A stretch of DNA of 64,000 nt from a virus. The translations under genes and the position numbers were made by a program. Of the stretch, positions 1 through 64,000 are shown in pieces (positions within the stretch are counted from its first letter, which is position 1; each line of letters starts with the position of its first letter). The notes under the pieces were generated by a model, which had not been told where the DNA came from, did no database searches, and saw only the letters and a program-made list of their open reading frames with translations. The stretch is taken from the IMG/VR virus record IMGVR_UViG_3300025840_003418, positions 63,600-127,599 of that record, one strand, 5' to 3'.

Positions 1-1
1 A

Positions 2-613
2 TTAGTTTCTGTAAACGTAGGATTAAATCATCCTTCATACCATAATCATAAAGTAATTAGAAATAAACAAGAAACTGCAATTAACAATATCTTTGAACAA
101 GATTTAGATATGGGGTACATTAGTTATACAATGATAGAAATGAACGAATTACCTGATATCCTACAAGAAATTATTAATTCACCGTGGCATCCCCAAACTT
201 TCAGAGTGCGCTTAGGAAGCGAAATAGGCAGAAATGCAACACAGAATGTTTATAGACTAAGCACCTTATATTATGCTGCTAAGGAATGGTGCGAAAAAAA
301 CAATAAAAGCTTTATTGATATAAACCCTGCAGATAACAATATCTACCATATGATGGTAGACATTGAAGGAAAAATAGTAAGACTAATACAATGGTGTGAC
401 GAAACTAATATAGATATGGAAGAATTACGCACAGGGCCTTGGAATTATTTTGTTCCACATGATGGTATAACAAATTTCCTACATCAAATAATACGTAGAG
501 ATACTGCAACTAACAAAGGTTTAGAACTTCCAGATAAAGTTCCTGCTAGATATAATTATAAACCTAACATCGAATACGATAAGTCAAAACCTGATTTACT
601 AAAATTGTATTAA
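2..613 (+). CDS. Hypothetical protein, 5' truncated by the window edge
   Basis: The frame of the 110..613 ORF is open back to position 2 (LVSVNVGLNHPSYHNHKVIRNKQ...), so the true start probably lies upstream of the window. No diagnostic motif in the visible part. Confidence 0.6.
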   Translation, partial: LVSVNVGLNHPSYHNHKVIRNKQETAINNIFEQDLDMGYISYTMIEMNELPDILQEIINSPWHPQTFRVRLGSEIGRNATQNVYRLSTLYYAAKEWCEKNNKSFIDINPADNNIYHMMVDIEGKIVRLIQWCDETNIDMEELRTGPWNYFVPHDGITNFLHQIIRRDTATNKGLELPDKVPARYNYKPNIEYDKSKPDLLKLY

Positions 614-619
614 CCATAA

Positions 620-627
620 TATAAATA
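620..627 (+). promoter_or_regulatory. T4-type late promoter TATAAATA
   Basis: Exact TATAAATA in the intergenic gap, 4 nt before ATG 632. A gp55-like sigma factor is encoded in the window. Confidence 0.55.
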
Positions 628-631
628 TTTT

Positions 632-1501
632 ATGATGGAAAAAATAGTCATTTCAGGTTGCAGCGTAACTGCTGGTATAGAACTTTGGGAAGAAAAAAAT
701 ATTCCAGAATATTCTAAATTATCAACACCTGAAAATCAAAAAGTAAATTTTTCACACAAAAAAGGTAGTGTTGTATTTGACAAATTAAATGCATTTAATA
801 CTAAAAATATTAAACAGAATGTACCTCGAGAAGAAATTGTTGCGTATAACAAAAAATTTGCATATCCGTCATTGTTAAGTAAAAACTTACAAGTACCAGT
901 CGATAATATTGCTGAGCAAGGAATTTCTAACAAAGAAATTGCTCTTCGAACATTAAAATATTTTCCTAAAGATTATTACACAAATACTATAGCAATTATA
1001 CAAATAACAACCCATAATCGAATGTTGTTGACTTATTCTCAAACTGAAGCTGGAAGTGTTGTTTTACAACCTACTCAACCTATTCATTTTTTATCTAGAA
1101 CGCAAAATAATATTTTGCAAGAATACTTTTTTGAGTTTTTTAGCGAATCTCTAACTATGCAAGAAGACTATATGTCTATACTTTACACAATACATAAATT
1201 AAATTTAAAAAATATAATTTGTTATGTATTGCCGATTTCATCGTCTAAACTAAATCAACCACATGGCGAATATCATTATAAAGTTAACGACAATATTACA
1301 ATAACACATACAGATAATTCTTTTGATTTAAGTTCAGTAGAAAATATGTTACTTAATGATATGAATCATTTTAAATTATCAGAGCAGTCTTTAGAAGAAA
1401 TTAGTAATTATTGCTATTTGCCTCATTACCATTTTTCACATAATGCTCATAAGTTAATAAGCGAACACATATCTGAAAGAATAAAATGTTTGCATTTTTA
1501 A
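632..1501 (+). CDS. SGNH/GDSL-like hydrolase or acyltransferase family protein
   Basis: N-terminal ISGCSVTAG (GDS-like block I), NIAEQGISN (block II), C-terminal HYHFS with helix. Paralogous to 6754..7671 and 13565..14275. Confidence 0.55.
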   Translation: MMEKIVISGCSVTAGIELWEEKNIPEYSKLSTPENQKVNFSHKKGSVVFDKLNAFNTKNIKQNVPREEIVAYNKKFAYPSLLSKNLQVPVDNIAEQGISNKEIALRTLKYFPKDYYTNTIAIIQITTHNRMLLTYSQTEAGSVVLQPTQPIHFLSRTQNNILQEYFFEFFSESLTMQEDYMSILYTIHKLNLKNIICYVLPISSSKLNQPHGEYHYKVNDNITITHTDNSFDLSSVENMLLNDMNHFKLSEQSLEEISNYCYLPHYHFSHNAHKLISEHISERIKCLHF

Positions 1502-1578
1502 AATCAATATATTTAAGAATTAAATATAGAAAAAAAATTAAATCTCTTAAGAAAAGAACAAGATATATTTATAAATAG
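1486..1578 (+). CDS. Small basic protein, 30 aa (MFAFLKSIYLRIKYRKKIKSLKKRTRYIYK)
   Basis: Hand translation from ATG 1486 to TAG 1576-1578. It fills the gap between two co-oriented genes and overlaps the upstream stop. Below the ORF-track cutoff. Confidence 0.5.
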   Translation: MFAFLKSIYLRIKYRKKIKSLKKRTRYIYK

Positions 1579-1603
1579 ACTTGTTAAATTTAAAGGAAAA
1601 GAA

Positions 1604-2275
1604 TTGTTTAACAATATTGCATACTTGCCAATCGACATAGAAGTTGATTTACCTAACGAATCTGAAATATTAGAACATTTTCATGCAATAGGAGCTATTT
1701 CAGATCACATGCCGTGTGCTAGTGGATTATGGAAAACTTATCCTATATTTGGAAGAATGCTAAGAGACGAATGGAATGACGTCGATATATATCAATACCA
1801 TAAAAAACATTCAAGTGTATTAATGGATAGCATTGGACAATACTACGATAGTTTTGATACTAAATTTCCGCAAATTGCTTCCGTTATAGATCAATTACCG
1901 TATAAACAACTAAGTTTAGTAATGGCATTAGAACAAACAAGTGATGTACCGATTCATAAAGATAGAGAAGATTTTGAAATAGTCGACGATGATACAAAAT
2001 TATTAGACCCAAAGCGTTATAATATACTACTTACAAAACACGAATACAAAAGTTTTTTTCTTTCTGAAAATGATAACGGTGATAAAATTTATCCTAAAAT
2101 AGATAAAGGTAATCCTGTGTTTTGTTTATCACACGACAAATACTATCACGGTGCTACAATGGCTGGGCCAGGAAAGGTCATGGTAGCAATCGGTGGAATA
2201 ATTGATGTGGAAAAACATAATGCGCTATTAGAACAAAGTTTTAACAAATTTAAAGATCAATCTATTACTTTTTGA
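1604..2275 (+). CDS. Putative Fe(II)/2-oxoglutarate-type (double-stranded beta-helix) oxygenase-like protein
   Basis: TTG start after an AAAGGA RBS. HxD (VPIHKD) plus a distal His (YYHGA) form a facial-triad pattern. Confidence 0.45.
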   Translation: MFNNIAYLPIDIEVDLPNESEILEHFHAIGAISDHMPCASGLWKTYPIFGRMLRDEWNDVDIYQYHKKHSSVLMDSIGQYYDSFDTKFPQIASVIDQLPYKQLSLVMALEQTSDVPIHKDREDFEIVDDDTKLLDPKRYNILLTKHEYKSFFLSENDNGDKIYPKIDKGNPVFCLSHDKYYHGATMAGPGKVMVAIGGIIDVEKHNALLEQSFNKFKDQSITF

Positions 2276-2859
2276 CCAATAAGCATAAATCTTTTATACT
2301 TTTCAGTTTGCAACTCTGCTTTCCATGTAACATAAATCTTACTCATTTCTACGAAGTCTTCTAAGTCAGTAGCACATCTTATATGCTCATCTAAATCAAA
2401 ATAGTCGTTACTCTGTAATACTATCATAGCCTGTTCTGGTATGTTACTTAACCAAGTTTCATACTGCTGTTGATTAATATGTTCACAACTTGTGTTGATT
2501 ACTAAATGTGCATCGTACTTGTAGTTGCACATGTCAGCGGTTACTGCTTTGAATTTGCCTTCCATTTCATAACGCTTGTTTACAGTGTTTGCAATTTCTT
2601 CGCAAGTAGGATCTATATCAACGCTAATAATACTTTTAATATCCGGACGAGCATTAAAAAGAATACTTGCCAACACTCCGTTCCACCCTCCGAATATTAC
2701 TATATCTTTTAAACCTATGTACCAATTGTTTAAATGATCACTAAGCCAAACTTTACTTCGAACTTGTCCTTTCCAAAAACTTTCGAGTGTGCGATATCTA
2801 TCTTCGCTATTACGGATTGCATCCATCCAAAACAATACATCTTCTATTTCAACTTTCAT
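2257..2859 (-). CDS. Class I SAM-dependent methyltransferase-like protein
   Basis: Motif I-like IVIFGGWNG, acidic SVDIDP after strand 2, TADM, INTSCEH. Confidence 0.7.
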   Translation of the reverse strand: MKVEIEDVLFWMDAIRNSEDRYRTLESFWKGQVRSKVWLSDHLNNWYIGLKDIVIFGGWNGVLASILFNARPDIKSIISVDIDPTCEEIANTVNKRYEMEGKFKAVTADMCNYKYDAHLVINTSCEHINQQQYETWLSNIPEQAMIVLQSNDYFDLDEHIRCATDLEDFVEMSKIYVTWKAELQTEKYKRFMLIGQKVID

Positions 2860-3854
2860 ATTTTTACCTTAGGAATCTTTGAGTCAGCACTGCTTACACA
2901 AGTATCAGTAACACATTTAGATGGTGCCTTAAACAGCGTAAAACCGTCTTGTAGTGTGCCTAACGGTTCTTCACTACAACTATAACTCCGCTTTACTTCA
3001 TTACCTCTTATAACGCATCCTTGATATCCTGCATTACAAGTCCATCCTTTAAACTTATTAAAACCAAAGGCATTGAATCGCTCGGCTTGATCAACATTAT
3101 ATATGTTACCTGCATCATCTTGTAATTCTACTTGGTATAAAGGAATTATTTTTTTATATCTATCTGGGATTCTTTGGGGGAATCCTGTTTGCATCTGTCT
3201 AAGTTGGCTTGGTGTATATCCATGTACCACGAAGGAGGCAGTGGGGTCGGATTGTGGTTTGAGAGTGACATTAATACCTCGGGCGGCAAATCGTTCACAG
3301 CGTTCGTAAAGTTCCTCAAACCTTTCTGGCACCATGACTTGATTGATTGTAACAAATACTTCATTATCAGCTAATAAGAGACACTTATCTCCAAACTCCT
3401 GTTCATTAGCAAACTCAGCGTGGTAACTCGCTGTGATGCTTTTTCTTTGCAGTGTGTCTGTGTTAAGTATCCACTTGTTCCACCATTTCACACCTGGTGA
3501 TAGATTTGTGGTCATATGAATACTTTGGTATTCGGGTGCTGTATCCCTACAGTAATGATCTATGATCTCCCCAAAGTATTTATACGCTGTAGGCTCGCCT
3601 CCGCTGAACGAAAAATGAAAATCTGTAAAACCGTTATCTCTTGCCTGTGCCTTGATACTATCTAGTGTGTGTAAGTACAATTCTAGATCTTGGTGGTCAG
3701 GGGTACTAGATCTAGCGTATGGCCAGCAATAACTGCATGAATAATTACAAAATCTAGCCAGTATCCAAGAAACTGTGAAAAGATGGCTCTTTAGGAGTGT
3801 CTTCTGTCCAAATTGGGTAATTTTATCCCAGGGTATTGTTTGAAAATTGTTCAT
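2856..3854 (-). CDS. Radical SAM protein with C-terminal Cys-rich (twitch/SPASM-like) domain
   Basis: CNYSCSYC (CxxxCxxC), SGGEP, TTN, C-terminal CNAG...SC...C...C. Start moved to ATG 3854 (MNNFQ). Confidence 0.85.
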   Translation of the reverse strand: MNNFQTIPWDKITQFGQKTLLKSHLFTVSWILARFCNYSCSYCWPYARSSTPDHQDLELYLHTLDSIKAQARDNGFTDFHFSFSGGEPTAYKYFGEIIDHYCRDTAPEYQSIHMTTNLSPGVKWWNKWILNTDTLQRKSITASYHAEFANEQEFGDKCLLLADNEVFVTINQVMVPERFEELYERCERFAARGINVTLKPQSDPTASFVVHGYTPSQLRQMQTGFPQRIPDRYKKIIPLYQVELQDDAGNIYNVDQAERFNAFGFNKFKGWTCNAGYQGCVIRGNEVKRSYSCSEEPLGTLQDGFTLFKAPSKCVTDTCVSSADSKIPKVKI

Positions 3855-4509
3855 ACAACCAATCAAAATCATTTATTCTACGCAAATCTTGCGGTGATTG
3901 TGCGTGTTTTTCTCCGTATTCTCTGCCTTCTTGGGCGCCGCGTTTTGCTTCATTTCTATAAAGTGCATCTGAAATAGGATTTAGCCACGCCGCCAATCGG
4001 TCTTCAGTTTCAATATTAAGTTGTCCTTGTATAGACTTACTTGATAATTTTGCACATTCTCTAAATGCACTTTTCCAAGTGTTAAACGGATCTGTATTAA
4101 ATGCAGTAATGTTACTTATTTCGTTCATTACTCGAAAATTGTCGCTAATACTTGTAGTCATGTCAGGCTTACTTGTATCCATGTTTATTGTCATACGTCT
4201 AGGAAAAAGTTTTACACCGCCGTAGCCGTACTCTAAACCATTTATAGGATTCTTACTGCGCCAAACGTGTACATGATCTAACTGATGATCTGGAACTTCA
4301 TAATCAAAATTAAAGGAATCTAAAACCTGTGCATCACCGTCAACAATCCAAAACATTTTAGTAAAACATTTCTTTGCAGCAGCAATGTGTGCCTGATGTA
4401 TTCCTTTTACTCCGTCAACAGGCTTAGTCATAGGAAATCGTTCTTTTAGTGCAGCATAATTTTCAGCAGCATTAGGTTCTTTATAACTTATAAAAACAAT
4501 GTCATACAT
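3823..4509 (-). CDS. GT-A fold glycosyltransferase-like protein
   Basis: YDIVFISYKEPNA...GVKGIHQAH...FWIVDGD (DxD). Clear paralog of 17546..18475. Confidence 0.6.
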   Translation of the reverse strand: MYDIVFISYKEPNAAENYAALKERFPMTKPVDGVKGIHQAHIAAAKKCFTKMFWIVDGDAQVLDSFNFDYEVPDHQLDHVHVWRSKNPINGLEYGYGGVKLFPRRMTINMDTSKPDMTTSISDNFRVMNEISNITAFNTDPFNTWKSAFRECAKLSSKSIQGQLNIETEDRLAAWLNPISDALYRNEAKRGAQEGREYGEKHAQSPQDLRRINDFDWLYEQFSNNTLG

Positions 4510-4789
4510 CAAATATCCAGTCAGCTTTGTCGTCTACCCACACATCATAATGAGGTTTTTGCATCCACAAATTATGATACTTAACTCCCCAAGAAAACAA
4601 CTGTTCTTTAGTTAATGCTGTCCAGTCTATACCTGAATTAGCTCCTCGGGCTGTCCAATAAACTATTGTATGTCCGTCCATATATAATTCGTTAATCTTA
4701 GTTATATGTTCGTAGTTAGGTTTTGAGTTATAGTAATCACTGTCTTTAGTGTAGCATATTGTTCCGTCAATGTCAACTACATATTTCAT
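4502..4789 (-). CDS. Minimal HAD-superfamily phosphatase (capsule-biosynthesis type)
   Basis: DIDGT motif I, WTAR motif II, KP and VDDKA motifs III/IV. Confidence 0.8.
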   Translation of the reverse strand: MKYVVDIDGTICYTKDSDYYNSKPNYEHITKINELYMDGHTIVYWTARGANSGIDWTALTKEQLFSWGVKYHNLWMQKPHYDVWVDDKADWIFDV

Positions 4790-5145
4790 TTTTGACTATC
4801 TCCTTTGGCAACTCTGTAATTATCTTCAACACTGTCTGGTGTACTAACCTCTACTAGTGTACCTGCTTCTAAACAAATTATTTGATGCGGTAGCAATGGA
4901 GGATTATGCCACGAATCTCCTACACGTAATTCATGTACCTCTATATCAGCTGTTCTAGTATCAATCGTACGGACTTCAAAATGTCCTGATAGTACATGCC
5001 AAGTTTCGTCCTTTTCTCGATGAAAATGCATACTAAACTTTGCACCTGTGTTAAAATTTAATAACTTACCGCAGTATAAGTCGTTAGTAGCAAATATTAA
5101 TTCACTACCCCAACCCTTTTCTACATGTCCTTTTAGTCTTTGCAT
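4786..5145 (-). CDS. Cupin protein, sugar isomerase-like (mannose-6-phosphate or lyxose isomerase type)
   Basis: VEKGWGSE, SMHFHREKDETW, distal PHQ, EVSTPD...DNYR. Confidence 0.75.
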   Translation of the reverse strand: MQRLKGHVEKGWGSELIFATNDLYCGKLLNFNTGAKFSMHFHREKDETWHVLSGHFEVRTIDTRTADIEVHELRVGDSWHNPPLLPHQIICLEAGTLVEVSTPDSVEDNYRVAKGDSQK

Positions 5146-5873
5146 ATTTCTTCCAATCTCGGAGCATATACGCCTCTATGTTGTACAGAAATTTGGCTAG
5201 ACTTTATTGCAAATTCTATTGCCTTTTCTTTATTATCAGTTAACATATAATATGTAACAAAGGCTGCAAAAAAACTATCTCCTGCACCGGTTACATCGGC
5301 TATTTCTATTGGTTCTACATGATGAGTAGATGTTGTTTTACCATTTTCTATAACAAGCACATCTTTGTCAGCTCGGGTTACAACTAAACTTTCTGCTTCT
5401 GATATAGCATCATTATACTCATGTTCGTTTATTTTTACTATACAATTTCTAAATCTTGCAAGATCAGGTTTCTTAGTATCAATAAATATCGGAACAGTTG
5501 CATTATTAGTTATTTCTTCTATTAAATCATAAGGAACTAACCCTTTGTCATAATCTGGTATTACTATACAGTCATATACGCCAGCATACGACAACTTTAC
5601 TTCTTGACTCTTAACCTTTTCATCAACTCTGTAAACTTGCCTATAGGATCCTTTTTCAATATACCTATGTTTGTTTTCTACAACATAAGTTTGCAAATTA
5701 ATATTCTTTACGCCCAATGCTTTAAAGTTTTCTGCAACATTGTAACTCATGCCGTATGCACTTTCAGTATACATAAGATCAAAAATAGGCACAGGTGCTT
5801 CTTGGCTTATACGAGTTACTTTGCCGTAATGATTTAGATCACAACAACCGTCACCTATTATTAATACGTTCAA
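5133..5873 (-). CDS. PfkB-family sugar kinase, HldE/RfaE domain I-like
   Basis: IIGD..., RISQEAPVP, DYDKG, IDTK, KINEHE, DVTGAGDSF. Likely start is TTG 5873; the ORF track extends to 5930. Confidence 0.85.
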   Translation of the reverse strand: MNVLIIGDGCCDLNHYGKVTRISQEAPVPIFDLMYTESAYGMSYNVAENFKALGVKNINLQTYVVENKHRYIEKGSYRQVYRVDEKVKSQEVKLSYAGVYDCIVIPDYDKGLVPYDLIEEITNNATVPIFIDTKKPDLARFRNCIVKINEHEYNDAISEAESLVVTRADKDVLVIENGKTTSTHHVEPIEIADVTGAGDSFFAAFVTYYMLTDNKEKAIEFAIKSSQISVQHRGVYAPRLEEICKD

Positions 5874-6246
5874 TGACCTTTGTTGAAGAATATCTTGCAT
5901 CTCTTTCAAAGAAAAACAGTTCTTTTGCATATTCGCTTCCTATAACTCTTTTATTTACATAGTCTGATCCAACTATCATTAAATCTGGACCATATTCTTT
6001 TACAGTACTTATGAGCTCGTCGTCTGTTCCAAACAAACTAACTTCGTCAATGAATTTAATGCATTCTAGCATACGCCTGCGTATGTCTTGGTTATTAACA
6101 GGTCTGTCGAAACCTTTGTTTACTTTTATCCTCTCGTCAGTATCTATTGCTACTTTTAAATAGTCGCCTTGGGATTTTGCATATTCAAATAATGCCATGT
6201 GTCCCGGATGCAGTATATCAAAAGTTCCGTTTACAAAAATTTTCAT
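5851..6246 (-). CDS. Cytidylyltransferase-family nucleotidyltransferase, HldE/RfaE domain II-like
   Basis: NGTFDILHPGH (HxGH), KGFDRP, VGSDY, YSSTK. Confidence 0.88.
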   Translation of the reverse strand: MKIFVNGTFDILHPGHMALFEYAKSQGDYLKVAIDTDERIKVNKGFDRPVNNQDIRRRMLECIKFIDEVSLFGTDDELISTVKEYGPDLMIVGSDYVNKRVIGSEYAKELFFFERDARYSSTKVIERINNR

Positions 6247-6764
6247 ACAGAATATAATTGCGGATATTCTAACATTAGATGCATGCCGCCCTTCTCGTAT
6301 GCGTTTTTATATACATCAAATATCTGTTCGCTAGATGTAAATTCATAAAATGTTGTGTTTGGACATAACGACTTAAATTGTTCAAAATAATTACCCTTAT
6401 GTTGATGTCCGGGATCTAATGGCTCATCGGCGCCTTTGCCTACTCTAATAATAACCGTAGCTGTGCTTCCTGTCATCAGTTCATACTTATCTATATGGTT
6501 AACAAGTTGATTTGTTGCACTTATTAAGAAGTCCCATCTAGGATAAATGGTAACTACTTTCATTCCGGTCATTGCCATACCTAGACTTATCCCCATTTGA
6601 ACTTCTTCCATTACTGGAGTTTCTATCATTTTATCTTTGTTGACATTATCGAGTGTAGCACTCATTGGATTACCAGGAAAAACAATTTGTTGTCCGATAA
6701 ACTTTGTATCATTTTTATCACCTAAAAAGGTCATTGCCTTTGTTAGTTCTTCTTTATAACTCAT
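6243..6764 (-). CDS. TPP-dependent dehydrogenase E1 beta / transketolase pyrimidine-binding subunit, short form
   Basis: IGQ, ETPVMEEVQMGISLGMAMTG, NQLVNH, IIR, GHQH. Only 173 aa, with no C-terminal domain. Confidence 0.8.
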   Translation of the reverse strand: MSYKEELTKAMTFLGDKNDTKFIGQQIVFPGNPMSATLDNVNKDKMIETPVMEEVQMGISLGMAMTGMKVVTIYPRWDFLISATNQLVNHIDKYELMTGSTATVIIRVGKGADEPLDPGHQHKGNYFEQFKSLCPNTTFYEFTSSEQIFDVYKNAYEKGGMHLMLEYPQLYSV

Positions 6765-7671
6765 TTTGATAAATTCCTTGTTTTATGTTAACATGTAGTA
6801 ACGGCGAAAACGACGGTAAATTAGTAAACGGCTGTAACAAATTTCTATCTTCTATAGTTTTAATAACGTTTTCAGCCATTACATGATGGCACAACATTGA
6901 TGGATGGTCATCTAAGGGCGGTTGATTAAAATAGTCATAATCGGATCTTATTGTTAATTCTTGATTACCAGGTTGATGTTCGTCCATCATGTCTGCCATG
7001 CTTTGGTATTCTATTCCTTTATAAGTCAATGTCATTAACCGTTCATTCATCCAAGGATTATTTCTAATCCATTCTAAATTTTCATTTGGCCATGATAGTA
7101 ACAGTGTAGGTATACCCTTATCTTCACAAGTGCGTAAAAAATGTTCTATAGGTCTTAGACTATAATCAATATACCATTTTACATAATCATCAGGTGTTTT
7201 GATATCATGTATCTTCATAAAACGTTTTAATTTAGGAATATCATTGTACAATTCATTAAAAGCAATACCCGGTCCTTCAAAAGCAATACAATCTCTATGA
7301 GGTTGAGTAAGTTGCATTACTACTAAACCAATATCTTCTAAAGGAATATCTGTCCTTCCGTGTCCATCCACAAAATTAGTATCACTAAAAAAACAGGTAT
7401 TCCACCACTTTAAAATACTCTGATGACTGCCGCCGTTAACTCTATCTACTATTTCTGATGTATTAAAGTAATTTGCAACCAGTCTTGGAAATCTCATTCT
7501 TGCAGCGTGTTCAATTTGTGTGTGATTTACTAGTCGGTGATCGTAGGTGTTCCACGGTTGTTCAACTATGCTAGGAAGTCCTGTATAATAATACAGACCT
7601 TGTCCCCAAGTAAAACTACATCCTGCAAATAAAATAGATTTATTTACTTTTTCTGTTTTTCGTTTTATCAC
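6754..7671 (-). CDS. SGNH/GDSL-like protein
   Basis: FAGCSFTWGQG, NGGS, QLT, C-terminal DDHP (DxxH-like). Confidence 0.6.
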   Translation of the reverse strand: MIKRKTEKVNKSILFAGCSFTWGQGLYYYTGLPSIVEQPWNTYDHRLVNHTQIEHAARMRFPRLVANYFNTSEIVDRVNGGSHQSILKWWNTCFFSDTNFVDGHGRTDIPLEDIGLVVMQLTQPHRDCIAFEGPGIAFNELYNDIPKLKRFMKIHDIKTPDDYVKWYIDYSLRPIEHFLRTCEDKGIPTLLLSWPNENLEWIRNNPWMNERLMTLTYKGIEYQSMADMMDEHQPGNQELTIRSDYDYFNQPPLDDHPSMLCHHVMAENVIKTIEDRNLLQPFTNLPSFSPLLHVNIKQGIYQNEL

Positions 7672-8095
7672 TTTGTCCTCCTTTCGGCCAACTTATTTCC
7701 CAGTCTTTAAAATCTGCTGCTAAACAGTCTACTTTATAATCTTTTCTTCCACCAATTAGTTCTTGTATAATATTCTTACTTGTATTTCTAATTCCGTTCA
7801 GACCATGAGTAAGTTCAAGATTTCCTTCTTTTTCGCCTCTACGAAACTTTGATTCATTTTGCCAGATATGCAAATTCATTTGTGCGCAAACTATTATAGC
7901 TCTAATAGTTTTTGCATCAACTACTGAATTATTTTCATCTAGTATAAGTTGTATGTCGTGTACAATATCATCAATCTCTTGTGCGTACTCGTCTTTGTAT
8001 TCTGGTATAAAGACTTCTTTTAATTGTACAATAGAAAGTCTATCAATTAATTCACTTAGTGTTTGTAAATATCTTCTTTCTGATTTGTATGTCAT
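7640..8095 (-). CDS. Helical hypothetical protein (DUF4254/DUF6165-like), glycan-locus associated
   Basis: SELIDRLSIVQLK and NLHIWQNE...R...N..R...KN motifs, recalled from these families. Confidence 0.45.
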   Translation of the reverse strand: MTYKSERRYLQTLSELIDRLSIVQLKEVFIPEYKDEYAQEIDDIVHDIQLILDENNSVVDAKTIRAIIVCAQMNLHIWQNESKFRRGEKEGNLELTHGLNGIRNTSKNIIQELIGGRKDYKVDCLAADFKDWEISWPKGGQSDKTKNRKSK

Positions 8096-9024
8096 AGGTT
8101 CGTAAAACTCCTGTTGTTGTGCGTAACTACAATACTATATGCTTCAATAAGTTGTTTTATACCATAATCTAAATCATACAAAGGTTTCCAACCTAGTGAT
8201 TCTATTTTATCATTACTTACAATATAGTTTCGTTTATCAAAGTCTTGTTTAAATTCGTCCTGCTTAATAACTAAACCAGGTATGTGTTCTTTTATTTTTT
8301 CTGCAAGTTCCATTTTACTTAGATTAGCAGTAGACAATCCTACATTAAATGCTTCGCCTGAACATTTTTCATAGTTTTCTATTACAAACTCAAATGCTCT
8401 TGCAATGTCTTGTACATGTATATAGTTGCGTTTAAAATGCGCTTCAAACAAAACGAGATATCCATCCGTAAAAGATTTATAAACAAAATCATTTACTAAC
8501 AGGTCTTGGCGCATTCTAGGACTAATTCCAAAAACAGTAGCAAGTCTTAGTGCAACACCGCCGCTAGCAATAACTGTATCTTCTGCGTCACACTTTGTTT
8601 TAGCATACAAACTAAGAGGTTTGAATGGACTTTCTTCTGTGATAATTTCTTCACTAGAACCATACTGGCTGTTTGTGTTAGGCATAATCAATTTCTGTTT
8701 TGCTGTTAACACTTGTGCAATGTGCTTTATCTGTTCGTAGTTAACTTCTACTGTAAGTTGAGGATTATCTTTACATGCTGGCATTCCTACAATAGCAGCT
8801 AAGGGAATTATTACATCGTGATCTTTAACTAATTCTTGCAATAGTTCTTTGTTGCGTACATCGCCTTTTACAAAACAAAAGTTGTCGTTTTTAAATAGAT
8901 GCAAAAGAGACAATTGCTTGTACATAAGATTGTCTAATACTGTAACAGCATATCCTTTAGATAACAAATATTCTGCTGCTGTAGAACCTAAGTATCCGGC
9001 TCCGCCTGTGATTAATATTTTCAT
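8092..9024 (-). CDS. NAD-dependent nucleotide-sugar epimerase/dehydratase (extended SDR)
   Basis: ITGGAGYLGS, LAAIVG, YAKTK (YxxxK), LRLATVFG, RNYIHVQD. Confidence 0.92.
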   Translation of the reverse strand: MKILITGGAGYLGSTAAEYLLSKGYAVTVLDNLMYKQLSLLHLFKNDNFCFVKGDVRNKELLQELVKDHDVIIPLAAIVGMPACKDNPQLTVEVNYEQIKHIAQVLTAKQKLIMPNTNSQYGSSEEIITEESPFKPLSLYAKTKCDAEDTVIASGGVALRLATVFGISPRMRQDLLVNDFVYKSFTDGYLVLFEAHFKRNYIHVQDIARAFEFVIENYEKCSGEAFNVGLSTANLSKMELAEKIKEHIPGLVIKQDEFKQDFDKRNYIVSNDKIESLGWKPLYDLDYGIKQLIEAYSIVVTHNNRSFTNL

Positions 9025-9029
9025 ATATT

Positions 9030-10127
9030 TTATCCCTTTAAAGCATTTATAAACTTTGATGTTAATACCATATCGTCATCTTGTGTAATCATACGAATTA
9101 ATTTTTCATAATTTTTTTCTATTTTTTCACCATAATTGTCTAGTAAATATTTTTGAACATTATGATTAGTTTTATATTTTTCTTTTAGATCGATTAGATA
9201 TTTGCAAGTGCTATATATAGAATTTTGTGCGTCATCTTGTGTAATCTCATTTAAATTTTCAGGAAGAAATTTAAAATTTAGTAACCAAAATCCATTGTCA
9301 ATAAGCCATTTATATTGATCTTGAGTCGTATATAGCATAAAAAATATTTTTGCTTTACCATATAACAAACATTTTAATGTTTTTTCCGATATATGTTGTC
9401 TGTGAAATCTACTGTCTGTATCGACACCATCAGCCCAATTGTGACCTACATCGTTACCTATTGTTTCCCATAACATATTAACAACACTAGTTTGGTAATC
9501 TGTATAAGATGATATGTGATTATGTTCCCAAACTCCGAATATTTCATAACTATTAATAACATCAGAAATATTACTACTATGCGATTTGTAAATTTTAAGA
9601 TCTTCTTTTAATATTTCTTTCATATTATCATAGATCATATGTCTAGTCTGAGACAATTTTCCGTTTATATGGAAAGGTCTGTGATAACATCCAACAAGAT
9701 TATTTTTTATGTCAGATGGATAAAAATTTAAAAATTCATGACCAAAATAATAATAAAAATAAAATAAAGTTAATCTATAATCATTTATAGCATTTTTATG
9801 ATCAAAAGAATATTTTGCGCCAGAAAGATATATATTACCGTTATCTAAAAATCTTTTTATATCATTATCTGAAAAGCTAGGACCTATCTTTTCGCCAGGA
9901 GTTGATAAAACTATTTTACTTTTATTTTCTTGATTAATAAGATCAATGCTGTTAGAACATTCTAAGTATTTTTTTTTAGGCCAAGATTTGCCAAAATAGA
10001 ACAAATCATTGTTAAGTTTAACACTAAAGCTACCTCGCTCTCCTACATTAACCTTGCCATTTTTTAAAAAATACATAATGTACCCTATTTCATTCCAACG
10101 GCTATACTTAAAATAATACTTGGACAT
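9030..10127 (-). CDS. Hypothetical protein, divergent member of the ET...SEK glycosyltransferase-like family
   Basis: YQTSVVNMLWET...ISEKTLK...L...GF resembles the C-termini of 11629..12942 and 14792..16168. Confidence 0.45.
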   Translation of the reverse strand: MSKYYFKYSRWNEIGYIMYFLKNGKVNVGERGSFSVKLNNDLFYFGKSWPKKKYLECSNSIDLINQENKSKIVLSTPGEKIGPSFSDNDIKRFLDNGNIYLSGAKYSFDHKNAINDYRLTLFYFYYYFGHEFLNFYPSDIKNNLVGCYHRPFHINGKLSQTRHMIYDNMKEILKEDLKIYKSHSSNISDVINSYEIFGVWEHNHISSYTDYQTSVVNMLWETIGNDVGHNWADGVDTDSRFHRQHISEKTLKCLLYGKAKIFFMLYTTQDQYKWLIDNGFWLLNFKFLPENLNEITQDDAQNSIYSTCKYLIDLKEKYKTNHNVQKYLLDNYGEKIEKNYEKLIRMITQDDDMVLTSKFINALKG

Positions 10128-11629
10128 CAATCACCTAATAATTTTCTTTTTAAAGTTTTCTTTCTTGTATTACGCAATTGCTCTACTGCATGAAATCCAA
10201 ATCTTTTTTCTAATAGTCTCTCATATTCTGGTAAGCTATTGTATCTATCCCATGCATAATCTCTAAATCTTAAAACTTCTGCTGCTGACAAATAATCTGT
10301 TGGCAAGTTTTGTGTTTCATATGCGTGTTGCGAGTAACCTATATACTGGTCAGGAAGTTTTACTCCATTTGCTTTTGACTGTCTATATAACGGCGATCCT
10401 GGATAAGCCATAGCACAGTAAAAACTAGCCATTTCAGTTAAGTTTTCTTTAGCAAACTGTAAGGTATTTTCCATACTTTTCTGCGTGTCTCCTGGTAATC
10501 CAAATATGTAATTTCCTGCTACTGCAATACCATGCGATTGAATATTTGCAATCAATGTAGTAATGTTTACATCTTCAAACCCTTCTTTGTATATAATTTT
10601 TCTAGCTTCTATATCAGGATTCTCAATTCCTAATGCGAGCCATTTAACACCTGCACGTCTTAGTATTTCTAAATGCTCTGGTTTACAAGTGTCTACTCTA
10701 GCATATGCCCATATGTTAAAGTCATAGCCTCGTTCAATGATTAACTCACATATTCTTACAAAATGTCTAGGATTAAGAACAAACAGTTCATCTGCAAATT
10801 TAATATTTTTAACACCTTTATCTGCTAGTATACCAAGTTGATTAACTGTAAATTCCGGAGACCAAAATCTAAAGCCATTCATATGAGATGCGTCGAGTTG
10901 ATCATTGCTAGATCTATTAATAATATTAATCATACAAAAGGAACACTTATACGGACATCCTAAACTAGTATATATAGATGCAAAAGGTTCTTTTATTGAA
11001 TTATTAGTCCAACTATGCCAGCCAGCTGTTCTATACCCACTGTTAGGATCTATTTTATTCCAATTTATTCCAGGCAAGATAATATCAAGGTTGCTTCTAG
11101 AAACAGGAATAGATGCTTCATTTAAATGTACACCTTCTGCATCCCTATATGCTATACCTTTGATGTAGGACAAGGACTTTGTTAAGTCCGAAGCTTGACT
11201 TAAATCGTGTAATGCTTGTACACCTTCATTTGTAAATGCAATGTCAATAAAAGAATGTAACTCAAGTGTTTCGACAGGCAATGCACTTACATGCCCGCCT
11301 ACGAATCCTATTTTAATATTAGCATCTAATTGTTTTACAAGTTCTGCAACTTCTATTGCTCCGGTCATATTTTGCGAAGAAGCGCTCGGTTGTGCTCCAT
11401 AGACAATAAAAACTGCCATTTCACATCTAGAGTCTTGTATCCTTGCCGCTGACTGTTCTGCAGTCAATCCTAAGACTTCGCAATCTAATATTTCTGTTCC
11501 TATACCTGCTGTTGATAGACTATTTTCTAAGAGTCCTGCCCAAATAGGTGTCTCTATAGCACTATCGGATGATGCTAAAGACTGAAATACTCTTTTTGCA
11601 GAATTTGCATGAATAAGCAAAAATTTCAT
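10127..11629 (-). CDS. Cobalamin (B12)-dependent radical SAM enzyme (class B methyltransferase-like)
   Basis: N-terminal B12-binding domain (VGGHVSALP, NEG), TSLGCPYKCSFC, FADELF, YARVD, LGIE, YIFGLPGDT, YPGSPLY. Confidence 0.9.
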   Translation of the reverse strand: MKFLLIHANSAKRVFQSLASSDSAIETPIWAGLLENSLSTAGIGTEILDCEVLGLTAEQSAARIQDSRCEMAVFIVYGAQPSASSQNMTGAIEVAELVKQLDANIKIGFVGGHVSALPVETLELHSFIDIAFTNEGVQALHDLSQASDLTKSLSYIKGIAYRDAEGVHLNEASIPVSRSNLDIILPGINWNKIDPNSGYRTAGWHSWTNNSIKEPFASIYTSLGCPYKCSFCMINIINRSSNDQLDASHMNGFRFWSPEFTVNQLGILADKGVKNIKFADELFVLNPRHFVRICELIIERGYDFNIWAYARVDTCKPEHLEILRRAGVKWLALGIENPDIEARKIIYKEGFEDVNITTLIANIQSHGIAVAGNYIFGLPGDTQKSMENTLQFAKENLTEMASFYCAMAYPGSPLYRQSKANGVKLPDQYIGYSQHAYETQNLPTDYLSAAEVLRFRDYAWDRYNSLPEYERLLEKRFGFHAVEQLRNTRKKTLKRKLLGD

Positions 11630-12942
11630 TACCGATATAGTTCCTCAATTTTTTCAAACAACTCTATATAAGGATTAGTATCTATAAAAGTTTTAAGATG
11701 TTCTTGATTATATAAAAGTATATCCTTACAATTATAATACAGATCATGCATGGTGTCAAGAGACATATTACCCAGTCTTCTAATTTCTTTCATCATTAAT
11801 TGAACACGCTTCTTCTTGTTATCTTCTCTAGTATATGCTTCGTCAATATACGGTTCAAAAGTTTTAAAACCTAACTCGTGCAACAGTTGTATTGCACCAA
11901 TATTTCCGTAGTGTATAAACGGATGTAAATTTACAAATGGTCTAAACGTTTTTTCAGAATTAAAAGGATAATCGTTATTGATAAAATCTGTTTCAGATAC
12001 AATACTTACATAACTATCAGTATACCACTGTTTATTAGTTTGGTTTGATGGAAATCCTGTTTTGTCATCAAAATGATTAGTGTCAAGTTCTATTGGAATC
12101 ATTGCATTAGCTTTATCAATTACGTCCTTAGGCATATCAGCACCGTAATGTTCATAAAGCCAATTTTGTACAATGTCTGTTTCTTCCTGCATAGGTGAAA
12201 TAAAACTTGCTAAACTTTTTTCTAATAAACCTGTACGCACTAATTCGTATAATAGATAATATCTATGCTTTCGATTTGCCCTATTTAAAGTTAAAAAGTG
12301 CTTACTACGTTTAGATCCATCTAGGTCTGCCTCTCTTACTATATCAGCAGTATAATTTAGACTACCAACAAACGGAAAGTTCATCATTTCTTTTGCACTT
12401 TCGTGTGCAAAGAACGTCGAACTTTCGATAACATGCATTTCTGTATTTTTTTGAATATTGCCAGCAACCATAATTAAATTTTTTAAATCCATTCCATAAG
12501 ATCTAAAATAGTCTTCTATTTCTCGTATACCGTCTAACATAATCGGATCATGCGTAAGATTAATTATAATCTTAACCTTTCCTGATAGAATTAAATTACG
12601 CATCTTAGTTGACAGTGTATCCATAAGAGAATAATGAATATTAGTATTTTTTGTATAACTGCCCTTCCATAAAACTTCAAAATGCAAAATCTCTAAAGGA
12701 AATAAGTAAGTTTCATTATCGTTAACATCTACTTCATCTGGACTTACTTGTTTTAATAGTCCTGGTTTAATTGTATATCGATGAAAATTATCGTGCCATC
12801 TAAAAGATACACCGACAGTCTCTTCTATTCTTTTTCTAATTTCTTCTTCATTAAAAAGATTAGAAGTTTCATATAAACAGGACTGATGTAACCCATTAGG
12901 TAATGCAATTCCATTTACCCATTTATCAAAAACAACTTTCAT
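11629..12942 (-). CDS. Putative glycosyltransferase-like protein (ET...SEK family)
   Basis: LNRANRKHR, SIVSET...NSEKTFRPFVNLHPF...GFKTFEPYIDEAY. Paralog of 14792..16168. Confidence 0.5.
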   Translation of the reverse strand: MKVVFDKWVNGIALPNGLHQSCLYETSNLFNEEEIRKRIEETVGVSFRWHDNFHRYTIKPGLLKQVSPDEVDVNDNETYLFPLEILHFEVLWKGSYTKNTNIHYSLMDTLSTKMRNLILSGKVKIIINLTHDPIMLDGIREIEDYFRSYGMDLKNLIMVAGNIQKNTEMHVIESSTFFAHESAKEMMNFPFVGSLNYTADIVREADLDGSKRSKHFLTLNRANRKHRYYLLYELVRTGLLEKSLASFISPMQEETDIVQNWLYEHYGADMPKDVIDKANAMIPIELDTNHFDDKTGFPSNQTNKQWYTDSYVSIVSETDFINNDYPFNSEKTFRPFVNLHPFIHYGNIGAIQLLHELGFKTFEPYIDEAYTREDNKKKRVQLMMKEIRRLGNMSLDTMHDLYYNCKDILLYNQEHLKTFIDTNPYIELFEKIEELYR

Positions 12943-13572
12943 TTAGAAAACTACCCATTTACCAGTACCGTAATGAGGATATTTAGATTTATAGTTATAA
13001 TGTATAACATCATTAGGTAAATCTCTTGTTTTATTCCATGTTGCTACAGTCGGAGTTCTTGTACTAACTTCGTTATCTTCTACTACAAAGTATAATGGTA
13101 GATCGAAATTACGTGCGTACTTATGGACTTCATAAAATAGCCCAGTTTCAAAACACATATCTCCTATAAAGCACCAAACTTTATCATCAGTTCCGTTATC
13201 TTTGATAGACTTAGCAACACCTAATGCTATTGAAAGAGGTCCACCGACGATTGCACTACTATAGAATTTTTCATCGATGTTACAAACTGTAATAGATTTA
13301 CCATCAAGTATTTCTTGTTCTAACCAATTAGGACTTAGACCTTTTAACAAAGCATGATAATGACTACGCCATGTAGAAAATACCCAGTCGCTTGTTTTAA
13401 TTCTTTTAAATATTTCTATCAACGAATCTTCATTACCGTTACTTAAATGAACAGGTCCTCTAATCTTAGCACCTTCCCAATGTTCTATTATTTTATTTTC
13501 AAACTCAATTAGATCTTGTGCTGTAAAAATGCTTTCTCTCACCTGAGGATACTGTTCTAAATTTTTAATCAT
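12943..13572 (-). CDS. TPP-dependent dehydrogenase E1 alpha-like subunit, short form
   Basis: GPVHLSNGNE, STWRSHYHAL, SAIVGG, TPP motif GD...EDN. Only 209 aa. Confidence 0.85.
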   Translation of the reverse strand: MIKNLEQYPQVRESIFTAQDLIEFENKIIEHWEGAKIRGPVHLSNGNEDSLIEIFKRIKTSDWVFSTWRSHYHALLKGLSPNWLEQEILDGKSITVCNIDEKFYSSAIVGGPLSIALGVAKSIKDNGTDDKVWCFIGDMCFETGLFYEVHKYARNFDLPLYFVVEDNEVSTRTPTVATWNKTRDLPNDVIHYNYKSKYPHYGTGKWVVF

Positions 13573-14275
13573 AATATTTTCCTAAATGACTATGTATGTG
13601 TTCTGCTACTACTCTGTGACCATCGACTGAAAAATGTGAATCATCTATAGGATAATTTGGTAAGTCTAATAATCTATATTTATTAGTTGAAATATATCGA
13701 CATAAATCAATGTTGTAATGAATGTTATCAAATGTCATCATGGTTTTACTTTCATCAGGCACTTCGTCTGCATCGTACAGAATCCACAATACATCAATTT
13801 TTTTGTTTTGTAGATATACAGTATATAAGTCAATATTTTTCATAAGGGTATTGAATTCGACTGTTCTGTTGTAAAAATATTTTTGATACAAGGTGTAGTA
13901 TCGCTTGATATTTTTATCGTCAATTTCTAAATTGTTAACTGTAACAAAATCTTCTATTTGATTTGAGTAAATCATTATACGTGGCAACAGAGTTGTTTGC
14001 ATAGTAACTAGAATATTGCTACCATCCTTAATATCTTTTGTGTGCTCATATACGTTCTTAAAAATTAAATCGTTCGATGCTCTTGGAACTCCGTGATTTT
14101 CTACTTCACAATTTAGCATTTTTGCTAGTTGTGTAGGATATGCATTGGCATACATATAATTTCCATATTCATTAGGAGGATGCTTTTTTAACCACCTATG
14201 ATACTCTGGTGAATTAAGGCCTGCGCCTTGTGTAAAACTACAACCAAAAGATAAAAGTTTATCGTATTGTTTCAT
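13565..14275 (-). CDS. SGNH/GDSL-like protein
   Basis: SFGCSFTQG, NHGVPRASN, C-terminal DSHFSVDGH. Confidence 0.6.
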   Translation of the reverse strand: MKQYDKLLSFGCSFTQGAGLNSPEYHRWLKKHPPNEYGNYMYANAYPTQLAKMLNCEVENHGVPRASNDLIFKNVYEHTKDIKDGSNILVTMQTTLLPRIMIYSNQIEDFVTVNNLEIDDKNIKRYYTLYQKYFYNRTVEFNTLMKNIDLYTVYLQNKKIDVLWILYDADEVPDESKTMMTFDNIHYNIDLCRYISTNKYRLLDLPNYPIDDSHFSVDGHRVVAEHIHSHLGKYYD

Positions 14276-14802
14276 CTATCTCTTTCCTGTAAAATAGGAT
14301 CTGTTGTAGGCCACTCTATTCTAAATCGAGGATCGTTCCACTTAATAACACCTTGATTCTTTTCGTCTACATAGTCGCCTTCGTAGAACATATTATAATG
14401 GAATATACAATCTGTTAGTGCATAGTGACCGTTAGCGTACCCAGGAGGTATTAAAACTTGATCTCTAGTCTTTTCTGATAGTATATAAGATTCCCACTTA
14501 CCTGTTTTAAGATCAAGAACAACTAAATAGATATCACCTACAAGAGCTTGTACAAGTTTATAAGTCTTATCATCATAATGCAAGCCTCTTAATACACCTT
14601 TGTAAGACTTACTAAATCTTCCGTGAACTTCGCTGTCTTTAGAAATAATTTCTGTTACAGGATGGTCGCTAGAATGATAAGTTGTAAAAATTTCTCCTCT
14701 GTATTCACGATATACAGAAGGTTTATAAATTGGAACTTGTTTGCCAAACGTATTAAGATGCGAAACTATCCATTCGTTCCATTTTTGATTTTTATAGCTC
14801 AT
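14272..14802 (-). CDS. rmlC: dTDP-4-dehydrorhamnose 3,5-epimerase family
   Basis: RG..., SKSYKGVLRGLH, KLV, IPPGYANGH, WNDP...IEWP, closing DR. Confidence 0.88.
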   Translation of the reverse strand: MSYKNQKWNEWIVSHLNTFGKQVPIYKPSVYREYRGEIFTTYHSSDHPVTEIISKDSEVHGRFSKSYKGVLRGLHYDDKTYKLVQALVGDIYLVVLDLKTGKWESYILSEKTRDQVLIPPGYANGHYALTDCIFHYNMFYEGDYVDEKNQGVIKWNDPRFRIEWPTTDPILQERDR

Positions 14803-16168
14803 TTGCTTTTGCTTCCAAGAAATTTACAAAGTCTTTAGTTAAAGGCTCTGACTCGTAAATCTTTATTAAGTGCTCTCTATTGTGTTCTAAAATATCTTGC
14901 ATTTCCCAATACCATGTATATATTTCATCTTCGGACATTTCGCATAATCGTTTGACTTCTGAAACTATCATTTTTAAACGCTTGTGTGCAACTTTTTCAT
15001 TATCATACGACTCGTCTATCCAAGGACTAAAAGTTTTAAATCCTAAATCTCTTAAATGCTGTAATGCACCCTTGAAAGAAAAGAAAAAGAAAGGATGATA
15101 GTTTCCTATCGGTTTAAAAACTTTTTCAGTTAATGATTTATGATCTCCATGATAGTATGTTTCTGTGCATATATAAAAATAACTATTTCTATAAGGTTCT
15201 CGTGTTCGATCAGTCCATGCACTTACAGTATTCATAGTAGTATCGGGCTCGTCGGCAAGTTTTTTTGGAAATAAATTAACCAATGACTCTGTTTCGACAT
15301 CGTAATCTAAACTCCATTCAATCTTAACATGTTTTAACATTTGATCATTTAGCGAGGTTTTTTCAGATAGATAACTCCAATCACCGCGATCTAAAATTTG
15401 TTCACAATATAAAGAATACAGAAGTGCTTGTCGATGATTTCTAGGACTTTTTATTTTCATTAAAAATCTAAAAGGACGTTTTCTACTTTTTTCTAACTCT
15501 GAATCCCATCGACCAGTTTTTGAATAATATTTACTACTGTTCCACATAACAAACGGCCAATCACGCACTTGAATCTTTCGTTCATGGGGTTCAAACCATT
15601 CATCGTATATCTTATGGCCATTATGTGTATTAAACACTAAAATAATTTGACTCGGTGGAATATAGGACGATTCTAAACATTTATGTAAATTTTCATATTC
15701 ATGTTTTTCGATATAATTTTCCTGAGCTAAATCTAGAATTATAGTACATTTTTTGTTTTGAGCATCTTCTAATGCTTCTTGCGACATATACTTCCAAAAA
15801 TAATTACCATTAAGTTTTGAAAATTGCCTAACTCCATGTGCTGCAAACTGATCTAAATGAGGACTTATCTTAACAACATAAAAATAATGACTACACTTTT
15901 GTTTTCCTTCGAATAATGAAGTATGTTTTATACTAGTTACTTCTTCTAAAGCATTTAAATTTGTTACTGTCCAACTGTTAGGCCAGTCTCCTAACTGATT
16001 ATTAAATATCTGTCTACTAATATTAGATTCGCTAGGGTCAGTATAGGCGTTAAATCCGTTGCTTATATTATGTTGAGAGTGCATGTAATTCAACACAGCA
16101 TGATTACTTTCTAAAGCATTAGGTAAAAAATATCCCGGGAAAACATAGTCATATAAAAAGTATATCAT
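14792..16168 (-). CDS. Putative glycosyltransferase-like protein (ET...TEK family)
   Basis: PRNHR, YICTET...LTEKVFKPIGNYHPF...GFKTFSPWIDESYD. Start is ATG 16168 (ATGA overlap with the upstream stop) or 16183. Confidence 0.5.
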   Translation of the reverse strand: MIYFLYDYVFPGYFLPNALESNHAVLNYMHSQHNISNGFNAYTDPSESNISRQIFNNQLGDWPNSWTVTNLNALEEVTSIKHTSLFEGKQKCSHYFYVVKISPHLDQFAAHGVRQFSKLNGNYFWKYMSQEALEDAQNKKCTIILDLAQENYIEKHEYENLHKCLESSYIPPSQIILVFNTHNGHKIYDEWFEPHERKIQVRDWPFVMWNSSKYYSKTGRWDSELEKSRKRPFRFLMKIKSPRNHRQALLYSLYCEQILDRGDWSYLSEKTSLNDQMLKHVKIEWSLDYDVETESLVNLFPKKLADEPDTTMNTVSAWTDRTREPYRNSYFYICTETYYHGDHKSLTEKVFKPIGNYHPFFFFSFKGALQHLRDLGFKTFSPWIDESYDNEKVAHKRLKMIVSEVKRLCEMSEDEIYTWYWEMQDILEHNREHLIKIYESEPLTKDFVNFLEAKANEL

Positions 16169-17556
16169 ATAGTATTTTTCCATTTATGATATTCTTCTTC
16201 CATTTCAGGAAACGTTTTAAGAAAATTAGTTCCACGTCTTCTATCATGCTCATCAACAAATCTAATTAAATTTTTTCTATGATTAATTACATGGGGTTTT
16301 GTTTCGTGTTCTTCGTCGATGTATGTTGTTATTTCATATATACGTCTAAACTTTTCGGCTTCCCAATTAAAGAATTTCCTATTAGCTGATTCGTACCAGC
16401 CGTTGTTTTCTATGTTATCGTATACTAAAGAAACCTGATCATATATATATCTTCTAAACTTTGCAGGCATAATATCAACTGCTTGATATCCAGGATGTCT
16501 CAAATAAGGAACATCAAGTATCATAGGCATGTGCTTAGCCTGCCAACCGCCGTATGTATCTTTAATTTCTAATATATCTTTAATAAGATTTTTAAAACTA
16601 AACAAACTTAAAAAGTTATATGTTGCCATATTAGTAAATGTACAATTTGGAACTTCAGTTAATACTTTGTTTATATTATCTAACCATTTGTTGTAGTCTA
16701 GTCCGTGTCTAATGTATTCTGCTTGTGCTCCTGTAGCTTCAGCACTTGTAAATATTTTAAATTTCTTAACCTTGCCTTCGCTACAGATTATTTTAATTTT
16801 TTCCATAAAGCGATTAAACACTCCGTCTGGAACACACATATTACTGTTGACAGCAAACTCTAGGTCTGGTCTAGGATTTTCTATAAGATCGTCTAGTACT
16901 CGAAATGTATCTTTAGAAAGTAATGGCTCGCCGCCTGTAATACGGAAATGTTTGAGATCCTTTGATACATCGGGCCACCATTTCCAAAATGCTTCTACAT
17001 AAGGATTGTAATCTTTATTTGGAATAGGCATAACACCTTGATCTTTAAGCCAATCAATACCGCCATGCGCAGTTGTAGTTGGATACGGTCCGTATTTCTG
17101 AACTTCTTCCATCCATTTACTACTAACTTGTGGTGAACAGTATGAGCATTTGAAATTACACACACTACTAAAACTTACTTCTAAATAACTAGGATTAACA
17201 TTATCATCCCAAGGTTTTTGAATAATTTCTGGAATATAAGATTCAGCCCAGGGTTCTTTGGACTTATATGTTCTATCACTTATTTCGTTATTGTCTTCTA
17301 CACGCCAACAATAGTCACACTCTTTAGGCCTATCACCTTCGAGCATTTGCTTACGTTGTAACTTCTTAAATTTTGTATTATGTAATGCACTAGAATTACC
17401 TTCTAATTCTTCAACAGGTATTTTGTGAGGTACTGGATGATGACAACTATGCGTCTGTCCGGTATGTAGGTGTAGTGTAACTTGTTTCCACTTAGCTACA
17501 CAAAAACTGCAACTAACAGGATCTAGATTTTCTTTTTTCCATACTTCAGGTGTCAT
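16165..17556 (-). CDS. Radical SAM protein with N-terminal Cys-rich (twitch-like) domain
   Basis: CNFKCSYC, ITGGEPLL, NSN. N-terminal CxxKW...SCHH...CxYCW. ATG 17556 follows a GAGG RBS. Confidence 0.87.
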   Translation of the reverse strand: MTPEVWKKENLDPVSCSFCVAKWKQVTLHLHTGQTHSCHHPVPHKIPVEELEGNSSALHNTKFKKLQRKQMLEGDRPKECDYCWRVEDNNEISDRTYKSKEPWAESYIPEIIQKPWDDNVNPSYLEVSFSSVCNFKCSYCSPQVSSKWMEEVQKYGPYPTTTAHGGIDWLKDQGVMPIPNKDYNPYVEAFWKWWPDVSKDLKHFRITGGEPLLSKDTFRVLDDLIENPRPDLEFAVNSNMCVPDGVFNRFMEKIKIICSEGKVKKFKIFTSAEATGAQAEYIRHGLDYNKWLDNINKVLTEVPNCTFTNMATYNFLSLFSFKNLIKDILEIKDTYGGWQAKHMPMILDVPYLRHPGYQAVDIMPAKFRRYIYDQVSLVYDNIENNGWYESANRKFFNWEAEKFRRIYEITTYIDEEHETKPHVINHRKNLIRFVDEHDRRRGTNFLKTFPEMEEEYHKWKNTI

Positions 17557-18475
17557 TATTATCCTCAATTAAAAATGGTTCTTTGTTTATTCTTTTTGGC
17601 ACTTGATAAACTGTTTTAAAAAATTTACTTTGTTGATCACTTAGTGGAGATATTGATATCGGAATATTTAATTCTTTTATCAAAGTTTTACCTAAATCCT
17701 GTATTGTAGACATTAGTGTTTCATCAGTAACTTCTAATTGGTTCCAAAAATTATTCAAATACGAAAAGTCACGTACATTTATAAAGTTCCAGTCTGTACA
17801 CATTGTCATATACAACCCCTGTCTTGCACCAAATATCGCCCATAGTCCGTTTTCTACATCTGCACCGATCATTTGCCAAATATAAAGTCTATGTAAATTT
17901 TGCCAATATCCGTCATACAGTTTACTTGTATCAGGCTTCATTCCCTGATCAAGTGACATCTTAACACCTTCACGAAAACCAGCACGCCATGCTTGCTGTG
18001 GAGTTGCATTATTATACACATCACTAAAAGTAGTATTCATTTGGATATAGCGCATGTCCCAACAAAAGTCAACTTGACCTTGCGGATTTCCTGGTTCAGC
18101 ATTTTCATGTGTACGCATATTGAGAACATAACTCTTTGGCCAACATTTAAGTCCGCCATTTCCATATACTAATCCGTTTATAACATTTTTTCCACACCAA
18201 CTAACAACACTATGATCTAACTGTGCTTCAGGTTTAAAATTTATAATTTGTTGTATATAATTAGCATATACTATATTGTCAGCATCTACAGTTATAAATC
18301 TATCAGTTTCGCTTAATTCTGCGCAAGCCTTGTGTGCAGCATCCGAGCCTTCTACTCCGTGGACACGTTTAGCCCATGGTATTTTACTACACAAGTCTGC
18401 ATAGTTTTTTTCTGCGTTGGGCTCGTCGTAACTTAAAAAGATAACATCATAGTCTGCTACTTTAATTGAATTCAT
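17546..18475 (-). CDS. GT-A fold glycosyltransferase-like protein
   Basis: YDVIFLSYDEPNA...GVEGSDAAH...FITVDADN (DxD), YGNGGLK, WRAGFRE. Paralog of 3823..4509. Confidence 0.6.
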   Translation of the reverse strand: MNSIKVADYDVIFLSYDEPNAEKNYADLCSKIPWAKRVHGVEGSDAAHKACAELSETDRFITVDADNIVYANYIQQIINFKPEAQLDHSVVSWCGKNVINGLVYGNGGLKCWPKSYVLNMRTHENAEPGNPQGQVDFCWDMRYIQMNTTFSDVYNNATPQQAWRAGFREGVKMSLDQGMKPDTSKLYDGYWQNLHRLYIWQMIGADVENGLWAIFGARQGLYMTMCTDWNFINVRDFSYLNNFWNQLEVTDETLMSTIQDLGKTLIKELNIPISISPLSDQQSKFFKTVYQVPKRINKEPFLIEDNNDT

Positions 18476-19359
18476 TTTACTACCTCATATCTATAATTAC
18501 GATAAAGTCGTGGTGTAAATATCGAAAGATTTTCTTCTTCTGATTTGTACATGTACGGAAATATGCACTTTGTCTTGTCTATTAAATCTTTAATTGGTAT
18601 TTCAATAGTCCGAATTAGTATGTTAGGATCATCGGGCTCAGTGATAAAAAACATAACAACCTTATCAGTAATTTCCTTGTCTAACAATTTTTCATTTACA
18701 ACAATATCTTTAGTGCTATAAAATTGCCATTGTTTTGCAATATCATTTTTAAAAATATATACACTAGTGTCATCAGACGAATTTATCATATACAACTGAT
18801 TGTCAACTAAAACTTTATGTCCTTTTCTATTTTTTCGTGCCATTAAAGGAATAGATTTTTTATCTACTGATACTATATTTTCAAGAAATAGTTCAGCAGT
18901 GTCTAACGTATCTTCAACAGTAAAATCTTTATGAAGTTTGTATACATTATTATTAGCCCAAACGTGATCGCCTTTATAAAACAAATCAGTTGCGTTATGT
19001 TTTCTAAAATCTATACCAACGTATATCTTTTCTAGGTTGTCAAATGTATTACCTTTAAATGGAATTTGATAAAGGTAATCTTCAACTGATTTTAAAAAAC
19101 TAGTTGCAACCTCTCTAGCGATTACGTATTCTCTAAGTTGATGATTATATTTTACTACATATTCGCTAATTTTTGCTCTACCTAAAAAATATTCTTTTAC
19201 TTCGTCATGATTAACTTCAATAACATCATAATCGCTATCTATAGGGTTATTTGTAATGTCAAAGACTTCGCCATGTGTTTTTTCAAAATACACATAACTT
19301 ATATCTCCTTGTGCTATTAAACTGTTTAATTTTGTTATTGCATTAATTAAATTAGACAT
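18472..19359 (-). CDS. Hypothetical protein carrying one aromatic beta-module shared with the neighbouring glycosyltransferase
   Basis: YVGIDF...FYKGDHVWANNNVYK...GHKVLVDNQLY matches the repeats in 19352..20785. Confidence 0.55.
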   Translation of the reverse strand: MSNLINAITKLNSLIAQGDISYVYFEKTHGEVFDITNNPIDSDYDVIEVNHDEVKEYFLGRAKISEYVVKYNHQLREYVIAREVATSFLKSVEDYLYQIPFKGNTFDNLEKIYVGIDFRKHNATDLFYKGDHVWANNNVYKLHKDFTVEDTLDTAELFLENIVSVDKKSIPLMARKNRKGHKVLVDNQLYMINSSDDTSVYIFKNDIAKQWQFYSTKDIVVNEKLLDKEITDKVVMFFITEPDDPNILIRTIEIPIKDLIDKTKCIFPYMYKSEEENLSIFTPRLYRNYRYEVVK

Positions 19360-20785
19360 AAGTTATTTCCTTGTATTTGTTAAATACTTTTTCGACAAAG
19401 TCTTTTTCGGTATAATGCAATATACCATTTTGTACAAAATTTCCTAACTTTAAATTACAATTGTCATCTAAATATACGCCTAATTTATCTTGCCACCTAT
19501 CTGGCGGATTGTTCCAGCCTTGTATCATCGGCTTTAAGTGTGTAAATGTAAGAATATTGTTTTTCTTATTTGTAACTTCTTCTTCTATATTAAGTATTTT
19601 TATTGCAATTGCTGCTGCGACATCTATACTCAAATGTCCGGGTGTTTGATTAGGTAGAAACTCTTTCCAAAACTCTTTCCAATTCTTACAAATAATTTCT
19701 AGTAAATTATAAAAGTTTTTTGCTAGATCTGATTGTTTAAAATAATGTACCCCAACGTATGTGTTAGGCAAATAGTTTTCGGTAAATGTCTTTCGGTAAA
19801 AATCATTTTCAATTACGTTATTATTAAATGTTCTTACTTCAGATGTAAAGAATAAATCTGAATCACTTAACATATTCCACGTACTAGTAAGATCATTAAA
19901 CACCATCATATCAGTGTCCATTACAATTGTTTCATCATACGGACTACAGTGATAGATTTTCCATCTATTTTCAACTTTCCAAATAGTTGTTTCAGCATCA
20001 TCACCAAAGGGAATAGGAATAATTTTGTCAAACAATATCTCATAATCTGCAGGAACAATATCGTTAGTAATAATTGATATTTTTTCATTAGGACTATTTT
20101 TACTTAGAGACAGTGCTAATAACACAGCCTGTTTAACATAGTCTACTTGTAGTACAGGATCAACTGTATATAAATTATTATAATAACACACTAAATTGCC
20201 CGGCCGTGGGTTTTCAAATACTAAACTTTTGTTACTGTCTGCATACAATTTAACTTCTTGATCAATAATAGGCTCGTAATCGTCTTCAGTAAACTCACTA
20301 TTTGCTGGTACGTCAACTAAAGCACGCCACACTCTGTTATTATGCCAAACATGTTGACCTGCTAAATGTAAAACTTCTTTATACCAAATATCAATGTTAA
20401 CTCCTTCAAATTGAGGAGTCAGTGTATATAATTGTGTTTCATCTTCTTTACGCACTTCGTAAATATTATTATCAGATAATACAATATTATTCTTTTTACA
20501 CAAGTGATGTACAACAAGATCGTTTTTGTCATAGTGTATATAGACTTCAGGTATTACTAATTTTACATCATCATAATTAAATGTTTTAGACTGTAAACAA
20601 GTATTAACAAATCTAAAGACTTTATTATCATACCAAACATGCTGACCAGATATATAGTCGAGATCCGGATACCATATATCTACATGAATACCTCTGTATT
20701 GCTCTTCGAGGAAATGATTAGGTATTTGTCTCGATACTCTTTCATAACTATTTTGTGCTAAAACTATTATACCTCTATTGCTCAT
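19352..20785 (-). CDS. GT8-like glycosyltransferase with ~200-aa tandem-repeat insertion
   Basis: RGIIVLAQN...DYVKQAVLLALS, FDKIIP, SPYDETIVMDTDM (DxD), FTHLKP, LHY. Confidence 0.7.
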   Translation of the reverse strand: MSNRGIIVLAQNSYERVSRQIPNHFLEEQYRGIHVDIWYPDLDYISGQHVWYDNKVFRFVNTCLQSKTFNYDDVKLVIPEVYIHYDKNDLVVHHLCKKNNIVLSDNNIYEVRKEDETQLYTLTPQFEGVNIDIWYKEVLHLAGQHVWHNNRVWRALVDVPANSEFTEDDYEPIIDQEVKLYADSNKSLVFENPRPGNLVCYYNNLYTVDPVLQVDYVKQAVLLALSLSKNSPNEKISIITNDIVPADYEILFDKIIPIPFGDDAETTIWKVENRWKIYHCSPYDETIVMDTDMMVFNDLTSTWNMLSDSDLFFTSEVRTFNNNVIENDFYRKTFTENYLPNTYVGVHYFKQSDLAKNFYNLLEIICKNWKEFWKEFLPNQTPGHLSIDVAAAIAIKILNIEEEVTNKKNNILTFTHLKPMIQGWNNPPDRWQDKLGVYLDDNCNLKLGNFVQNGILHYTEKDFVEKVFNKYKEITYV

Positions 20786-21617
20786 TAATTACTCTTTCTA
20801 GACTAAATTTATTCATTATATGAACACTTTTTCCTTTAGTACTTAATGCTAGATATTCTCCTAAGTATTTTGGTCGTTCAACCAAAAATTGCATATAATC
20901 ATCATTAATTTCTAAACATATATCTTTATCAATTGTATAATAATGCGTACCTGGTAATTCTTGTACACAACTATCAAGTCCATCAAAACCATTAAGAATA
21001 TGTGCTGCAATACTAAATGCAAAGTCATTTCTAAATAACGGAGAGTCAATTTGATACACTCGCCTGTAATGAGGCCAATTATCTTGTATGTGTGAAATTA
21101 GATCAAAGAATATTTTATTTGATTCAGTCTTTGTAAAATATACTACAGTTGCCCAATAAAAATCAACACCACACTCACTTATGTACTTAAACTCTGCTTC
21201 ACTACGTGTTCCTGATAAATCTTTTGCATTTTTAAACATCATTAAATCATATTGACTGTCAAAACAGGATTTAAATAAATCATTAGAAATAATATAATCT
21301 GTATCTAATAACAATGTGCTATCGTATGGAGATAGATCATATGCTTGTGCTCTGCCTGCATTTTTAAAAGGAAGTTTTTTGTGTGTTAAAGTACCATCAA
21401 AGTAAAATCTATTATTCTGGACAACTTCCCATGCTGTAGGAATAATCTTATCAAATATTCCTCGGTCAAAACTTTCTACTAAGTAGTCTGGAGAATCAGT
21501 AACTATACTAGTAGGAATATTTAAATACTTCTGTATACGTTTTGCTAAAAATTGTGCTTGATTTACATAATCAAGCGATCCGTTATTTCTTGCAAATAGT
21601 AATGCGCCTTTAGTCAT
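20775..21617 (-). CDS. GT8-like (GT-A) glycosyltransferase
   Basis: KGALLFARN...DYVNQA, FDKIIP, SPYDSTLLLDTDY (DxD), RND, HIMNK. Paralog of 19352..20785. Confidence 0.7.
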   Translation of the reverse strand: MTKGALLFARNNGSLDYVNQAQFLAKRIQKYLNIPTSIVTDSPDYLVESFDRGIFDKIIPTAWEVVQNNRFYFDGTLTHKKLPFKNAGRAQAYDLSPYDSTLLLDTDYIISNDLFKSCFDSQYDLMMFKNAKDLSGTRSEAEFKYISECGVDFYWATVVYFTKTESNKIFFDLISHIQDNWPHYRRVYQIDSPLFRNDFAFSIAAHILNGFDGLDSCVQELPGTHYYTIDKDICLEINDDYMQFLVERPKYLGEYLALSTKGKSVHIMNKFSLERVINEQ

Positions 21618-21963
21618 TTTCTATTAATTTTTCTACCGAACGTTTTTTACCCAATGCTACATAACTGTTATGATAATCGTTAGAAGCTTCAAAGTAAATA
21701 TCTAAAATATCTTCTAAAAACTTAGACAAGTCTGGTATCATTACTGGACGATCGTTGTCATCAGTCAAAACAACGTCAGTATCTGCACCTTGCTTTACTA
21801 GTAAATCTATAAATGTAATTAACTCTCGTGTAATAGTAAACTGAGAACCTTCAGTAAAATATATTAAACTTTCTTTAAACTTTTCTTGAAGAATACGTTT
21901 TTGATTATTGATCGTAACCATATACTTGCTAAAGTCAAGGGCTTTTTCTAATCTTTCGTCCAT
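21610..21963 (-). CDS. Hypothetical phage protein
   Basis: ATG 21963 (MDERLEKAL) follows a strong GGAGG RBS. First gene of the glycosylation block. Confidence 0.7.
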   Translation of the reverse strand: MDERLEKALDFSKYMVTINNQKRILQEKFKESLIYFTEGSQFTITRELITFIDLLVKQGADTDVVLTDDNDRPVMIPDLSKFLEDILDIYFEASNDYHNSYVALGKKRSVEKLIEND

Positions 21964-21983
21964 ACTACCTCCTGTTAGTGTTA

Positions 21984-22012
21984 AGTATAACACAGATTGT
22001 TTAGTAAGTCAA
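21984..22012 (-). promoter_or_regulatory. Sigma70-type promoter TTGACT-N17-TATACT with extended -10 TG
   Basis: Minus strand reads ttgact tactaaacaatctgtgt tatact, upstream of GGAGG and ATG 21963. Confidence 0.75.
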
Positions 22013-22029
22013 TATGAATATACTTATTA

Positions 22030-22977
22030 TTACAGGTTGCTTGTAGAGTTGTAAGTTGGTGCTGCTACACTTACAGTGGTGACTGTGTTAGACCCTATTA
22101 CCATTGTACCATTTGCTCTCAGTACAGACGGTTGTACTGTTAACGTGCCCTGGACGTCTTCGTCAACATCAGTACCTTGTCCATCAACGCCGCCTGTATT
22201 AACATCGTCAAACACTACGTTAAATCTAATTCTAGAAGTGTTATCTTCTTTTGCTTGAATATAAAAAATGTTACCTGTATACGTTGATGCTGTTTTTTGC
22301 CATATAGTTTGGTAAGTACTAGTAAGATCATAGTTACCAATACTCGAAGCAGTACCATAGCCTGTGCTGTGTATAGTGCTTGTATAACCAAACTCAACGT
22401 GTCCAGTTCCGATTATACCCGACCATTCTTGACCCTTTGTAGAGTTATCGCCTGTTTGTGTAGAATCTATTTTCACTCTACTACCTGCATTAAAAAATTC
22501 TCTACGTGCAGCAGCGTCTGCAAATGTTAGTGTGAATTCATGATTTACAGCACCATTCCATGGAGTTGTTCTGCTATTACTCGAATATGAAGTTTCAGAA
22601 CGTTGACTAGTATGTAGGTCAAATCTATTATTTTCGCAATCAGTCATTAAACCTTCAAGATATATTATGTGAGCTTCTTCAATTTTATCAGTATTAGTTG
22701 TGTTTGCAAGGTAATCACCAGTTACATAAGGACTTTCAATTGTCCCAAAAGCGGTTGTTCCAATCTGGTGTACTCTTGCTCTTACAATATCGCTATAAAT
22801 ATCTAAATACTGTTGTTCACTAATCAAATCACCGCTAGATGTTGCTGCTACTGTTGTAGAATCAATACTGTTTCCGTAGCCATATGTTTCGTTAGCACCT
22901 GAAGAAGAATCTCCCATTACTGATAATATTCGAGAACGTAGATTGTTATATCGCGTGGCTGTAATAAAGGTAGGCAT
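22030..22977 (-). CDS. Virion structural protein (tail/baseplate associated)
   Basis: Thr/Ser/Gly-rich; ITATRYNNL...GYG...RARVHQIG...FFNAG...IGNYDLT. Paralog of 23022..24008. ATG 22977 follows AGGAG. Confidence 0.65.
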   Translation of the reverse strand: MPTFITATRYNNLRSRILSVMGDSSSGANETYGYGNSIDSTTVAATSSGDLISEQQYLDIYSDIVRARVHQIGTTAFGTIESPYVTGDYLANTTNTDKIEEAHIIYLEGLMTDCENNRFDLHTSQRSETSYSSNSRTTPWNGAVNHEFTLTFADAAARREFFNAGSRVKIDSTQTGDNSTKGQEWSGIIGTGHVEFGYTSTIHSTGYGTASSIGNYDLTSTYQTIWQKTASTYTGNIFYIQAKEDNTSRIRFNVVFDDVNTGGVDGQGTDVDEDVQGTLTVQPSVLRANGTMVIGSNTVTTVSVAAPTYNSTSNL

Positions 22978-23021
22978 TGGGACTCCTGTCAAACTATATC
23001 ATTATATATAGTTTATTTACT

Positions 23022-24008
23022 TTACAGTGTTGTTATGTTTTGGTAAACTGGTGCAGGAACTTCGATATAAAAGTCAATTAAATCATCACCAGTTAGAGTA
23101 CTTTTTGCTCTTAAATGATTTACACTACTCTTTAAAGTTCCGTCAATTAAATCATCTTCTGCGCCGCTTTCCAAATCATCAAATACAATTTTAAATTGTA
23201 TTTCAGAATCAGAAACTTCTTTTGCATATATTTCCATTAAATTTTGATTATATGTAGGATATATTCCACCATTGCTTAATTTAGTATAAATTAATTGATA
23301 AGAAGTTGTTAAATCATAGTTGCCGATTGCAGAAGGTGTTCCCTGGTCAGTTGTACTAGTATCACTATGGTTAAACTTAACTATACCTGCTCGTTGTAAT
23401 AGAACACTCCAGTCATTGCCTTTAGGGGTTGCATAACCTAAATTAGATGTTTCTATTCTAAGTTCACCGCCTGAGTTAAAAAAATGTCTACGATGACCAG
23501 AATTATTAAAAGAAACTTTTACTTCATGTATAAGTTGTCCATTCCATTGAGAAGTTCTAGTGGAAGAAGTACCCAATTCGACTACTGACTGAGTCGAATC
23601 AACTAAGAATTTATCAGTTTCGATTCTATCCATCATTCTTTCTAGATCAGCAATACCTTTAAATTCAGCATCAGCTCCTGTGCCAGTTGACTCTTCGCCT
23701 ATAATATCAATTCCGGCTACAAATTCAAGATTTTTTATTTGATCAGTTATTTCAGAACTTAATAACCCAATTTGGTGTAATCTTGCTCTTATCAAGTCTT
23801 TGTATAAATTATTAAAAGACTGTGCAGTAACATTAACTTGCATATTGCCGCCTGGGATGTTTGTTACTTCTTCACTACTTATAGCACCACCATAACCTGA
23901 AGCACCTTGTCCATATCCAGTTTGTCCAGCGCCAGTTCCTAAAACTGCTGCTATTCTGTTTTGCAATAGGTTAAACCTTGATGCTGTAATTAAATCTCCG
24001 ACGGCCAT
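23022..24008 (-). CDS. Virion structural protein (tail/baseplate associated)
   Basis: ITASRFNLL...GYG...RARLHQIG...FFNSGG...IGNYDLT. Paralog of 22030..22977. Confidence 0.65.
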   Translation of the reverse strand: MAVGDLITASRFNLLQNRIAAVLGTGAGQTGYGQGASGYGGAISSEEVTNIPGGNMQVNVTAQSFNNLYKDLIRARLHQIGLLSSEITDQIKNLEFVAGIDIIGEESTGTGADAEFKGIADLERMMDRIETDKFLVDSTQSVVELGTSSTRTSQWNGQLIHEVKVSFNNSGHRRHFFNSGGELRIETSNLGYATPKGNDWSVLLQRAGIVKFNHSDTSTTDQGTPSAIGNYDLTTSYQLIYTKLSNGGIYPTYNQNLMEIYAKEVSDSEIQFKIVFDDLESGAEDDLIDGTLKSSVNHLRAKSTLTGDDLIDFYIEVPAPVYQNITTL

Positions 24009-24019
24009 TTATCTTTCCT

Positions 24020-25543
24020 TTATACCTTAAGAACACATTCTACTAATTTTTCGCCCTCATCGTTATTTGTTTCTAGTGCTATGCCTACCATTGCCGTTGA
24101 AGCAATAGTTGTACATACACCTTCTGCCCAAGCATACACTGCCATACCCTTTGAAACTGGACCTTTTACTCTTACTGGTAAACGTCCTTTAAGTCCAATA
24201 TATTGCCCTTCTGCTTCTGAATTCATCATAAGCGCAGGATCTGTTGATACAACACCAATACAGAATGAACTTGCGCTTGCTGGCTCTACTTCATGATCCG
24301 GATGTCCACATACTGCAACTGCTGTGCCTGCTGGTAATTCTTCAGCAGTGGTATATTTCTCTGCAAGGTCAGCAAATTGTGCTTGTGTTGCTGTACCATG
24401 AAAAACATTTGCTGTAATGTCACCGCTTGCATCTCTTGCGGCAATTGTATTTCCGCCAGCAGTGACTGTTGCTGTTTGGTGACTAGGTGCGCCTGCTGCA
24501 GGATCATTTACTTTAAGATTAGTTGCTTTATCAGATTCGCCTCTAAAGTTTACAGCATGTACTTCTGCCCATTGTAATGTAGGCGATCCTAAATCAGTTA
24601 CATTGTCTAATACCGGAACTACTGCTGGGTGTGTAATTTTTGCTACATCAGTTAGTGTACCTGAAGCGTTTGTTGTTTTAAAAATTATTTCACTGTTACT
24701 ACCATTATTGTTTGATAGTACACCAGCACCGCTTTGTGTAGATAGACCAAAAATTCCATCTATAGTTGCACTAGGTGCTGTTAGTGTTGCAGAAAAGTTA
24801 GCTGCGGCACTTAGTGCATATGCACTTGCTGCAACGCCACCTAGTTTTTCTGCATTAGAAGCAGTACCATGGTAAACATAATCATTTCCGGCTACATTAG
24901 TACTATTTGTAACACCGTTGTCTGAATCTAAAGTATATTTTAGGGTTGTACCTTTTTTAATTTTATCAAAGCCGGCAATAGGATTAAGTGATCCTAAAGT
25001 AAATTCTTCGTTACTTATAATATACGAAGTTTGATCATTAATTACAGCTTTAATAATAGTTTTTGTAGCACCTAACGTATCAATTACTTGTTCACTTACC
25101 ATGTTAGTAATACCTGAACCAGCAGACTGAGGACCAACTAGGGTATATTGATTATCTCCTGCTGTACCGTTATGCACATATAACTGATTGTTTACTTCGT
25201 CCCACCAAAAATCACCTTTAACAAGTGTACTAGGTGCACTTGATGCGATCTCAGAACCGCCTGTTGATTTCCAATATCCAATACCTGGTAATGCGCCAGG
25301 AGTAGCAACAAAATATTTTAGTTTACTATTTGTAGAATCGTACCATAACTGCCCTCTAATTGCTCTAGTTGGTGCGTTTCCGCCTGCAAAGTTTTCTAAC
25401 AAGAACAATAAGTTCTCGTTTTGGATCTCTCCGTACCCTGCGTAGTTTTTACCAATAAATTTGATATTGGTTGTTTGATCTATAGTTCCATCTTCTACTG
25501 TTGTTAACAGTGAATTGTCGAATCTATCAATTTGATAAGCCAT
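24020..25543 (-). CDS. Tail fibre protein with C-terminal chaperone/auto-cleavage-like domain
   Basis: Shared N-terminal module GYGE...ENFA...P...GQLWYD. C-terminal ADLAEKY...GVVST.PA..MN...GRLPVRV.G is typical of fibre C-terminal domains. Confidence 0.7.
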   Translation of the reverse strand: MAYQIDRFDNSLLTTVEDGTIDQTTNIKFIGKNYAGYGEIQNENLLFLLENFAGGNAPTRAIRGQLWYDSTNSKLKYFVATPGALPGIGYWKSTGGSEIASSAPSTLVKGDFWWDEVNNQLYVHNGTAGDNQYTLVGPQSAGSGITNMVSEQVIDTLGATKTIIKAVINDQTSYIISNEEFTLGSLNPIAGFDKIKKGTTLKYTLDSDNGVTNSTNVAGNDYVYHGTASNAEKLGGVAASAYALSAAANFSATLTAPSATIDGIFGLSTQSGAGVLSNNNGSNSEIIFKTTNASGTLTDVAKITHPAVVPVLDNVTDLGSPTLQWAEVHAVNFRGESDKATNLKVNDPAAGAPSHQTATVTAGGNTIAARDASGDITANVFHGTATQAQFADLAEKYTTAEELPAGTAVAVCGHPDHEVEPASASSFCIGVVSTDPALMMNSEAEGQYIGLKGRLPVRVKGPVSKGMAVYAWAEGVCTTIASTAMVGIALETNNDEGEKLVECVLKV

Positions 25544-25582
25544 ATTCTGTACCCCTAAATGCTATTATTATTTATCGTATCT

Positions 25583-27469
25583 TTATAAACTTTCAAGACC
25601 TATGTTTACCCATTCAATTGTTGTAATATTAGTGACAGGATCAGTATTTGCCTGCACTTCATAAGTTAAAAGTTGTCTGTTTGGATTTGTGAATTCGATA
25701 TTGTTAAACGCAATATCTCGAACCACTGGTTGATTTTCTGTACCATTTTTGTCAACAGCAACCGTTGAAATATTCTTTGCTGTTTCAATATTAATTGTAA
25801 CACTACTATAACTAGTTGTATGTATTCTTGCTATTTTACCAACGTTAACAGATTCAACTGGAAACAGTCCTGCTAAGTAAGAAGCAACAATTTCTAGATA
25901 TGCTAAGTTAGTATCGATACCTGTAACGTCTAATGCCATAGCTAATGGCTGTGTTAATGTTGTATTATCGACATATACTTTGTTAGCAGCATCACCTGGA
26001 TTCTGTGGTGTAGCAATACCACTTATTCTAGCAACAGGGTTAATTTGTAACTGGCCGCCTGTAGTAAATGTAATATTACCTGTAGCTTGTAAATTTAAAT
26101 TACCTGTTGCTAAAACAGTATTGCCGTCTATGTTAATGTTATCTACATCTAAATACACCAATGTACCTAGTCTAACTAAATCATCTGCAAAGTTAATGTT
26201 TTGTAAACTGTTTTCTGTTAATTTAATACTACCGTTAATTCTATAACTTAGCGATTCACTTGTTAAATTTAAATCTTTGTTTGATTCCCAAGCGTTTGAA
26301 TCGTATTCCCATAAGAACGTTTTATCGCCCTGTGTAGATCTAACAATAATACCACCGCCGTCTGCAAATAAATCGTCTTGTGCTGTACCGTCAGCAGTAA
26401 CAGCAAGTTTTATCGATTTATCCAAAACTTGCAAGGTTGTAACTTCAACGCTTAATTGCTCACCTTCAACAATTAAGTTGCCTGTTATTCGTGTATCACC
26501 TTCAACATCTAGCGTATATAACGGAAGTCGATCAATATTCATTATACCAACTCTACCTTCACTAGCATCAATGTATACAGCGTTAGTTAAGTTACCTAAG
26601 TTAGCCCCAGACACAACTCTTAATGCAAGGTCACTATTTGAGATAGGATTTTCGATAAAGAAATTAGCACCCTGTGGACGCATACTCATAATCGTGTTAG
26701 TAGTATTTGAGAATATTAAACCGTTTGTGTTTCTTATTTCTAATCTACCAGTTGTTAAACTATCAATATCAGATCTAATAAACTGATCAGCATTGAGTAA
26801 TTGTCCGTCAGTTGTTGCTAAGTTTGAAGTACTTTCAGCAGTACCAATAAACTTAAAATTTACTTTATCGTATACGTTAAACCCTTTGAATATAATACCA
26901 TTAGGATTACTTGCTGATACAAGTGCTGGAATTCTAGCCACTACAGCAGGTGTAAATTCTATGTTACTAAATAAACCAACTTCTTCGTTATTGATGTATA
27001 GTTTTGCAATTGTAATCTCAACTTCTGTAATACTTTTAATAGTTTCAACGAAGAAACCTGTTTTACCTTGGTTTTTAGTAAAACTCGGTCCAATTAATAA
27101 TGGATCGCCGCCGCCATCAAAAAAGTATAACTGGTCATCACTATTGTTAAACCAAAAGTCACCAGCTGCTAATCCAATAGGCTGTGTTGACTGAATAAAC
27201 GGTTCGCCTGTTGATTTCCATTCTACACCAGTATAAATTTTTAACTGGTTGTTTGCGCTATCCCACCATAACTGCCCTGTCAACGGATTGCTTGGTGCAG
27301 CAGTATTCGAAAAGTTTTCAAGCAATTTGATAAAGTTTTCATTAAAAACTTCACCGTAGCCCCTATACCCTCTACCTACAAGCGTTAAGTTTGTACTTGT
27401 AGTATCAATCTTTCCGTCAATTAAGTCTACTAGTACTGTACCGTTTGTTTTATTTAATTGATAGCTCAT
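25583..27469 (-). CDS. Tail fibre / baseplate-anchored structural protein
   Basis: Same N-terminal module (GYGEVFNENFIKLLENFS...GQLWWD). Fibre motifs LDVEGD and DAANKVYVD. Confidence 0.7.
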   Translation of the reverse strand: MSYQLNKTNGTVLVDLIDGKIDTTSTNLTLVGRGYRGYGEVFNENFIKLLENFSNTAAPSNPLTGQLWWDSANNQLKIYTGVEWKSTGEPFIQSTQPIGLAAGDFWFNNSDDQLYFFDGGGDPLLIGPSFTKNQGKTGFFVETIKSITEVEITIAKLYINNEEVGLFSNIEFTPAVVARIPALVSASNPNGIIFKGFNVYDKVNFKFIGTAESTSNLATTDGQLLNADQFIRSDIDSLTTGRLEIRNTNGLIFSNTTNTIMSMRPQGANFFIENPISNSDLALRVVSGANLGNLTNAVYIDASEGRVGIMNIDRLPLYTLDVEGDTRITGNLIVEGEQLSVEVTTLQVLDKSIKLAVTADGTAQDDLFADGGGIIVRSTQGDKTFLWEYDSNAWESNKDLNLTSESLSYRINGSIKLTENSLQNINFADDLVRLGTLVYLDVDNINIDGNTVLATGNLNLQATGNITFTTGGQLQINPVARISGIATPQNPGDAANKVYVDNTTLTQPLAMALDVTGIDTNLAYLEIVASYLAGLFPVESVNVGKIARIHTTSYSSVTINIETAKNISTVAVDKNGTENQPVVRDIAFNNIEFTNPNRQLLTYEVQANTDPVTNITTIEWVNIGLESL

Positions 27470-29835
27470 GTTGATGTTCCTGCGTATATAATATAATTTA
27501 ATGCCAAGTAGGGGTTCATAACATTAAGTGGTGAACCTAAGGCACCGCCTGTTTCTATACCTCCTGTAGTTGTTTTTCCTTGATAACCCGAGGCACCTGC
27601 TTCTATAGATATAGGAATACCGTCTGGATCGGTTAATAACTGCCCCGGGTTATCTGGATCCTGTGCTTTCTGACTGATAGCATAGAATTGAGATTCGTCA
27701 CCTTCTAAAGTATGATCATGGTCTGGTAAATTCTGTGTATTAATTGCATATGATTGATTTCCTTGTGATTGACCTATTGTATCTGGGCCGCCGCCTTCAA
27801 ATGCAATACCTGTAAAGCTAAATGTAGCAATTCCACCTACAGTTAATGAGTTAATTGTAATTACTAGATCATGAGTAGGTGTAGCGCCGCCGAATATAAC
27901 TCCAGAAATTGTAACTTTTTCTGCAACTGTATATCCAGTACCTGGATTAGTAACTTGTACATTATAATTTCCAGCATTAAGTTGTACACTGAATACAGCG
28001 CCAGAACCAGTACCCGTTGTTGATGTTTGCTGAACGTTTGTAAAACTTGCAACTGATCCAGTAACACGGTTTGCTGCTTGGCCGCCCATATTATCAACAC
28101 CTAAAGGAAATCTACCTCTTAAATCAGGTAATCCGAATTTTAAATCTCCGCCATCGCTAACTAAACTTGCTGATTTAAAGTTATGTCCTATCACTTGCCA
28201 TAGTTCGTTGTAGTCAGTTTTAAATACTTCTTGCCCTGTGCATAGTAACCAACCTGCAGGCGCTGTAACACCTGCATATGGCATAATACTACCGACCGGT
28301 GTAATAGGCACAGATGACAATAAATCAACTTTGTTTACTTTATACAGTCCTGAATCTGCTCCTGTAGTTTTGTTAATTAACAGTTCGTCTGTGTTACTGA
28401 TTAAATCAGCTCTAAGTCTTGTTTTACTAGCAACGATATCGTTTGATATTGAAACTTCAAATACCTTTTCAGATCCTGACTGTCCGTCAAACTCAAAACT
28501 ATTACTTGTAAAATCGCCTTGCATTCTAAATGTAGTTGCATTAGTTAATTTATCAGCAGTAGTTGATCTACCAGTAACATTACCAGTAACATTACCAGTA
28601 ACATTTCCTAAAAATGATTCTGCATACATTCTCTTAAAAGGAGCATCTGACGATCCTATATCGTAAGAGTTAATTTCTAGTGCAGGCAATATATGGGCAT
28701 TTACTATAGTGCTTCCTGCAATGTTTATACTGCCGCCGATATGTAAATCTTGAGCAATCCCAGCGCCGCCTTTTACTACAAGAGAGCCTGAACTAAAGTT
28801 AATAGCATTTTCAGTATTACTAGCTTCTATTTTACCTGTGTTAGTAGGATCTGTTGTATCAACTGTTGCTTTAATATTACCTATAACATCAAGTGCCTGA
28901 CTTGGTGCAAGGTTATTAATGCCTACCCTTTCTTCACTATTGACTCTTAAAACAGTATTAAAAGATTGATCTACATCTTTAAGTATTAAATCGATTGAAG
29001 ATATTTGGTTATTGTTTTTTAATTCAACTGACGTACCATTTACACCTATCTGGAATTGGCTATCTGTTCCAAGTTTAAATCCAGAGTTATTATTGATTGT
29101 AAGTTGTTCGTTTAAAATTGCACGAGAATCAGTTCTTATAAATTTTTCAGCAGCAACTTCAACTGCGCCGCTACTTTCAACAACTATTAGTCCTTTAGCA
29201 CTTTCAGCTACACCAATAAATTTTATAGGATTATCTATACTACCTTCATTACGTAAATTAAAACCTTTCTTAAGAGTACCAAACCCACTGATAGCAGTTT
29301 TAGGTGTAAATTCTTCTGCACTTACAATAGCATATGGTATATCCTGTATATACATAATGAATATACTTTTGCTTAGATTATCAATGTCTAAAACAGTTTG
29401 TGCTCTGCCGCCTGTAAGTAGTCCTGTTCCTGCTTCAGGTCCAATTAACAACCAAGTATTTCCTGAAAAGATATATAATTGTTGGTTAACTGTATCAACC
29501 CATAAGTCGCCCGGTGACGACTGATTAGATAATGGCTGTGAAGCTGCTTTTACAAATCCACTTGCCGTGCGCCATTGAGCACTATCATATATTTTTAATT
29601 GATCAATGCCGGCTGAAGTATCATACCATAATTGTCCTTCAACAGGGTTACTAGGTTCAGATGCACCTGCAAAGTTTTCTAGTAAATGCAAAAAGTTTTC
29701 AGCAATGGCTTTACCATAACCAATTGAACCTTTACCTGGTAATTTTAAACTAGTATCGATTAAGTTAATTTCTCCGTCACTGATTTCAATAGATCCCTTA
29801 TTTACAAAGTCTGTAAATCTAACTATATAAGGCAT
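27466..29835 (-). CDS. Short tail fibre-like protein with phage tail collar domain
   Basis: Shared N-terminal module; collar motif PVGSIMPYAG..APAGWLLCTGQ...LPDLRGRFPLG; tip motif NLPDHDH...NPYLALNYII. Confidence 0.8.
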   Translation of the reverse strand: MPYIVRFTDFVNKGSIEISDGEINLIDTSLKLPGKGSIGYGKAIAENFLHLLENFAGASEPSNPVEGQLWYDTSAGIDQLKIYDSAQWRTASGFVKAASQPLSNQSSPGDLWVDTVNQQLYIFSGNTWLLIGPEAGTGLLTGGRAQTVLDIDNLSKSIFIMYIQDIPYAIVSAEEFTPKTAISGFGTLKKGFNLRNEGSIDNPIKFIGVAESAKGLIVVESSGAVEVAAEKFIRTDSRAILNEQLTINNNSGFKLGTDSQFQIGVNGTSVELKNNNQISSIDLILKDVDQSFNTVLRVNSEERVGINNLAPSQALDVIGNIKATVDTTDPTNTGKIEASNTENAINFSSGSLVVKGGAGIAQDLHIGGSINIAGSTIVNAHILPALEINSYDIGSSDAPFKRMYAESFLGNVTGNVTGNVTGRSTTADKLTNATTFRMQGDFTSNSFEFDGQSGSEKVFEVSISNDIVASKTRLRADLISNTDELLINKTTGADSGLYKVNKVDLLSSVPITPVGSIMPYAGVTAPAGWLLCTGQEVFKTDYNELWQVIGHNFKSASLVSDGGDLKFGLPDLRGRFPLGVDNMGGQAANRVTGSVASFTNVQQTSTTGTGSGAVFSVQLNAGNYNVQVTNPGTGYTVAEKVTISGVIFGGATPTHDLVITINSLTVGGIATFSFTGIAFEGGGPDTIGQSQGNQSYAINTQNLPDHDHTLEGDESQFYAISQKAQDPDNPGQLLTDPDGIPISIEAGASGYQGKTTTGGIETGGALGSPLNVMNPYLALNYIIYAGTST
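28569..28604. repeat. Perfect 12-bp tandem repeat x3 (taccagtaacat) encoding GNVT fibre-shaft repeats
   Basis: Read directly. The protein shows GNVTGNVTGNVTG. Confidence 0.9.
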
Positions 29836-30449
29836 TATGCATTACCTCCTGACAAACTCTGTATTCTCACTGTATAGTCAATTTGTATTAGTCTGTTTAA
29901 TGATTTTTGTACAGGGTGAAAAATAACATGTGTAATCAGTTTACCTGATTCATTTGGATCACTTGATTTACTACGCAACCCTAATTCATCAAATATATAA
30001 TCACTAGACAAATTAGTAGCATTATCAAATGCTTCCTGTGCAACAGGCTCTGAATAGTCTAGTAAACAACTTACAAGTATGTCTGTATAATTTGTTCCTG
30101 TAACGTGTCTAATTTCTAAATAATTGCTTTCTGGATTATTATTAAGCAGTCCGTCGTCAACTACAACTTTTGAATATGTTTGATTATAAAGACTTGCATT
30201 TGCGCCTGTACTGTTTGGTGTTAGATATGTAATAATACCTGTTGGATCAACACTTGTGCCGCCGTTGCCGAAGCTCATTTCGTATATAAATCCTTTACCC
30301 AAGTTTGCCATACTTTCTGCAAGAGCAACACTCATATTTTCGTAGTGTATTGCATTACGCTTTTGTACAAAAACTTCGCCATTGCTAGGATCGTATATCT
30401 TAATATGGCCCTGTACTGCTATTCCGTTTAAATCTGTTATACTGTTCAT
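29835..30449 (-). CDS. Virion structural protein (baseplate/tail-fibre attachment-like)
   Basis: GHIKI...NAI...FGNGG...FDELGL...HPVQKS...IDYTVRI pattern. Lies between the baseplate and fibre genes, preceded by TAAATA. Confidence 0.6.
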   Translation of the reverse strand: MNSITDLNGIAVQGHIKIYDPSNGEVFVQKRNAIHYENMSVALAESMANLGKGFIYEMSFGNGGTSVDPTGIITYLTPNSTGANASLYNQTYSKVVVDDGLLNNNPESNYLEIRHVTGTNYTDILVSCLLDYSEPVAQEAFDNATNLSSDYIFDELGLRSKSSDPNESGKLITHVIFHPVQKSLNRLIQIDYTVRIQSLSGGNA

Positions 30450-30474
30450 GTTGTCTTCCTATACAATGTATTTA

Positions 30475-33400
30475 TTAGTTTCCGGATCTCAGAAAGAACC
30501 CGATACTTGTTTCTGTTTCAGTTATTGATTCGCCTATTACGTTCCACATTGAGCCTTTTTTCCTAGTTACTACAATGTTTCTAGTAGCAAACTCTAGCAA
30601 TGACGAATTAGTAATATCAATTATTGCTTGTACTGGTGTGTCGTTTTCAATTACATACGATAATGTAAAATCTGCTGCTACATCTTCATCACCTTCAGGC
30701 GAGTCTTGTGCTATATTAGGATTATATAATTTAGACGTTTTACCAGTTAGTCTAATACCATTAATAAAGATTTCAAACTCATCGACAGAATTAGGTATAA
30801 ACCCTAATTCAAATGTACTTGCAACTGAAGATACATCTGCACTATCAACTGTTTGTGTTTGCGTTACATCTTCATATGTAATATTTTTTGTTCTACTTTG
30901 ATCATACACTGGTGTACCTAGTGGATGTACATCACGCACTCCTGTACCAAGCGTTCCTCGACGTATTAGTCTAAGTCTATTTTCATCCTTAACTAGGTAT
31001 TCAATACGCTCCTTACCTATCCAAAGCACCCCAGGTAAATTTAATTCTCTATCTGGTTCTGGTAAGTTAGTTGCATCTTTAACTTCAATTTGTAAATCAT
31101 ACTGCGTAAGTTCTTTTGAAAGTTTAGTTGTTGGGCTATCAATACGCTTATAAGTTGTATTATTTGTTATGTCTTTAAAGATTCTATAACTATATACTGC
31201 ACTATCTTCTCCTTTAGTAGTAACTTGCATATCGAGTGTATCTTGCACTTGTCCTGGAACTAGTTCTTCAACACTTTTTGCACTTTCAGGAGTAACAAAG
31301 TTATCACCATCAATTATAATGTCTTCAGGTCTTTGTCCACTTGCATTTAAATAGTTTAAATCACCACCACTAATATCAGTATCATAAGTTGCACCGTAAG
31401 GTAAAATACTACCATCGCTTGTAACTTTTCTTACAACAATCTTTACATATGATTCTCCTTCTCTAATTGCAGTCATTATTCCTAAGTCATTTAGATTAAT
31501 TACCTGTGTTTCACCGTCGCCGACTAATGTTTGACAAGTTGCGTTTAGATTAGATTGTTGGGCAGTACCAAAGTTTTCGTCATCGTGTCTAATGTTACTA
31601 AAGATATTATCATTAGAATCTATACCAATCCTGTAAATGTTATATGACACATCTAATTCTAGTGCTCTAGGTAATATTATACTTGTACTAGAACCGTCAA
31701 GTTCTACAATTAGATCTTCTAATTCTTCATCAGTATCATAGTCAAAATCAGTCCATTCGCCGTTGCCCCAGCCACGTGCTGTTCCAAAATCTAAAGTATC
31801 AATTTGTACACCAGCATAATCAATACCATCCATTAATTGTGCTGCATCTTTACTAATCATATTATCATTTGGATTATACGCAAACTTAATTCTATCAATA
31901 GCATTTAATATTTCTAAACTTTTGTTATAGACAATAGTAACAGTATCGCCTACACCAGCCGGTGTACTTAATACAACTCGACCTTTATATCTTGTATAAC
32001 CTTTGGACATATCTTGAATATTAGTTACTGAATATTGTCCTGATAATACCTCGGTATTGTTAATGTATACTACATAAGTACTATTTAAAACTTGCATCGG
32101 CCATTCTAAATCAAACACTGTTTGTGTTCCTGTTCCGGTAAACGATTGTGTGTGCTCTAATGTATTTACAGATTGGGTTAGTACTGGCCAATTTCTATCA
32201 AATTTAATTGTAGATCTAATTGTTCTAGGTTTACTTCTACCTAAGACAGGGTAAGCTGTTGCTTGAACTCCTTCTGAATTAGGAGGAGGTGCTATTTGAA
32301 TAGTTGGTATTGATGTATAGCCTTCACCTGGATATACAATTTTTAATCCGGTAATATTCCCGTACCCAATAAATGCTTCTATTACTGCGCCGCTGCCGCC
32401 GCCGCCGATAACTTCGACTGCTGGCTTTGTTGTATATTCTGTGCCGCTATTTGTAATTTTAATATCGGTAATTTCAAAGCCAACATTATCTAACCAATTA
32501 CGTCTTGGATATTCTGTAATATTATCATCGGTTGTTACTATTTCTCCGTTTGTAATTTTAACATTATTAGGAACTATCTTTTCTTTTATATCATCATAGT
32601 AAGTAGGTAAATCAAAATCAGTAACGGAAGTATTTGTTTCTTCTGTTTTTGTATGATTACTAATAAATTCTCTTAATACAGTTTTAAAAGGTTTTACTTC
32701 TTCTATATAAGACTTATAATTATCCAAATTATCAACATTAAATGTTATATCTTGTTCTAATGTACTTGCATGATGCTTTACTTTAACAAAACTTGTTTTA
32801 AAGAACCAGTCCACTGAACGCTGTTCGTTCAAGATATATCTTAATGACGAAATAAACAACTGGTTATATTCATTTTGCAAGTTTCCGACAAATATATCGT
32901 CTCTAATTGCTTCTAATATTATTCTTAATTCAATTCTAGGATCTTTATCAAAACTAAAATTATCAAAACTTCTATTATCAAATCCTGTGCTAGAATTTAC
33001 GCCATAAAGCGAAGGTAAAAGTTTAATTGTACCATTCTGTCTGCCAATAGTATCGTAAACTTGTGTAAAATCTTCATTATCTGTTGTAGACTTTCTTTTA
33101 AGCAATAACCAGCCCCCTGTGCCTACATTTTCAACTTTTATAATTTGACCTAATTTTGCATTAGTTCCTTCTATTTGATATGTGCCCTTTATGTAATGGT
33201 CAACCTTTGATAATGCATTATATCCAGCTGCATACCAATCAATATACTGCCAATATCTCGGAACAGAATAACTTTGTACTCTTGTTTTTTGCCATGTTTC
33301 TTCAGTAGAATTATATCTATAAATAGCCCAAGAATTATCAGATAGTGTATTATCAGTTATAACAAGAGCGCTATATGCTCTTACTGTAATACTAGTATTA

Positions 33401-36400
33401 TTATCATAGTTTGATCCATTGTTAGTAAGATTTACACGGGTTATTTGTCCTAGATTATTAATTTCTATTTCAAAATTAGCATCTTGTCCTATGCCGTTTA
33501 TTGTATAAGTAGGAGGCACTTTATATCCTCTACCAGGATCTAATATCTGTACGTTAGTTATTTTACCGTTGGTTATAACTGGTTTTAAAATTGGTGTTTT
33601 TATTTTCGAGTTAATAGAAGTAAGTTCAGTTTCATTATTAAATGTAACATCAAATAATCCAGAATTAATAGTAGGTAATTCGTCAACTAAATTTAAACGT
33701 TGCATATCAATATTGTCAACTATATTATTGTTTTCTAGAACTATATTAACCCTATCAACAAGATTTTTTAAAGCCTCTACTCTATTTTTAAACATGCCTT
33801 GACGTGGATTATTTTGTATACCGTATCTGTTTTTCTCTAATAGTGCAGGATCGGGTATAGTCCTATCTGATTTATCAAAACCAATTAGACTATCAAACCA
33901 TTTTGTTTCGATAATTGGATGCGGTGCACTATTTTTTAAACCATCTGAAAGAATTTGATAAACATCATGTTCATTTTGATTACGATTATCCTGTATGTGA
34001 TACCTAATATTTAAAACTATATCATCATTTGTAATTAAACTATCGCAATTATTTAAAGATATACCATTAGAACTTAAGAAACTTATAAATCTATATCCCT
34101 GCTCTCTCGGTGTTGCAATTAATCTTGCAATATCTAAAGCGGAAATTGTTCTGTTAGTATCTGTTTTAGGAACACTATTTTTATTGCGCACCCAGTAGTA
34201 GTAAATTTCACTAAATGTCTGACTGTCATTGTCGTATATAAAGCGTTTACTAAACTGTGTATCGCCGTATAATGTTGTTCCAGAAATGCCGAGTGTCGAA
34301 CCTTCTGGTAAATTTGATAATTCGTCCCATGTGCTAGGCAAATAAACAGATTCTACCCATTCATAAACATCTACTGATGCGTCAGGCTGTAATTCATTCC
34401 AATTATCTTTTTGGTATTGTATAGACTTTTGATATGGATATGTAAATTTACATTTAGATATATCCCACCAAATTTTTCCAACATGGTCATCTGACCAAAA
34501 TACTGTATCAGCAGCATCACCGACATTATACGATGCAGGATCATAAGGTGTTTTATAAGTAATATTCTTTTCTGCAGGTCCTGCAATCTTTCCTTGTATT
34601 GGATCAATAAAGTCTAGGTAAGAAACAATTTCATCACGGGTTTTATTATACAAAAATGCACTCTTAATTTTTTTAATATCTACAGGATCTGATATTTGTC
34701 TAGTTACTGTCCAAGTCTTTGCATCGTAGGTTTTCCTATAATTAAAAAACTCACCTTGATACTGATTATTATCTTGAGCCGATGCACCAATATACAAATG
34801 ATTTCCATTAATCTTTACATTTTGTTCAGCATTATCGTCGATTACTCCGTAGGTAATTCTTTCTGCAAAAATTAAGTTATTGTTAACTTCTTCATAATAA
34901 TATACTACTCCTTGATCGTAAACTTCAGGAGTAAATATTCCGTTTACTATAAAATCAGTACTATCGTCAATAAACACCCTAGCATCTAAACTACCAATGG
35001 CTAAATTTTCTTCGCCAAAGGACAAAGTATATCCAAACTTTTTGGTTGTAAACACAGACGGTGGTGTAATAATTTGTGGATTGTTTACATCAAACTGTCC
35101 GCTAACAAAATTATATATGTGTACTGAACCAATTCCATCTAAAGTTCTCGAGACTGCTAATTTATTCCCTTGTGGATTTAATTTAAAACTAGTTGCAAAC
35201 CCTACATTGCCATCGGTATCATCTATAGTTTGTTGATATCTATACCTTCCATTATCAAGCACATAAACTACCAACGCAATAGAATTTCCTGTTTGTGAAA
35301 TTTTTGTTATTAAAATATTTGCATTTTCACTAACAATAAAGTCATCACTAAACAATACTATATCAGTGTTATCAAACTGCGCATCGCCAGTTATTAGACT
35401 TGACGTTATCCAAGGAATATATCCAATATATTCCACGTTGTTATCAACTGCTGTCCAACTTGCATCAGTTGAAAGATCTCCGATAGTTGCCGAGGTAATT
35501 ATATTTGTTTTTGCTTTATATAATCCATTGTTATACAGTACAACACTTCCTTTTCCATATTCTGAATTTATTGCGATAGTACCTCGGTATTTTTCATCAG
35601 TAGTTCTCCTCCAACTAATATCTTCCCAACTATTGCTATCATCAATGTCATTATCAGAAGTTAATGTTGTTCTTGCTCTATAATATCTTCCTTCGTTGCT
35701 TACTGTTTCACCTATGACATAATTTTCATTAGAATTATATTTTCCTCTATAATTCGTTACATCTATAGGTCCATGTTCAAAGAAAGTTATTATTCCTGAA
35801 TTTTCTTCTGTGCCCGAACCTTTACTCGAAACACACAACTTATAACCATTATTAGAATTTAATATTTTAACCTTTTTACCAAAATTTTCATTTAATACGT
35901 TAAAGTTAAATTCACTTACTAAAACTTGATTAAGAACATAATTATTGATGCCTGACTTACTATAGATAGCCACGGCTCCTACACCATTTAAACTAGGATT
36001 ACCTGCTTCGTTTGTTTCAATATGATAGATTTGAGACCAGTCTAAGTTTAAAGAACTCGGAGCGCTTGCAGTAATTTCTGAAGCAAGTGTCTGAGTAAGT
36101 ACAGTATAAAAATAATATTCTTGATCAAAAATTTCGCTATATTGAGAATAAGCAAAATCATTATCAGCTTCGAATACTAAAAACTTTCCGGCATCGCCTG
36201 ATGGTACAACAGTGTCTGCATTAAAATCGTTTATTTCACCTATAAGCCTGTTTACTTCTCTTACTGTGCCGTCAGTTGTTGTACCTGCTAGTCTAAGTAT
36301 TTGAACTTGTGCAATATTTGGCTCTAAGTCCCACAATCCACTATTAATTTTAATATATACTCTTACCTTTTGAAAGTCAACACCTGTATTTCTTTTTATA

Positions 36401-39400
36401 TAGACAATAGTAGCTTCATGATCTGTTGGTGTTGGATTTGTGCTAGGTTGACCATTTATGTCTAGTGGTCGTTGCACATCTTGTATTACATCACCAACCT
36501 TTAAACCGTATATTGTTCCTTCAAAATTAGTGTATCCAGAAAAATCAATATCAATGTACCCATCCCATACATCATATACAGTTTGAGTTTTATTAGTAAT
36601 AGCATGTGTAATTCCGCTTGCAGATACATCAATAGCATTTTCATAATTATACATATAAAATTCGTATGACGGATTTGAACTACTACCGATACCTACTAGA
36701 TTACTACTTACACTGTTTGACAAATTAGTAGGTACTCGTACAATCCATTTATCTGATAAAACTATTCCGTTATCAGGATCGTTGTATGTTAATTGATCAA
36801 TTATATTAACTCTATCTCTAGCTAGATTAACTTCTCCTATACTGTTTACTGTATCTAAGACATTAACATAGTCAATTCTTGTCTGAGTACCTGCATTGTA
36901 ATTACTTGCTTCTAATACATCAAGATATACTAATCCTTTTCCAGTTTCAAACGGAGTATTAGTAGAAGTGTATACTGGCGAGTCAATTAACCATAAGCCA
37001 AATTCTTCAGAAGTTTCACCTAACGTAACTTCAGTATATGTACCAATCGGTGCAGTTAGATCGTTTGCAAAATCATATAAATTTAAAAAATCAGTAGTAT
37101 CAAAAGTTCCCTTTTCGTCTTTTAAATAAATCATAAGATCAGTTGACGTTGCTTTAACTTTTGCTACAGTTGCAGATCCAGTACTAGATTGTACTATATC
37201 ACCAGTATCAACTGTTCTTAAATAATCATTAATTATTATAATTCTAGTAATTTTTTCTTGTATGCGATGCCATCCAGAAACAAAGTCTGTAGATATACCA
37301 AATGTACTTAATGTATCATTCCATGGTTTATATACTGAAGTTAGTGAACCGTTAACGTATGATAATTCATTCCATTTTAGTCTTATATAGTCTCCAGTTG
37401 TGGTGGCAATATGCTGAGCAAGAGGAGCTCTTACAAGAATATGATCATTACCGGACGTTGAGCCTAGTCCAGGATATGCTTGAGAAAGTAACGTTAAGTT
37501 TGTACTATCTTGATCTATTCTAGATTCTATGTTAATATAACTATCATATGTTTCAAAAGTCTGTGTTGTTCCTTCTTGTACAATATTTCTATTTGCACGC
37601 CATAACGACTCTTTATATTTTACAATATCTCTTTTAGAATACAATACATTAGATACATAGTCGCCTTTATATTTTGTTTTAATTTGACTAGCCCCAGGAA
37701 TACCTATTGCTAAAAATTCTCCATCATCACTAACAGATACAGACTTACCGTATTTGGCATTTTCTGTACTAAAAGGCAATTCTAAACTTGTAAAAGTTTG
37801 TACAAATTCATGTGCAGTATCTTCTCTATTTCGTGTATAGTAAAATACTTTACCATTACCGCTTTCAGGCGATGACAAAAATAAATCTTTATTATTGCTA
37901 CTTATAGCAAAGTCACTTGCATAGTCTGTAAAAACTTCTAAGTTAGTGCTGTCTTCAGGATCTTCAGGATTAACAATTGACCCTAACACCTTATAAGATG
38001 GTGTATTTTCTAATACTGCCCAGCGATTTTCTCCTGCATAGTTATCTATCCATACTCGCTGACTTTCAAACTTAGACTCTCTAGCAATAGTATTAAATTC
38101 TTCAAAGTTACTAGCTCTTACTTTTTTAATTGTATAAATGTCAAAGTTTTCTGAATCAAAGTCAATTATGTTGTTGTCTTCAGATACTCTGATAAAAATT
38201 TGATTATCTATGTAACTTATTACTTCATAAAAAGAAAATACATTATAAAGTTGTGCACCTACAATAGCAACGTAGTCTCCTGATTCTAAATTAAATCCTT
38301 GATTCTCTGTAAGAGTTATAGTTGCATAATATTGATTAGATTCATCAGGAGTTGCAAATACAGAAAGACTAGCGGAGTTAACTTCAAGATCTATAATTTG
38401 ATATACATTCCAGTTATTTGGATTTTCGAATGTAACCCATATGTATTGTTCGATGTTCATTTGATTAATGTCAACATCTTTTAGGTCAGTTATTGCTGCT
38501 GTTTTAAAATCAATATCATCTTCATGAACATAACCACCAGATAAAATATATTCTTTATTAGTAGTAGTTGGGAATGTGTTTACATTAAAATCCTGCGGTT
38601 TATCTAAAAGATCAAACGGTCTTACTCTGTAAGTTTTGTCAAATGTTTCTTCAGGTAGATATTCTACAAATTCAATCGATTGCGGAGACTCTCTTAAATT
38701 GCTTTGTGTTATAGGTATTTCTATCTGTTTAATATTATCTGTCGAACCGTACTTTCCTACCTGTAGTGCCCATTCTTCGTAAAACTCTAAACCTTGTCCT
38801 CTAATAGAATTAAACAATTTATCAAGAGCATTCATAGTTCCTTTATCTTGGATATAACCTTGATAAAATTTATATTGACTTACATCATCTTGTATAATAT
38901 TTGACAAGTATTCTCTTTTTTGGTAGCCAATTAAATGCTGTGCCATCTTTTGTTGTTCTAAATCAAAGTTATCAGTATCGAGATCATAGAAGTCAGCAAA
39001 CTGATTAATTTTGTATTCAAAGTTAGCTATTAGTTTTGATTCAGGTTTTTCATTTAACCTTACCCAATTAGTAAATTCAAAATTATACGACCCTGCTACT
39101 TCATTATTAGCAACATAATAGTACTCTTTGTATTTTACAACACTTCCGATGTTATAGTCTTGCCATCTTGTCCATTCAGTAACGTGAGTATCGTCGTATA
39201 TAAATCCAGGTATATTTAATCCGCCTAACCAGTTGTCACTGCGATAACCTAGAACCTTTAAACGTTCTTGTCTATATCCAGTTCTCGGTTGATAAATTTT
39301 ATCATTAAACACTGTTTCGTTATCAATTATTACAACATGTTCTTTTTGCACTAATGGCAGTGCTAAATTATAAATTCCGCTGTCAGTATTTTTTGTTTTT

Positions 39401-42400
39401 AAACTAAAACTATTGTTGTCTCTTAAAATACTACTAAATTTTTGCCTTAACGGTAAACCTTGTTCTGATAATAACGAATAGTCGTAAAACTCATCATATA
39501 TATCATCTACTACTGCAAAATCTTTCTTAAATTCTAATGCATATGCTCCCGGGCTTAACGAAAGTATTGTACCAGAAGCCCAGCCTTCAGACGTCCAAAT
39601 AACAAACTCTTGAAGTGCATTATTCCAATTTTCTATAGTATTAAATTTATCATTAAAATAGTCAAAAGTAAACCCTGTTGATTTTAAATATTCTTGATAT
39701 CCTAACAAGAAATCACAAACTTCCTGAGTACTTGTAAGTTTTGTGCCGTAGTTTAAATTAGAAATCTTTGTTTCAAACGTGGATTTAATAACTACAGACT
39801 TTCCTCCGTTTACCGGTAGATTGTCTAGTTTAAAATGAACATTAGTATCAAAGACGCTATCACTAGTATAATTAGACGACACTCTATAATATTCGTTTTT
39901 ATACTTGACTACTTGTCCTTTTATATATTTTTTATTTTCAGTCCAATCTGTACTTGGCTCTGGATCACCACCAAATGTAAACTCTCTATCGCCCTGTCTA
40001 GTTAATGGTTTAAAATATTTAAAATTAGGATTATTAAAGTTGTATCCTTTAACAATATATCCATCTGTTGCTTTTTCTATTATTACACCACTATACACAA
40101 TTACATCTATAGGTGAACTAGTATTTAAAAATACATCATAATTTTCTTGGGGAATAAAAATACCCGACGGTTGATCATTTGTAGGTGATTTACTATCTAA
40201 TATAATGCTTAGTTTGTCTTTGTCTGTAAATCCTGCTAATTTAAATCCTAACTGATTGTTTATATTTTTTAAATCATACTGATAATCATCATACAATGCA
40301 TATACATTTGATCCGATTAAATTATGCACAAAATTTACAAGTCCACTAGTAAACACACGTGAATTTTGATTTACTGTATTTGGTAATGATAACGATGCTA
40401 AATTAACTTGTTTTTGAGTACTTAGATATACGTTTTGATTTGCATTATTTTTTACTGTTCTTGATGTATCAAAAGCCATAGACATAAAATGTGCAGGTTT
40501 ATTAAGTAGCATTGCTTTTACTAATGCAAAACAATAAGAACTACTTCTACGCCATGCAGTTTCTACTGGAGAATGATCACCAAATTTGAAAGGTTTGCCT
40601 AAATCTCTAAACACAATATTTTCAATATGACCTGATTCAGCCGGTGACTTTAATTTACCTTGAGAATCTACTGGTACAAAATTAAGTAGTCCGGGTCTAG
40701 CATATAAAGGATTTATTTTAGTACCATTAGGATCTTTTATAGTGCCTGTTTCTAAATCTTTCCACAATACTATGTTATCAGATGTATAAGGTGATGCACC
40801 ATATTGTGTTTCCCACCATTCTGGCTTAATACTAAATCCTAACATTTCCCACGGATGTGTATGTGGACGGTCAGTGTCATATGCATTTATGTAAACGCCT
40901 CTCCAAAATCCCTCTACCGACTTTCCATTTTGATTTACAGATGTGCTATAATTGTATGTAAACGTATTATCTACATTATAAAAGTCATTTTTAGTATAAT
41001 CGGATATATTAGATCCTTGCATCCATTGAATAAAATCTTTTATCAGTATGTCGTTAACTTTATCTGAATTAATATAACTGTTTCTATATGATCCTGATAT
41101 AAAATTGTGTATATTAACTAAGGTTTTAGTATAATCGATCTTAATATTATTATAGATACGTTTTTCAAAATCTAATAACAAGTTATCTCTAAAGTCTTTA
41201 TATGCTCTAATAAAACTACCGTCGTGACCTCTTATTAATGCAATTACAGGATATTCTTCATAATCGGTATTTGGTGCTACGCCCTTTTTAACTAAAGACT
41301 TTGGTGCATAAAAGTATACTGGTAGACCGTTTAACTTTATTGTTTCTACTTCGCCATTGGCATCAGCATCTCTTGCTGTACTTCTATCAATATATAACGG
41401 ATAAAACCATCCTTGTGTAGTATGATTATTTTCTAATTGTCCATAACATGTATAGGCTAAAGTTGTATTAATTTCATCATCATTAACAAATGTATCATCA
41501 ATTGTAATTTCTGGATGATAACGAGGATACATTCCTAATTTTGTAGGTGTTGGCGGAACAAATGCTCCATCAGTATTGTCGTATTCATATATTTCTAATA
41601 TATCACCTGTTTGCTGAACAGAATCTAGATTAATAAATCCTTCATCTGTAAAATTATAATCGAGATTATAAATTAATTGTTTTCCGTTAAGATAAACATT
41701 AACTGATTTTTCTGATAGATTCGATAAATTAAATTTCTTAGATAATCCGTAAAACTTATCATCTTTATCAAATATAGTATGTACAATTTTATTTGTTGTA
41801 TTATATCCTAACATGTCTGAGAAATAGAAAGGCTGTGTTTCAGTTTTATCTTTATTAATTTCTTGTAAAACTTTATCTAAATGAAGTTTTGTTTCGCCGT
41901 CAAAGCCTAAATTAGTTGCAGTATTAATAACCTCTCTTTTAAACTTCTCATATTCTTTTGCATTATATTCTATAGCATTAACAATATTAAATTTCTTACT
42001 AGTTAAGTGATATAGCGGTAAATTTAAAGGACCTGTATGTTTAATAAATCTTTTTCCAAATTTATCAATATCTCCTAAATCTCGCAGATTACTGTTACCT
42101 GGAAACACACCGTCAAATTCTTGCAAATCTTCTACCATTGATAAAACTTGATCAGCAACTTCGCCAAATGTAAAACTTGTAATTTCTTCATTTAACGGAT
42201 TTTTTTCTAAATTTAAAGGTATTTCATAAAATCCATTGTCATTTTTATCAGCAGCAGAAGTAGTCTTTATTACAACACTGTCATTTTCGTTTAAGTCGTT
42301 AGTAAATATTACCGTTGCTTTAGAATCCTGTCTATAAATTGTATAATCGGTAATTTCTTTTTGTATATTATTATTAACAAATACACTTACAACTAAATCA

Positions 42401-44646
42401 TTTAAATCACCAGGAGCATTGTAAACATCAATAGCAAAATTATTTGCAGCATTAAGTGTAGCAATATAATGTCTAACTACTTTCTGACGTGTTTCCATAG
42501 GTGTACTTGACCAACCATTTGCATATTCAAATTTGTCTAAAGCAGAATATTTTTTAAGGAAAGATGTATCTGTACTAAGTGTTACAACCGATTCACCGTC
42601 CTCGTAACTAAAGGTGTCTGTTAGTAGATTAAAATCAAATACAATATCGCCGCTATTTTCTATGTTACGGTATGTAAGAGGAAATCCTAACTCTGGGTCT
42701 TCTGTTCCTCTACCTTCTTTATATGAGAATATTTTTGTTCCTTGGAATGTACTACTATTAAATAATTCTAAGTCACCATAATACTTTCCATCAGCATCAT
42801 ATAGACAGAATAAAGGTTGTTGGTTAGTTTTTGTTTTTTGTTGTGTTTTAATCCAATCTGTTCCATTATAATAGTAAACAATACCCTTGTTATTACTTCC
42901 AGATTTTATAAGTACATTTTCATCTAATAAAGGTGCAGTATCTTCTGATTCTATAAGTGTAATCAAAACATCATTATCTATCTTAACTTTTTTAACTTCA
43001 AATATTTTGTCTTTTACTAGTTTGTCTGTATCTTTTGTAAAGATAATTCTCATACCCTCTACAATATTCACACCATCAATATTATATCCTAATGAACCTT
43101 CAACCTCGCTAAAAACATCAGTAGTAAACGTATCTATTAGATCTACATCTTTTTTAATTTTTGTGCCAAATTTAAATAATCTTAGCCCTGGCTCAAATTC
43201 GATGATAGGTCTTTTTGCTTTACCCGACTCGTCGATTGCTTCATTAGAATGATTGTATTCGTTTGTCTTTTGTAAAACGGTCTTATGAAACCATCTGTTT
43301 GCTCTTGACCAACTGTTTCCGTCAATACTTTGTCTGCCAATTACAATATAATCTTTTGTTGTTGAATAATTTTCAGCATTATCGAACGGTAACTCATCAA
43401 AATCGTTTTTATCAAAGTCTAAAGGACGATCTGTAGAATTTGTTTGAATTACATTAAGAGACTCCTGTGGTACTAGCTTAATTGCAGAACCTACTCCTTC
43501 TACATAATAATTGCCTTCAGCGTATTTTTCAGGACTAGTTTGTCCTCTAAAATTAACTTTTAATCCGTTTGTAAATTCTATTCCATTGGCACTAGTGTAT
43601 TTTCTTGTGCCGATAATATCATCTTCAACATCTAAGAATGTGTTTTCCTCAATGTCGTAAATTCTTATTACACCACTTACATTTATATCATTTTTTGATA
43701 TGTAGTAAAGTCTATCAGGAGAGTTAAACGGAATTGTAAATTCTATTTTACCTTTTTCAAGATAAACGTTTGCAACTTCTTCGCCATTTTCTCCTAACTT
43801 ACGAATACCGTCAGGGTATAATGTTGAAACACTTTCGTCATCTTCAAACGTTACACTACCTTCATTTGGTAATACTAACCAATCGCCGGTGTCATATGTT
43901 GATCCGAATAAATCAACTCCAAATTTACCATCATCTTTGATGCCTTCTGTTGTAGCAACTACAACTGCTTCACCTGGCTTAAAACTTTTTGTTAGAGCAA
44001 ATGCTAACGGATGTCCTTCTGTATCTATTTCAAAAGTATATTTTTGACCTCTATATAATCTTAGTGTAGGATTTCTTTCCAACTTAGTATTAAACTGAAA
44101 CGATGCATCACCGTCAGCATCATCAACTGTAATAGTATATGTACTTTGAACTTCTCTAGACTGGCCTTGTACAGCAACCGAATTTGGTCCATCAGGTAAC
44201 CAGTAGTATTCTCTAAAATTAACAAATTTGTCCCAATCAATATTTGGGTTCCACGGATAACTTACTTGTGCATTAATATTACTGTGATTACTAGTATCTA
44301 CATTATAATATTTTAGTTGGTTTATATAGTCATTATAATCTTTATAAAAAGTTACATTATCTAAACTGTCTTTGATAACAGTTGCTGGTTCTAATTGGTA
44401 GTTTTCTCTATCTTTACTAGCAGGATCGCCGATGTAATTATCTGTAGATAAAAAACTTTTAGCAACTTTACGTCCAAAGTATCCACTAATCTTTTCTGCA
44501 ACTCCAGGTTGTATAAGTTGATCCACAGTAGATTGTAAAAACTTTTGATTTGCTTCTGAACGAAAAAATCTAGGTAAAAATCTAGCACTCTGTCTTTTAT
44601 CGTCATCTGGAGTAGGTAGTCCAAATTCTCCTTGTATATCGGCCAT
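30475..44646 (-). CDS. Giant (4723 aa) virion structural protein, probable baseplate wedge/hub scaffold
   Basis: One uninterrupted 14.2 kb ORF beside the gp6-like gene. Contains YIEEVKPFKT, aromatic W/Y...Y..G.VV.Y...YY modules, FG-GAP-like repeats and G.GY beta repeats. Confidence 0.75.
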   Translation of the reverse strand: MADIQGEFGLPTPDDDKRQSARFLPRFFRSEANQKFLQSTVDQLIQPGVAEKISGYFGRKVAKSFLSTDNYIGDPASKDRENYQLEPATVIKDSLDNVTFYKDYNDYINQLKYYNVDTSNHSNINAQVSYPWNPNIDWDKFVNFREYYWLPDGPNSVAVQGQSREVQSTYTITVDDADGDASFQFNTKLERNPTLRLYRGQKYTFEIDTEGHPLAFALTKSFKPGEAVVVATTEGIKDDGKFGVDLFGSTYDTGDWLVLPNEGSVTFEDDESVSTLYPDGIRKLGENGEEVANVYLEKGKIEFTIPFNSPDRLYYISKNDINVSGVIRIYDIEENTFLDVEDDIIGTRKYTSANGIEFTNGLKVNFRGQTSPEKYAEGNYYVEGVGSAIKLVPQESLNVIQTNSTDRPLDFDKNDFDELPFDNAENYSTTKDYIVIGRQSIDGNSWSRANRWFHKTVLQKTNEYNHSNEAIDESGKAKRPIIEFEPGLRLFKFGTKIKKDVDLIDTFTTDVFSEVEGSLGYNIDGVNIVEGMRIIFTKDTDKLVKDKIFEVKKVKIDNDVLITLIESEDTAPLLDENVLIKSGSNNKGIVYYYNGTDWIKTQQKTKTNQQPLFCLYDADGKYYGDLELFNSSTFQGTKIFSYKEGRGTEDPELGFPLTYRNIENSGDIVFDFNLLTDTFSYEDGESVVTLSTDTSFLKKYSALDKFEYANGWSSTPMETRQKVVRHYIATLNAANNFAIDVYNAPGDLNDLVVSVFVNNNIQKEITDYTIYRQDSKATVIFTNDLNENDSVVIKTTSAADKNDNGFYEIPLNLEKNPLNEEITSFTFGEVADQVLSMVEDLQEFDGVFPGNSNLRDLGDIDKFGKRFIKHTGPLNLPLYHLTSKKFNIVNAIEYNAKEYEKFKREVINTATNLGFDGETKLHLDKVLQEINKDKTETQPFYFSDMLGYNTTNKIVHTIFDKDDKFYGLSKKFNLSNLSEKSVNVYLNGKQLIYNLDYNFTDEGFINLDSVQQTGDILEIYEYDNTDGAFVPPTPTKLGMYPRYHPEITIDDTFVNDDEINTTLAYTCYGQLENNHTTQGWFYPLYIDRSTARDADANGEVETIKLNGLPVYFYAPKSLVKKGVAPNTDYEEYPVIALIRGHDGSFIRAYKDFRDNLLLDFEKRIYNNIKIDYTKTLVNIHNFISGSYRNSYINSDKVNDILIKDFIQWMQGSNISDYTKNDFYNVDNTFTYNYSTSVNQNGKSVEGFWRGVYINAYDTDRPHTHPWEMLGFSIKPEWWETQYGASPYTSDNIVLWKDLETGTIKDPNGTKINPLYARPGLLNFVPVDSQGKLKSPAESGHIENIVFRDLGKPFKFGDHSPVETAWRRSSSYCFALVKAMLLNKPAHFMSMAFDTSRTVKNNANQNVYLSTQKQVNLASLSLPNTVNQNSRVFTSGLVNFVHNLIGSNVYALYDDYQYDLKNINNQLGFKLAGFTDKDKLSIILDSKSPTNDQPSGIFIPQENYDVFLNTSSPIDVIVYSGVIIEKATDGYIVKGYNFNNPNFKYFKPLTRQGDREFTFGGDPEPSTDWTENKKYIKGQVVKYKNEYYRVSSNYTSDSVFDTNVHFKLDNLPVNGGKSVVIKSTFETKISNLNYGTKLTSTQEVCDFLLGYQEYLKSTGFTFDYFNDKFNTIENWNNALQEFVIWTSEGWASGTILSLSPGAYALEFKKDFAVVDDIYDEFYDYSLLSEQGLPLRQKFSSILRDNNSFSLKTKNTDSGIYNLALPLVQKEHVVIIDNETVFNDKIYQPRTGYRQERLKVLGYRSDNWLGGLNIPGFIYDDTHVTEWTRWQDYNIGSVVKYKEYYYVANNEVAGSYNFEFTNWVRLNEKPESKLIANFEYKINQFADFYDLDTDNFDLEQQKMAQHLIGYQKREYLSNIIQDDVSQYKFYQGYIQDKGTMNALDKLFNSIRGQGLEFYEEWALQVGKYGSTDNIKQIEIPITQSNLRESPQSIEFVEYLPEETFDKTYRVRPFDLLDKPQDFNVNTFPTTTNKEYILSGGYVHEDDIDFKTAAITDLKDVDINQMNIEQYIWVTFENPNNWNVYQIIDLEVNSASLSVFATPDESNQYYATITLTENQGFNLESGDYVAIVGAQLYNVFSFYEVISYIDNQIFIRVSEDNNIIDFDSENFDIYTIKKVRASNFEEFNTIARESKFESQRVWIDNYAGENRWAVLENTPSYKVLGSIVNPEDPEDSTNLEVFTDYASDFAISSNNKDLFLSSPESGNGKVFYYTRNREDTAHEFVQTFTSLELPFSTENAKYGKSVSVSDDGEFLAIGIPGASQIKTKYKGDYVSNVLYSKRDIVKYKESLWRANRNIVQEGTTQTFETYDSYINIESRIDQDSTNLTLLSQAYPGLGSTSGNDHILVRAPLAQHIATTTGDYIRLKWNELSYVNGSLTSVYKPWNDTLSTFGISTDFVSGWHRIQEKITRIIIINDYLRTVDTGDIVQSSTGSATVAKVKATSTDLMIYLKDEKGTFDTTDFLNLYDFANDLTAPIGTYTEVTLGETSEEFGLWLIDSPVYTSTNTPFETGKGLVYLDVLEASNYNAGTQTRIDYVNVLDTVNSIGEVNLARDRVNIIDQLTYNDPDNGIVLSDKWIVRVPTNLSNSVSSNLVGIGSSSNPSYEFYMYNYENAIDVSASGITHAITNKTQTVYDVWDGYIDIDFSGYTNFEGTIYGLKVGDVIQDVQRPLDINGQPSTNPTPTDHEATIVYIKRNTGVDFQKVRVYIKINSGLWDLEPNIAQVQILRLAGTTTDGTVREVNRLIGEINDFNADTVVPSGDAGKFLVFEADNDFAYSQYSEIFDQEYYFYTVLTQTLASEITASAPSSLNLDWSQIYHIETNEAGNPSLNGVGAVAIYSKSGINNYVLNQVLVSEFNFNVLNENFGKKVKILNSNNGYKLCVSSKGSGTEENSGIITFFEHGPIDVTNYRGKYNSNENYVIGETVSNEGRYYRARTTLTSDNDIDDSNSWEDISWRRTTDEKYRGTIAINSEYGKGSVVLYNNGLYKAKTNIITSATIGDLSTDASWTAVDNNVEYIGYIPWITSSLITGDAQFDNTDIVLFSDDFIVSENANILITKISQTGNSIALVVYVLDNGRYRYQQTIDDTDGNVGFATSFKLNPQGNKLAVSRTLDGIGSVHIYNFVSGQFDVNNPQIITPPSVFTTKKFGYTLSFGEENLAIGSLDARVFIDDSTDFIVNGIFTPEVYDQGVVYYYEEVNNNLIFAERITYGVIDDNAEQNVKINGNHLYIGASAQDNNQYQGEFFNYRKTYDAKTWTVTRQISDPVDIKKIKSAFLYNKTRDEIVSYLDFIDPIQGKIAGPAEKNITYKTPYDPASYNVGDAADTVFWSDDHVGKIWWDISKCKFTYPYQKSIQYQKDNWNELQPDASVDVYEWVESVYLPSTWDELSNLPEGSTLGISGTTLYGDTQFSKRFIYDNDSQTFSEIYYYWVRNKNSVPKTDTNRTISALDIARLIATPREQGYRFISFLSSNGISLNNCDSLITNDDIVLNIRYHIQDNRNQNEHDVYQILSDGLKNSAPHPIIETKWFDSLIGFDKSDRTIPDPALLEKNRYGIQNNPRQGMFKNRVEALKNLVDRVNIVLENNNIVDNIDMQRLNLVDELPTINSGLFDVTFNNETELTSINSKIKTPILKPVITNGKITNVQILDPGRGYKVPPTYTINGIGQDANFEIEINNLGQITRVNLTNNGSNYDNNTSITVRAYSALVITDNTLSDNSWAIYRYNSTEETWQKTRVQSYSVPRYWQYIDWYAAGYNALSKVDHYIKGTYQIEGTNAKLGQIIKVENVGTGGWLLLKRKSTTDNEDFTQVYDTIGRQNGTIKLLPSLYGVNSSTGFDNRSFDNFSFDKDPRIELRIILEAIRDDIFVGNLQNEYNQLFISSLRYILNEQRSVDWFFKTSFVKVKHHASTLEQDITFNVDNLDNYKSYIEEVKPFKTVLREFISNHTKTEETNTSVTDFDLPTYYDDIKEKIVPNNVKITNGEIVTTDDNITEYPRRNWLDNVGFEITDIKITNSGTEYTTKPAVEVIGGGGSGAVIEAFIGYGNITGLKIVYPGEGYTSIPTIQIAPPPNSEGVQATAYPVLGRSKPRTIRSTIKFDRNWPVLTQSVNTLEHTQSFTGTGTQTVFDLEWPMQVLNSTYVVYINNTEVLSGQYSVTNIQDMSKGYTRYKGRVVLSTPAGVGDTVTIVYNKSLEILNAIDRIKFAYNPNDNMISKDAAQLMDGIDYAGVQIDTLDFGTARGWGNGEWTDFDYDTDEELEDLIVELDGSSTSIILPRALELDVSYNIYRIGIDSNDNIFSNIRHDDENFGTAQQSNLNATCQTLVGDGETQVINLNDLGIMTAIREGESYVKIVVRKVTSDGSILPYGATYDTDISGGDLNYLNASGQRPEDIIIDGDNFVTPESAKSVEELVPGQVQDTLDMQVTTKGEDSAVYSYRIFKDITNNTTYKRIDSPTTKLSKELTQYDLQIEVKDATNLPEPDRELNLPGVLWIGKERIEYLVKDENRLRLIRRGTLGTGVRDVHPLGTPVYDQSRTKNITYEDVTQTQTVDSADVSSVASTFELGFIPNSVDEFEIFINGIRLTGKTSKLYNPNIAQDSPEGDEDVAADFTLSYVIENDTPVQAIIDITNSSLLEFATRNIVVTRKKGSMWNVIGESITETETSIGFFLRSGN

Positions 44647-47600
44647 TAGTAACTATATCCTCCGCCATTTGAATTATTCGAACTTCCAGAGTTAGGCGAA
44701 CTTACACTACTACTCGAACTTGAATTACCGGTGCTTGTTGCACTTGTGTTTGCTGTATTTGATGTAGTAGATACAGTTCTACTTTGTACTTCAGATGTTG
44801 ACGTAGTAATAGTTGTTACTACATTTCCTGATGCTTGTAAATTATCAGCTGTTAGTTTGTCAACAATTTCTATATTATCAACTGTGGCAGCACTAATAAA
44901 TATTTCGTCTGATTCGGCACTTATTTCAAATAAACTACCAAATGTCTGTGTCGATCTTTTTGGTACAACAACTATACTCAACAAAGTTGGACTTAACACA
45001 TTCATTATATAAGAACTAAGTTCTTGGAAGTAAAATGTGTCTCCAAAATCCCAATTTTCAATTTGAAAAAATTGATTTATTAAATCAATAATTTTACTCT
45101 TTAGTTCATTGTTGTTAATGGCAATTCTATCATTTTTTACAATTTTAAATGTTACTTGAAGATCTTCGTTAGCTTTATCGCCAAACAGCATTTTATACTT
45201 TACTGGATGAAATACAACTTCGTCACTTATACTTTTTATTTGATAAATTTCAGACCCGTAGTTTCTAAATAACTCGTCAGTGCTAGGTGGTAAAGGCTTT
45301 ACACTAAGACCACCGTTAATATATGCTCGCATTGCTTGATCATACGATTTAACAAGCAAAAACGTATCTAAAATATTAGAAGTTGCTGGATCAATTCTAT
45401 AATTAGAATCAGAAACATGTACATAATGAAATTTTAAATTATCTCTACCTATAAATGCTTTATAGTCATTTATAATACTAAGATTATTTTGAGTTTTATT
45501 TAATACCTTAAATAAATCAAAATCAGAAAAGTAAAAAATCTGTCCATCATCAAAATTTACATAAGAACCTAATTCTGAGTCATTAGCAAATTCAGTATTA
45601 ATAGTACCATTGCTATTATCAAAATATCGTTGTGAAATGATGTTATCTTTTTTAGTAATTTTCTGGAATATATATTTGTCATTGCCGATAATATCATTGA
45701 ACACTCCTAGATTATCAGCTATACCATCCGAATCACTGTCAACAAATTTTAACTGTATTTTAGTATTATCAACGTAGCCAAACGAGTCAGTATATGAATC
45801 AGAAATATGCCAAACAAAATCGTTATTAAATGCTATATTGTTTAATTGATCAGGTTGTGTGTTAATATTTAAAACAGTAATTTTGTCTTGTTGTACTTGA
45901 TTAGTCTTAGGATCGTATACTTTGTTATTACCATCATAGAAGAATTTTATTTCGTCTTTGCTTTCAAAAATATATCTTATGTTTCTATAATTAACTGTAT
46001 ATTGTTGTCCGTTAGTTTTAAAATAAAATATCCAGCTCGAATCTAAGTTAGATGAAAGAGTACTACCGGCGTTTTGCAAACCAAATTTAGAAGTTGTATT
46101 AATGTCTTCTGATTTTATAAGTTTCCATTGAGCACTATTTTGATCATATCGTATGCCAAAATCTTTGTAAGAAAATGCTCTATCTATTATTTGAGTTTTT
46201 AAATCTGCAGATAATGCTAATGCATATTTTGGCAGTATTTCTACTAATAAAGAACCATTAGGAATTACGTCATTAAATGTAATAGGTCCTTGACCTGTTA
46301 TTGTGTTTAGCGTCCCGTCAGCATCGACTGATTGTACCGAAACCCATTTATATGTAGAGGAACCTGGATGGTCAGCTGTACCTGCCATTATTGTATCGCC
46401 CATAAAGTGATACCCTGTAGGTGCTTCAAATTTACACAATGCTCCTGCTTGTAAATTTTTAAGTGCATTTACTGTGTAAGTTCCTACTGGGTAAATGTTA
46501 TCATTGTCGACGTTGTTTCCGCTAGGTGTAGAAAATATTTCGCCGCTGTCAAGAGTCTTTTCAAAATAACCAGTAGATGCATTTGTAGTTGATGTAACTT
46601 GTTTCCAATATGCTTGTAAATCGATTGTGCTTTGTTTAAAGAAATTTGCAATATAAAAATTTCTTATATTTGGAGACTTAATCCTAGGTTCAATGTCACT
46701 ATATAATATGCCTTCAATATCAGATTGTGTTACAAACGAAAAATTAAAACTATCTGTGAATTCTTCTTTATATAATACTCCGTCATTACCGTATAAATTT
46801 GTTGCTGAGTACTTACCGCTTGGATCTCGTAAATCTAAATACCTACTTATTCCACTTGATATTCTATTTACAGTTCGTGTTTTAATAATATCCTGATCAA
46901 TCCCTAAAGGACCAATATTATAGTCTTCAGCAGTTATTAGTCTGTTTTGTGTATAGTAAGTTGCTGGAGCATTTTGTTTTATATCTGCATCTGTTTCAGA
47001 CGGTCTTGCATTAGTTACAGAAGTTTTTAATCCTAGTGTAATTGTCAGTGTTTCTTGTCTATTAATTTTACTTACGTAAGGAATTTCGATTGTTACATTA
47101 CTAATAGTGTTAGGGTTAATTACCATATTTCTATTATCACTAGTTCTATAATACAAACGAAATTTACCTGCAGGTAAATTACCAAATACACCATCACTAA
47201 ACACAAGATTTACTCTGTCATTTACTCGAGTAGTAACTGCATAAACATTTTTGTTATTAGCAAATAAACTGTTATAAATTATGTTGTTACCTTCAACCGA
47301 ATCAAGTTTTGTCCATAAATCAAGTTCAAAACCATTGGTGTCAATACCATATAGCCATAAATCAGAATTATTAATATTTGAATTATCAATAGCAACAGTT
47401 TGATTTGGAATTGGGTTAGTAATATCAAACACAGCACTATCCATTGTACCTTGTCTAAAGTGCATAAAAAATCCTGTATTTGAACTTCCGGCGCCTTGAC
47501 CGTCATTTCTATACACAAACGATGGACTAACTCCAGGTAATGGTGGTTCTTCAATTATTGAATCTTCGCTTATAATTGTACTTGTAACTTCGAATTTAGT

Positions 47601-48227
47601 AGATATACCCTCTACTACAGCTTCAAAATTATATATCGGAACATCTGCATTTAACGCATTAAATGTATATTGCTCAGTAGTAATATTTTGTAAATTTGCA
47701 ATGTTAGATGGATTTCCAATAGAGTTTTCACCTGGCAATGCAGAATTTAAAATTTTATTAAATTGTTCAAAATAATTAGGATTTGATCTGTCATTCCATA
47801 CTACAGTTTTATTGGCTAAATTATTACCGTTAGTATCAATAATACCTTCAGTAGTTGATACACTATCAAACTTTAATAGTCCGTTGGCTGCTTTGTTCCT
47901 TGTAGGATTATACGAAATTAATCTAGCTAATCTTAGAACACTTTCTCGACGTTCTGCTGTTTCTAAAAAGTTTTCTCTAGCATTTAAGTCAATTCTGAAG
48001 GATAAGTTTTGTCCTAAAAATGCAATTAAATCGATTAGCGCAAGATATTCTGAACTTTCAATATAATCATTAAAGTCTTCTGGGTAATTTTGACGTAGGT
48101 AATTAATCATTGTCCTACGTAAGTTGTCAAAGTCGTAACTTTGAAAGTCTGCATTACGAAAAGACTGATAAACTCGTTTCCAATCTTCTGTTGCTAATAA
48201 TCGCGATTGCCTATCAGTTGATGACAT
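44646..48227 (-). CDS. Baseplate wedge protein, T4 gp6-like
   Basis: YDFDNLRRTMINYL...FNDY...LIDLIAF...ENFLETAERRESVLRLARLISYNP; ETDADIKQNAP..Y.TQNRLITAEDY. ATG 48227 follows AAGGA. Confidence 0.8.
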   Translation of the reverse strand: MSSTDRQSRLLATEDWKRVYQSFRNADFQSYDFDNLRRTMINYLRQNYPEDFNDYIESSEYLALIDLIAFLGQNLSFRIDLNARENFLETAERRESVLRLARLISYNPTRNKAANGLLKFDSVSTTEGIIDTNGNNLANKTVVWNDRSNPNYFEQFNKILNSALPGENSIGNPSNIANLQNITTEQYTFNALNADVPIYNFEAVVEGISTKFEVTSTIISEDSIIEEPPLPGVSPSFVYRNDGQGAGSSNTGFFMHFRQGTMDSAVFDITNPIPNQTVAIDNSNINNSDLWLYGIDTNGFELDLWTKLDSVEGNNIIYNSLFANNKNVYAVTTRVNDRVNLVFSDGVFGNLPAGKFRLYYRTSDNRNMVINPNTISNVTIEIPYVSKINRQETLTITLGLKTSVTNARPSETDADIKQNAPATYYTQNRLITAEDYNIGPLGIDQDIIKTRTVNRISSGISRYLDLRDPSGKYSATNLYGNDGVLYKEEFTDSFNFSFVTQSDIEGILYSDIEPRIKSPNIRNFYIANFFKQSTIDLQAYWKQVTSTTNASTGYFEKTLDSGEIFSTPSGNNVDNDNIYPVGTYTVNALKNLQAGALCKFEAPTGYHFMGDTIMAGTADHPGSSTYKWVSVQSVDADGTLNTITGQGPITFNDVIPNGSLLVEILPKYALALSADLKTQIIDRAFSYKDFGIRYDQNSAQWKLIKSEDINTTSKFGLQNAGSTLSSNLDSSWIFYFKTNGQQYTVNYRNIRYIFESKDEIKFFYDGNNKVYDPKTNQVQQDKITVLNINTQPDQLNNIAFNNDFVWHISDSYTDSFGYVDNTKIQLKFVDSDSDGIADNLGVFNDIIGNDKYIFQKITKKDNIISQRYFDNSNGTINTEFANDSELGSYVNFDDGQIFYFSDFDLFKVLNKTQNNLSIINDYKAFIGRDNLKFHYVHVSDSNYRIDPATSNILDTFLLVKSYDQAMRAYINGGLSVKPLPPSTDELFRNYGSEIYQIKSISDEVVFHPVKYKMLFGDKANEDLQVTFKIVKNDRIAINNNELKSKIIDLINQFFQIENWDFGDTFYFQELSSYIMNVLSPTLLSIVVVPKRSTQTFGSLFEISAESDEIFISAATVDNIEIVDKLTADNLQASGNVVTTITTSTSEVQSRTVSTTSNTANTSATSTGNSSSSSSVSSPNSGSSNNSNGGGYSY

Positions 48228-48282
48228 AAAAATTTCCTTCAATAATGTTTATATTTATGCAAGGAAATAATAGTATCTGTTA

Positions 48283-48720
48283 TTAATCTTTAGTACTTTG
48301 TTGATCAAATCGAAACAATAATTGCTCTGAAATATTGTAAGGCAGATAGGATAATAAACAACTTACTTCAATACCTGATTCATAAGTATCAACAAATACA
48401 TTCTCAACTTGAACTCTCGGATCATAGTTTACAATATTTGTAACATTCTCTAATATAGCATCTCGCACATCATCAGTAAATGGTTCCCATAATAGATCCC
48501 AAATTACACATCCAAAATACGGATCACTTAGTTTTTCGCCACGTTGTATATGGAAATGATTAATAATGTCTTGTTTAATAAGCTCAAAATCATATAATGC
48601 AAATCCTTCGGTATTTTCGTTAATACTAGAGAATCCTCTATAAGATCTTCCAACTGATGATGGCGTCGGTTTACCTTGTACAGTAACCCTTTTGTATAGA
48701 TTTTTTTCTAATGAACTCAT
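48283..48720 (-). CDS. gp25: Baseplate wedge / sheath initiator, T4 gp25-like
   Basis: YRGFS...LYDFELIKQDIINHF...GEK...P.FG..IWDLLWEP...YDPRV. Confidence 0.85.
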   Translation of the reverse strand: MSSLEKNLYKRVTVQGKPTPSSVGRSYRGFSSINENTEGFALYDFELIKQDIINHFHIQRGEKLSDPYFGCVIWDLLWEPFTDDVRDAILENVTNIVNYDPRVQVENVFVDTYESGIEVSCLLSYLPYNISEQLLFRFDQQSTKD

Positions 48721-48732
48721 ACTGTATTTACC

Positions 48733-51696
48733 TTATGCAAATGCTGATCGAATACGAGTATTTTGCTGAGCTCTACCACTAGATATTTTAGAAGCCCATG
48801 TTGCTGTTTGATTATACCAAGAAAAGCCGCCGCCTCTGTCATTTCCAACAATATCTACGTGTATATTACTAGGCCAAGACATATAAGGTCTACCATTCTT
48901 TTTGTAGCCACCTACAGCACTACTTCCGCCGTATTTAATAAACAGTCTTCCAAATTCTGCACCTAACGCAGTATTCCATAATATTTGATTTTCTGGACTT
49001 ACTGAGTTTTCATAAATTCTAATATCAGCAGCAGATCCAAAATTGTGTCTAGGCGAACCCGTGCCTACTAATATGTCAGGTTCAGATGGATGTATCCAGC
49101 CTTTTTGACCGCCGATATACCCTTCCCAGCCGCCTTCTGATAGGCACTGATCTTTTGGCATTTGCCCGCCGCTAAAGATTTCTACTTTTACATCTAATTC
49201 TAGTGCAACTTTAATTAATAAATCTTCAAGTCGTTGTTCGCATCTAAGCCTGCGAGCCTTACCTTTACAATCATAGTATAACGGATCTCTGTTTACTCCT
49301 TCTTCACCGTACTTTACTTTGCCGTATGCTTTTCCAGTTCCCGAATATGGACGATAATCAGGATCAGTTGCAGGTGGAGTTTGTGAACTTGGTGTTCGAT
49401 CAATCGGCATAGTATCAGCATCGTCGTTTTCGCCACTGTTAGGTATAGTACTGCTAGTAATATTACCGCCTGTGCCTAATACTCTGATAGAACTAGCAGA
49501 TGATTTACCTTTATCAAACGCATCAGGAGAAACAAACACATCAGTACTTGTAAGTGTACCAATCGATTCTCTGTCTGTTTTGTCTCTTTTAAATTCTACA
49601 GGGTTTAAATTCTCATGATGTGGCCAAGGCTCGTGCTGCGGTGCTCTTGGTACAATAGTTTGGTACGGAACTGGAGTAGGATTACCTGGAAATACATATG
49701 GAAGTGTATGAGTACTTAAAGGCGTAACGTTACCATATCCTCCGCTATCTCCATTAGCCTTACCTCCATTATCTCCTCCAGATGATAATCCAGGACTTGC
49801 GTTTACTAACGCACCCGATGCAGTTTTATTAGGTAACGGTAACTTCGTATTTTTTGCTAACGCCGCAGGTATTGATGTTGGTTCTGATCCTGAAAAACTA
49901 AAACTATGCGAATTTAATTTTTGATCATCGCCGGATCCAGTATCAGACCATACACCGCCGGCAGTTGTTCCGTTAACACTACCTGCTGTTAGGGCTGAAA
50001 CATCTGTTGTTAATTTAACTTGTAAATTTCCATCAATATAACTATCAGTTGCTTTTATATTAACTAGACTAGATTCTATATCTAATTCGCCTATACTTTT
50101 ATGATGAATTGTTCCTGCTGACAGATTGCTAATCTTAGAAGTATCAGCAGTTAATGTTTCGTTAACAATATTCTTTTGTGCAACATTTTGTATATCACCA
50201 ACTATAGTTTTGTTTAATATATTTTGTCCAGCTGTTGTGTTTATAGTGTTACCAACTTTGGTGTTTATATCCTCGCCAATATTAAAGTTTGCAAATTCAC
50301 CGTCTAAGTGATAAATTCCTTCTACAAAATCATACATATTAGACCCAGATGTTCTATAAAAACTATTCGCTGACTTTAAATGTATGTCGCCTTCAGACTC
50401 TAAATAAATATGTTTTGCTTTAATACTTAATATTTCATTTTGTGAGAAATTATTAGCGCCGCCTGCAGAAGTATTGTTATTACCTTTTACAGCAACATTG
50501 TAATCTCGTTCTGCAAGAATATTTGTATCGAATAAACTTTCAATTTGCACTCGGCCACTTTCAATACCGGCTTCACTTGCCTTATAATCACTCCAACGTG
50601 CAGACGCTTTAACATTTACATTTCTACCTGCTTCCATATTGATATCACGTTCGGCAGTAAAATTCAAGTCAGTATCTGTCATTATCGAAATACTGTCTTG
50701 AGCATGTATATCTATTTTACCGTCTGACGATAATTCAATCCAAGCAGTACCTCTTGAATTAGCAATATAGATTAAATCTTCTGAATTATGTAATAAAATC
50801 TGATGTCCGGTTCTAGTTCTAAAACGCATTAATTCATTATGAGGAATAGTTTCGTCGCCGCCTTCTTCTAGTCGCTGTCTATTAATATATATAGGCGGTC
50901 CATCCTCAGCATGTGTTGCTCTTATTAACTTATCGTCTCCGTCATCCATTACAAAACTACTACCACCGAGTCTATTAAACGGTACTTCAACGCCCCCGTC
51001 GGTTTCGCCATAATGAGATTTAGGACTACCCTGACGCTTATCCATCGGTCCTGGAGTAGAAAGTCCAAATACCATACTCGGTACTTCTCTTACTGCGCTT
51101 GTTGTAGTTGTTCCTCTTGCTTCGTCTTCAAGTAATCCCTGAATCTGTAAAACACTTGTAAAATCTTTATTATATGGTCTAGCAAACTGTGACGGATTTG
51201 TCTTTTCACCTGTTTCAAACGCTTTATTATATTCGCCTACAGGTAGTTTTTTACCTCTTAATTCTTTTGGAGTTCTTTCTGTAGTATTTTTTGTGCTAGG
51301 ACGTCCGTCTGGTATTGAAAAATTCATATTTTGATCAGGTATACATCCAATCCAATAACCATTACTAGAATTTCCTTCTGCAAATATAACCAATACTCTA
51401 GTTCCATAATCTGGTGGAACTGCCCACATACCATAACTTTTTTGAGAATTTTCAAAACCGTCTTTAGCCTTTAAATTATTTACTGGTGTTACTCCATAAA
51501 AAGGAGATAGGTATTTTACCTTTACTAGTTGTCCACTACGTTGCGGTGTATTACTGGCTGCATTATGTCGTAAAATTTCAACCTCTAACGACCCTTGATA
51601 ATGAGGATCTAAATGGTTTATAATTATGGCTTCAAACGGGCCAGGGCCTCGTAGATTTGCATTTTTTAAAAGTCTAGTTCTTTTATAACTTAACAT
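48733..51696 (-). CDS. Baseplate central spike (gp5/VgrG-like) with C-terminal M15-like Zn peptidase domain
   Basis: OB-fold DP...G.L.V, GMWAVPPDYGTRVLVIF...YWIGC; beta-helix RTRTGHQILL...IELSSDGKIDI; C-terminal SPRHNFGSAAD...NIHVD. Confidence 0.75.
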   Translation of the reverse strand: MLSYKRTRLLKNANLRGPGPFEAIIINHLDPHYQGSLEVEILRHNAASNTPQRSGQLVKVKYLSPFYGVTPVNNLKAKDGFENSQKSYGMWAVPPDYGTRVLVIFAEGNSSNGYWIGCIPDQNMNFSIPDGRPSTKNTTERTPKELRGKKLPVGEYNKAFETGEKTNPSQFARPYNKDFTSVLQIQGLLEDEARGTTTTSAVREVPSMVFGLSTPGPMDKRQGSPKSHYGETDGGVEVPFNRLGGSSFVMDDGDDKLIRATHAEDGPPIYINRQRLEEGGDETIPHNELMRFRTRTGHQILLHNSEDLIYIANSRGTAWIELSSDGKIDIHAQDSISIMTDTDLNFTAERDINMEAGRNVNVKASARWSDYKASEAGIESGRVQIESLFDTNILAERDYNVAVKGNNNTSAGGANNFSQNEILSIKAKHIYLESEGDIHLKSANSFYRTSGSNMYDFVEGIYHLDGEFANFNIGEDINTKVGNTINTTAGQNILNKTIVGDIQNVAQKNIVNETLTADTSKISNLSAGTIHHKSIGELDIESSLVNIKATDSYIDGNLQVKLTTDVSALTAGSVNGTTAGGVWSDTGSGDDQKLNSHSFSFSGSEPTSIPAALAKNTKLPLPNKTASGALVNASPGLSSGGDNGGKANGDSGGYGNVTPLSTHTLPYVFPGNPTPVPYQTIVPRAPQHEPWPHHENLNPVEFKRDKTDRESIGTLTSTDVFVSPDAFDKGKSSASSIRVLGTGGNITSSTIPNSGENDDADTMPIDRTPSSQTPPATDPDYRPYSGTGKAYGKVKYGEEGVNRDPLYYDCKGKARRLRCEQRLEDLLIKVALELDVKVEIFSGGQMPKDQCLSEGGWEGYIGGQKGWIHPSEPDILVGTGSPRHNFGSAADIRIYENSVSPENQILWNTALGAEFGRLFIKYGGSSAVGGYKKNGRPYMSWPSNIHVDIVGNDRGGGFSWYNQTATWASKISSGRAQQNTRIRSAFA

Positions 51697-51721
51697 TTTT
51701 ACTACCTATATTTGTCATTAT

Positions 51722-54523
51722 TTAAAATGTAATTAATTCTGTTGTGCCGTCTGCTCTTAATATTTCATAATTTATATATACATTTGATTCAGTAAGATAA
51801 CCTGTAAACAAATCTCCTTCATTTAAATTATTTTCTACATCAGGAAAGTCTGCTGGTACATAAAAACCAGTTATTGTACGGCCTGGAGCATTTATTTGTG
51901 CTCTGCCATCGGAGTTAGTAGAAATACTAGATACTAATTCATCATAATCTGATGAAGTGAATCGAATGTTTTCTGCTAGACGCTTTTTAGCTTCAACTTT
52001 GTTGCTGTATGTGTTTCTTTTTATCTTTTCAAAAGAATTTTCCATAGCGCCAGAACCGTTATACATAAATTCATACCCTGGTTTAGTAACTATAACCTCT
52101 CCCGTGTTTGAATATGATATGTCAGTATCTTTAGGTGCTTCGCCTATTACTGCACCTGTTGTTGCATCGATAATTTGTCCGTCACTTTCTACTGTTTCGT
52201 AAGATGCTAAAGCTTCGAGGAATTCGTCGTCGTTTTTTAAAACTTGTCCGTCAGTGCCTTCAGTTATTCCGAGGTCAGTAGTAGGCAAATAACCTGATGA
52301 CGGTTTCTTAGACACTATATCACGTTTCCATTCTGTAATTGAAGTGGAAGATCTACTAATAGTTTTTGTTGTTGGTAAAGGTTTTTCAGACAACCCTACG
52401 GTACCGGCTGGCCTGTTATTAAATGTTTCGCTATAATAAGAAACTGGATTAGACAAGTTTGTCTCAATAGTATTCTGTCTATCGGGTGAATAAAATTCGT
52501 CTTTAAATTTATCAGATCGTTTTTTTAAATTGTTAATATTCTCTATTTCCCTAGGATCATTTAGGTCAATTCCTTTTGTTGCAACATAAGTGTTTCTCAT
52601 ACTTGTAAGATCATATACACTAGATGCTTCTTTATAATAACTAGCAGTAATTTTAGCACCTATCGTAGGGTCATATACAAGGTCAGGCGTTGATACTAAA
52701 TCTACGCCGATTTTGTCTGACATTTTTCTATAATTATCTTCTCCGGCTAACCCAATAAATCCTCTAGGTTTAAATGCAGAGCCGCCAGCGTATGCATAAA
52801 TTTCATCAAAGAATAAATCAGGATCTCCTTTTATAGCATCTAAAGTTGAATCAGTAATATTTTCTGCTAATGGTCCGTATTCGTATCTTATTTGTTCATT
52901 TGAGAAACCTGCAACACTTTTAGTTGCGTTAGGGTTCAATGCACTTTGCTGTTCTACCATTGCTATAATATTAGATTTTACAGTATTATCTGTAATTCCT
53001 ATATTTTCTAATTCTGAATTTATACTATTTGCCGAGCTCAATGCTTGCCCTGTTGTTGTTACTGCAGGAAGTTGAGTTGTAGAGTCTATTACACCTCGGC
53101 CTCTTTCTTCAAAGCTAGGGTATCCTTTGTATATACTAGTAAAATCGTCTTCAACTTTATCTGCTTTGCCTATCGATTCGTTCTTTGACATATGGTTTGA
53201 ATCAATTGTTCCGTTGTTTACTCTAAGATCTCTAACCATTCTTCCTAATCTAAAATCGTAGCGAGTGTAATGAGGTTCCATAGTCTTATATTCGTAAACA
53301 TTACTATTAGCAGATGGTAACTCGAGCGATTTATTTGGATGAGCAGTTGTGCTGCGCCCTGCTGTCATAATATTATTATTACCAGTAGCAAAATCTGTAG
53401 TACGTTTTAGACTAGCGCCACTTTCAGGATCAGCAACACTTGTTCCATCTGTGTTTATAACTGATTTAGTAATTTTTCCTGTGCCGCCGGTTCTAATATC
53501 TTTAAGAGCTTGTGTAAAATTAGAGCCTTTGTGTCCTACACCATTTATTCCGTCACCGTCGTAGAAACCCTGTCCTTTGGAAAGATTAGTATTCGGGATA
53601 GGAACTCCTTTATACTCTCCTATTGCTCCTTTTGATACATCAAACGGCACTGGTACACTTGCAAACTCCATAGCTAATTGTAGTTGAAAATCTTGATCTG
53701 ATAATTTTCCAGCCTTCCATTTTTTTAGTTTTCGAAATCCTTCTAGTCTTATAATTATAAGAGCATCTTGCACTTCAGGAGTAAATCTAATAATATCTTT
53801 TTTATCGTTTAGTCCTGCATTCTTAATACAGTAATCTAGTGTTACTTTGATAAATTGATATCTGCCAACTGCTGACGATTTACCTGGTTTACCTTCTCTA
53901 CTGACTAATTCATTTTGTTTTTCTTTCACATCATCTAAGGTCATACTGCATAGTCGATTATCAGTTTCTCCCATCCAATGTGCATTATAACCTAGAGGAC
54001 CTGATTCGTATTTTGCAATTAAATCAAGTAACTTTTTATCTTGCTCAGTAATAGTAATGTACTCTTTGCCGTCTTCGTCTGCACTTTCAGATATGTCTGA
54101 AATTTTGTCTCTATTATTATATGTTTCCCCACTAGTAGATTGACTAGAAATCACACTTGTGCCATTGTTTAAGTTTATCTTTTTTGCGTTAAAGTCACCT
54201 ATAATAGTTGCTTCGGGATATTGGTTCTTTATCTCTAGTGCCTTTTCTGTTGTAAGTTTAAGAGAAGCTCCTGCTTCCATAAAATCAGTAGCAGAAACAA
54301 GAGGTATAATTGTTGCTCCTTCTGCACTAGCTGCACTTTCAATTGCACTCTTATAAGAAGGTAACCCATTTTCAGGATCATCATTGGGCGGAACCACAAC
54401 TATAGTTTCGTATCCTTTTAACTTTAAATCTTTAATAATTTTAGTAAGATTTTCGCCTGTGGTTGCAGCAGGTAAATTTTGATCATTATTGCCAATAGAT
54501 ATTATTGCAGTTTTTTTACTCAT
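51722..54523 (-). CDS. Multidomain tail-associated lysin: SGNH-like, lysozyme-like and degenerate GH19-like domains
   Basis: IISIGNND; LLDLIAKYES..GYN...SAVGRYQFI..TL...FTPEVQD; FKPRGFIGLAGEDNY...IGVDLVSTPDLV. Confidence 0.65.
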   Translation of the reverse strand: MSKKTAIISIGNNDQNLPAATTGENLTKIIKDLKLKGYETIVVVPPNDDPENGLPSYKSAIESAASAEGATIIPLVSATDFMEAGASLKLTTEKALEIKNQYPEATIIGDFNAKKINLNNGTSVISSQSTSGETYNNRDKISDISESADEDGKEYITITEQDKKLLDLIAKYESGPLGYNAHWMGETDNRLCSMTLDDVKEKQNELVSREGKPGKSSAVGRYQFIKVTLDYCIKNAGLNDKKDIIRFTPEVQDALIIIRLEGFRKLKKWKAGKLSDQDFQLQLAMEFASVPVPFDVSKGAIGEYKGVPIPNTNLSKGQGFYDGDGINGVGHKGSNFTQALKDIRTGGTGKITKSVINTDGTSVADPESGASLKRTTDFATGNNNIMTAGRSTTAHPNKSLELPSANSNVYEYKTMEPHYTRYDFRLGRMVRDLRVNNGTIDSNHMSKNESIGKADKVEDDFTSIYKGYPSFEERGRGVIDSTTQLPAVTTTGQALSSANSINSELENIGITDNTVKSNIIAMVEQQSALNPNATKSVAGFSNEQIRYEYGPLAENITDSTLDAIKGDPDLFFDEIYAYAGGSAFKPRGFIGLAGEDNYRKMSDKIGVDLVSTPDLVYDPTIGAKITASYYKEASSVYDLTSMRNTYVATKGIDLNDPREIENINNLKKRSDKFKDEFYSPDRQNTIETNLSNPVSYYSETFNNRPAGTVGLSEKPLPTTKTISRSSTSITEWKRDIVSKKPSSGYLPTTDLGITEGTDGQVLKNDDEFLEALASYETVESDGQIIDATTGAVIGEAPKDTDISYSNTGEVIVTKPGYEFMYNGSGAMENSFEKIKRNTYSNKVEAKKRLAENIRFTSSDYDELVSSISTNSDGRAQINAPGRTITGFYVPADFPDVENNLNEGDLFTGYLTESNVYINYEILRADGTTELITF

Positions 54524-57500
54524 GGCTCGTCTGGCCTTCTCAATATAGTTCTACCACTTACGTCATTACCATCAGTTCGATTTTCTCGATAAAGGTTACC
54601 ATAATAGTGTCCCGATGATCCTTCGCCTTCAGTAGTTTGATTAGCTCGTCTAATTAATTTTAAATTTTGTTTAAACTCGCCGCCACTAAAACTATTTGAC
54701 ACCCCAAGTATTTGAAATAGTCCACTAAACGGTCTTACAAGCTCAGGCATATTCATTACAAAATTTCCCATTTCTTTAGGATAATCAATCGGTGTTTTAA
54801 AATTGATAATACATAGTACTTCGTTATTTAAATATTCAACAGTGCCATCCTTAGACACATTTGGTGATAAAAATCCTGACTTATAATTTCCTTGATCTGT
54901 AGGTAGATAGAACGGATCTCCCCAAATTTCCATTGTAGCAGATATCATTTCTATTTCACTGTTAATAATTCTATTATGAAAAGTTTCAGCAATACGTCTA
55001 GCAGTAGTTTTTGAATAACTGCCATTTAAAAATTGATGATCATTCCTTGCTATTAGAGATATAGCTCTTGAGTCATAATCATCGTTATTTTCGGTTCCTG
55101 AATCATTTTCCGCTATCCGAGGATTGCTAACTATACCAGGTGCTATTGCTAATTTATTTGTGTTGTCATAACCAGATCCTACGTCACTAAGAACATTACT
55201 AACAAATGCATTATTAAAATTAATATTAAAATCTATAATATCTTCATTTTTTCCTGTATATATGTAATCATATTCTTTTACAGCAGAATCCTTTAACTTT
55301 TTTGTATTCATTGGAGATTCACCAGGTGCTAATGTCTTTGCTTCGTCTGGTAAATACGGATGTACACAATAAACATACGTCATTCTATGCCTACCAATAG
55401 ATTTTTCGATATCTGTGTCATATTCAATAAAAACCATAGGCTCAATTATAAACCATTTCTTTTTACCGTTATTTGTTTTTTGTGGGGCTTTTTGACAATA
55501 GTCTGTATCTAACATTACATCTTCAATTATTTGTGTAATTTTTGATTGCTGAGGATACGTAAAAAGGTTAGAAGTTACGGCAGTTTCTAATTCTGCAGAA
55601 TTCTGAAACATAATAGACTTTTCTTTTGCGGCGTTAGGATCGTTTGGTCCAACAGACACTGCTGCCGGTGAAGCATTAGACGAATCATTAGATTTAGTAG
55701 GGTCTCCTAAAATTTTTGATCTACCTAGTTCGTTTACATTGTCTTCGTTCAGTCCCCATGCTCTTAAAGAACTATATATCGGAGGAGCATTAAAAAATTT
55801 AACATCCGATTTTACTGTTGCAACTTTTTCTGGTGCATTAGGATTGTTATCTTGTCCGCCTCTTTCTGTTTGATATTGGGTTTCTGCATCTATCATTAGT
55901 GCATTATGGTTTGTTTTAAAACCGTTATAATTATTATACGCCTGTATTACACTATCTTTCTCTTTAGGAAATAAAATTAAATATCTATCATATCCTTTTA
56001 CTTTTTTAGATTCTTCTAGTTTTTCTATATGTTCATTAATATTTCTTGTTATACTTTTATTTGATGTTTCTAATACTTCTGCAGCAGTTCTTCCTGAAGC
56101 ATTTACATCAGTTTTTATAGTATTAATAGAATCTTCAAAAACTATTTCAGAGTATGCTACTGCTTTAACACCGTAAACGCTTCCTGATTCTGTAACGTCA
56201 AAATCTGTGTTTATTATCATAATAGGGATATATTTGTCAATTACGCCAGGAGCTTTTATTTTTTCGCCTGTCGGTCCGTATCCTTCAAATGATATTTTTA
56301 AACAAAAAGGTATTTTGTTAAAACTTGAATATTGCTTTTCTTCAGCAGTAATTTTTAATGCTTCTAAAAATTTACCCATACTATAAGGTTCAGTTACTGT
56401 AAAATTTATAGTAGTTCCTAAAGATACTCCGGTTTTTGAATTTGGGGCAATTACACTGTCAATTTCCAAATCATCTATAAAATACTCTGCGTGGCCTTTT
56501 AATTGTTCAACCTCAGCAGTAGTAAGTACTCGTCTATCTGTGCCGCCGCCTGATCTAATTATTACACTTTCAAATCCGTCAGTTTTATATTTTGATGCAT
56601 TGTTATATTCTTCAGGAGATAAAACTCCTAAAGTAATTCTATAATTATATATACTATGTACTCTTAACGGATTTTTAAGTTTATTACCTTGCATAGGTAT
56701 TCCGAGATTTGCAAGATCGTCAGTTATAGACATAGGGTCATTAAATAACTCTATAAACGAATCTGCACCTTCTATAATATCAGTAAGTCCTGTAAAAAAT
56801 TTATTACTTCTATCAATTTGTAAAAGGTCTGATAATGGCTGTTGTAAATTTCCTGTTAGATTAGATAATTGTCCTGCAAAATTTGAAATTTGACCGATTG
56901 TATTTGTAAGATTTGTTAGTTTTGCATTTTTTGAGCCAAAAACACCAGCAATATTATTAGCCGATATTAGTGCATTATTAACATTAGAAAGATTAGATAT
57001 GCTGCTGCCTGGTTTTAGATTTCCGAGGCTAGAATTAATACGATTTAAATTGCCTACAATAGAACTCGAACCTCCTAGAAGATTACCTGTTACACTATTA
57101 ACTTGTTTTGAAAGATCATTGTTTAAGTTTACTCCTAGTATTCTAGCAGTATCAGAAAGTGGATTTTTTATTGCTCCAATGTTTCCTGCAAAATTTCCAG
57201 ATAGTCCAGTTATCGAACTTATTTTACCAGCTGTTTCTAAAACACTAAGTCCAGATAACGACGTAGATAGTATACTATCAAGAGCAGGTATTTTTCCTGC
57301 TATACTTCCAAGCCCACCACCGGTTGCTTGACTTAAAGAATTAAGACTTGCAATTGTACCACGCAATGCAGGATTAATTGTACTAAGTGAATTAGAAATA
57401 TTTGCAGCAACTTTATTTCGTTGAGGATCTAATGCTACAGTTGTTGCATCTGCAAAAGTAGTAATCGAATCTGTTAATTCACCAGGGAGTAAACTAGGGT

Positions 57501-57609
57501 TACTTAACGGTGACGAAGTTATATTTTTTGGTGCAACATTACTATCAACGTTTGCTGACGAACTTCTCGGCGTTTGTGTTACTGGTTGATAATAAGACTT
57601 CGGTGCCAT
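54520..57609 (-). CDS. Tail/baseplate hub-like structural protein with low-complexity N-terminus
   Basis: NPL...YNY.ITL, FTVTEPYS, KEYDYIYTGKN, IWGDPFYL, FSGLFQILGVSNSFSGGEFKQNL (hub-type C-terminus). Confidence 0.6.
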   Translation of the reverse strand: MAPKSYYQPVTQTPRSSSANVDSNVAPKNITSSPLSNPSLLPGELTDSITTFADATTVALDPQRNKVAANISNSLSTINPALRGTIASLNSLSQATGGGLGSIAGKIPALDSILSTSLSGLSVLETAGKISSITGLSGNFAGNIGAIKNPLSDTARILGVNLNNDLSKQVNSVTGNLLGGSSSIVGNLNRINSSLGNLKPGSSISNLSNVNNALISANNIAGVFGSKNAKLTNLTNTIGQISNFAGQLSNLTGNLQQPLSDLLQIDRSNKFFTGLTDIIEGADSFIELFNDPMSITDDLANLGIPMQGNKLKNPLRVHSIYNYRITLGVLSPEEYNNASKYKTDGFESVIIRSGGGTDRRVLTTAEVEQLKGHAEYFIDDLEIDSVIAPNSKTGVSLGTTINFTVTEPYSMGKFLEALKITAEEKQYSSFNKIPFCLKISFEGYGPTGEKIKAPGVIDKYIPIMIINTDFDVTESGSVYGVKAVAYSEIVFEDSINTIKTDVNASGRTAAEVLETSNKSITRNINEHIEKLEESKKVKGYDRYLILFPKEKDSVIQAYNNYNGFKTNHNALMIDAETQYQTERGGQDNNPNAPEKVATVKSDVKFFNAPPIYSSLRAWGLNEDNVNELGRSKILGDPTKSNDSSNASPAAVSVGPNDPNAAKEKSIMFQNSAELETAVTSNLFTYPQQSKITQIIEDVMLDTDYCQKAPQKTNNGKKKWFIIEPMVFIEYDTDIEKSIGRHRMTYVYCVHPYLPDEAKTLAPGESPMNTKKLKDSAVKEYDYIYTGKNEDIIDFNINFNNAFVSNVLSDVGSGYDNTNKLAIAPGIVSNPRIAENDSGTENNDDYDSRAISLIARNDHQFLNGSYSKTTARRIAETFHNRIINSEIEMISATMEIWGDPFYLPTDQGNYKSGFLSPNVSKDGTVEYLNNEVLCIINFKTPIDYPKEMGNFVMNMPELVRPFSGLFQILGVSNSFSGGEFKQNLKLIRRANQTTEGEGSSGHYYGNLYRENRTDGNDVSGRTILRRPDEP

Positions 57610-57612
57610 ATA

Positions 57613-57894
57613 TTATCCTATGCTCTTTGTTAAATATTGCTCTTGCGGTAGATAAATTTTTGTACCTGCAATAAAATCAAAAATAGGATCTTTTAATATA
57701 TCAGTATTTCTCTGAGCAAATACCCACCATAAATCTTTTGATCCATATAATGCCATTGCAAGTAAGTCAGGTCTATATGTATACGCTGCTGGAATTTCAA
57801 ACAATATATCGTCAGACGCTCTTGGAACTGGTCTAGGAACAAATAAGTCTAAATATCCTTGATTATTAATTGGTGTATTTTCGTATAACTTCAT
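57613..57894 (-). CDS. LysM-like baseplate wedge protein (gp53 / tail protein X-like)
   Basis: YRPDLLAMALYGSKDLWWVF...N...DP......G..IYLP. Confidence 0.75.
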   Translation of the reverse strand: MKLYENTPINNQGYLDLFVPRPVPRASDDILFEIPAAYTYRPDLLAMALYGSKDLWWVFAQRNTDILKDPIFDFIAGTKIYLPQEQYLTKSIG

Positions 57895-58577
57895 TAGATA
57901 AATCCTTTATCACTAAGTTTACCTTCAGCAAAATCTTTAAGTGTAAATTGCGATACTAACGCTCTTGCGTATGTTGGTGATGCTGTAACTGTAATAGTCG
58001 ATGATACAGGAACATAATTATCCTTGCCATCTACTTCGCATTTTATATAATCATTATCACCTAACAAATCAGTAGTAAAGTTTGTTATTACAACTGGTAC
58101 TCTGTCAAATACATGTCTGCCATAACCACTTAATCTAGATATCGGAGGCGGGGCACCTGTATCGCCGTAAAACATTTTTGTCATTGTTCTTAAAAAATGT
58201 ACTGCTGCTAACCAATATTTTGCATCTTCTGCATTTTCGCTTATAAATTCACCAGTAATAGTAATTTGTTGAATTTCACTATTTCTATAGGACTGGAATG
58301 GATAGTTAGAATGTGTTGGTGCTATTTGTGTATAATTTGCACTATGTCCTAAAATAATTGTAGGAGTAAAAGGAAAAATCATATGACTGCCTAATGGTTT
58401 TAATATTTCACTATCTTTAAATTGGCTAGGTACTGCAAGTCTAACCCTCCAGTCATTTATAACTTCTCCATTATTTGTGGATGCTTGTGCAATTGTCTGT
58501 TTTTGTGCATTTGATTCGAATCCATTCAGCGCTTTCATCCATGACGGTGAAAGATTATACTCATAAAATTTATCCAT
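57894..58577 (-). CDS. Tail tube initiator / baseplate-tube junction-like protein
   Basis: FPFTPTI...ITITGEF...FLR..TKMFYG...PPP...VPVVITNF. First gene of the tail block. Confidence 0.55.
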   Translation of the reverse strand: MDKFYEYNLSPSWMKALNGFESNAQKQTIAQASTNNGEVINDWRVRLAVPSQFKDSEILKPLGSHMIFPFTPTIILGHSANYTQIAPTHSNYPFQSYRNSEIQQITITGEFISENAEDAKYWLAAVHFLRTMTKMFYGDTGAPPPISRLSGYGRHVFDRVPVVITNFTTDLLGDNDYIKCEVDGKDNYVPVSSTITVTASPTYARALVSQFTLKDFAEGKLSDKGFI

Positions 58578-58594
58578 TAGTTATTCTCCTATAG

Positions 58595-58600
58595 TATTTA
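58595..58600 (-). promoter_or_regulatory. Putative late promoter TAAATA for the tail/baseplate operon
   Basis: Minus strand reads ctaaatactatAGGAGaataactaATG. The same hexamer recurs before other structural genes at 23014, 25569, 30469, 48252, 48725 and 51719. Confidence 0.65.
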
Positions 58601-58601
58601 G

Positions 58602-58630
58602 TTGACAAATTTAACTACATAGTTTATAAT
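58602..58630 (+). promoter_or_regulatory. Consensus sigma70 promoter TTGACA-N17-TATAAT
   Basis: TTGACA 58602-58607, TATAAT 58625-58630, AGGAG RBS, ATG 58656. Confidence 0.9.
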
Positions 58631-58655
58631 AGTAATAAAGTTTCTAGGAGAAATT

Positions 58656-59504
58656 ATGCGCAAAAAGAATTATCTTAACAATAGAGATCTATTGTTAGAA
58701 ATACACAAATCTAAAAATACATTTAATAGTTACATTGAACCGATATATTCTGAGTTTGATATAATACTGACTGATATCGACCGTATTAACATTCGTACAA
58801 TAGCAGAAGCAAAGCGCAATAAAGCAAAACGCTTATCTACTAAAGATTACGAAACTCGGAAAATGGCAGGTGAGAAAGTAAAACAAGCAGATTGTGAAGT
58901 TGATTATAAATCTATTACAAAAGAAGAATTAGTTTTTCGAGTAATGACATTTGACCACATTCCAGACGAGCCTGGTCGCAAAAAGAATCCAAAGACTACA
59001 GCTGACACAAAAACTAAACTTAACTTTCCTCCGTTTCAACATTATAAATTTGACGATGAAGGTAATTTATTTTGCATTGGTAAAAGTCATTGGATAGGCG
59101 GTATGGAAAACGGTACTTTTTCAAAAACACACGGCAAAGCAACAAACAAACTTGCTATGATGTGGCTAAAACTTGTAGATAGATATGCTACAAGAGGTAA
59201 TGTTCGTGGCTATACTTACAATGACGAAATGAAAGGTCAAGCAATCTTACAACTTTCACAAATTGGATTACAGTTTGACGAATCTAAGTCAAACAATCCG
59301 TTTGCATATTATACAGCAGCCGTTACTAACTCATTTGTGCGTGTAATTAACTTAGAAAAACGTAATCAAAACATCCGAGACGACATCTTAGAAATGAATA
59401 ACTTAAACCCAAGTCATACAAGACAACACGCAGGTGAATGGGAGGCAGCAATAAAACGTAATGAAGAAGCAAGTGCCACTATTTTTACTAATAAGAAAAG
59501 TTGA
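58656..59504 (+). CDS. gp55: Late-transcription sigma factor, T4 gp55-like
   Basis: NYLNNRDLL...RGYTYNDEM...QFDESKSNNPFAYYT....NSFVRVINLEKR. Lies directly upstream of gp47/gp46, as in T4-like phages. Confidence 0.8.
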   Translation: MRKKNYLNNRDLLLEIHKSKNTFNSYIEPIYSEFDIILTDIDRINIRTIAEAKRNKAKRLSTKDYETRKMAGEKVKQADCEVDYKSITKEELVFRVMTFDHIPDEPGRKKNPKTTADTKTKLNFPPFQHYKFDDEGNLFCIGKSHWIGGMENGTFSKTHGKATNKLAMMWLKLVDRYATRGNVRGYTYNDEMKGQAILQLSQIGLQFDESKSNNPFAYYTAAVTNSFVRVINLEKRNQNIRDDILEMNNLNPSHTRQHAGEWEAAIKRNEEASATIFTNKKS

Positions 59505-59533
59505 TTGACATCTCAATACTTTCCTGTTATAAT
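59505..59533 (+). promoter_or_regulatory. Consensus sigma70 promoter TTGACA-N17-TATAAT with extended -10 TG
   Basis: TTGACA 59505-59510, TATAAT 59528-59533, GGAG RBS, TTG 59557. Confidence 0.9.
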
Positions 59534-59556
59534 TAAAAGAAAAGCGGAGTCTATAG

Positions 59557-60570
59557 TTGTTTAAAAAAGCGGCAGTATTTACTGACATACATTTTGGCCT
59601 AAAAAGTAACAGTAAAATGCATAATCAAGACTGTGAAGATTACATCGATTGGTATATAAAAACTGCAAAAGAGCATGGTTGTGAAACTGCTCTTTTTTGT
59701 GGTGATTGGAATCACAATCGAAACAGCCTAAACTTAACTACTATGGATGCAGGCATCCGCAGTTTAGAAAAAATCGGTGCAGCGTTTGACAACTTTTACA
59801 TGTTTGCTGGTAATCACGACTTGTATTACAAAGATAAACGTGATGTAAAGTCTACTGAATTTGCAAAACACATACCGGGTGTTACTGTTATTGACGAAAT
59901 ATGGGAGCAAGACGATGTTGCGTTAGTTCCTTGGTTAGTCGGTGACGAGTGGAAGAAAATGTCTAAGATTAAAAGCAAATATTTGTTCGGACATTTTGAA
60001 CTACCCAGTTTCTATATGAATGCTATGGTGCAAATGCCCGATCACGGTGAACTAAAGTCGGAACACTTTGTAAACCAAGAATATGTGTTTTCAGGACACT
60101 TTCATAAAAGACAGAAACAAGGACATATACACTATATAGGAAACGCATTTCCACACAATTATGCAGATGCTAGTGACGATGCACGTGGCATGATGATTCT
60201 TGACAAAGAAAACAACGCCGAGCCTTTGTACATCGATTGGGAAGATTGTCCAAAATATAGAAATACAACACTTAGTAAACTACTCGATCCTAAGAGCAGT
60301 CTTATTAAACCTAAAATGCATCTACGTGTTACACTAGATATTCCTATTAGTTTTGAAGAAGCAGGGTTCTTAAAAGAAACGTATATTAAACAATATAACT
60401 GTAGAGAGATTACACTTATTAGCCAACGTCAAACTGAAGAAATTAATACAGATTTAGACATCAGCCAATTTGCAAGTGTTGATCAAATTGTGTCAAACGA
60501 AATTTCACAACTAGATACTGAAAACTATAGCAAGAAAACGCTATTAGATATTTACAACGGGTTACAATGA
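59557..60570 (+). CDS. gp47: Recombination endonuclease subunit, gp47/Mre11/SbcD-like
   Basis: Metallophosphoesterase motifs TDIHFG, GDW, GNHD, GHFE, SGHFH. Confidence 0.92.
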   Translation: MFKKAAVFTDIHFGLKSNSKMHNQDCEDYIDWYIKTAKEHGCETALFCGDWNHNRNSLNLTTMDAGIRSLEKIGAAFDNFYMFAGNHDLYYKDKRDVKSTEFAKHIPGVTVIDEIWEQDDVALVPWLVGDEWKKMSKIKSKYLFGHFELPSFYMNAMVQMPDHGELKSEHFVNQEYVFSGHFHKRQKQGHIHYIGNAFPHNYADASDDARGMMILDKENNAEPLYIDWEDCPKYRNTTLSKLLDPKSSLIKPKMHLRVTLDIPISFEEAGFLKETYIKQYNCREITLISQRQTEEINTDLDISQFASVDQIVSNEISQLDTENYSKKTLLDIYNGLQ

Positions 60571-62339
60571 TAAAGATTAAGGATTTAACAGTAAAAAACT
60601 TTATGAGTGTAGGTAATGTAAGTCAAGGTGTTGACTTTGATCAACAAAGCCTTACACTCGTGCTCGGCGAAAACTTAGATCAAGGAGGTGACGATTCGGG
60701 TTCCCGTAACGGTACAGGTAAAACAACAATCATTAATGCATTGTCATACGCTTTATATGGCCAGGCTCTGACCAACATTAAGAGAAACAACCTTATTAAT
60801 AAAACTAATTCAAAAGGTATGCTAGTTACACTTAGTTTTGAAAAGAATAATATAAATTATAGAATTGAACGTGGACGTTCTCCTAATATTCTTAAGTTTT
60901 ATGTAGATAATACCGAACAAGTTGAAGAAGACGAGTCACAAGGCGATAGTCGCAAAACACAAGAAAGTATACAAGAACTATTGGGCATGAGTCATGATAT
61001 GTTTAAACATATTTTAGCACTTAATACATATTCTGAACCATTTTTAAGTATGCGAGCTAATGATCAACGTGCTATTATCGAACAGTTATTAGGTATTACA
61101 TTACTAAGTGAAAAAGCCGATTCGTTAAAAGACGAAATTAAGCGTACTAAAGAGGCTATTACAGAAGAAACATTTAAATTAAACGCAATCGAAAGTGCTA
61201 ATCAAAAAATACAAACTACAATTGACAGTTTAGGTAAAAATCAACGTGCATGGGTTGCAAAACGCAGTTCTGACGAAGAAAAACTAGTAACTGCTATCGA
61301 AGAATTAGAAAAACTAGACATTGATGCTGAATTAGATGCACACGAAAAATTAGCAAACTGGACAGAACATAATAATTCTATTTTGGCTCTTAGAAAAGAA
61401 TTAAGCACACTAGAACCTGCACTAATACGTGCTGACAAAAGTGTAACCAAAGCAGAAAAAGATATTGCAGAACTAGAAGATGCTACTTGTTATACTTGTG
61501 GACAAGAACTTCATGCAGACAAAAAAGCAGAGATTGCAGAACGCAAAGGAAAAGAACTAGAAGATGCTATTGCTTATCAAACAGAAATTACTGGAAAAGT
61601 AAAAGATGTTGCACTTGCTCTTAAAGAAATTGGTGATATTAATGGTCGTCCTACTACATTCTACGAAACTGCAAAAGAAGCATACGAACATAGAAACAAT
61701 GTTAAAAACTTGCAAAATGCATTAGTAAACAAACAAGCAGAAGTTGATCCGTATGAAGTACAAATTAACGAACTAACAAGTACTGCACTACAAGATCTTG
61801 ACTGGAGTATCATAAACAATCTTACAGAGTTTAAAGAGCATCAAGAGTTTCTATTAAAATTATTAACTAACAAAGATTCGTTTATACGTAAGAAAATTAT
61901 TGATCAGAATTTAGCATATCTCAACAATAGGCTAACTTATTACTTAGATGTATTAGGATTACCACATCAAGTACAATTTTTAAACGACTTAAATGTTGAA
62001 ATTACACAACTAGGACAAGATCTAGACTTTGATAATTTGTCAAGAGGTGAACGCAATAGACTTATACTCGGACTATCGTTTGCATTCCGTGATGTTTGGG
62101 AAAGTTTATACCAAGGAATTAATTTATTGTTCATTGACGAACTTATCGATTCAGGAATGGATAGTGCAGGTGTTGAAAACTCAATCAGTGTACTTAAAAA
62201 AATGACTAGAGAACGCAAGAAAAACATTTTCCTCATATCTCACAAAGATGAACTAGTTGGAAGGGTAAACAATGTATTAAAGGTTGTAAAAGAAAACGGA
62301 TTTACTTCTTATGCAAACGATTTGGAGATTGTAGAATGA
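60567..62339 (+). CDS. gp46: Recombination ATPase subunit, gp46/Rad50/SbcC-like
   Basis: KNFMS, Walker A NGTGKTT, coiled coil with CYTC zinc hook, signature LSRGE, Walker B LFIDE, ISH. Confidence 0.93.
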   Translation: MIKIKDLTVKNFMSVGNVSQGVDFDQQSLTLVLGENLDQGGDDSGSRNGTGKTTIINALSYALYGQALTNIKRNNLINKTNSKGMLVTLSFEKNNINYRIERGRSPNILKFYVDNTEQVEEDESQGDSRKTQESIQELLGMSHDMFKHILALNTYSEPFLSMRANDQRAIIEQLLGITLLSEKADSLKDEIKRTKEAITEETFKLNAIESANQKIQTTIDSLGKNQRAWVAKRSSDEEKLVTAIEELEKLDIDAELDAHEKLANWTEHNNSILALRKELSTLEPALIRADKSVTKAEKDIAELEDATCYTCGQELHADKKAEIAERKGKELEDAIAYQTEITGKVKDVALALKEIGDINGRPTTFYETAKEAYEHRNNVKNLQNALVNKQAEVDPYEVQINELTSTALQDLDWSIINNLTEFKEHQEFLLKLLTNKDSFIRKKIIDQNLAYLNNRLTYYLDVLGLPHQVQFLNDLNVEITQLGQDLDFDNLSRGERNRLILGLSFAFRDVWESLYQGINLLFIDELIDSGMDSAGVENSISVLKKMTRERKKNIFLISHKDELVGRVNNVLKVVKENGFTSYANDLEIVE

Positions 62340-63175
62340 TTAAAATTGGTGTAAGAGGTAGTAAATTAGCACTTGCATATGCCGATATTGTTGTTAACAG
62401 AATAAAAACAAACTTTAAACCAATTGTAGATATACAAATTGTTCCTATTAAAACAGATGGCGACATTTATGCTAAAAAAAATATAGCAGAAATAGGCGGA
62501 AAGGGTGTTTTTGTCACAAAAATCGAACAAGAGTTGTTAGCAGGCAATATTGATTTAGCAGTTCATAGTTTTAAAGATCTTCCTAAGGACTTAGACGATA
62601 GAACAGAAATTCGTGCAGTAATGCCAAGGCATGATCCGCGTGATGCTGTTATCGGAAATCTAGTCGACGGTTGTAAAATAGGCACAAGTAGTCCTAGACG
62701 TAAATTACAACTTGCAAAAATGTTTCCTAACAGTGAAATACTTCCAATAAGAGGTAATATTGACACAAGAATACAAAAAGTTCGTGACAACGAGTACGAT
62801 GCTACAATTTTAGCAATGGCAGGACTTGATACAATGAACTTAGGTCACGAAATAAACAAGATACTAGCATTAGAAGAATTAGTACCAGCTGTAGGACAAG
62901 GAGTTATTGCTGTACAGTCATTAAAAAATCAAAATACAGTATTATTAGAGAAAATTAATCACTTAGAAACATATCAGTGTGCAATGGCAGAACGTAACAT
63001 GCTTCAAATGGTTGACGGTGATTGTGATACCGCTATTGGATCAATTACAAGTATCATTGGCGATATAATTTCGCTCGAAGCATACAATTACGAAAATAAT
63101 AAATCTGTAAAAATGCAATCTAAAGCAATTGATTATCTTAATCTAGGCGAATTAGCTGGTAATAGAATAAAATGA
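62336..63175 (+). CDS. hemC: Hydroxymethylbilane synthase (porphobilinogen deaminase)
   Basis: IGVRGSKLAL, GGKGVF, DLAVHSFKDLP, GTSSPRR, RGNIDTR, PAVGQG, AER...GDC (cofactor-binding Cys). Confidence 0.93.
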   Translation: MIKIGVRGSKLALAYADIVVNRIKTNFKPIVDIQIVPIKTDGDIYAKKNIAEIGGKGVFVTKIEQELLAGNIDLAVHSFKDLPKDLDDRTEIRAVMPRHDPRDAVIGNLVDGCKIGTSSPRRKLQLAKMFPNSEILPIRGNIDTRIQKVRDNEYDATILAMAGLDTMNLGHEINKILALEELVPAVGQGVIAVQSLKNQNTVLLEKINHLETYQCAMAERNMLQMVDGDCDTAIGSITSIIGDIISLEAYNYENNKSVKMQSKAIDYLNLGELAGNRIK

Positions 63176-63393
63176 ACAACGAAGACGACTTACATACACA
63201 ATTAGTTCAAGCATACTTAGAATATTTTAAGGCAAATGAATGGTGGGAAAGGAAAAACTCAGTTAGAGCATATTCCGCAGTTCAAAAGGCAACAAGAGAA
63301 ATACGTAGAATAGCAAGAGAACGAAATACTGAAATAAAAGAGATACAAAAAGACTATAAAATCAAGTTTAAAGGCAAACAATACAAGGATTGA
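63172..63393 (+). CDS. Small helical hypothetical protein
   Basis: 73-aa ORF joined to hemC by an ATGA overlap. Basic C-terminus. Confidence 0.65.
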   Translation: MNNEDDLHTQLVQAYLEYFKANEWWERKNSVRAYSAVQKATREIRRIARERNTEIKEIQKDYKIKFKGKQYKD

Positions 63394-63403
63394 TAAACAT
63401 TGT

Positions 63404-63838
63404 ATGAATTGGACATATAATGGCGACGAAGTTACAGAAATACCAGATGAGTATGAAGGTTTTGTTTACATTATTACTAATTTAACAGATGATCGCAAAT
63501 ACATAGGCAAAAAACTAGCAAAATTTAAAACTACTAAGCCACCCTTAAAAGGCAAAAAAAATAAAAGACGCGGATACAAAGAATCAGACTGGAAAGACTA
63601 TTGGGGATCTTCAGATAAACTATTAGCAGACGTAGAAAAATTAGGCAAAGACAAGTTCACAAGAGAAATACTATATTTTTGTAAAAGCAGAGGCGAAATG
63701 TCTTACTTAGAGGCAAGAGAACAGTTTAGTAGGCGAGTATTAGAGACGGACGAGTATTATAACGGTATAATAAACGTGCGTGTAGGCGGATCAAACATAC
63801 TTAGAGAAAATTTAAAGGCACATCAGGACACTATTTAA
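63404..63838 (+). CDS. Stand-alone GIY-YIG nuclease domain protein (Seg-like)
   Basis: GFVYIITN...KYIGKK, YWGSS, F.REIL, candidate catalytic Glu in LEAREQ, YYN. No C-terminal DNA-binding domain. Confidence 0.8.
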   Translation: MNWTYNGDEVTEIPDEYEGFVYIITNLTDDRKYIGKKLAKFKTTKPPLKGKKNKRRGYKESDWKDYWGSSDKLLADVEKLGKDKFTREILYFCKSRGEMSYLEAREQFSRRVLETDEYYNGIINVRVGGSNILRENLKAHQDTI

Positions 63839-63840
63839 AA

Positions 63841-64000
63841 GCCAAAATCCAGCCGAGGTAATGCTCGTCGCCGGTGGAGTGGTAAAGTCCAACAGGCTGT
63901 ATGCTACGAAAACCCCTTAGCACTAGGAACGAAGCGGGGGATAGCGCATTTTGCGTGATGTCGACGTAGGTTGGGAAAGGTCAGAGCCCAGTAGCAAAGT
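63841..64000 (+). ncRNA. Putative structured non-coding RNA, 3' truncated by the window end
   Basis: 86/160 G+C (54%, hand count) in an otherwise AT-rich window. No ORF in the track. Several nested complementary segments. Family unassigned; strand inferred from the upstream gene. Confidence 0.55.

What the first reader, a model, noticed from the sequence alone, without database searches (positions are those of the whole stretch)
63404..64000. Minimal GIY-YIG nuclease followed at once by a GC-rich structured non-coding element: candidate nuclease-RNA system
Seen: the 144-aa protein is only a GIY-YIG catalytic domain, with a very basic insert (KKLAKFKTTKPPLKGKKNKRRG) and no DNA-recognition domain. 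Two nt after its stop the sequence shifts to 54% GC. It contains CGAG/CTCG (63854-57/63864-67), TCCA/TGGA (63848-51/63875-78), an alternative CAGCC/GGCTG (63850-54/63895-99), and a long-range TGCTAC/GTAGCA helix (63902-07/63991-96). That helix encloses CCCC/GGGG (63913-16/63936-40), a GCGCA-ttt-TGCGT hairpin (63944-56) and TGGG/CCCA (63972-75/63987-90), which suggests a multibranch fold. Known: Seg- and I-TevI-type homing endonucleases need extra DNA-binding domains, and compact nucleases such as IscB and TnpB get specificity from an adjacent ncRNA. Inference: this may be an undescribed ribonucleoprotein (RNA-guided or RNA-regulated nuclease) or a large phage ncRNA or ribozyme co-transcribed with the nuclease. 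A structured origin or packaging site cut by the nuclease is an alternative. The element runs off the window, so its length is unknown.
Basis: partly seen in the sequence, partly recalled or inferred. Interest (0 to 1): 0.85.

Follow-up and report, generated by a model that had tools for sequence, protein, structure and literature searches.

The report
Cut-off twin-box phage RNA beside nuclease
The GC-rich stretch after the small nuclease gene is the first half of a real, intricately folded non-coding RNA shared by many uncultured marine giant phages, but the nuclease looks like its usual neighbour and not its partner, and the RNA's job is still unknown.

Summary
Three of them (TGCTAC/GTAGCA, CCCC/GGGG, the GCGCA hairpin) show compensatory changes in relatives.

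The window ends at the contig end. Only model positions 1-124 of 229 of the RNA core are present (117 bits). The RNA starts inside the last codons of the nuclease gene: GGAC 63826-29 pairs with GUCC 63887-90.

Full-length relatives are about 280-650 nt and pseudoknotted. They carry one 7-letter word twice, identical in 107 of 109 parsed sequences.

No Rfam family matches this copy. In 9 of 17 sibling loci the 5' domain is the orphan motif Polynucleobacter-1, RF01718.

The guide-RNA or RNP reading is not supported:
- A 72.6% identical nuclease sits in phage Melnitz without the RNA.
- One locus has a PD-(D/E)XK nuclease gene in place of the GIY-YIG gene.
- Stand-alone proteins of about 145 aa of this family are common in phages.

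Function is inferred only. I favour a stand-alone RNA that acts through its two identical words.

This scan found the same RNA family before on other genomes.

The parts
63404..63838 (+). 144-aa stand-alone GIY-YIG nuclease gene (SegE-like, catalytic domain only)
   Evidence: ORF. Pfam PF19835 at E 3.9e-35 covers the full profile. PHROG 447 (148-position profile) at E 3.9e-38. One copy in each of 4 records or genomes searched.
63826..63829 (+). GGAC, 5' strand of the first RNA helix, inside the last codons of the nuclease ORF; pairs with GUCC 63887-63890
   Evidence: GGAC/GUCC in 24 loci (9 word combinations) and GAAC/GUUC in 6 loci (2 combinations). This is a change on both sides.
63848..63878 (+). 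5' hairpin of the 'type A' 5' domain (TCCA/TGGA closing CGAG/CTCG)
   Evidence: Sequence. Only 5 near-identical variants were seen, so there is no covariation for or against. By eye, type B relatives show a covarying helix at the same place (CACC/GGUG, CUCC/GGAG, CGCU/AGCG).
63887..64000 (+). Core of the RNA, model positions 1-124 of 229, cut at the 3' end by the contig end
   Evidence: cmsearch with R1: 117.4 bits, E 2.8e-27, flagged as cut off at 3'. Window end equals contig end.
63902..63996 (+). Long-range helix TGCTAC 63902-07 / GTAGCA 63991-96 enclosing a multibranch junction
   Evidence: helices 1-2: 8 pairs, 7 of them with changes on both sides (for example CG:36 with UA:27).
63913..63940 (+). 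Helix CCCCTTAGC / GCGGGGG with conserved loop ACTAGGAACGAA
   Evidence: helix 3: 7 pairs, 5 with changes on both sides (CG:27 with UA:27 at two pairs).
63944..63956 (+). Variable hairpin (GCGCA-ttt-TGCGT); 13 to about 110 nt in relatives
   Evidence: Searches show the length variation. In one search, helix 4, both base pairs change on both sides.
63966..63971 (+). GTAGGT, 5' strand of a proposed pseudoknot whose partner ACCTAC lies beyond the contig end
   Evidence: helix 5: 100% paired in 65 relatives, but 5 of 6 pairs never vary, so it is allowed and not proven.
63972..63990 (+). Hairpin TGGG/CCCA with invariant loop holding GGTCAG (63979-84), which is proposed to pair with CTGACY beyond the contig end
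   Evidence: helices 6 and 7: 99.6% and 100% paired, almost invariant, with only G-U to G-C changes.

Best explanation
The element is the 5' half of a stand-alone, pseudoknotted non-coding RNA (the 'twin-box' RNA) that is conserved at one locus in a lineage of uncultured marine T4-like giant phages.

It is read on the + strand. It begins inside the last codons of the nuclease gene. In full-length relatives it ends at a stable hairpin just after the second copy of a 7-letter word.

The GIY-YIG gene is its habitual upstream neighbour. It is probably co-transcribed with the RNA but is not a functional partner.

Shown: the RNA fold, the strand, the truncation, the modular 5' domains and the twin words in relatives. 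The independence of the nuclease family from the RNA is also shown.

Inferred: the RNA works by base pairing of its two identical single-stranded words (each preceded by UGAC..CUC or UGAC..UCU) to one complementary strand. The simplest strand that would change automatically with both words is the template DNA of the RNA's own gene. That would make an R-loop or primer-like grip, which I put at about 0.3 within this reading. A trans RNA or a co-evolving protein are the alternatives.
For: RNA and strand.
- 94.9% of cells pair, against 30-41% for slid controls, and 15 pairs have double changes.
- Many G-U pairs would be A-C on the other strand (for example GU:54, UG:50, GU:47).
- The window matches model positions 1-124 of 229 at 117 bits and is cut at the 3' end.

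Start inside the ORF.
- GGAC/GUCC changes to GAAC/GUUC.
- In type C relatives the 5' strand CCAACA overlaps the stop codon and pairs about 130 nt downstream. All six pairs are 98-100% standard pairs, and three of them change on both sides.

Twin words.
- They are identical in 107 of 109 parsed unique sequences, in 9 variants.
- They are identical in 61 of 62 further sequences, adding 6 variants. That search preferred identical pairs.
- No internal complement was found in most sequences.

Independence from the nuclease.
- Melnitz has a 72.6% identical nuclease and no RNA. It nests inside the RNA-linked clade in a quick tree.
- L278 has a PDDEXK_15 gene instead.
- 784 cultured phage records hold relatives of the protein.
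- The RNA core is more conserved than the protein: a 30-nt exact core occurs in 119 or more loci, while protein identity runs from 54 to 97%.
Against: - Nuclease and RNA are adjacent in 108 of 108 and 40 of 41 loci with enough upstream DNA. The RNA overlaps the ORF end, so a functional tie is not excluded.
- Transcription is not shown. The stretch is present only as contigs of RNA libraries, which can hold DNA.
- The twin words lie beyond the contig end in this window. They are inferred from relatives such as L011 and L012, which are 95.7% identical over the 162 nt.
- The pseudoknots are invariant and therefore unproven.
- For the R-loop idea there is only indirect support. The cumulative GC-skew local minimum near 220 kb, against the RNA at 224.7 kb in a 335-kb contig, coincides with a gene-strand switch and is not the global minimum.
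- An elaborately conserved fold and a terminator-like hairpin right after the second word fit a discrete stable RNA as well as, or better than, a primer.
Confidence: 0.55

Rival explanations
1. Replication-origin primer RNA. The transcript folds, one word of the RNA pairs with the template DNA at the other word, and the persistent hybrid primes DNA synthesis in the AT-rich stretch downstream, in the manner of ColE1 RNA II or the T4 oriF/oriG R-loops.
For: - The two words are strictly identical, with no wobble-type differences. The only 2 of 109 mismatches are A versus T at the last letter.
- This is what RNA:DNA pairing with the RNA's own template predicts, without a third co-evolving partner.
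- No enriched complement occurs elsewhere in a 335-kb relative genome.
- The locus sits at the end of the gp47-gp46 recombination operon, next to baseplate hub genes. From my own recall of the T4 map, oriF lies in uvsY beside genes 25 and 26.
- There is a local cumulative GC-skew minimum within 5 kb.
Against: - The GC-skew turn equals a gene-strand switch and is only a local minimum.
- A strong hairpin follows the second word directly, which suggests release of a discrete RNA.
- T4 origins, as I recall them, need no ornate RNA.
- There are no replication data.
Confidence: 0.2
2. Nuclease-RNA system. The RNA guides, activates or restrains the GIY-YIG nuclease.
For: - Adjacency in 148 of 149 loci with enough upstream DNA.
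- The RNA overlaps the ORF end.
- The protein has no DNA-binding domain.
- Both are single copy in each genome checked.
Against: - Melnitz, S-SRM01 and phiM12 carry the same ~140-aa protein without the RNA.
- L278 has the RNA behind a PD-(D/E)XK gene.
- There is no variable terminal guide segment. The only co-varying words are internal and duplicated.
- All co-occurrence is within one syntenic lineage.
Confidence: 0.07
3. The nuclease is a fixed free-standing homing endonuclease whose cleavage site lies in the ultra-conserved RNA gene of nuclease-less phages. Adjacency would then reflect homing biology, and the RNA would have an unrelated function.
For: - The family is annotated and profiled as Seg-type.
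- The protein tree puts the Melnitz copy (another phage family) inside this clade, which suggests transfer.
- The same slot holds a different nuclease gene in L278, beside an HNH gene and a gp46 that appears to carry an insertion.
- A 30-nt invariant core would be a typical target.
Against: - The gene is nearly fixed (148 of 149) and single copy. That is unusual for a homing gene, and no empty site with the RNA was found in this lineage.
- The L278 replacement is RusA-like. It would fit a resident recombination nuclease of the gp46/47 operon just as well.
Confidence: 0.25
4. Cis-acting untranslated element: a 3' UTR stabiliser of the nuclease mRNA, or a leader of the next late gene.
For: - It lies between two genes on the same strand.
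- The table of Weinberg et al. 2010 lists the related motif RF01718 with 'y' under what I take to be the cis-regulatory column (only the table row was seen).
Against: - It is far more conserved than either neighbour, and it persists with a different upstream gene.
- By eye, a hairpin and a T4-type late promoter TATAAATA separate it from the downstream gene in several relatives.
- 280-650 nt with pseudoknots is excessive for a stabiliser.
- Rfam now types RF01718 as 'Gene; sRNA'.
Confidence: 0.1

Closest known systems
Polynucleobacter-1 RNA motif (Rfam RF01718; Weinberg et al. 2010, PMC2864571, only one table row seen)
   Same: In 9 of 17 sibling loci the stretch directly behind the nuclease gene matches RF01718 at 59-118 bits (cut-off 37). 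The twin-word module follows it. By eye, its conserved ACUAUCC..GGACGAAG resembles the loop ACUAGGAACGAAG of this window. Its function is unknown.
   Different: This window and types A-D do not match RF01718 at E up to 10. RF01718 covers only about 141 nt of the 5' domain, and not the twin-word core or the helices present here.
T4 Seg proteins and the I-TevI catalytic domain (free-standing and intron-encoded GIY-YIG homing endonucleases)
   Same: The catalytic domain family is the same (PF19835), and PHROG 'homing endonuclease' families also match. The setting is a T4-like phage.
   Different: There is no C-terminal DNA-binding domain. The gene is single copy and nearly fixed at one locus. No solved structure matches by sequence.
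OMEGA systems (IscB with HEARO omega-RNA, TnpB with omega-RNA)
   Same: A compact nuclease gene abuts and overlaps a large structured RNA.
   Different: The nuclease fold is different. There is no terminal guide and no Rfam HEARO match. The nuclease occurs without the RNA, and the RNA occurs without this nuclease.
ColE1 RNA II primer (own knowledge)
   Same: It is a structured RNA in which an upstream RNA word is identical to a downstream word of the same strand, so the RNA can pair with the template there.
   Different: No origin function is shown. The words are 7 nt of mixed sequence and not G runs. A terminator-like hairpin follows.
GOLLD and ROOL large phage-associated RNAs (own knowledge; both are in Rfam)
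   Same: They are large, ornate RNAs of unknown function carried by phages.
   Different: There is no sequence or structure match. This RNA is not next to tRNA genes.

Membership tests
SegE_GIY-YIG (Pfam PF19835) | Profile match above the curated cut-off over the whole domain | tested here: met
   121.2 bits against a cut-off of 25; residues 3-123 on profile positions 1-123 of 123.
Seg-type free-standing homing endonuclease | A separate DNA-binding domain besides the catalytic domain | tested here: not met
   The protein has 144 aa, 121 of them in the catalytic profile. The best PHROG is a 148-position stand-alone family.
Seg-type free-standing homing endonuclease | Patchy presence among close relatives, or signs of mobility | tested here: inconclusive
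   The gene is present in 108 of 108 and 40 of 41 loci and is single copy. The Melnitz copy nests inside the clade (quick tree, supports 85-94).
Seg-type free-standing homing endonuclease | Cleaves the nuclease-less allele near its own gene | not testable with these tools
   Needs an enzyme assay.
Polynucleobacter-1 RNA (RF01718) | Covariance-model score of at least 37 bits | tested here: not met
   No RF01718 hit at E up to 10 in window 62000-64000, nor in full-length types A, C and D, nor in 5 records. The score is met in 9 of 17 sibling loci.
OMEGA-type guide RNA (HEARO, TnpB omega-RNA) | Obligate pairing with its nuclease and a variable guide at one end | tested here: not met
   The nuclease occurs without the RNA and the RNA behind another nuclease. 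The variable words are internal and duplicated. There is no Rfam match.
Group I or group II intron | Interrupts a gene, and matches the intron models | tested here: not met
   Flanking ORFs are complete, with their own stop and start. No intron family matches at E up to 10.
tRNA or tmRNA | ARAGORN detection | tested here: not met
   0 genes in the window and in 10 loci.
ColE1-type primer RNA | An RNA word able to pair with the template DNA further downstream | tested here: inconclusive
   The twin identical words are present in relatives but lie beyond the contig end here. Hybrid formation and priming are not testable with these tools.

The most novel reading that the evidence does not exclude
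The twin-box RNA is a new class of structured origin RNA for giant T4-like phages. Its fold positions one 7-nt word so that it invades the template DNA at the identical second word. This locks an R-loop that primes replication. The adjacent structure-specific nuclease (GIY-YIG, or RusA-like in L278) processes that hybrid or the resulting fork.
Probability: 0.15. Interest if true: 0.85.

Novelty: new variant of a known kind. Interest (0 to 1): 0.55.

Why it matters
If the RNA is functional, as the covariation implies, it is one of the largest and most conserved non-coding RNAs of marine phages. It is present in hundreds of uncultured giant-phage contigs and has no assigned role.

Its two words stay identical through at least 15 variants. 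That is a rare evolutionary signature: identity where ordinary helices show complementarity. It points to pairing with a strand outside the RNA.

It also shows that the orphan Rfam motif Polynucleobacter-1 is only one interchangeable 5' domain of a much larger phage RNA.

For this window the practical message is that the copy is cut in half by the contig end. The attractive 'RNA-guided GIY-YIG nuclease' idea should not be carried forward without biochemical evidence.

Tried and rejected
Rfam. Four permissive scans and two gathering-threshold scans (the window and types A, C and D) gave only chance-level hits such as snoRNAs, xrRNA and SorX, all below their cut-offs.

Single-sequence folding gave no signal. 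ARAGORN found no tRNA or tmRNA.

Hand comparisons with RNase P-like, tmRNA-like and group I-like arrangements were made from recalled consensus features and were dropped. No model matched, and the flanking genes are intact.

Coding readings of the word were considered: sense codon plus UGA/UAA, or AUG/GUG/AUA.
- All variants fit RNRURAN.
- The frames upstream are not conserved, as read by hand from the sequences.
- The word does not copy the nuclease start region.
- The distance between the words (54-68 nt) is not a multiple of three.

A complement of the word inside the RNA was absent in most sequences. A 10-letter complement elsewhere in a 335-kb relative genome occurred 2-3 times, as in shuffles.

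Expression.
- 24 runs were listed, 22 of them on record as RNA.
- Contigs of 4 RNA libraries from 4 studies cover the nuclease gene and the RNA of relative L024.
- These are contigs and may contain DNA, and they recruit relatives. I therefore claim no transcript, ends or level.
- The one joint near the 3' domain (3700 to 3765, one contig, side 31) does not link the two words.

Cultured phages. There was no blastn match of the RNA in 50,697 phage records. R1 and Rfam found nothing credible in the regions of Atu_ph07 and PA5oct I fetched. The one R1 hit (18 bits) lies inside a coding gene.

GC skew is ambiguous.

Locus L230 comes from a 32-kb phage record with terminal repeats. It shows a similar hairpin-UGAC layout with an 8-letter twin word and no nuclease, but R1 does not match it. 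I do not count it as a member.

Literature. Five full-text searches listed no paper on this RNA. Only listings and abstracts were seen. Supplements of Weinberg et al. 2010, which may describe RF01718 contexts, were not available.

Full report
What is in the window.

The last ORF, 63404-63838 (+), encodes a 144-aa protein. It matches the SegE-type GIY-YIG catalytic domain over the whole Pfam profile (E 3.9e-35). Its best PHROG is a family of stand-alone proteins with a 148-position profile.

From the stop codon on, GC rises to 0.51, against 0.29-0.43 upstream.

The window end is the end of a 127,599-bp IMG/VR record. The element is therefore cut by the assembly, and no further sequence of this phage is held.

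Is it more than chance?

Folding one full-length relative gives no signal. Relatives settle the question.
- The nuclease protein has 575 confirmed relatives among 596 candidate stretches in viral contigs.
- The 162 nt behind the stop are conserved behind most of the 80 relatives kept, at up to 95.7% over the full length (L011, L012).

I aligned 65 core sequences and wrote down a structure.
- 94.9% of 2922 cells form standard pairs, against 30-41% when the 3' partners are slid by 1-3 columns.
- 15 of 47 pairs change on both sides.
- 0 of 500 shuffles reach the observed covariation score.

TGGG/CCCA and two proposed pseudoknots (GTAGGT with ACCTAC; loop GGTCAG with CTGACY) are fully compatible but almost invariant, so they remain unproven. 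The many G-U pairs fix the strand as +.

A covariance model built from this alignment (R1) matches window 63887-64000 to model positions 1-124 of 229. The score is 117 bits, and the match is flagged as cut at the 3' end.

Where the RNA starts.
- In the commonest relatives (type C), the 5' strand CCAACA overlaps the nuclease stop codon. It pairs about 130 nt downstream, at 98-100% standard pairs over six pairs, three of which change on both sides.
- In the window's type, GGAC (63826-29, inside the last codons) pairs with GUCC (63887-90). Relatives with GAAC have GUUC.
- The RNA therefore overlaps the gene end. Either it is made from the same transcript or its promoter lies inside the gene.

What the full RNA looks like.

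Relatives run from about 280 to about 650 nt. They share a 3' core but carry interchangeable 5' domains (types A, B, C and D by eye).

Beyond the point where this window stops, the core holds two imperfect direct repeats of about 22-29 nt, as seen by eye. Each repeat ends in the same 7-letter word.
- The two words are identical in 107 of 109 parsed unique sequences (4 of 113 could not be parsed), across 9 variants.
- They are identical in 61 of 62 sequences of an independent sample, which adds 6 variants. That search preferred identical pairs.
- All variants fit RNRURAN.

A hairpin, often with a UUCG loop, follows the second word. In several relatives a T4-type late promoter and a GNRA-capped hairpin precede the next gene (read by eye).

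Known families.

No Rfam family reaches even E 10 on this window or on full-length types A, C and D. No tRNA or tmRNA is found.

I followed a lead from earlier notes of this scan and tested Polynucleobacter-1 (RF01718).
- It does not match five records of types A-D.
- It matches 9 of 17 more distant sibling loci at 59-118 bits. In each case it lies directly behind the nuclease gene and in front of a twin-word module.
- RF01718 is thus one of several alternative 5' domains of this RNA family. The window's copy is not a member of RF01718, and the shared core is not catalogued.
- Five literature searches listed nothing on it.

The nuclease question.

In favour of a link: every locus with enough upstream DNA has the GIY-YIG gene next to the RNA. 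That is 108 of 108 (the other 11 loci have at most 363 nt upstream) and 40 of 41. Gene and RNA overlap, and the gene is single copy in the four genomes checked.

Against a link:
- All these loci share one gene order: gp46, sometimes hemC, a 73-aa gene, the nuclease, the RNA, then baseplate hub genes on the other strand. Co-occurrence may therefore be plain linkage within one lineage.
- The baseplate hub protein places this lineage near Atu_ph07, PA5oct and Rak2-like giant phages.
- Cultured phage Melnitz has a 72.6% identical protein behind a ribonucleotide reductase gene. It is followed by a 148-nt spacer, and R1 finds no match anywhere in the genome.
- In a quick tree rooted at its midpoint, with phiM12 and S-SRM01 as the deepest branches, Melnitz sits inside the RNA-linked clade. 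Supports are 85-94 and the careful search did not finish.
- S-SRM01 and phiM12 have the same small protein with 88 and 29 nt downstream.
- In locus L278 the RNA (RF01718 domain plus twin words ACATGAA) follows a PDDEXK_15/RusA-like nuclease gene.

Either the slot attracts selfish nuclease genes that target the ultra-conserved RNA gene, or it holds a resident recombination nuclease of the gp46/47 operon. In both cases the RNA does not need this protein, and the protein family does not need the RNA.

Mechanism.

The fold, its strict conservation and its discrete ends point to a stand-alone RNA. The twin words are the one clue to how it works.

Identity maintained through many variants means both words meet the same complementary strand. 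No such strand is found inside the RNA, or enriched elsewhere in a 335-kb relative genome. The template DNA of the RNA's own gene would covary for free.

Support for this is thin. The locus lies within 5 kb of a local cumulative GC-skew minimum, but that minimum coincides with a strand switch. The operon context is recombination and replication.

I therefore commit to 'stand-alone RNA acting through its twin words' at 0.55. Within that, pairing with its own template is the likeliest partner (about 0.3). I list the origin-primer reading, the homing-target reading, the RNP reading and the UTR reading as rivals.

Expression.

Contigs of four RNA libraries from four studies hold the nuclease gene and the RNA of a relative. 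Contigs cannot show transcription, so this is recorded only under things tried.

Verdict.
- The object is a truncated copy of a real and unusual phage RNA family. This scan has already met it on other genomes.
- Its relation to the orphan motif RF01718 makes it a new variant of a known kind.
- Interest is moderate to high for the RNA family. It is lower for this cut copy, and low for the nuclease-guide idea.

Noticed in passing
window 62336-63175: An intact porphobilinogen deaminase (hemC) gene sits between gp46 and the 73-aa gene (Pfam E 6.2e-66). It is present in only some relatives at this locus.
   Followed up: partly
loci L002, L020, L030, L036, L038, L042, L047, L059, L080 and the window end: Many contigs stop inside or within about 150 nt after the nuclease gene, as this window's contig does. 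The conserved RNA core between variable flanks seems to break metagenome assemblies.
   Followed up: no
L278:8213-12774: This locus is crowded with possible selfish elements. The gp46-like ORF has 975 aa, against 590 aa in the window, which suggests an inserted segment such as an intein. An HNH/NUMOD3 endonuclease gene and a PDDEXK_15/RusA-like gene stand where the GIY-YIG gene usually is.
   Followed up: partly
L230:1540-1900 (a 32,451-bp record with terminal repeats): A small, apparently complete phage has the same GNRA-capped leader hairpin. Upstream of it lies a hairpin-UGAC layout flanked by an 8-letter word present twice, with no nuclease gene nearby. R1 does not match it.
   Followed up: partly
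relatives, 100-250 nt after the second word (e.g. L012:3760-3800): A conserved hairpin of the form stem-GA-GC-GNRA-GC-GAA-stem, with compensatory stem changes seen by eye (AGUUU/AAACU versus GUGUU/AACAC), precedes the next gene. It may be the leader of a late transcript.
   Followed up: partly
L210, L211 (two contigs of 335 kb and 153 kb in one genome bin): A genome bin titled Candidatus Neomarinimicrobiota holds two contigs that each carry the nuclease gene and the RNA core. These are probably giant-phage contigs binned with a bacterium.
   Followed up: no
L309:4528-6042 (Pseudomonas phage PA5oct): About 1.5 kb between the baseplate hub region and a RusA-like resolvase gene holds only four tiny annotated ORFs and a 660-nt unannotated gap. 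R1 and Rfam find nothing there.
   Followed up: partly
window 63371-63410: By eye, AUACAA...UUGUAU could form a hairpin that encloses the nuclease start codon, which would limit its translation. It was not tested in relatives.
   Followed up: no
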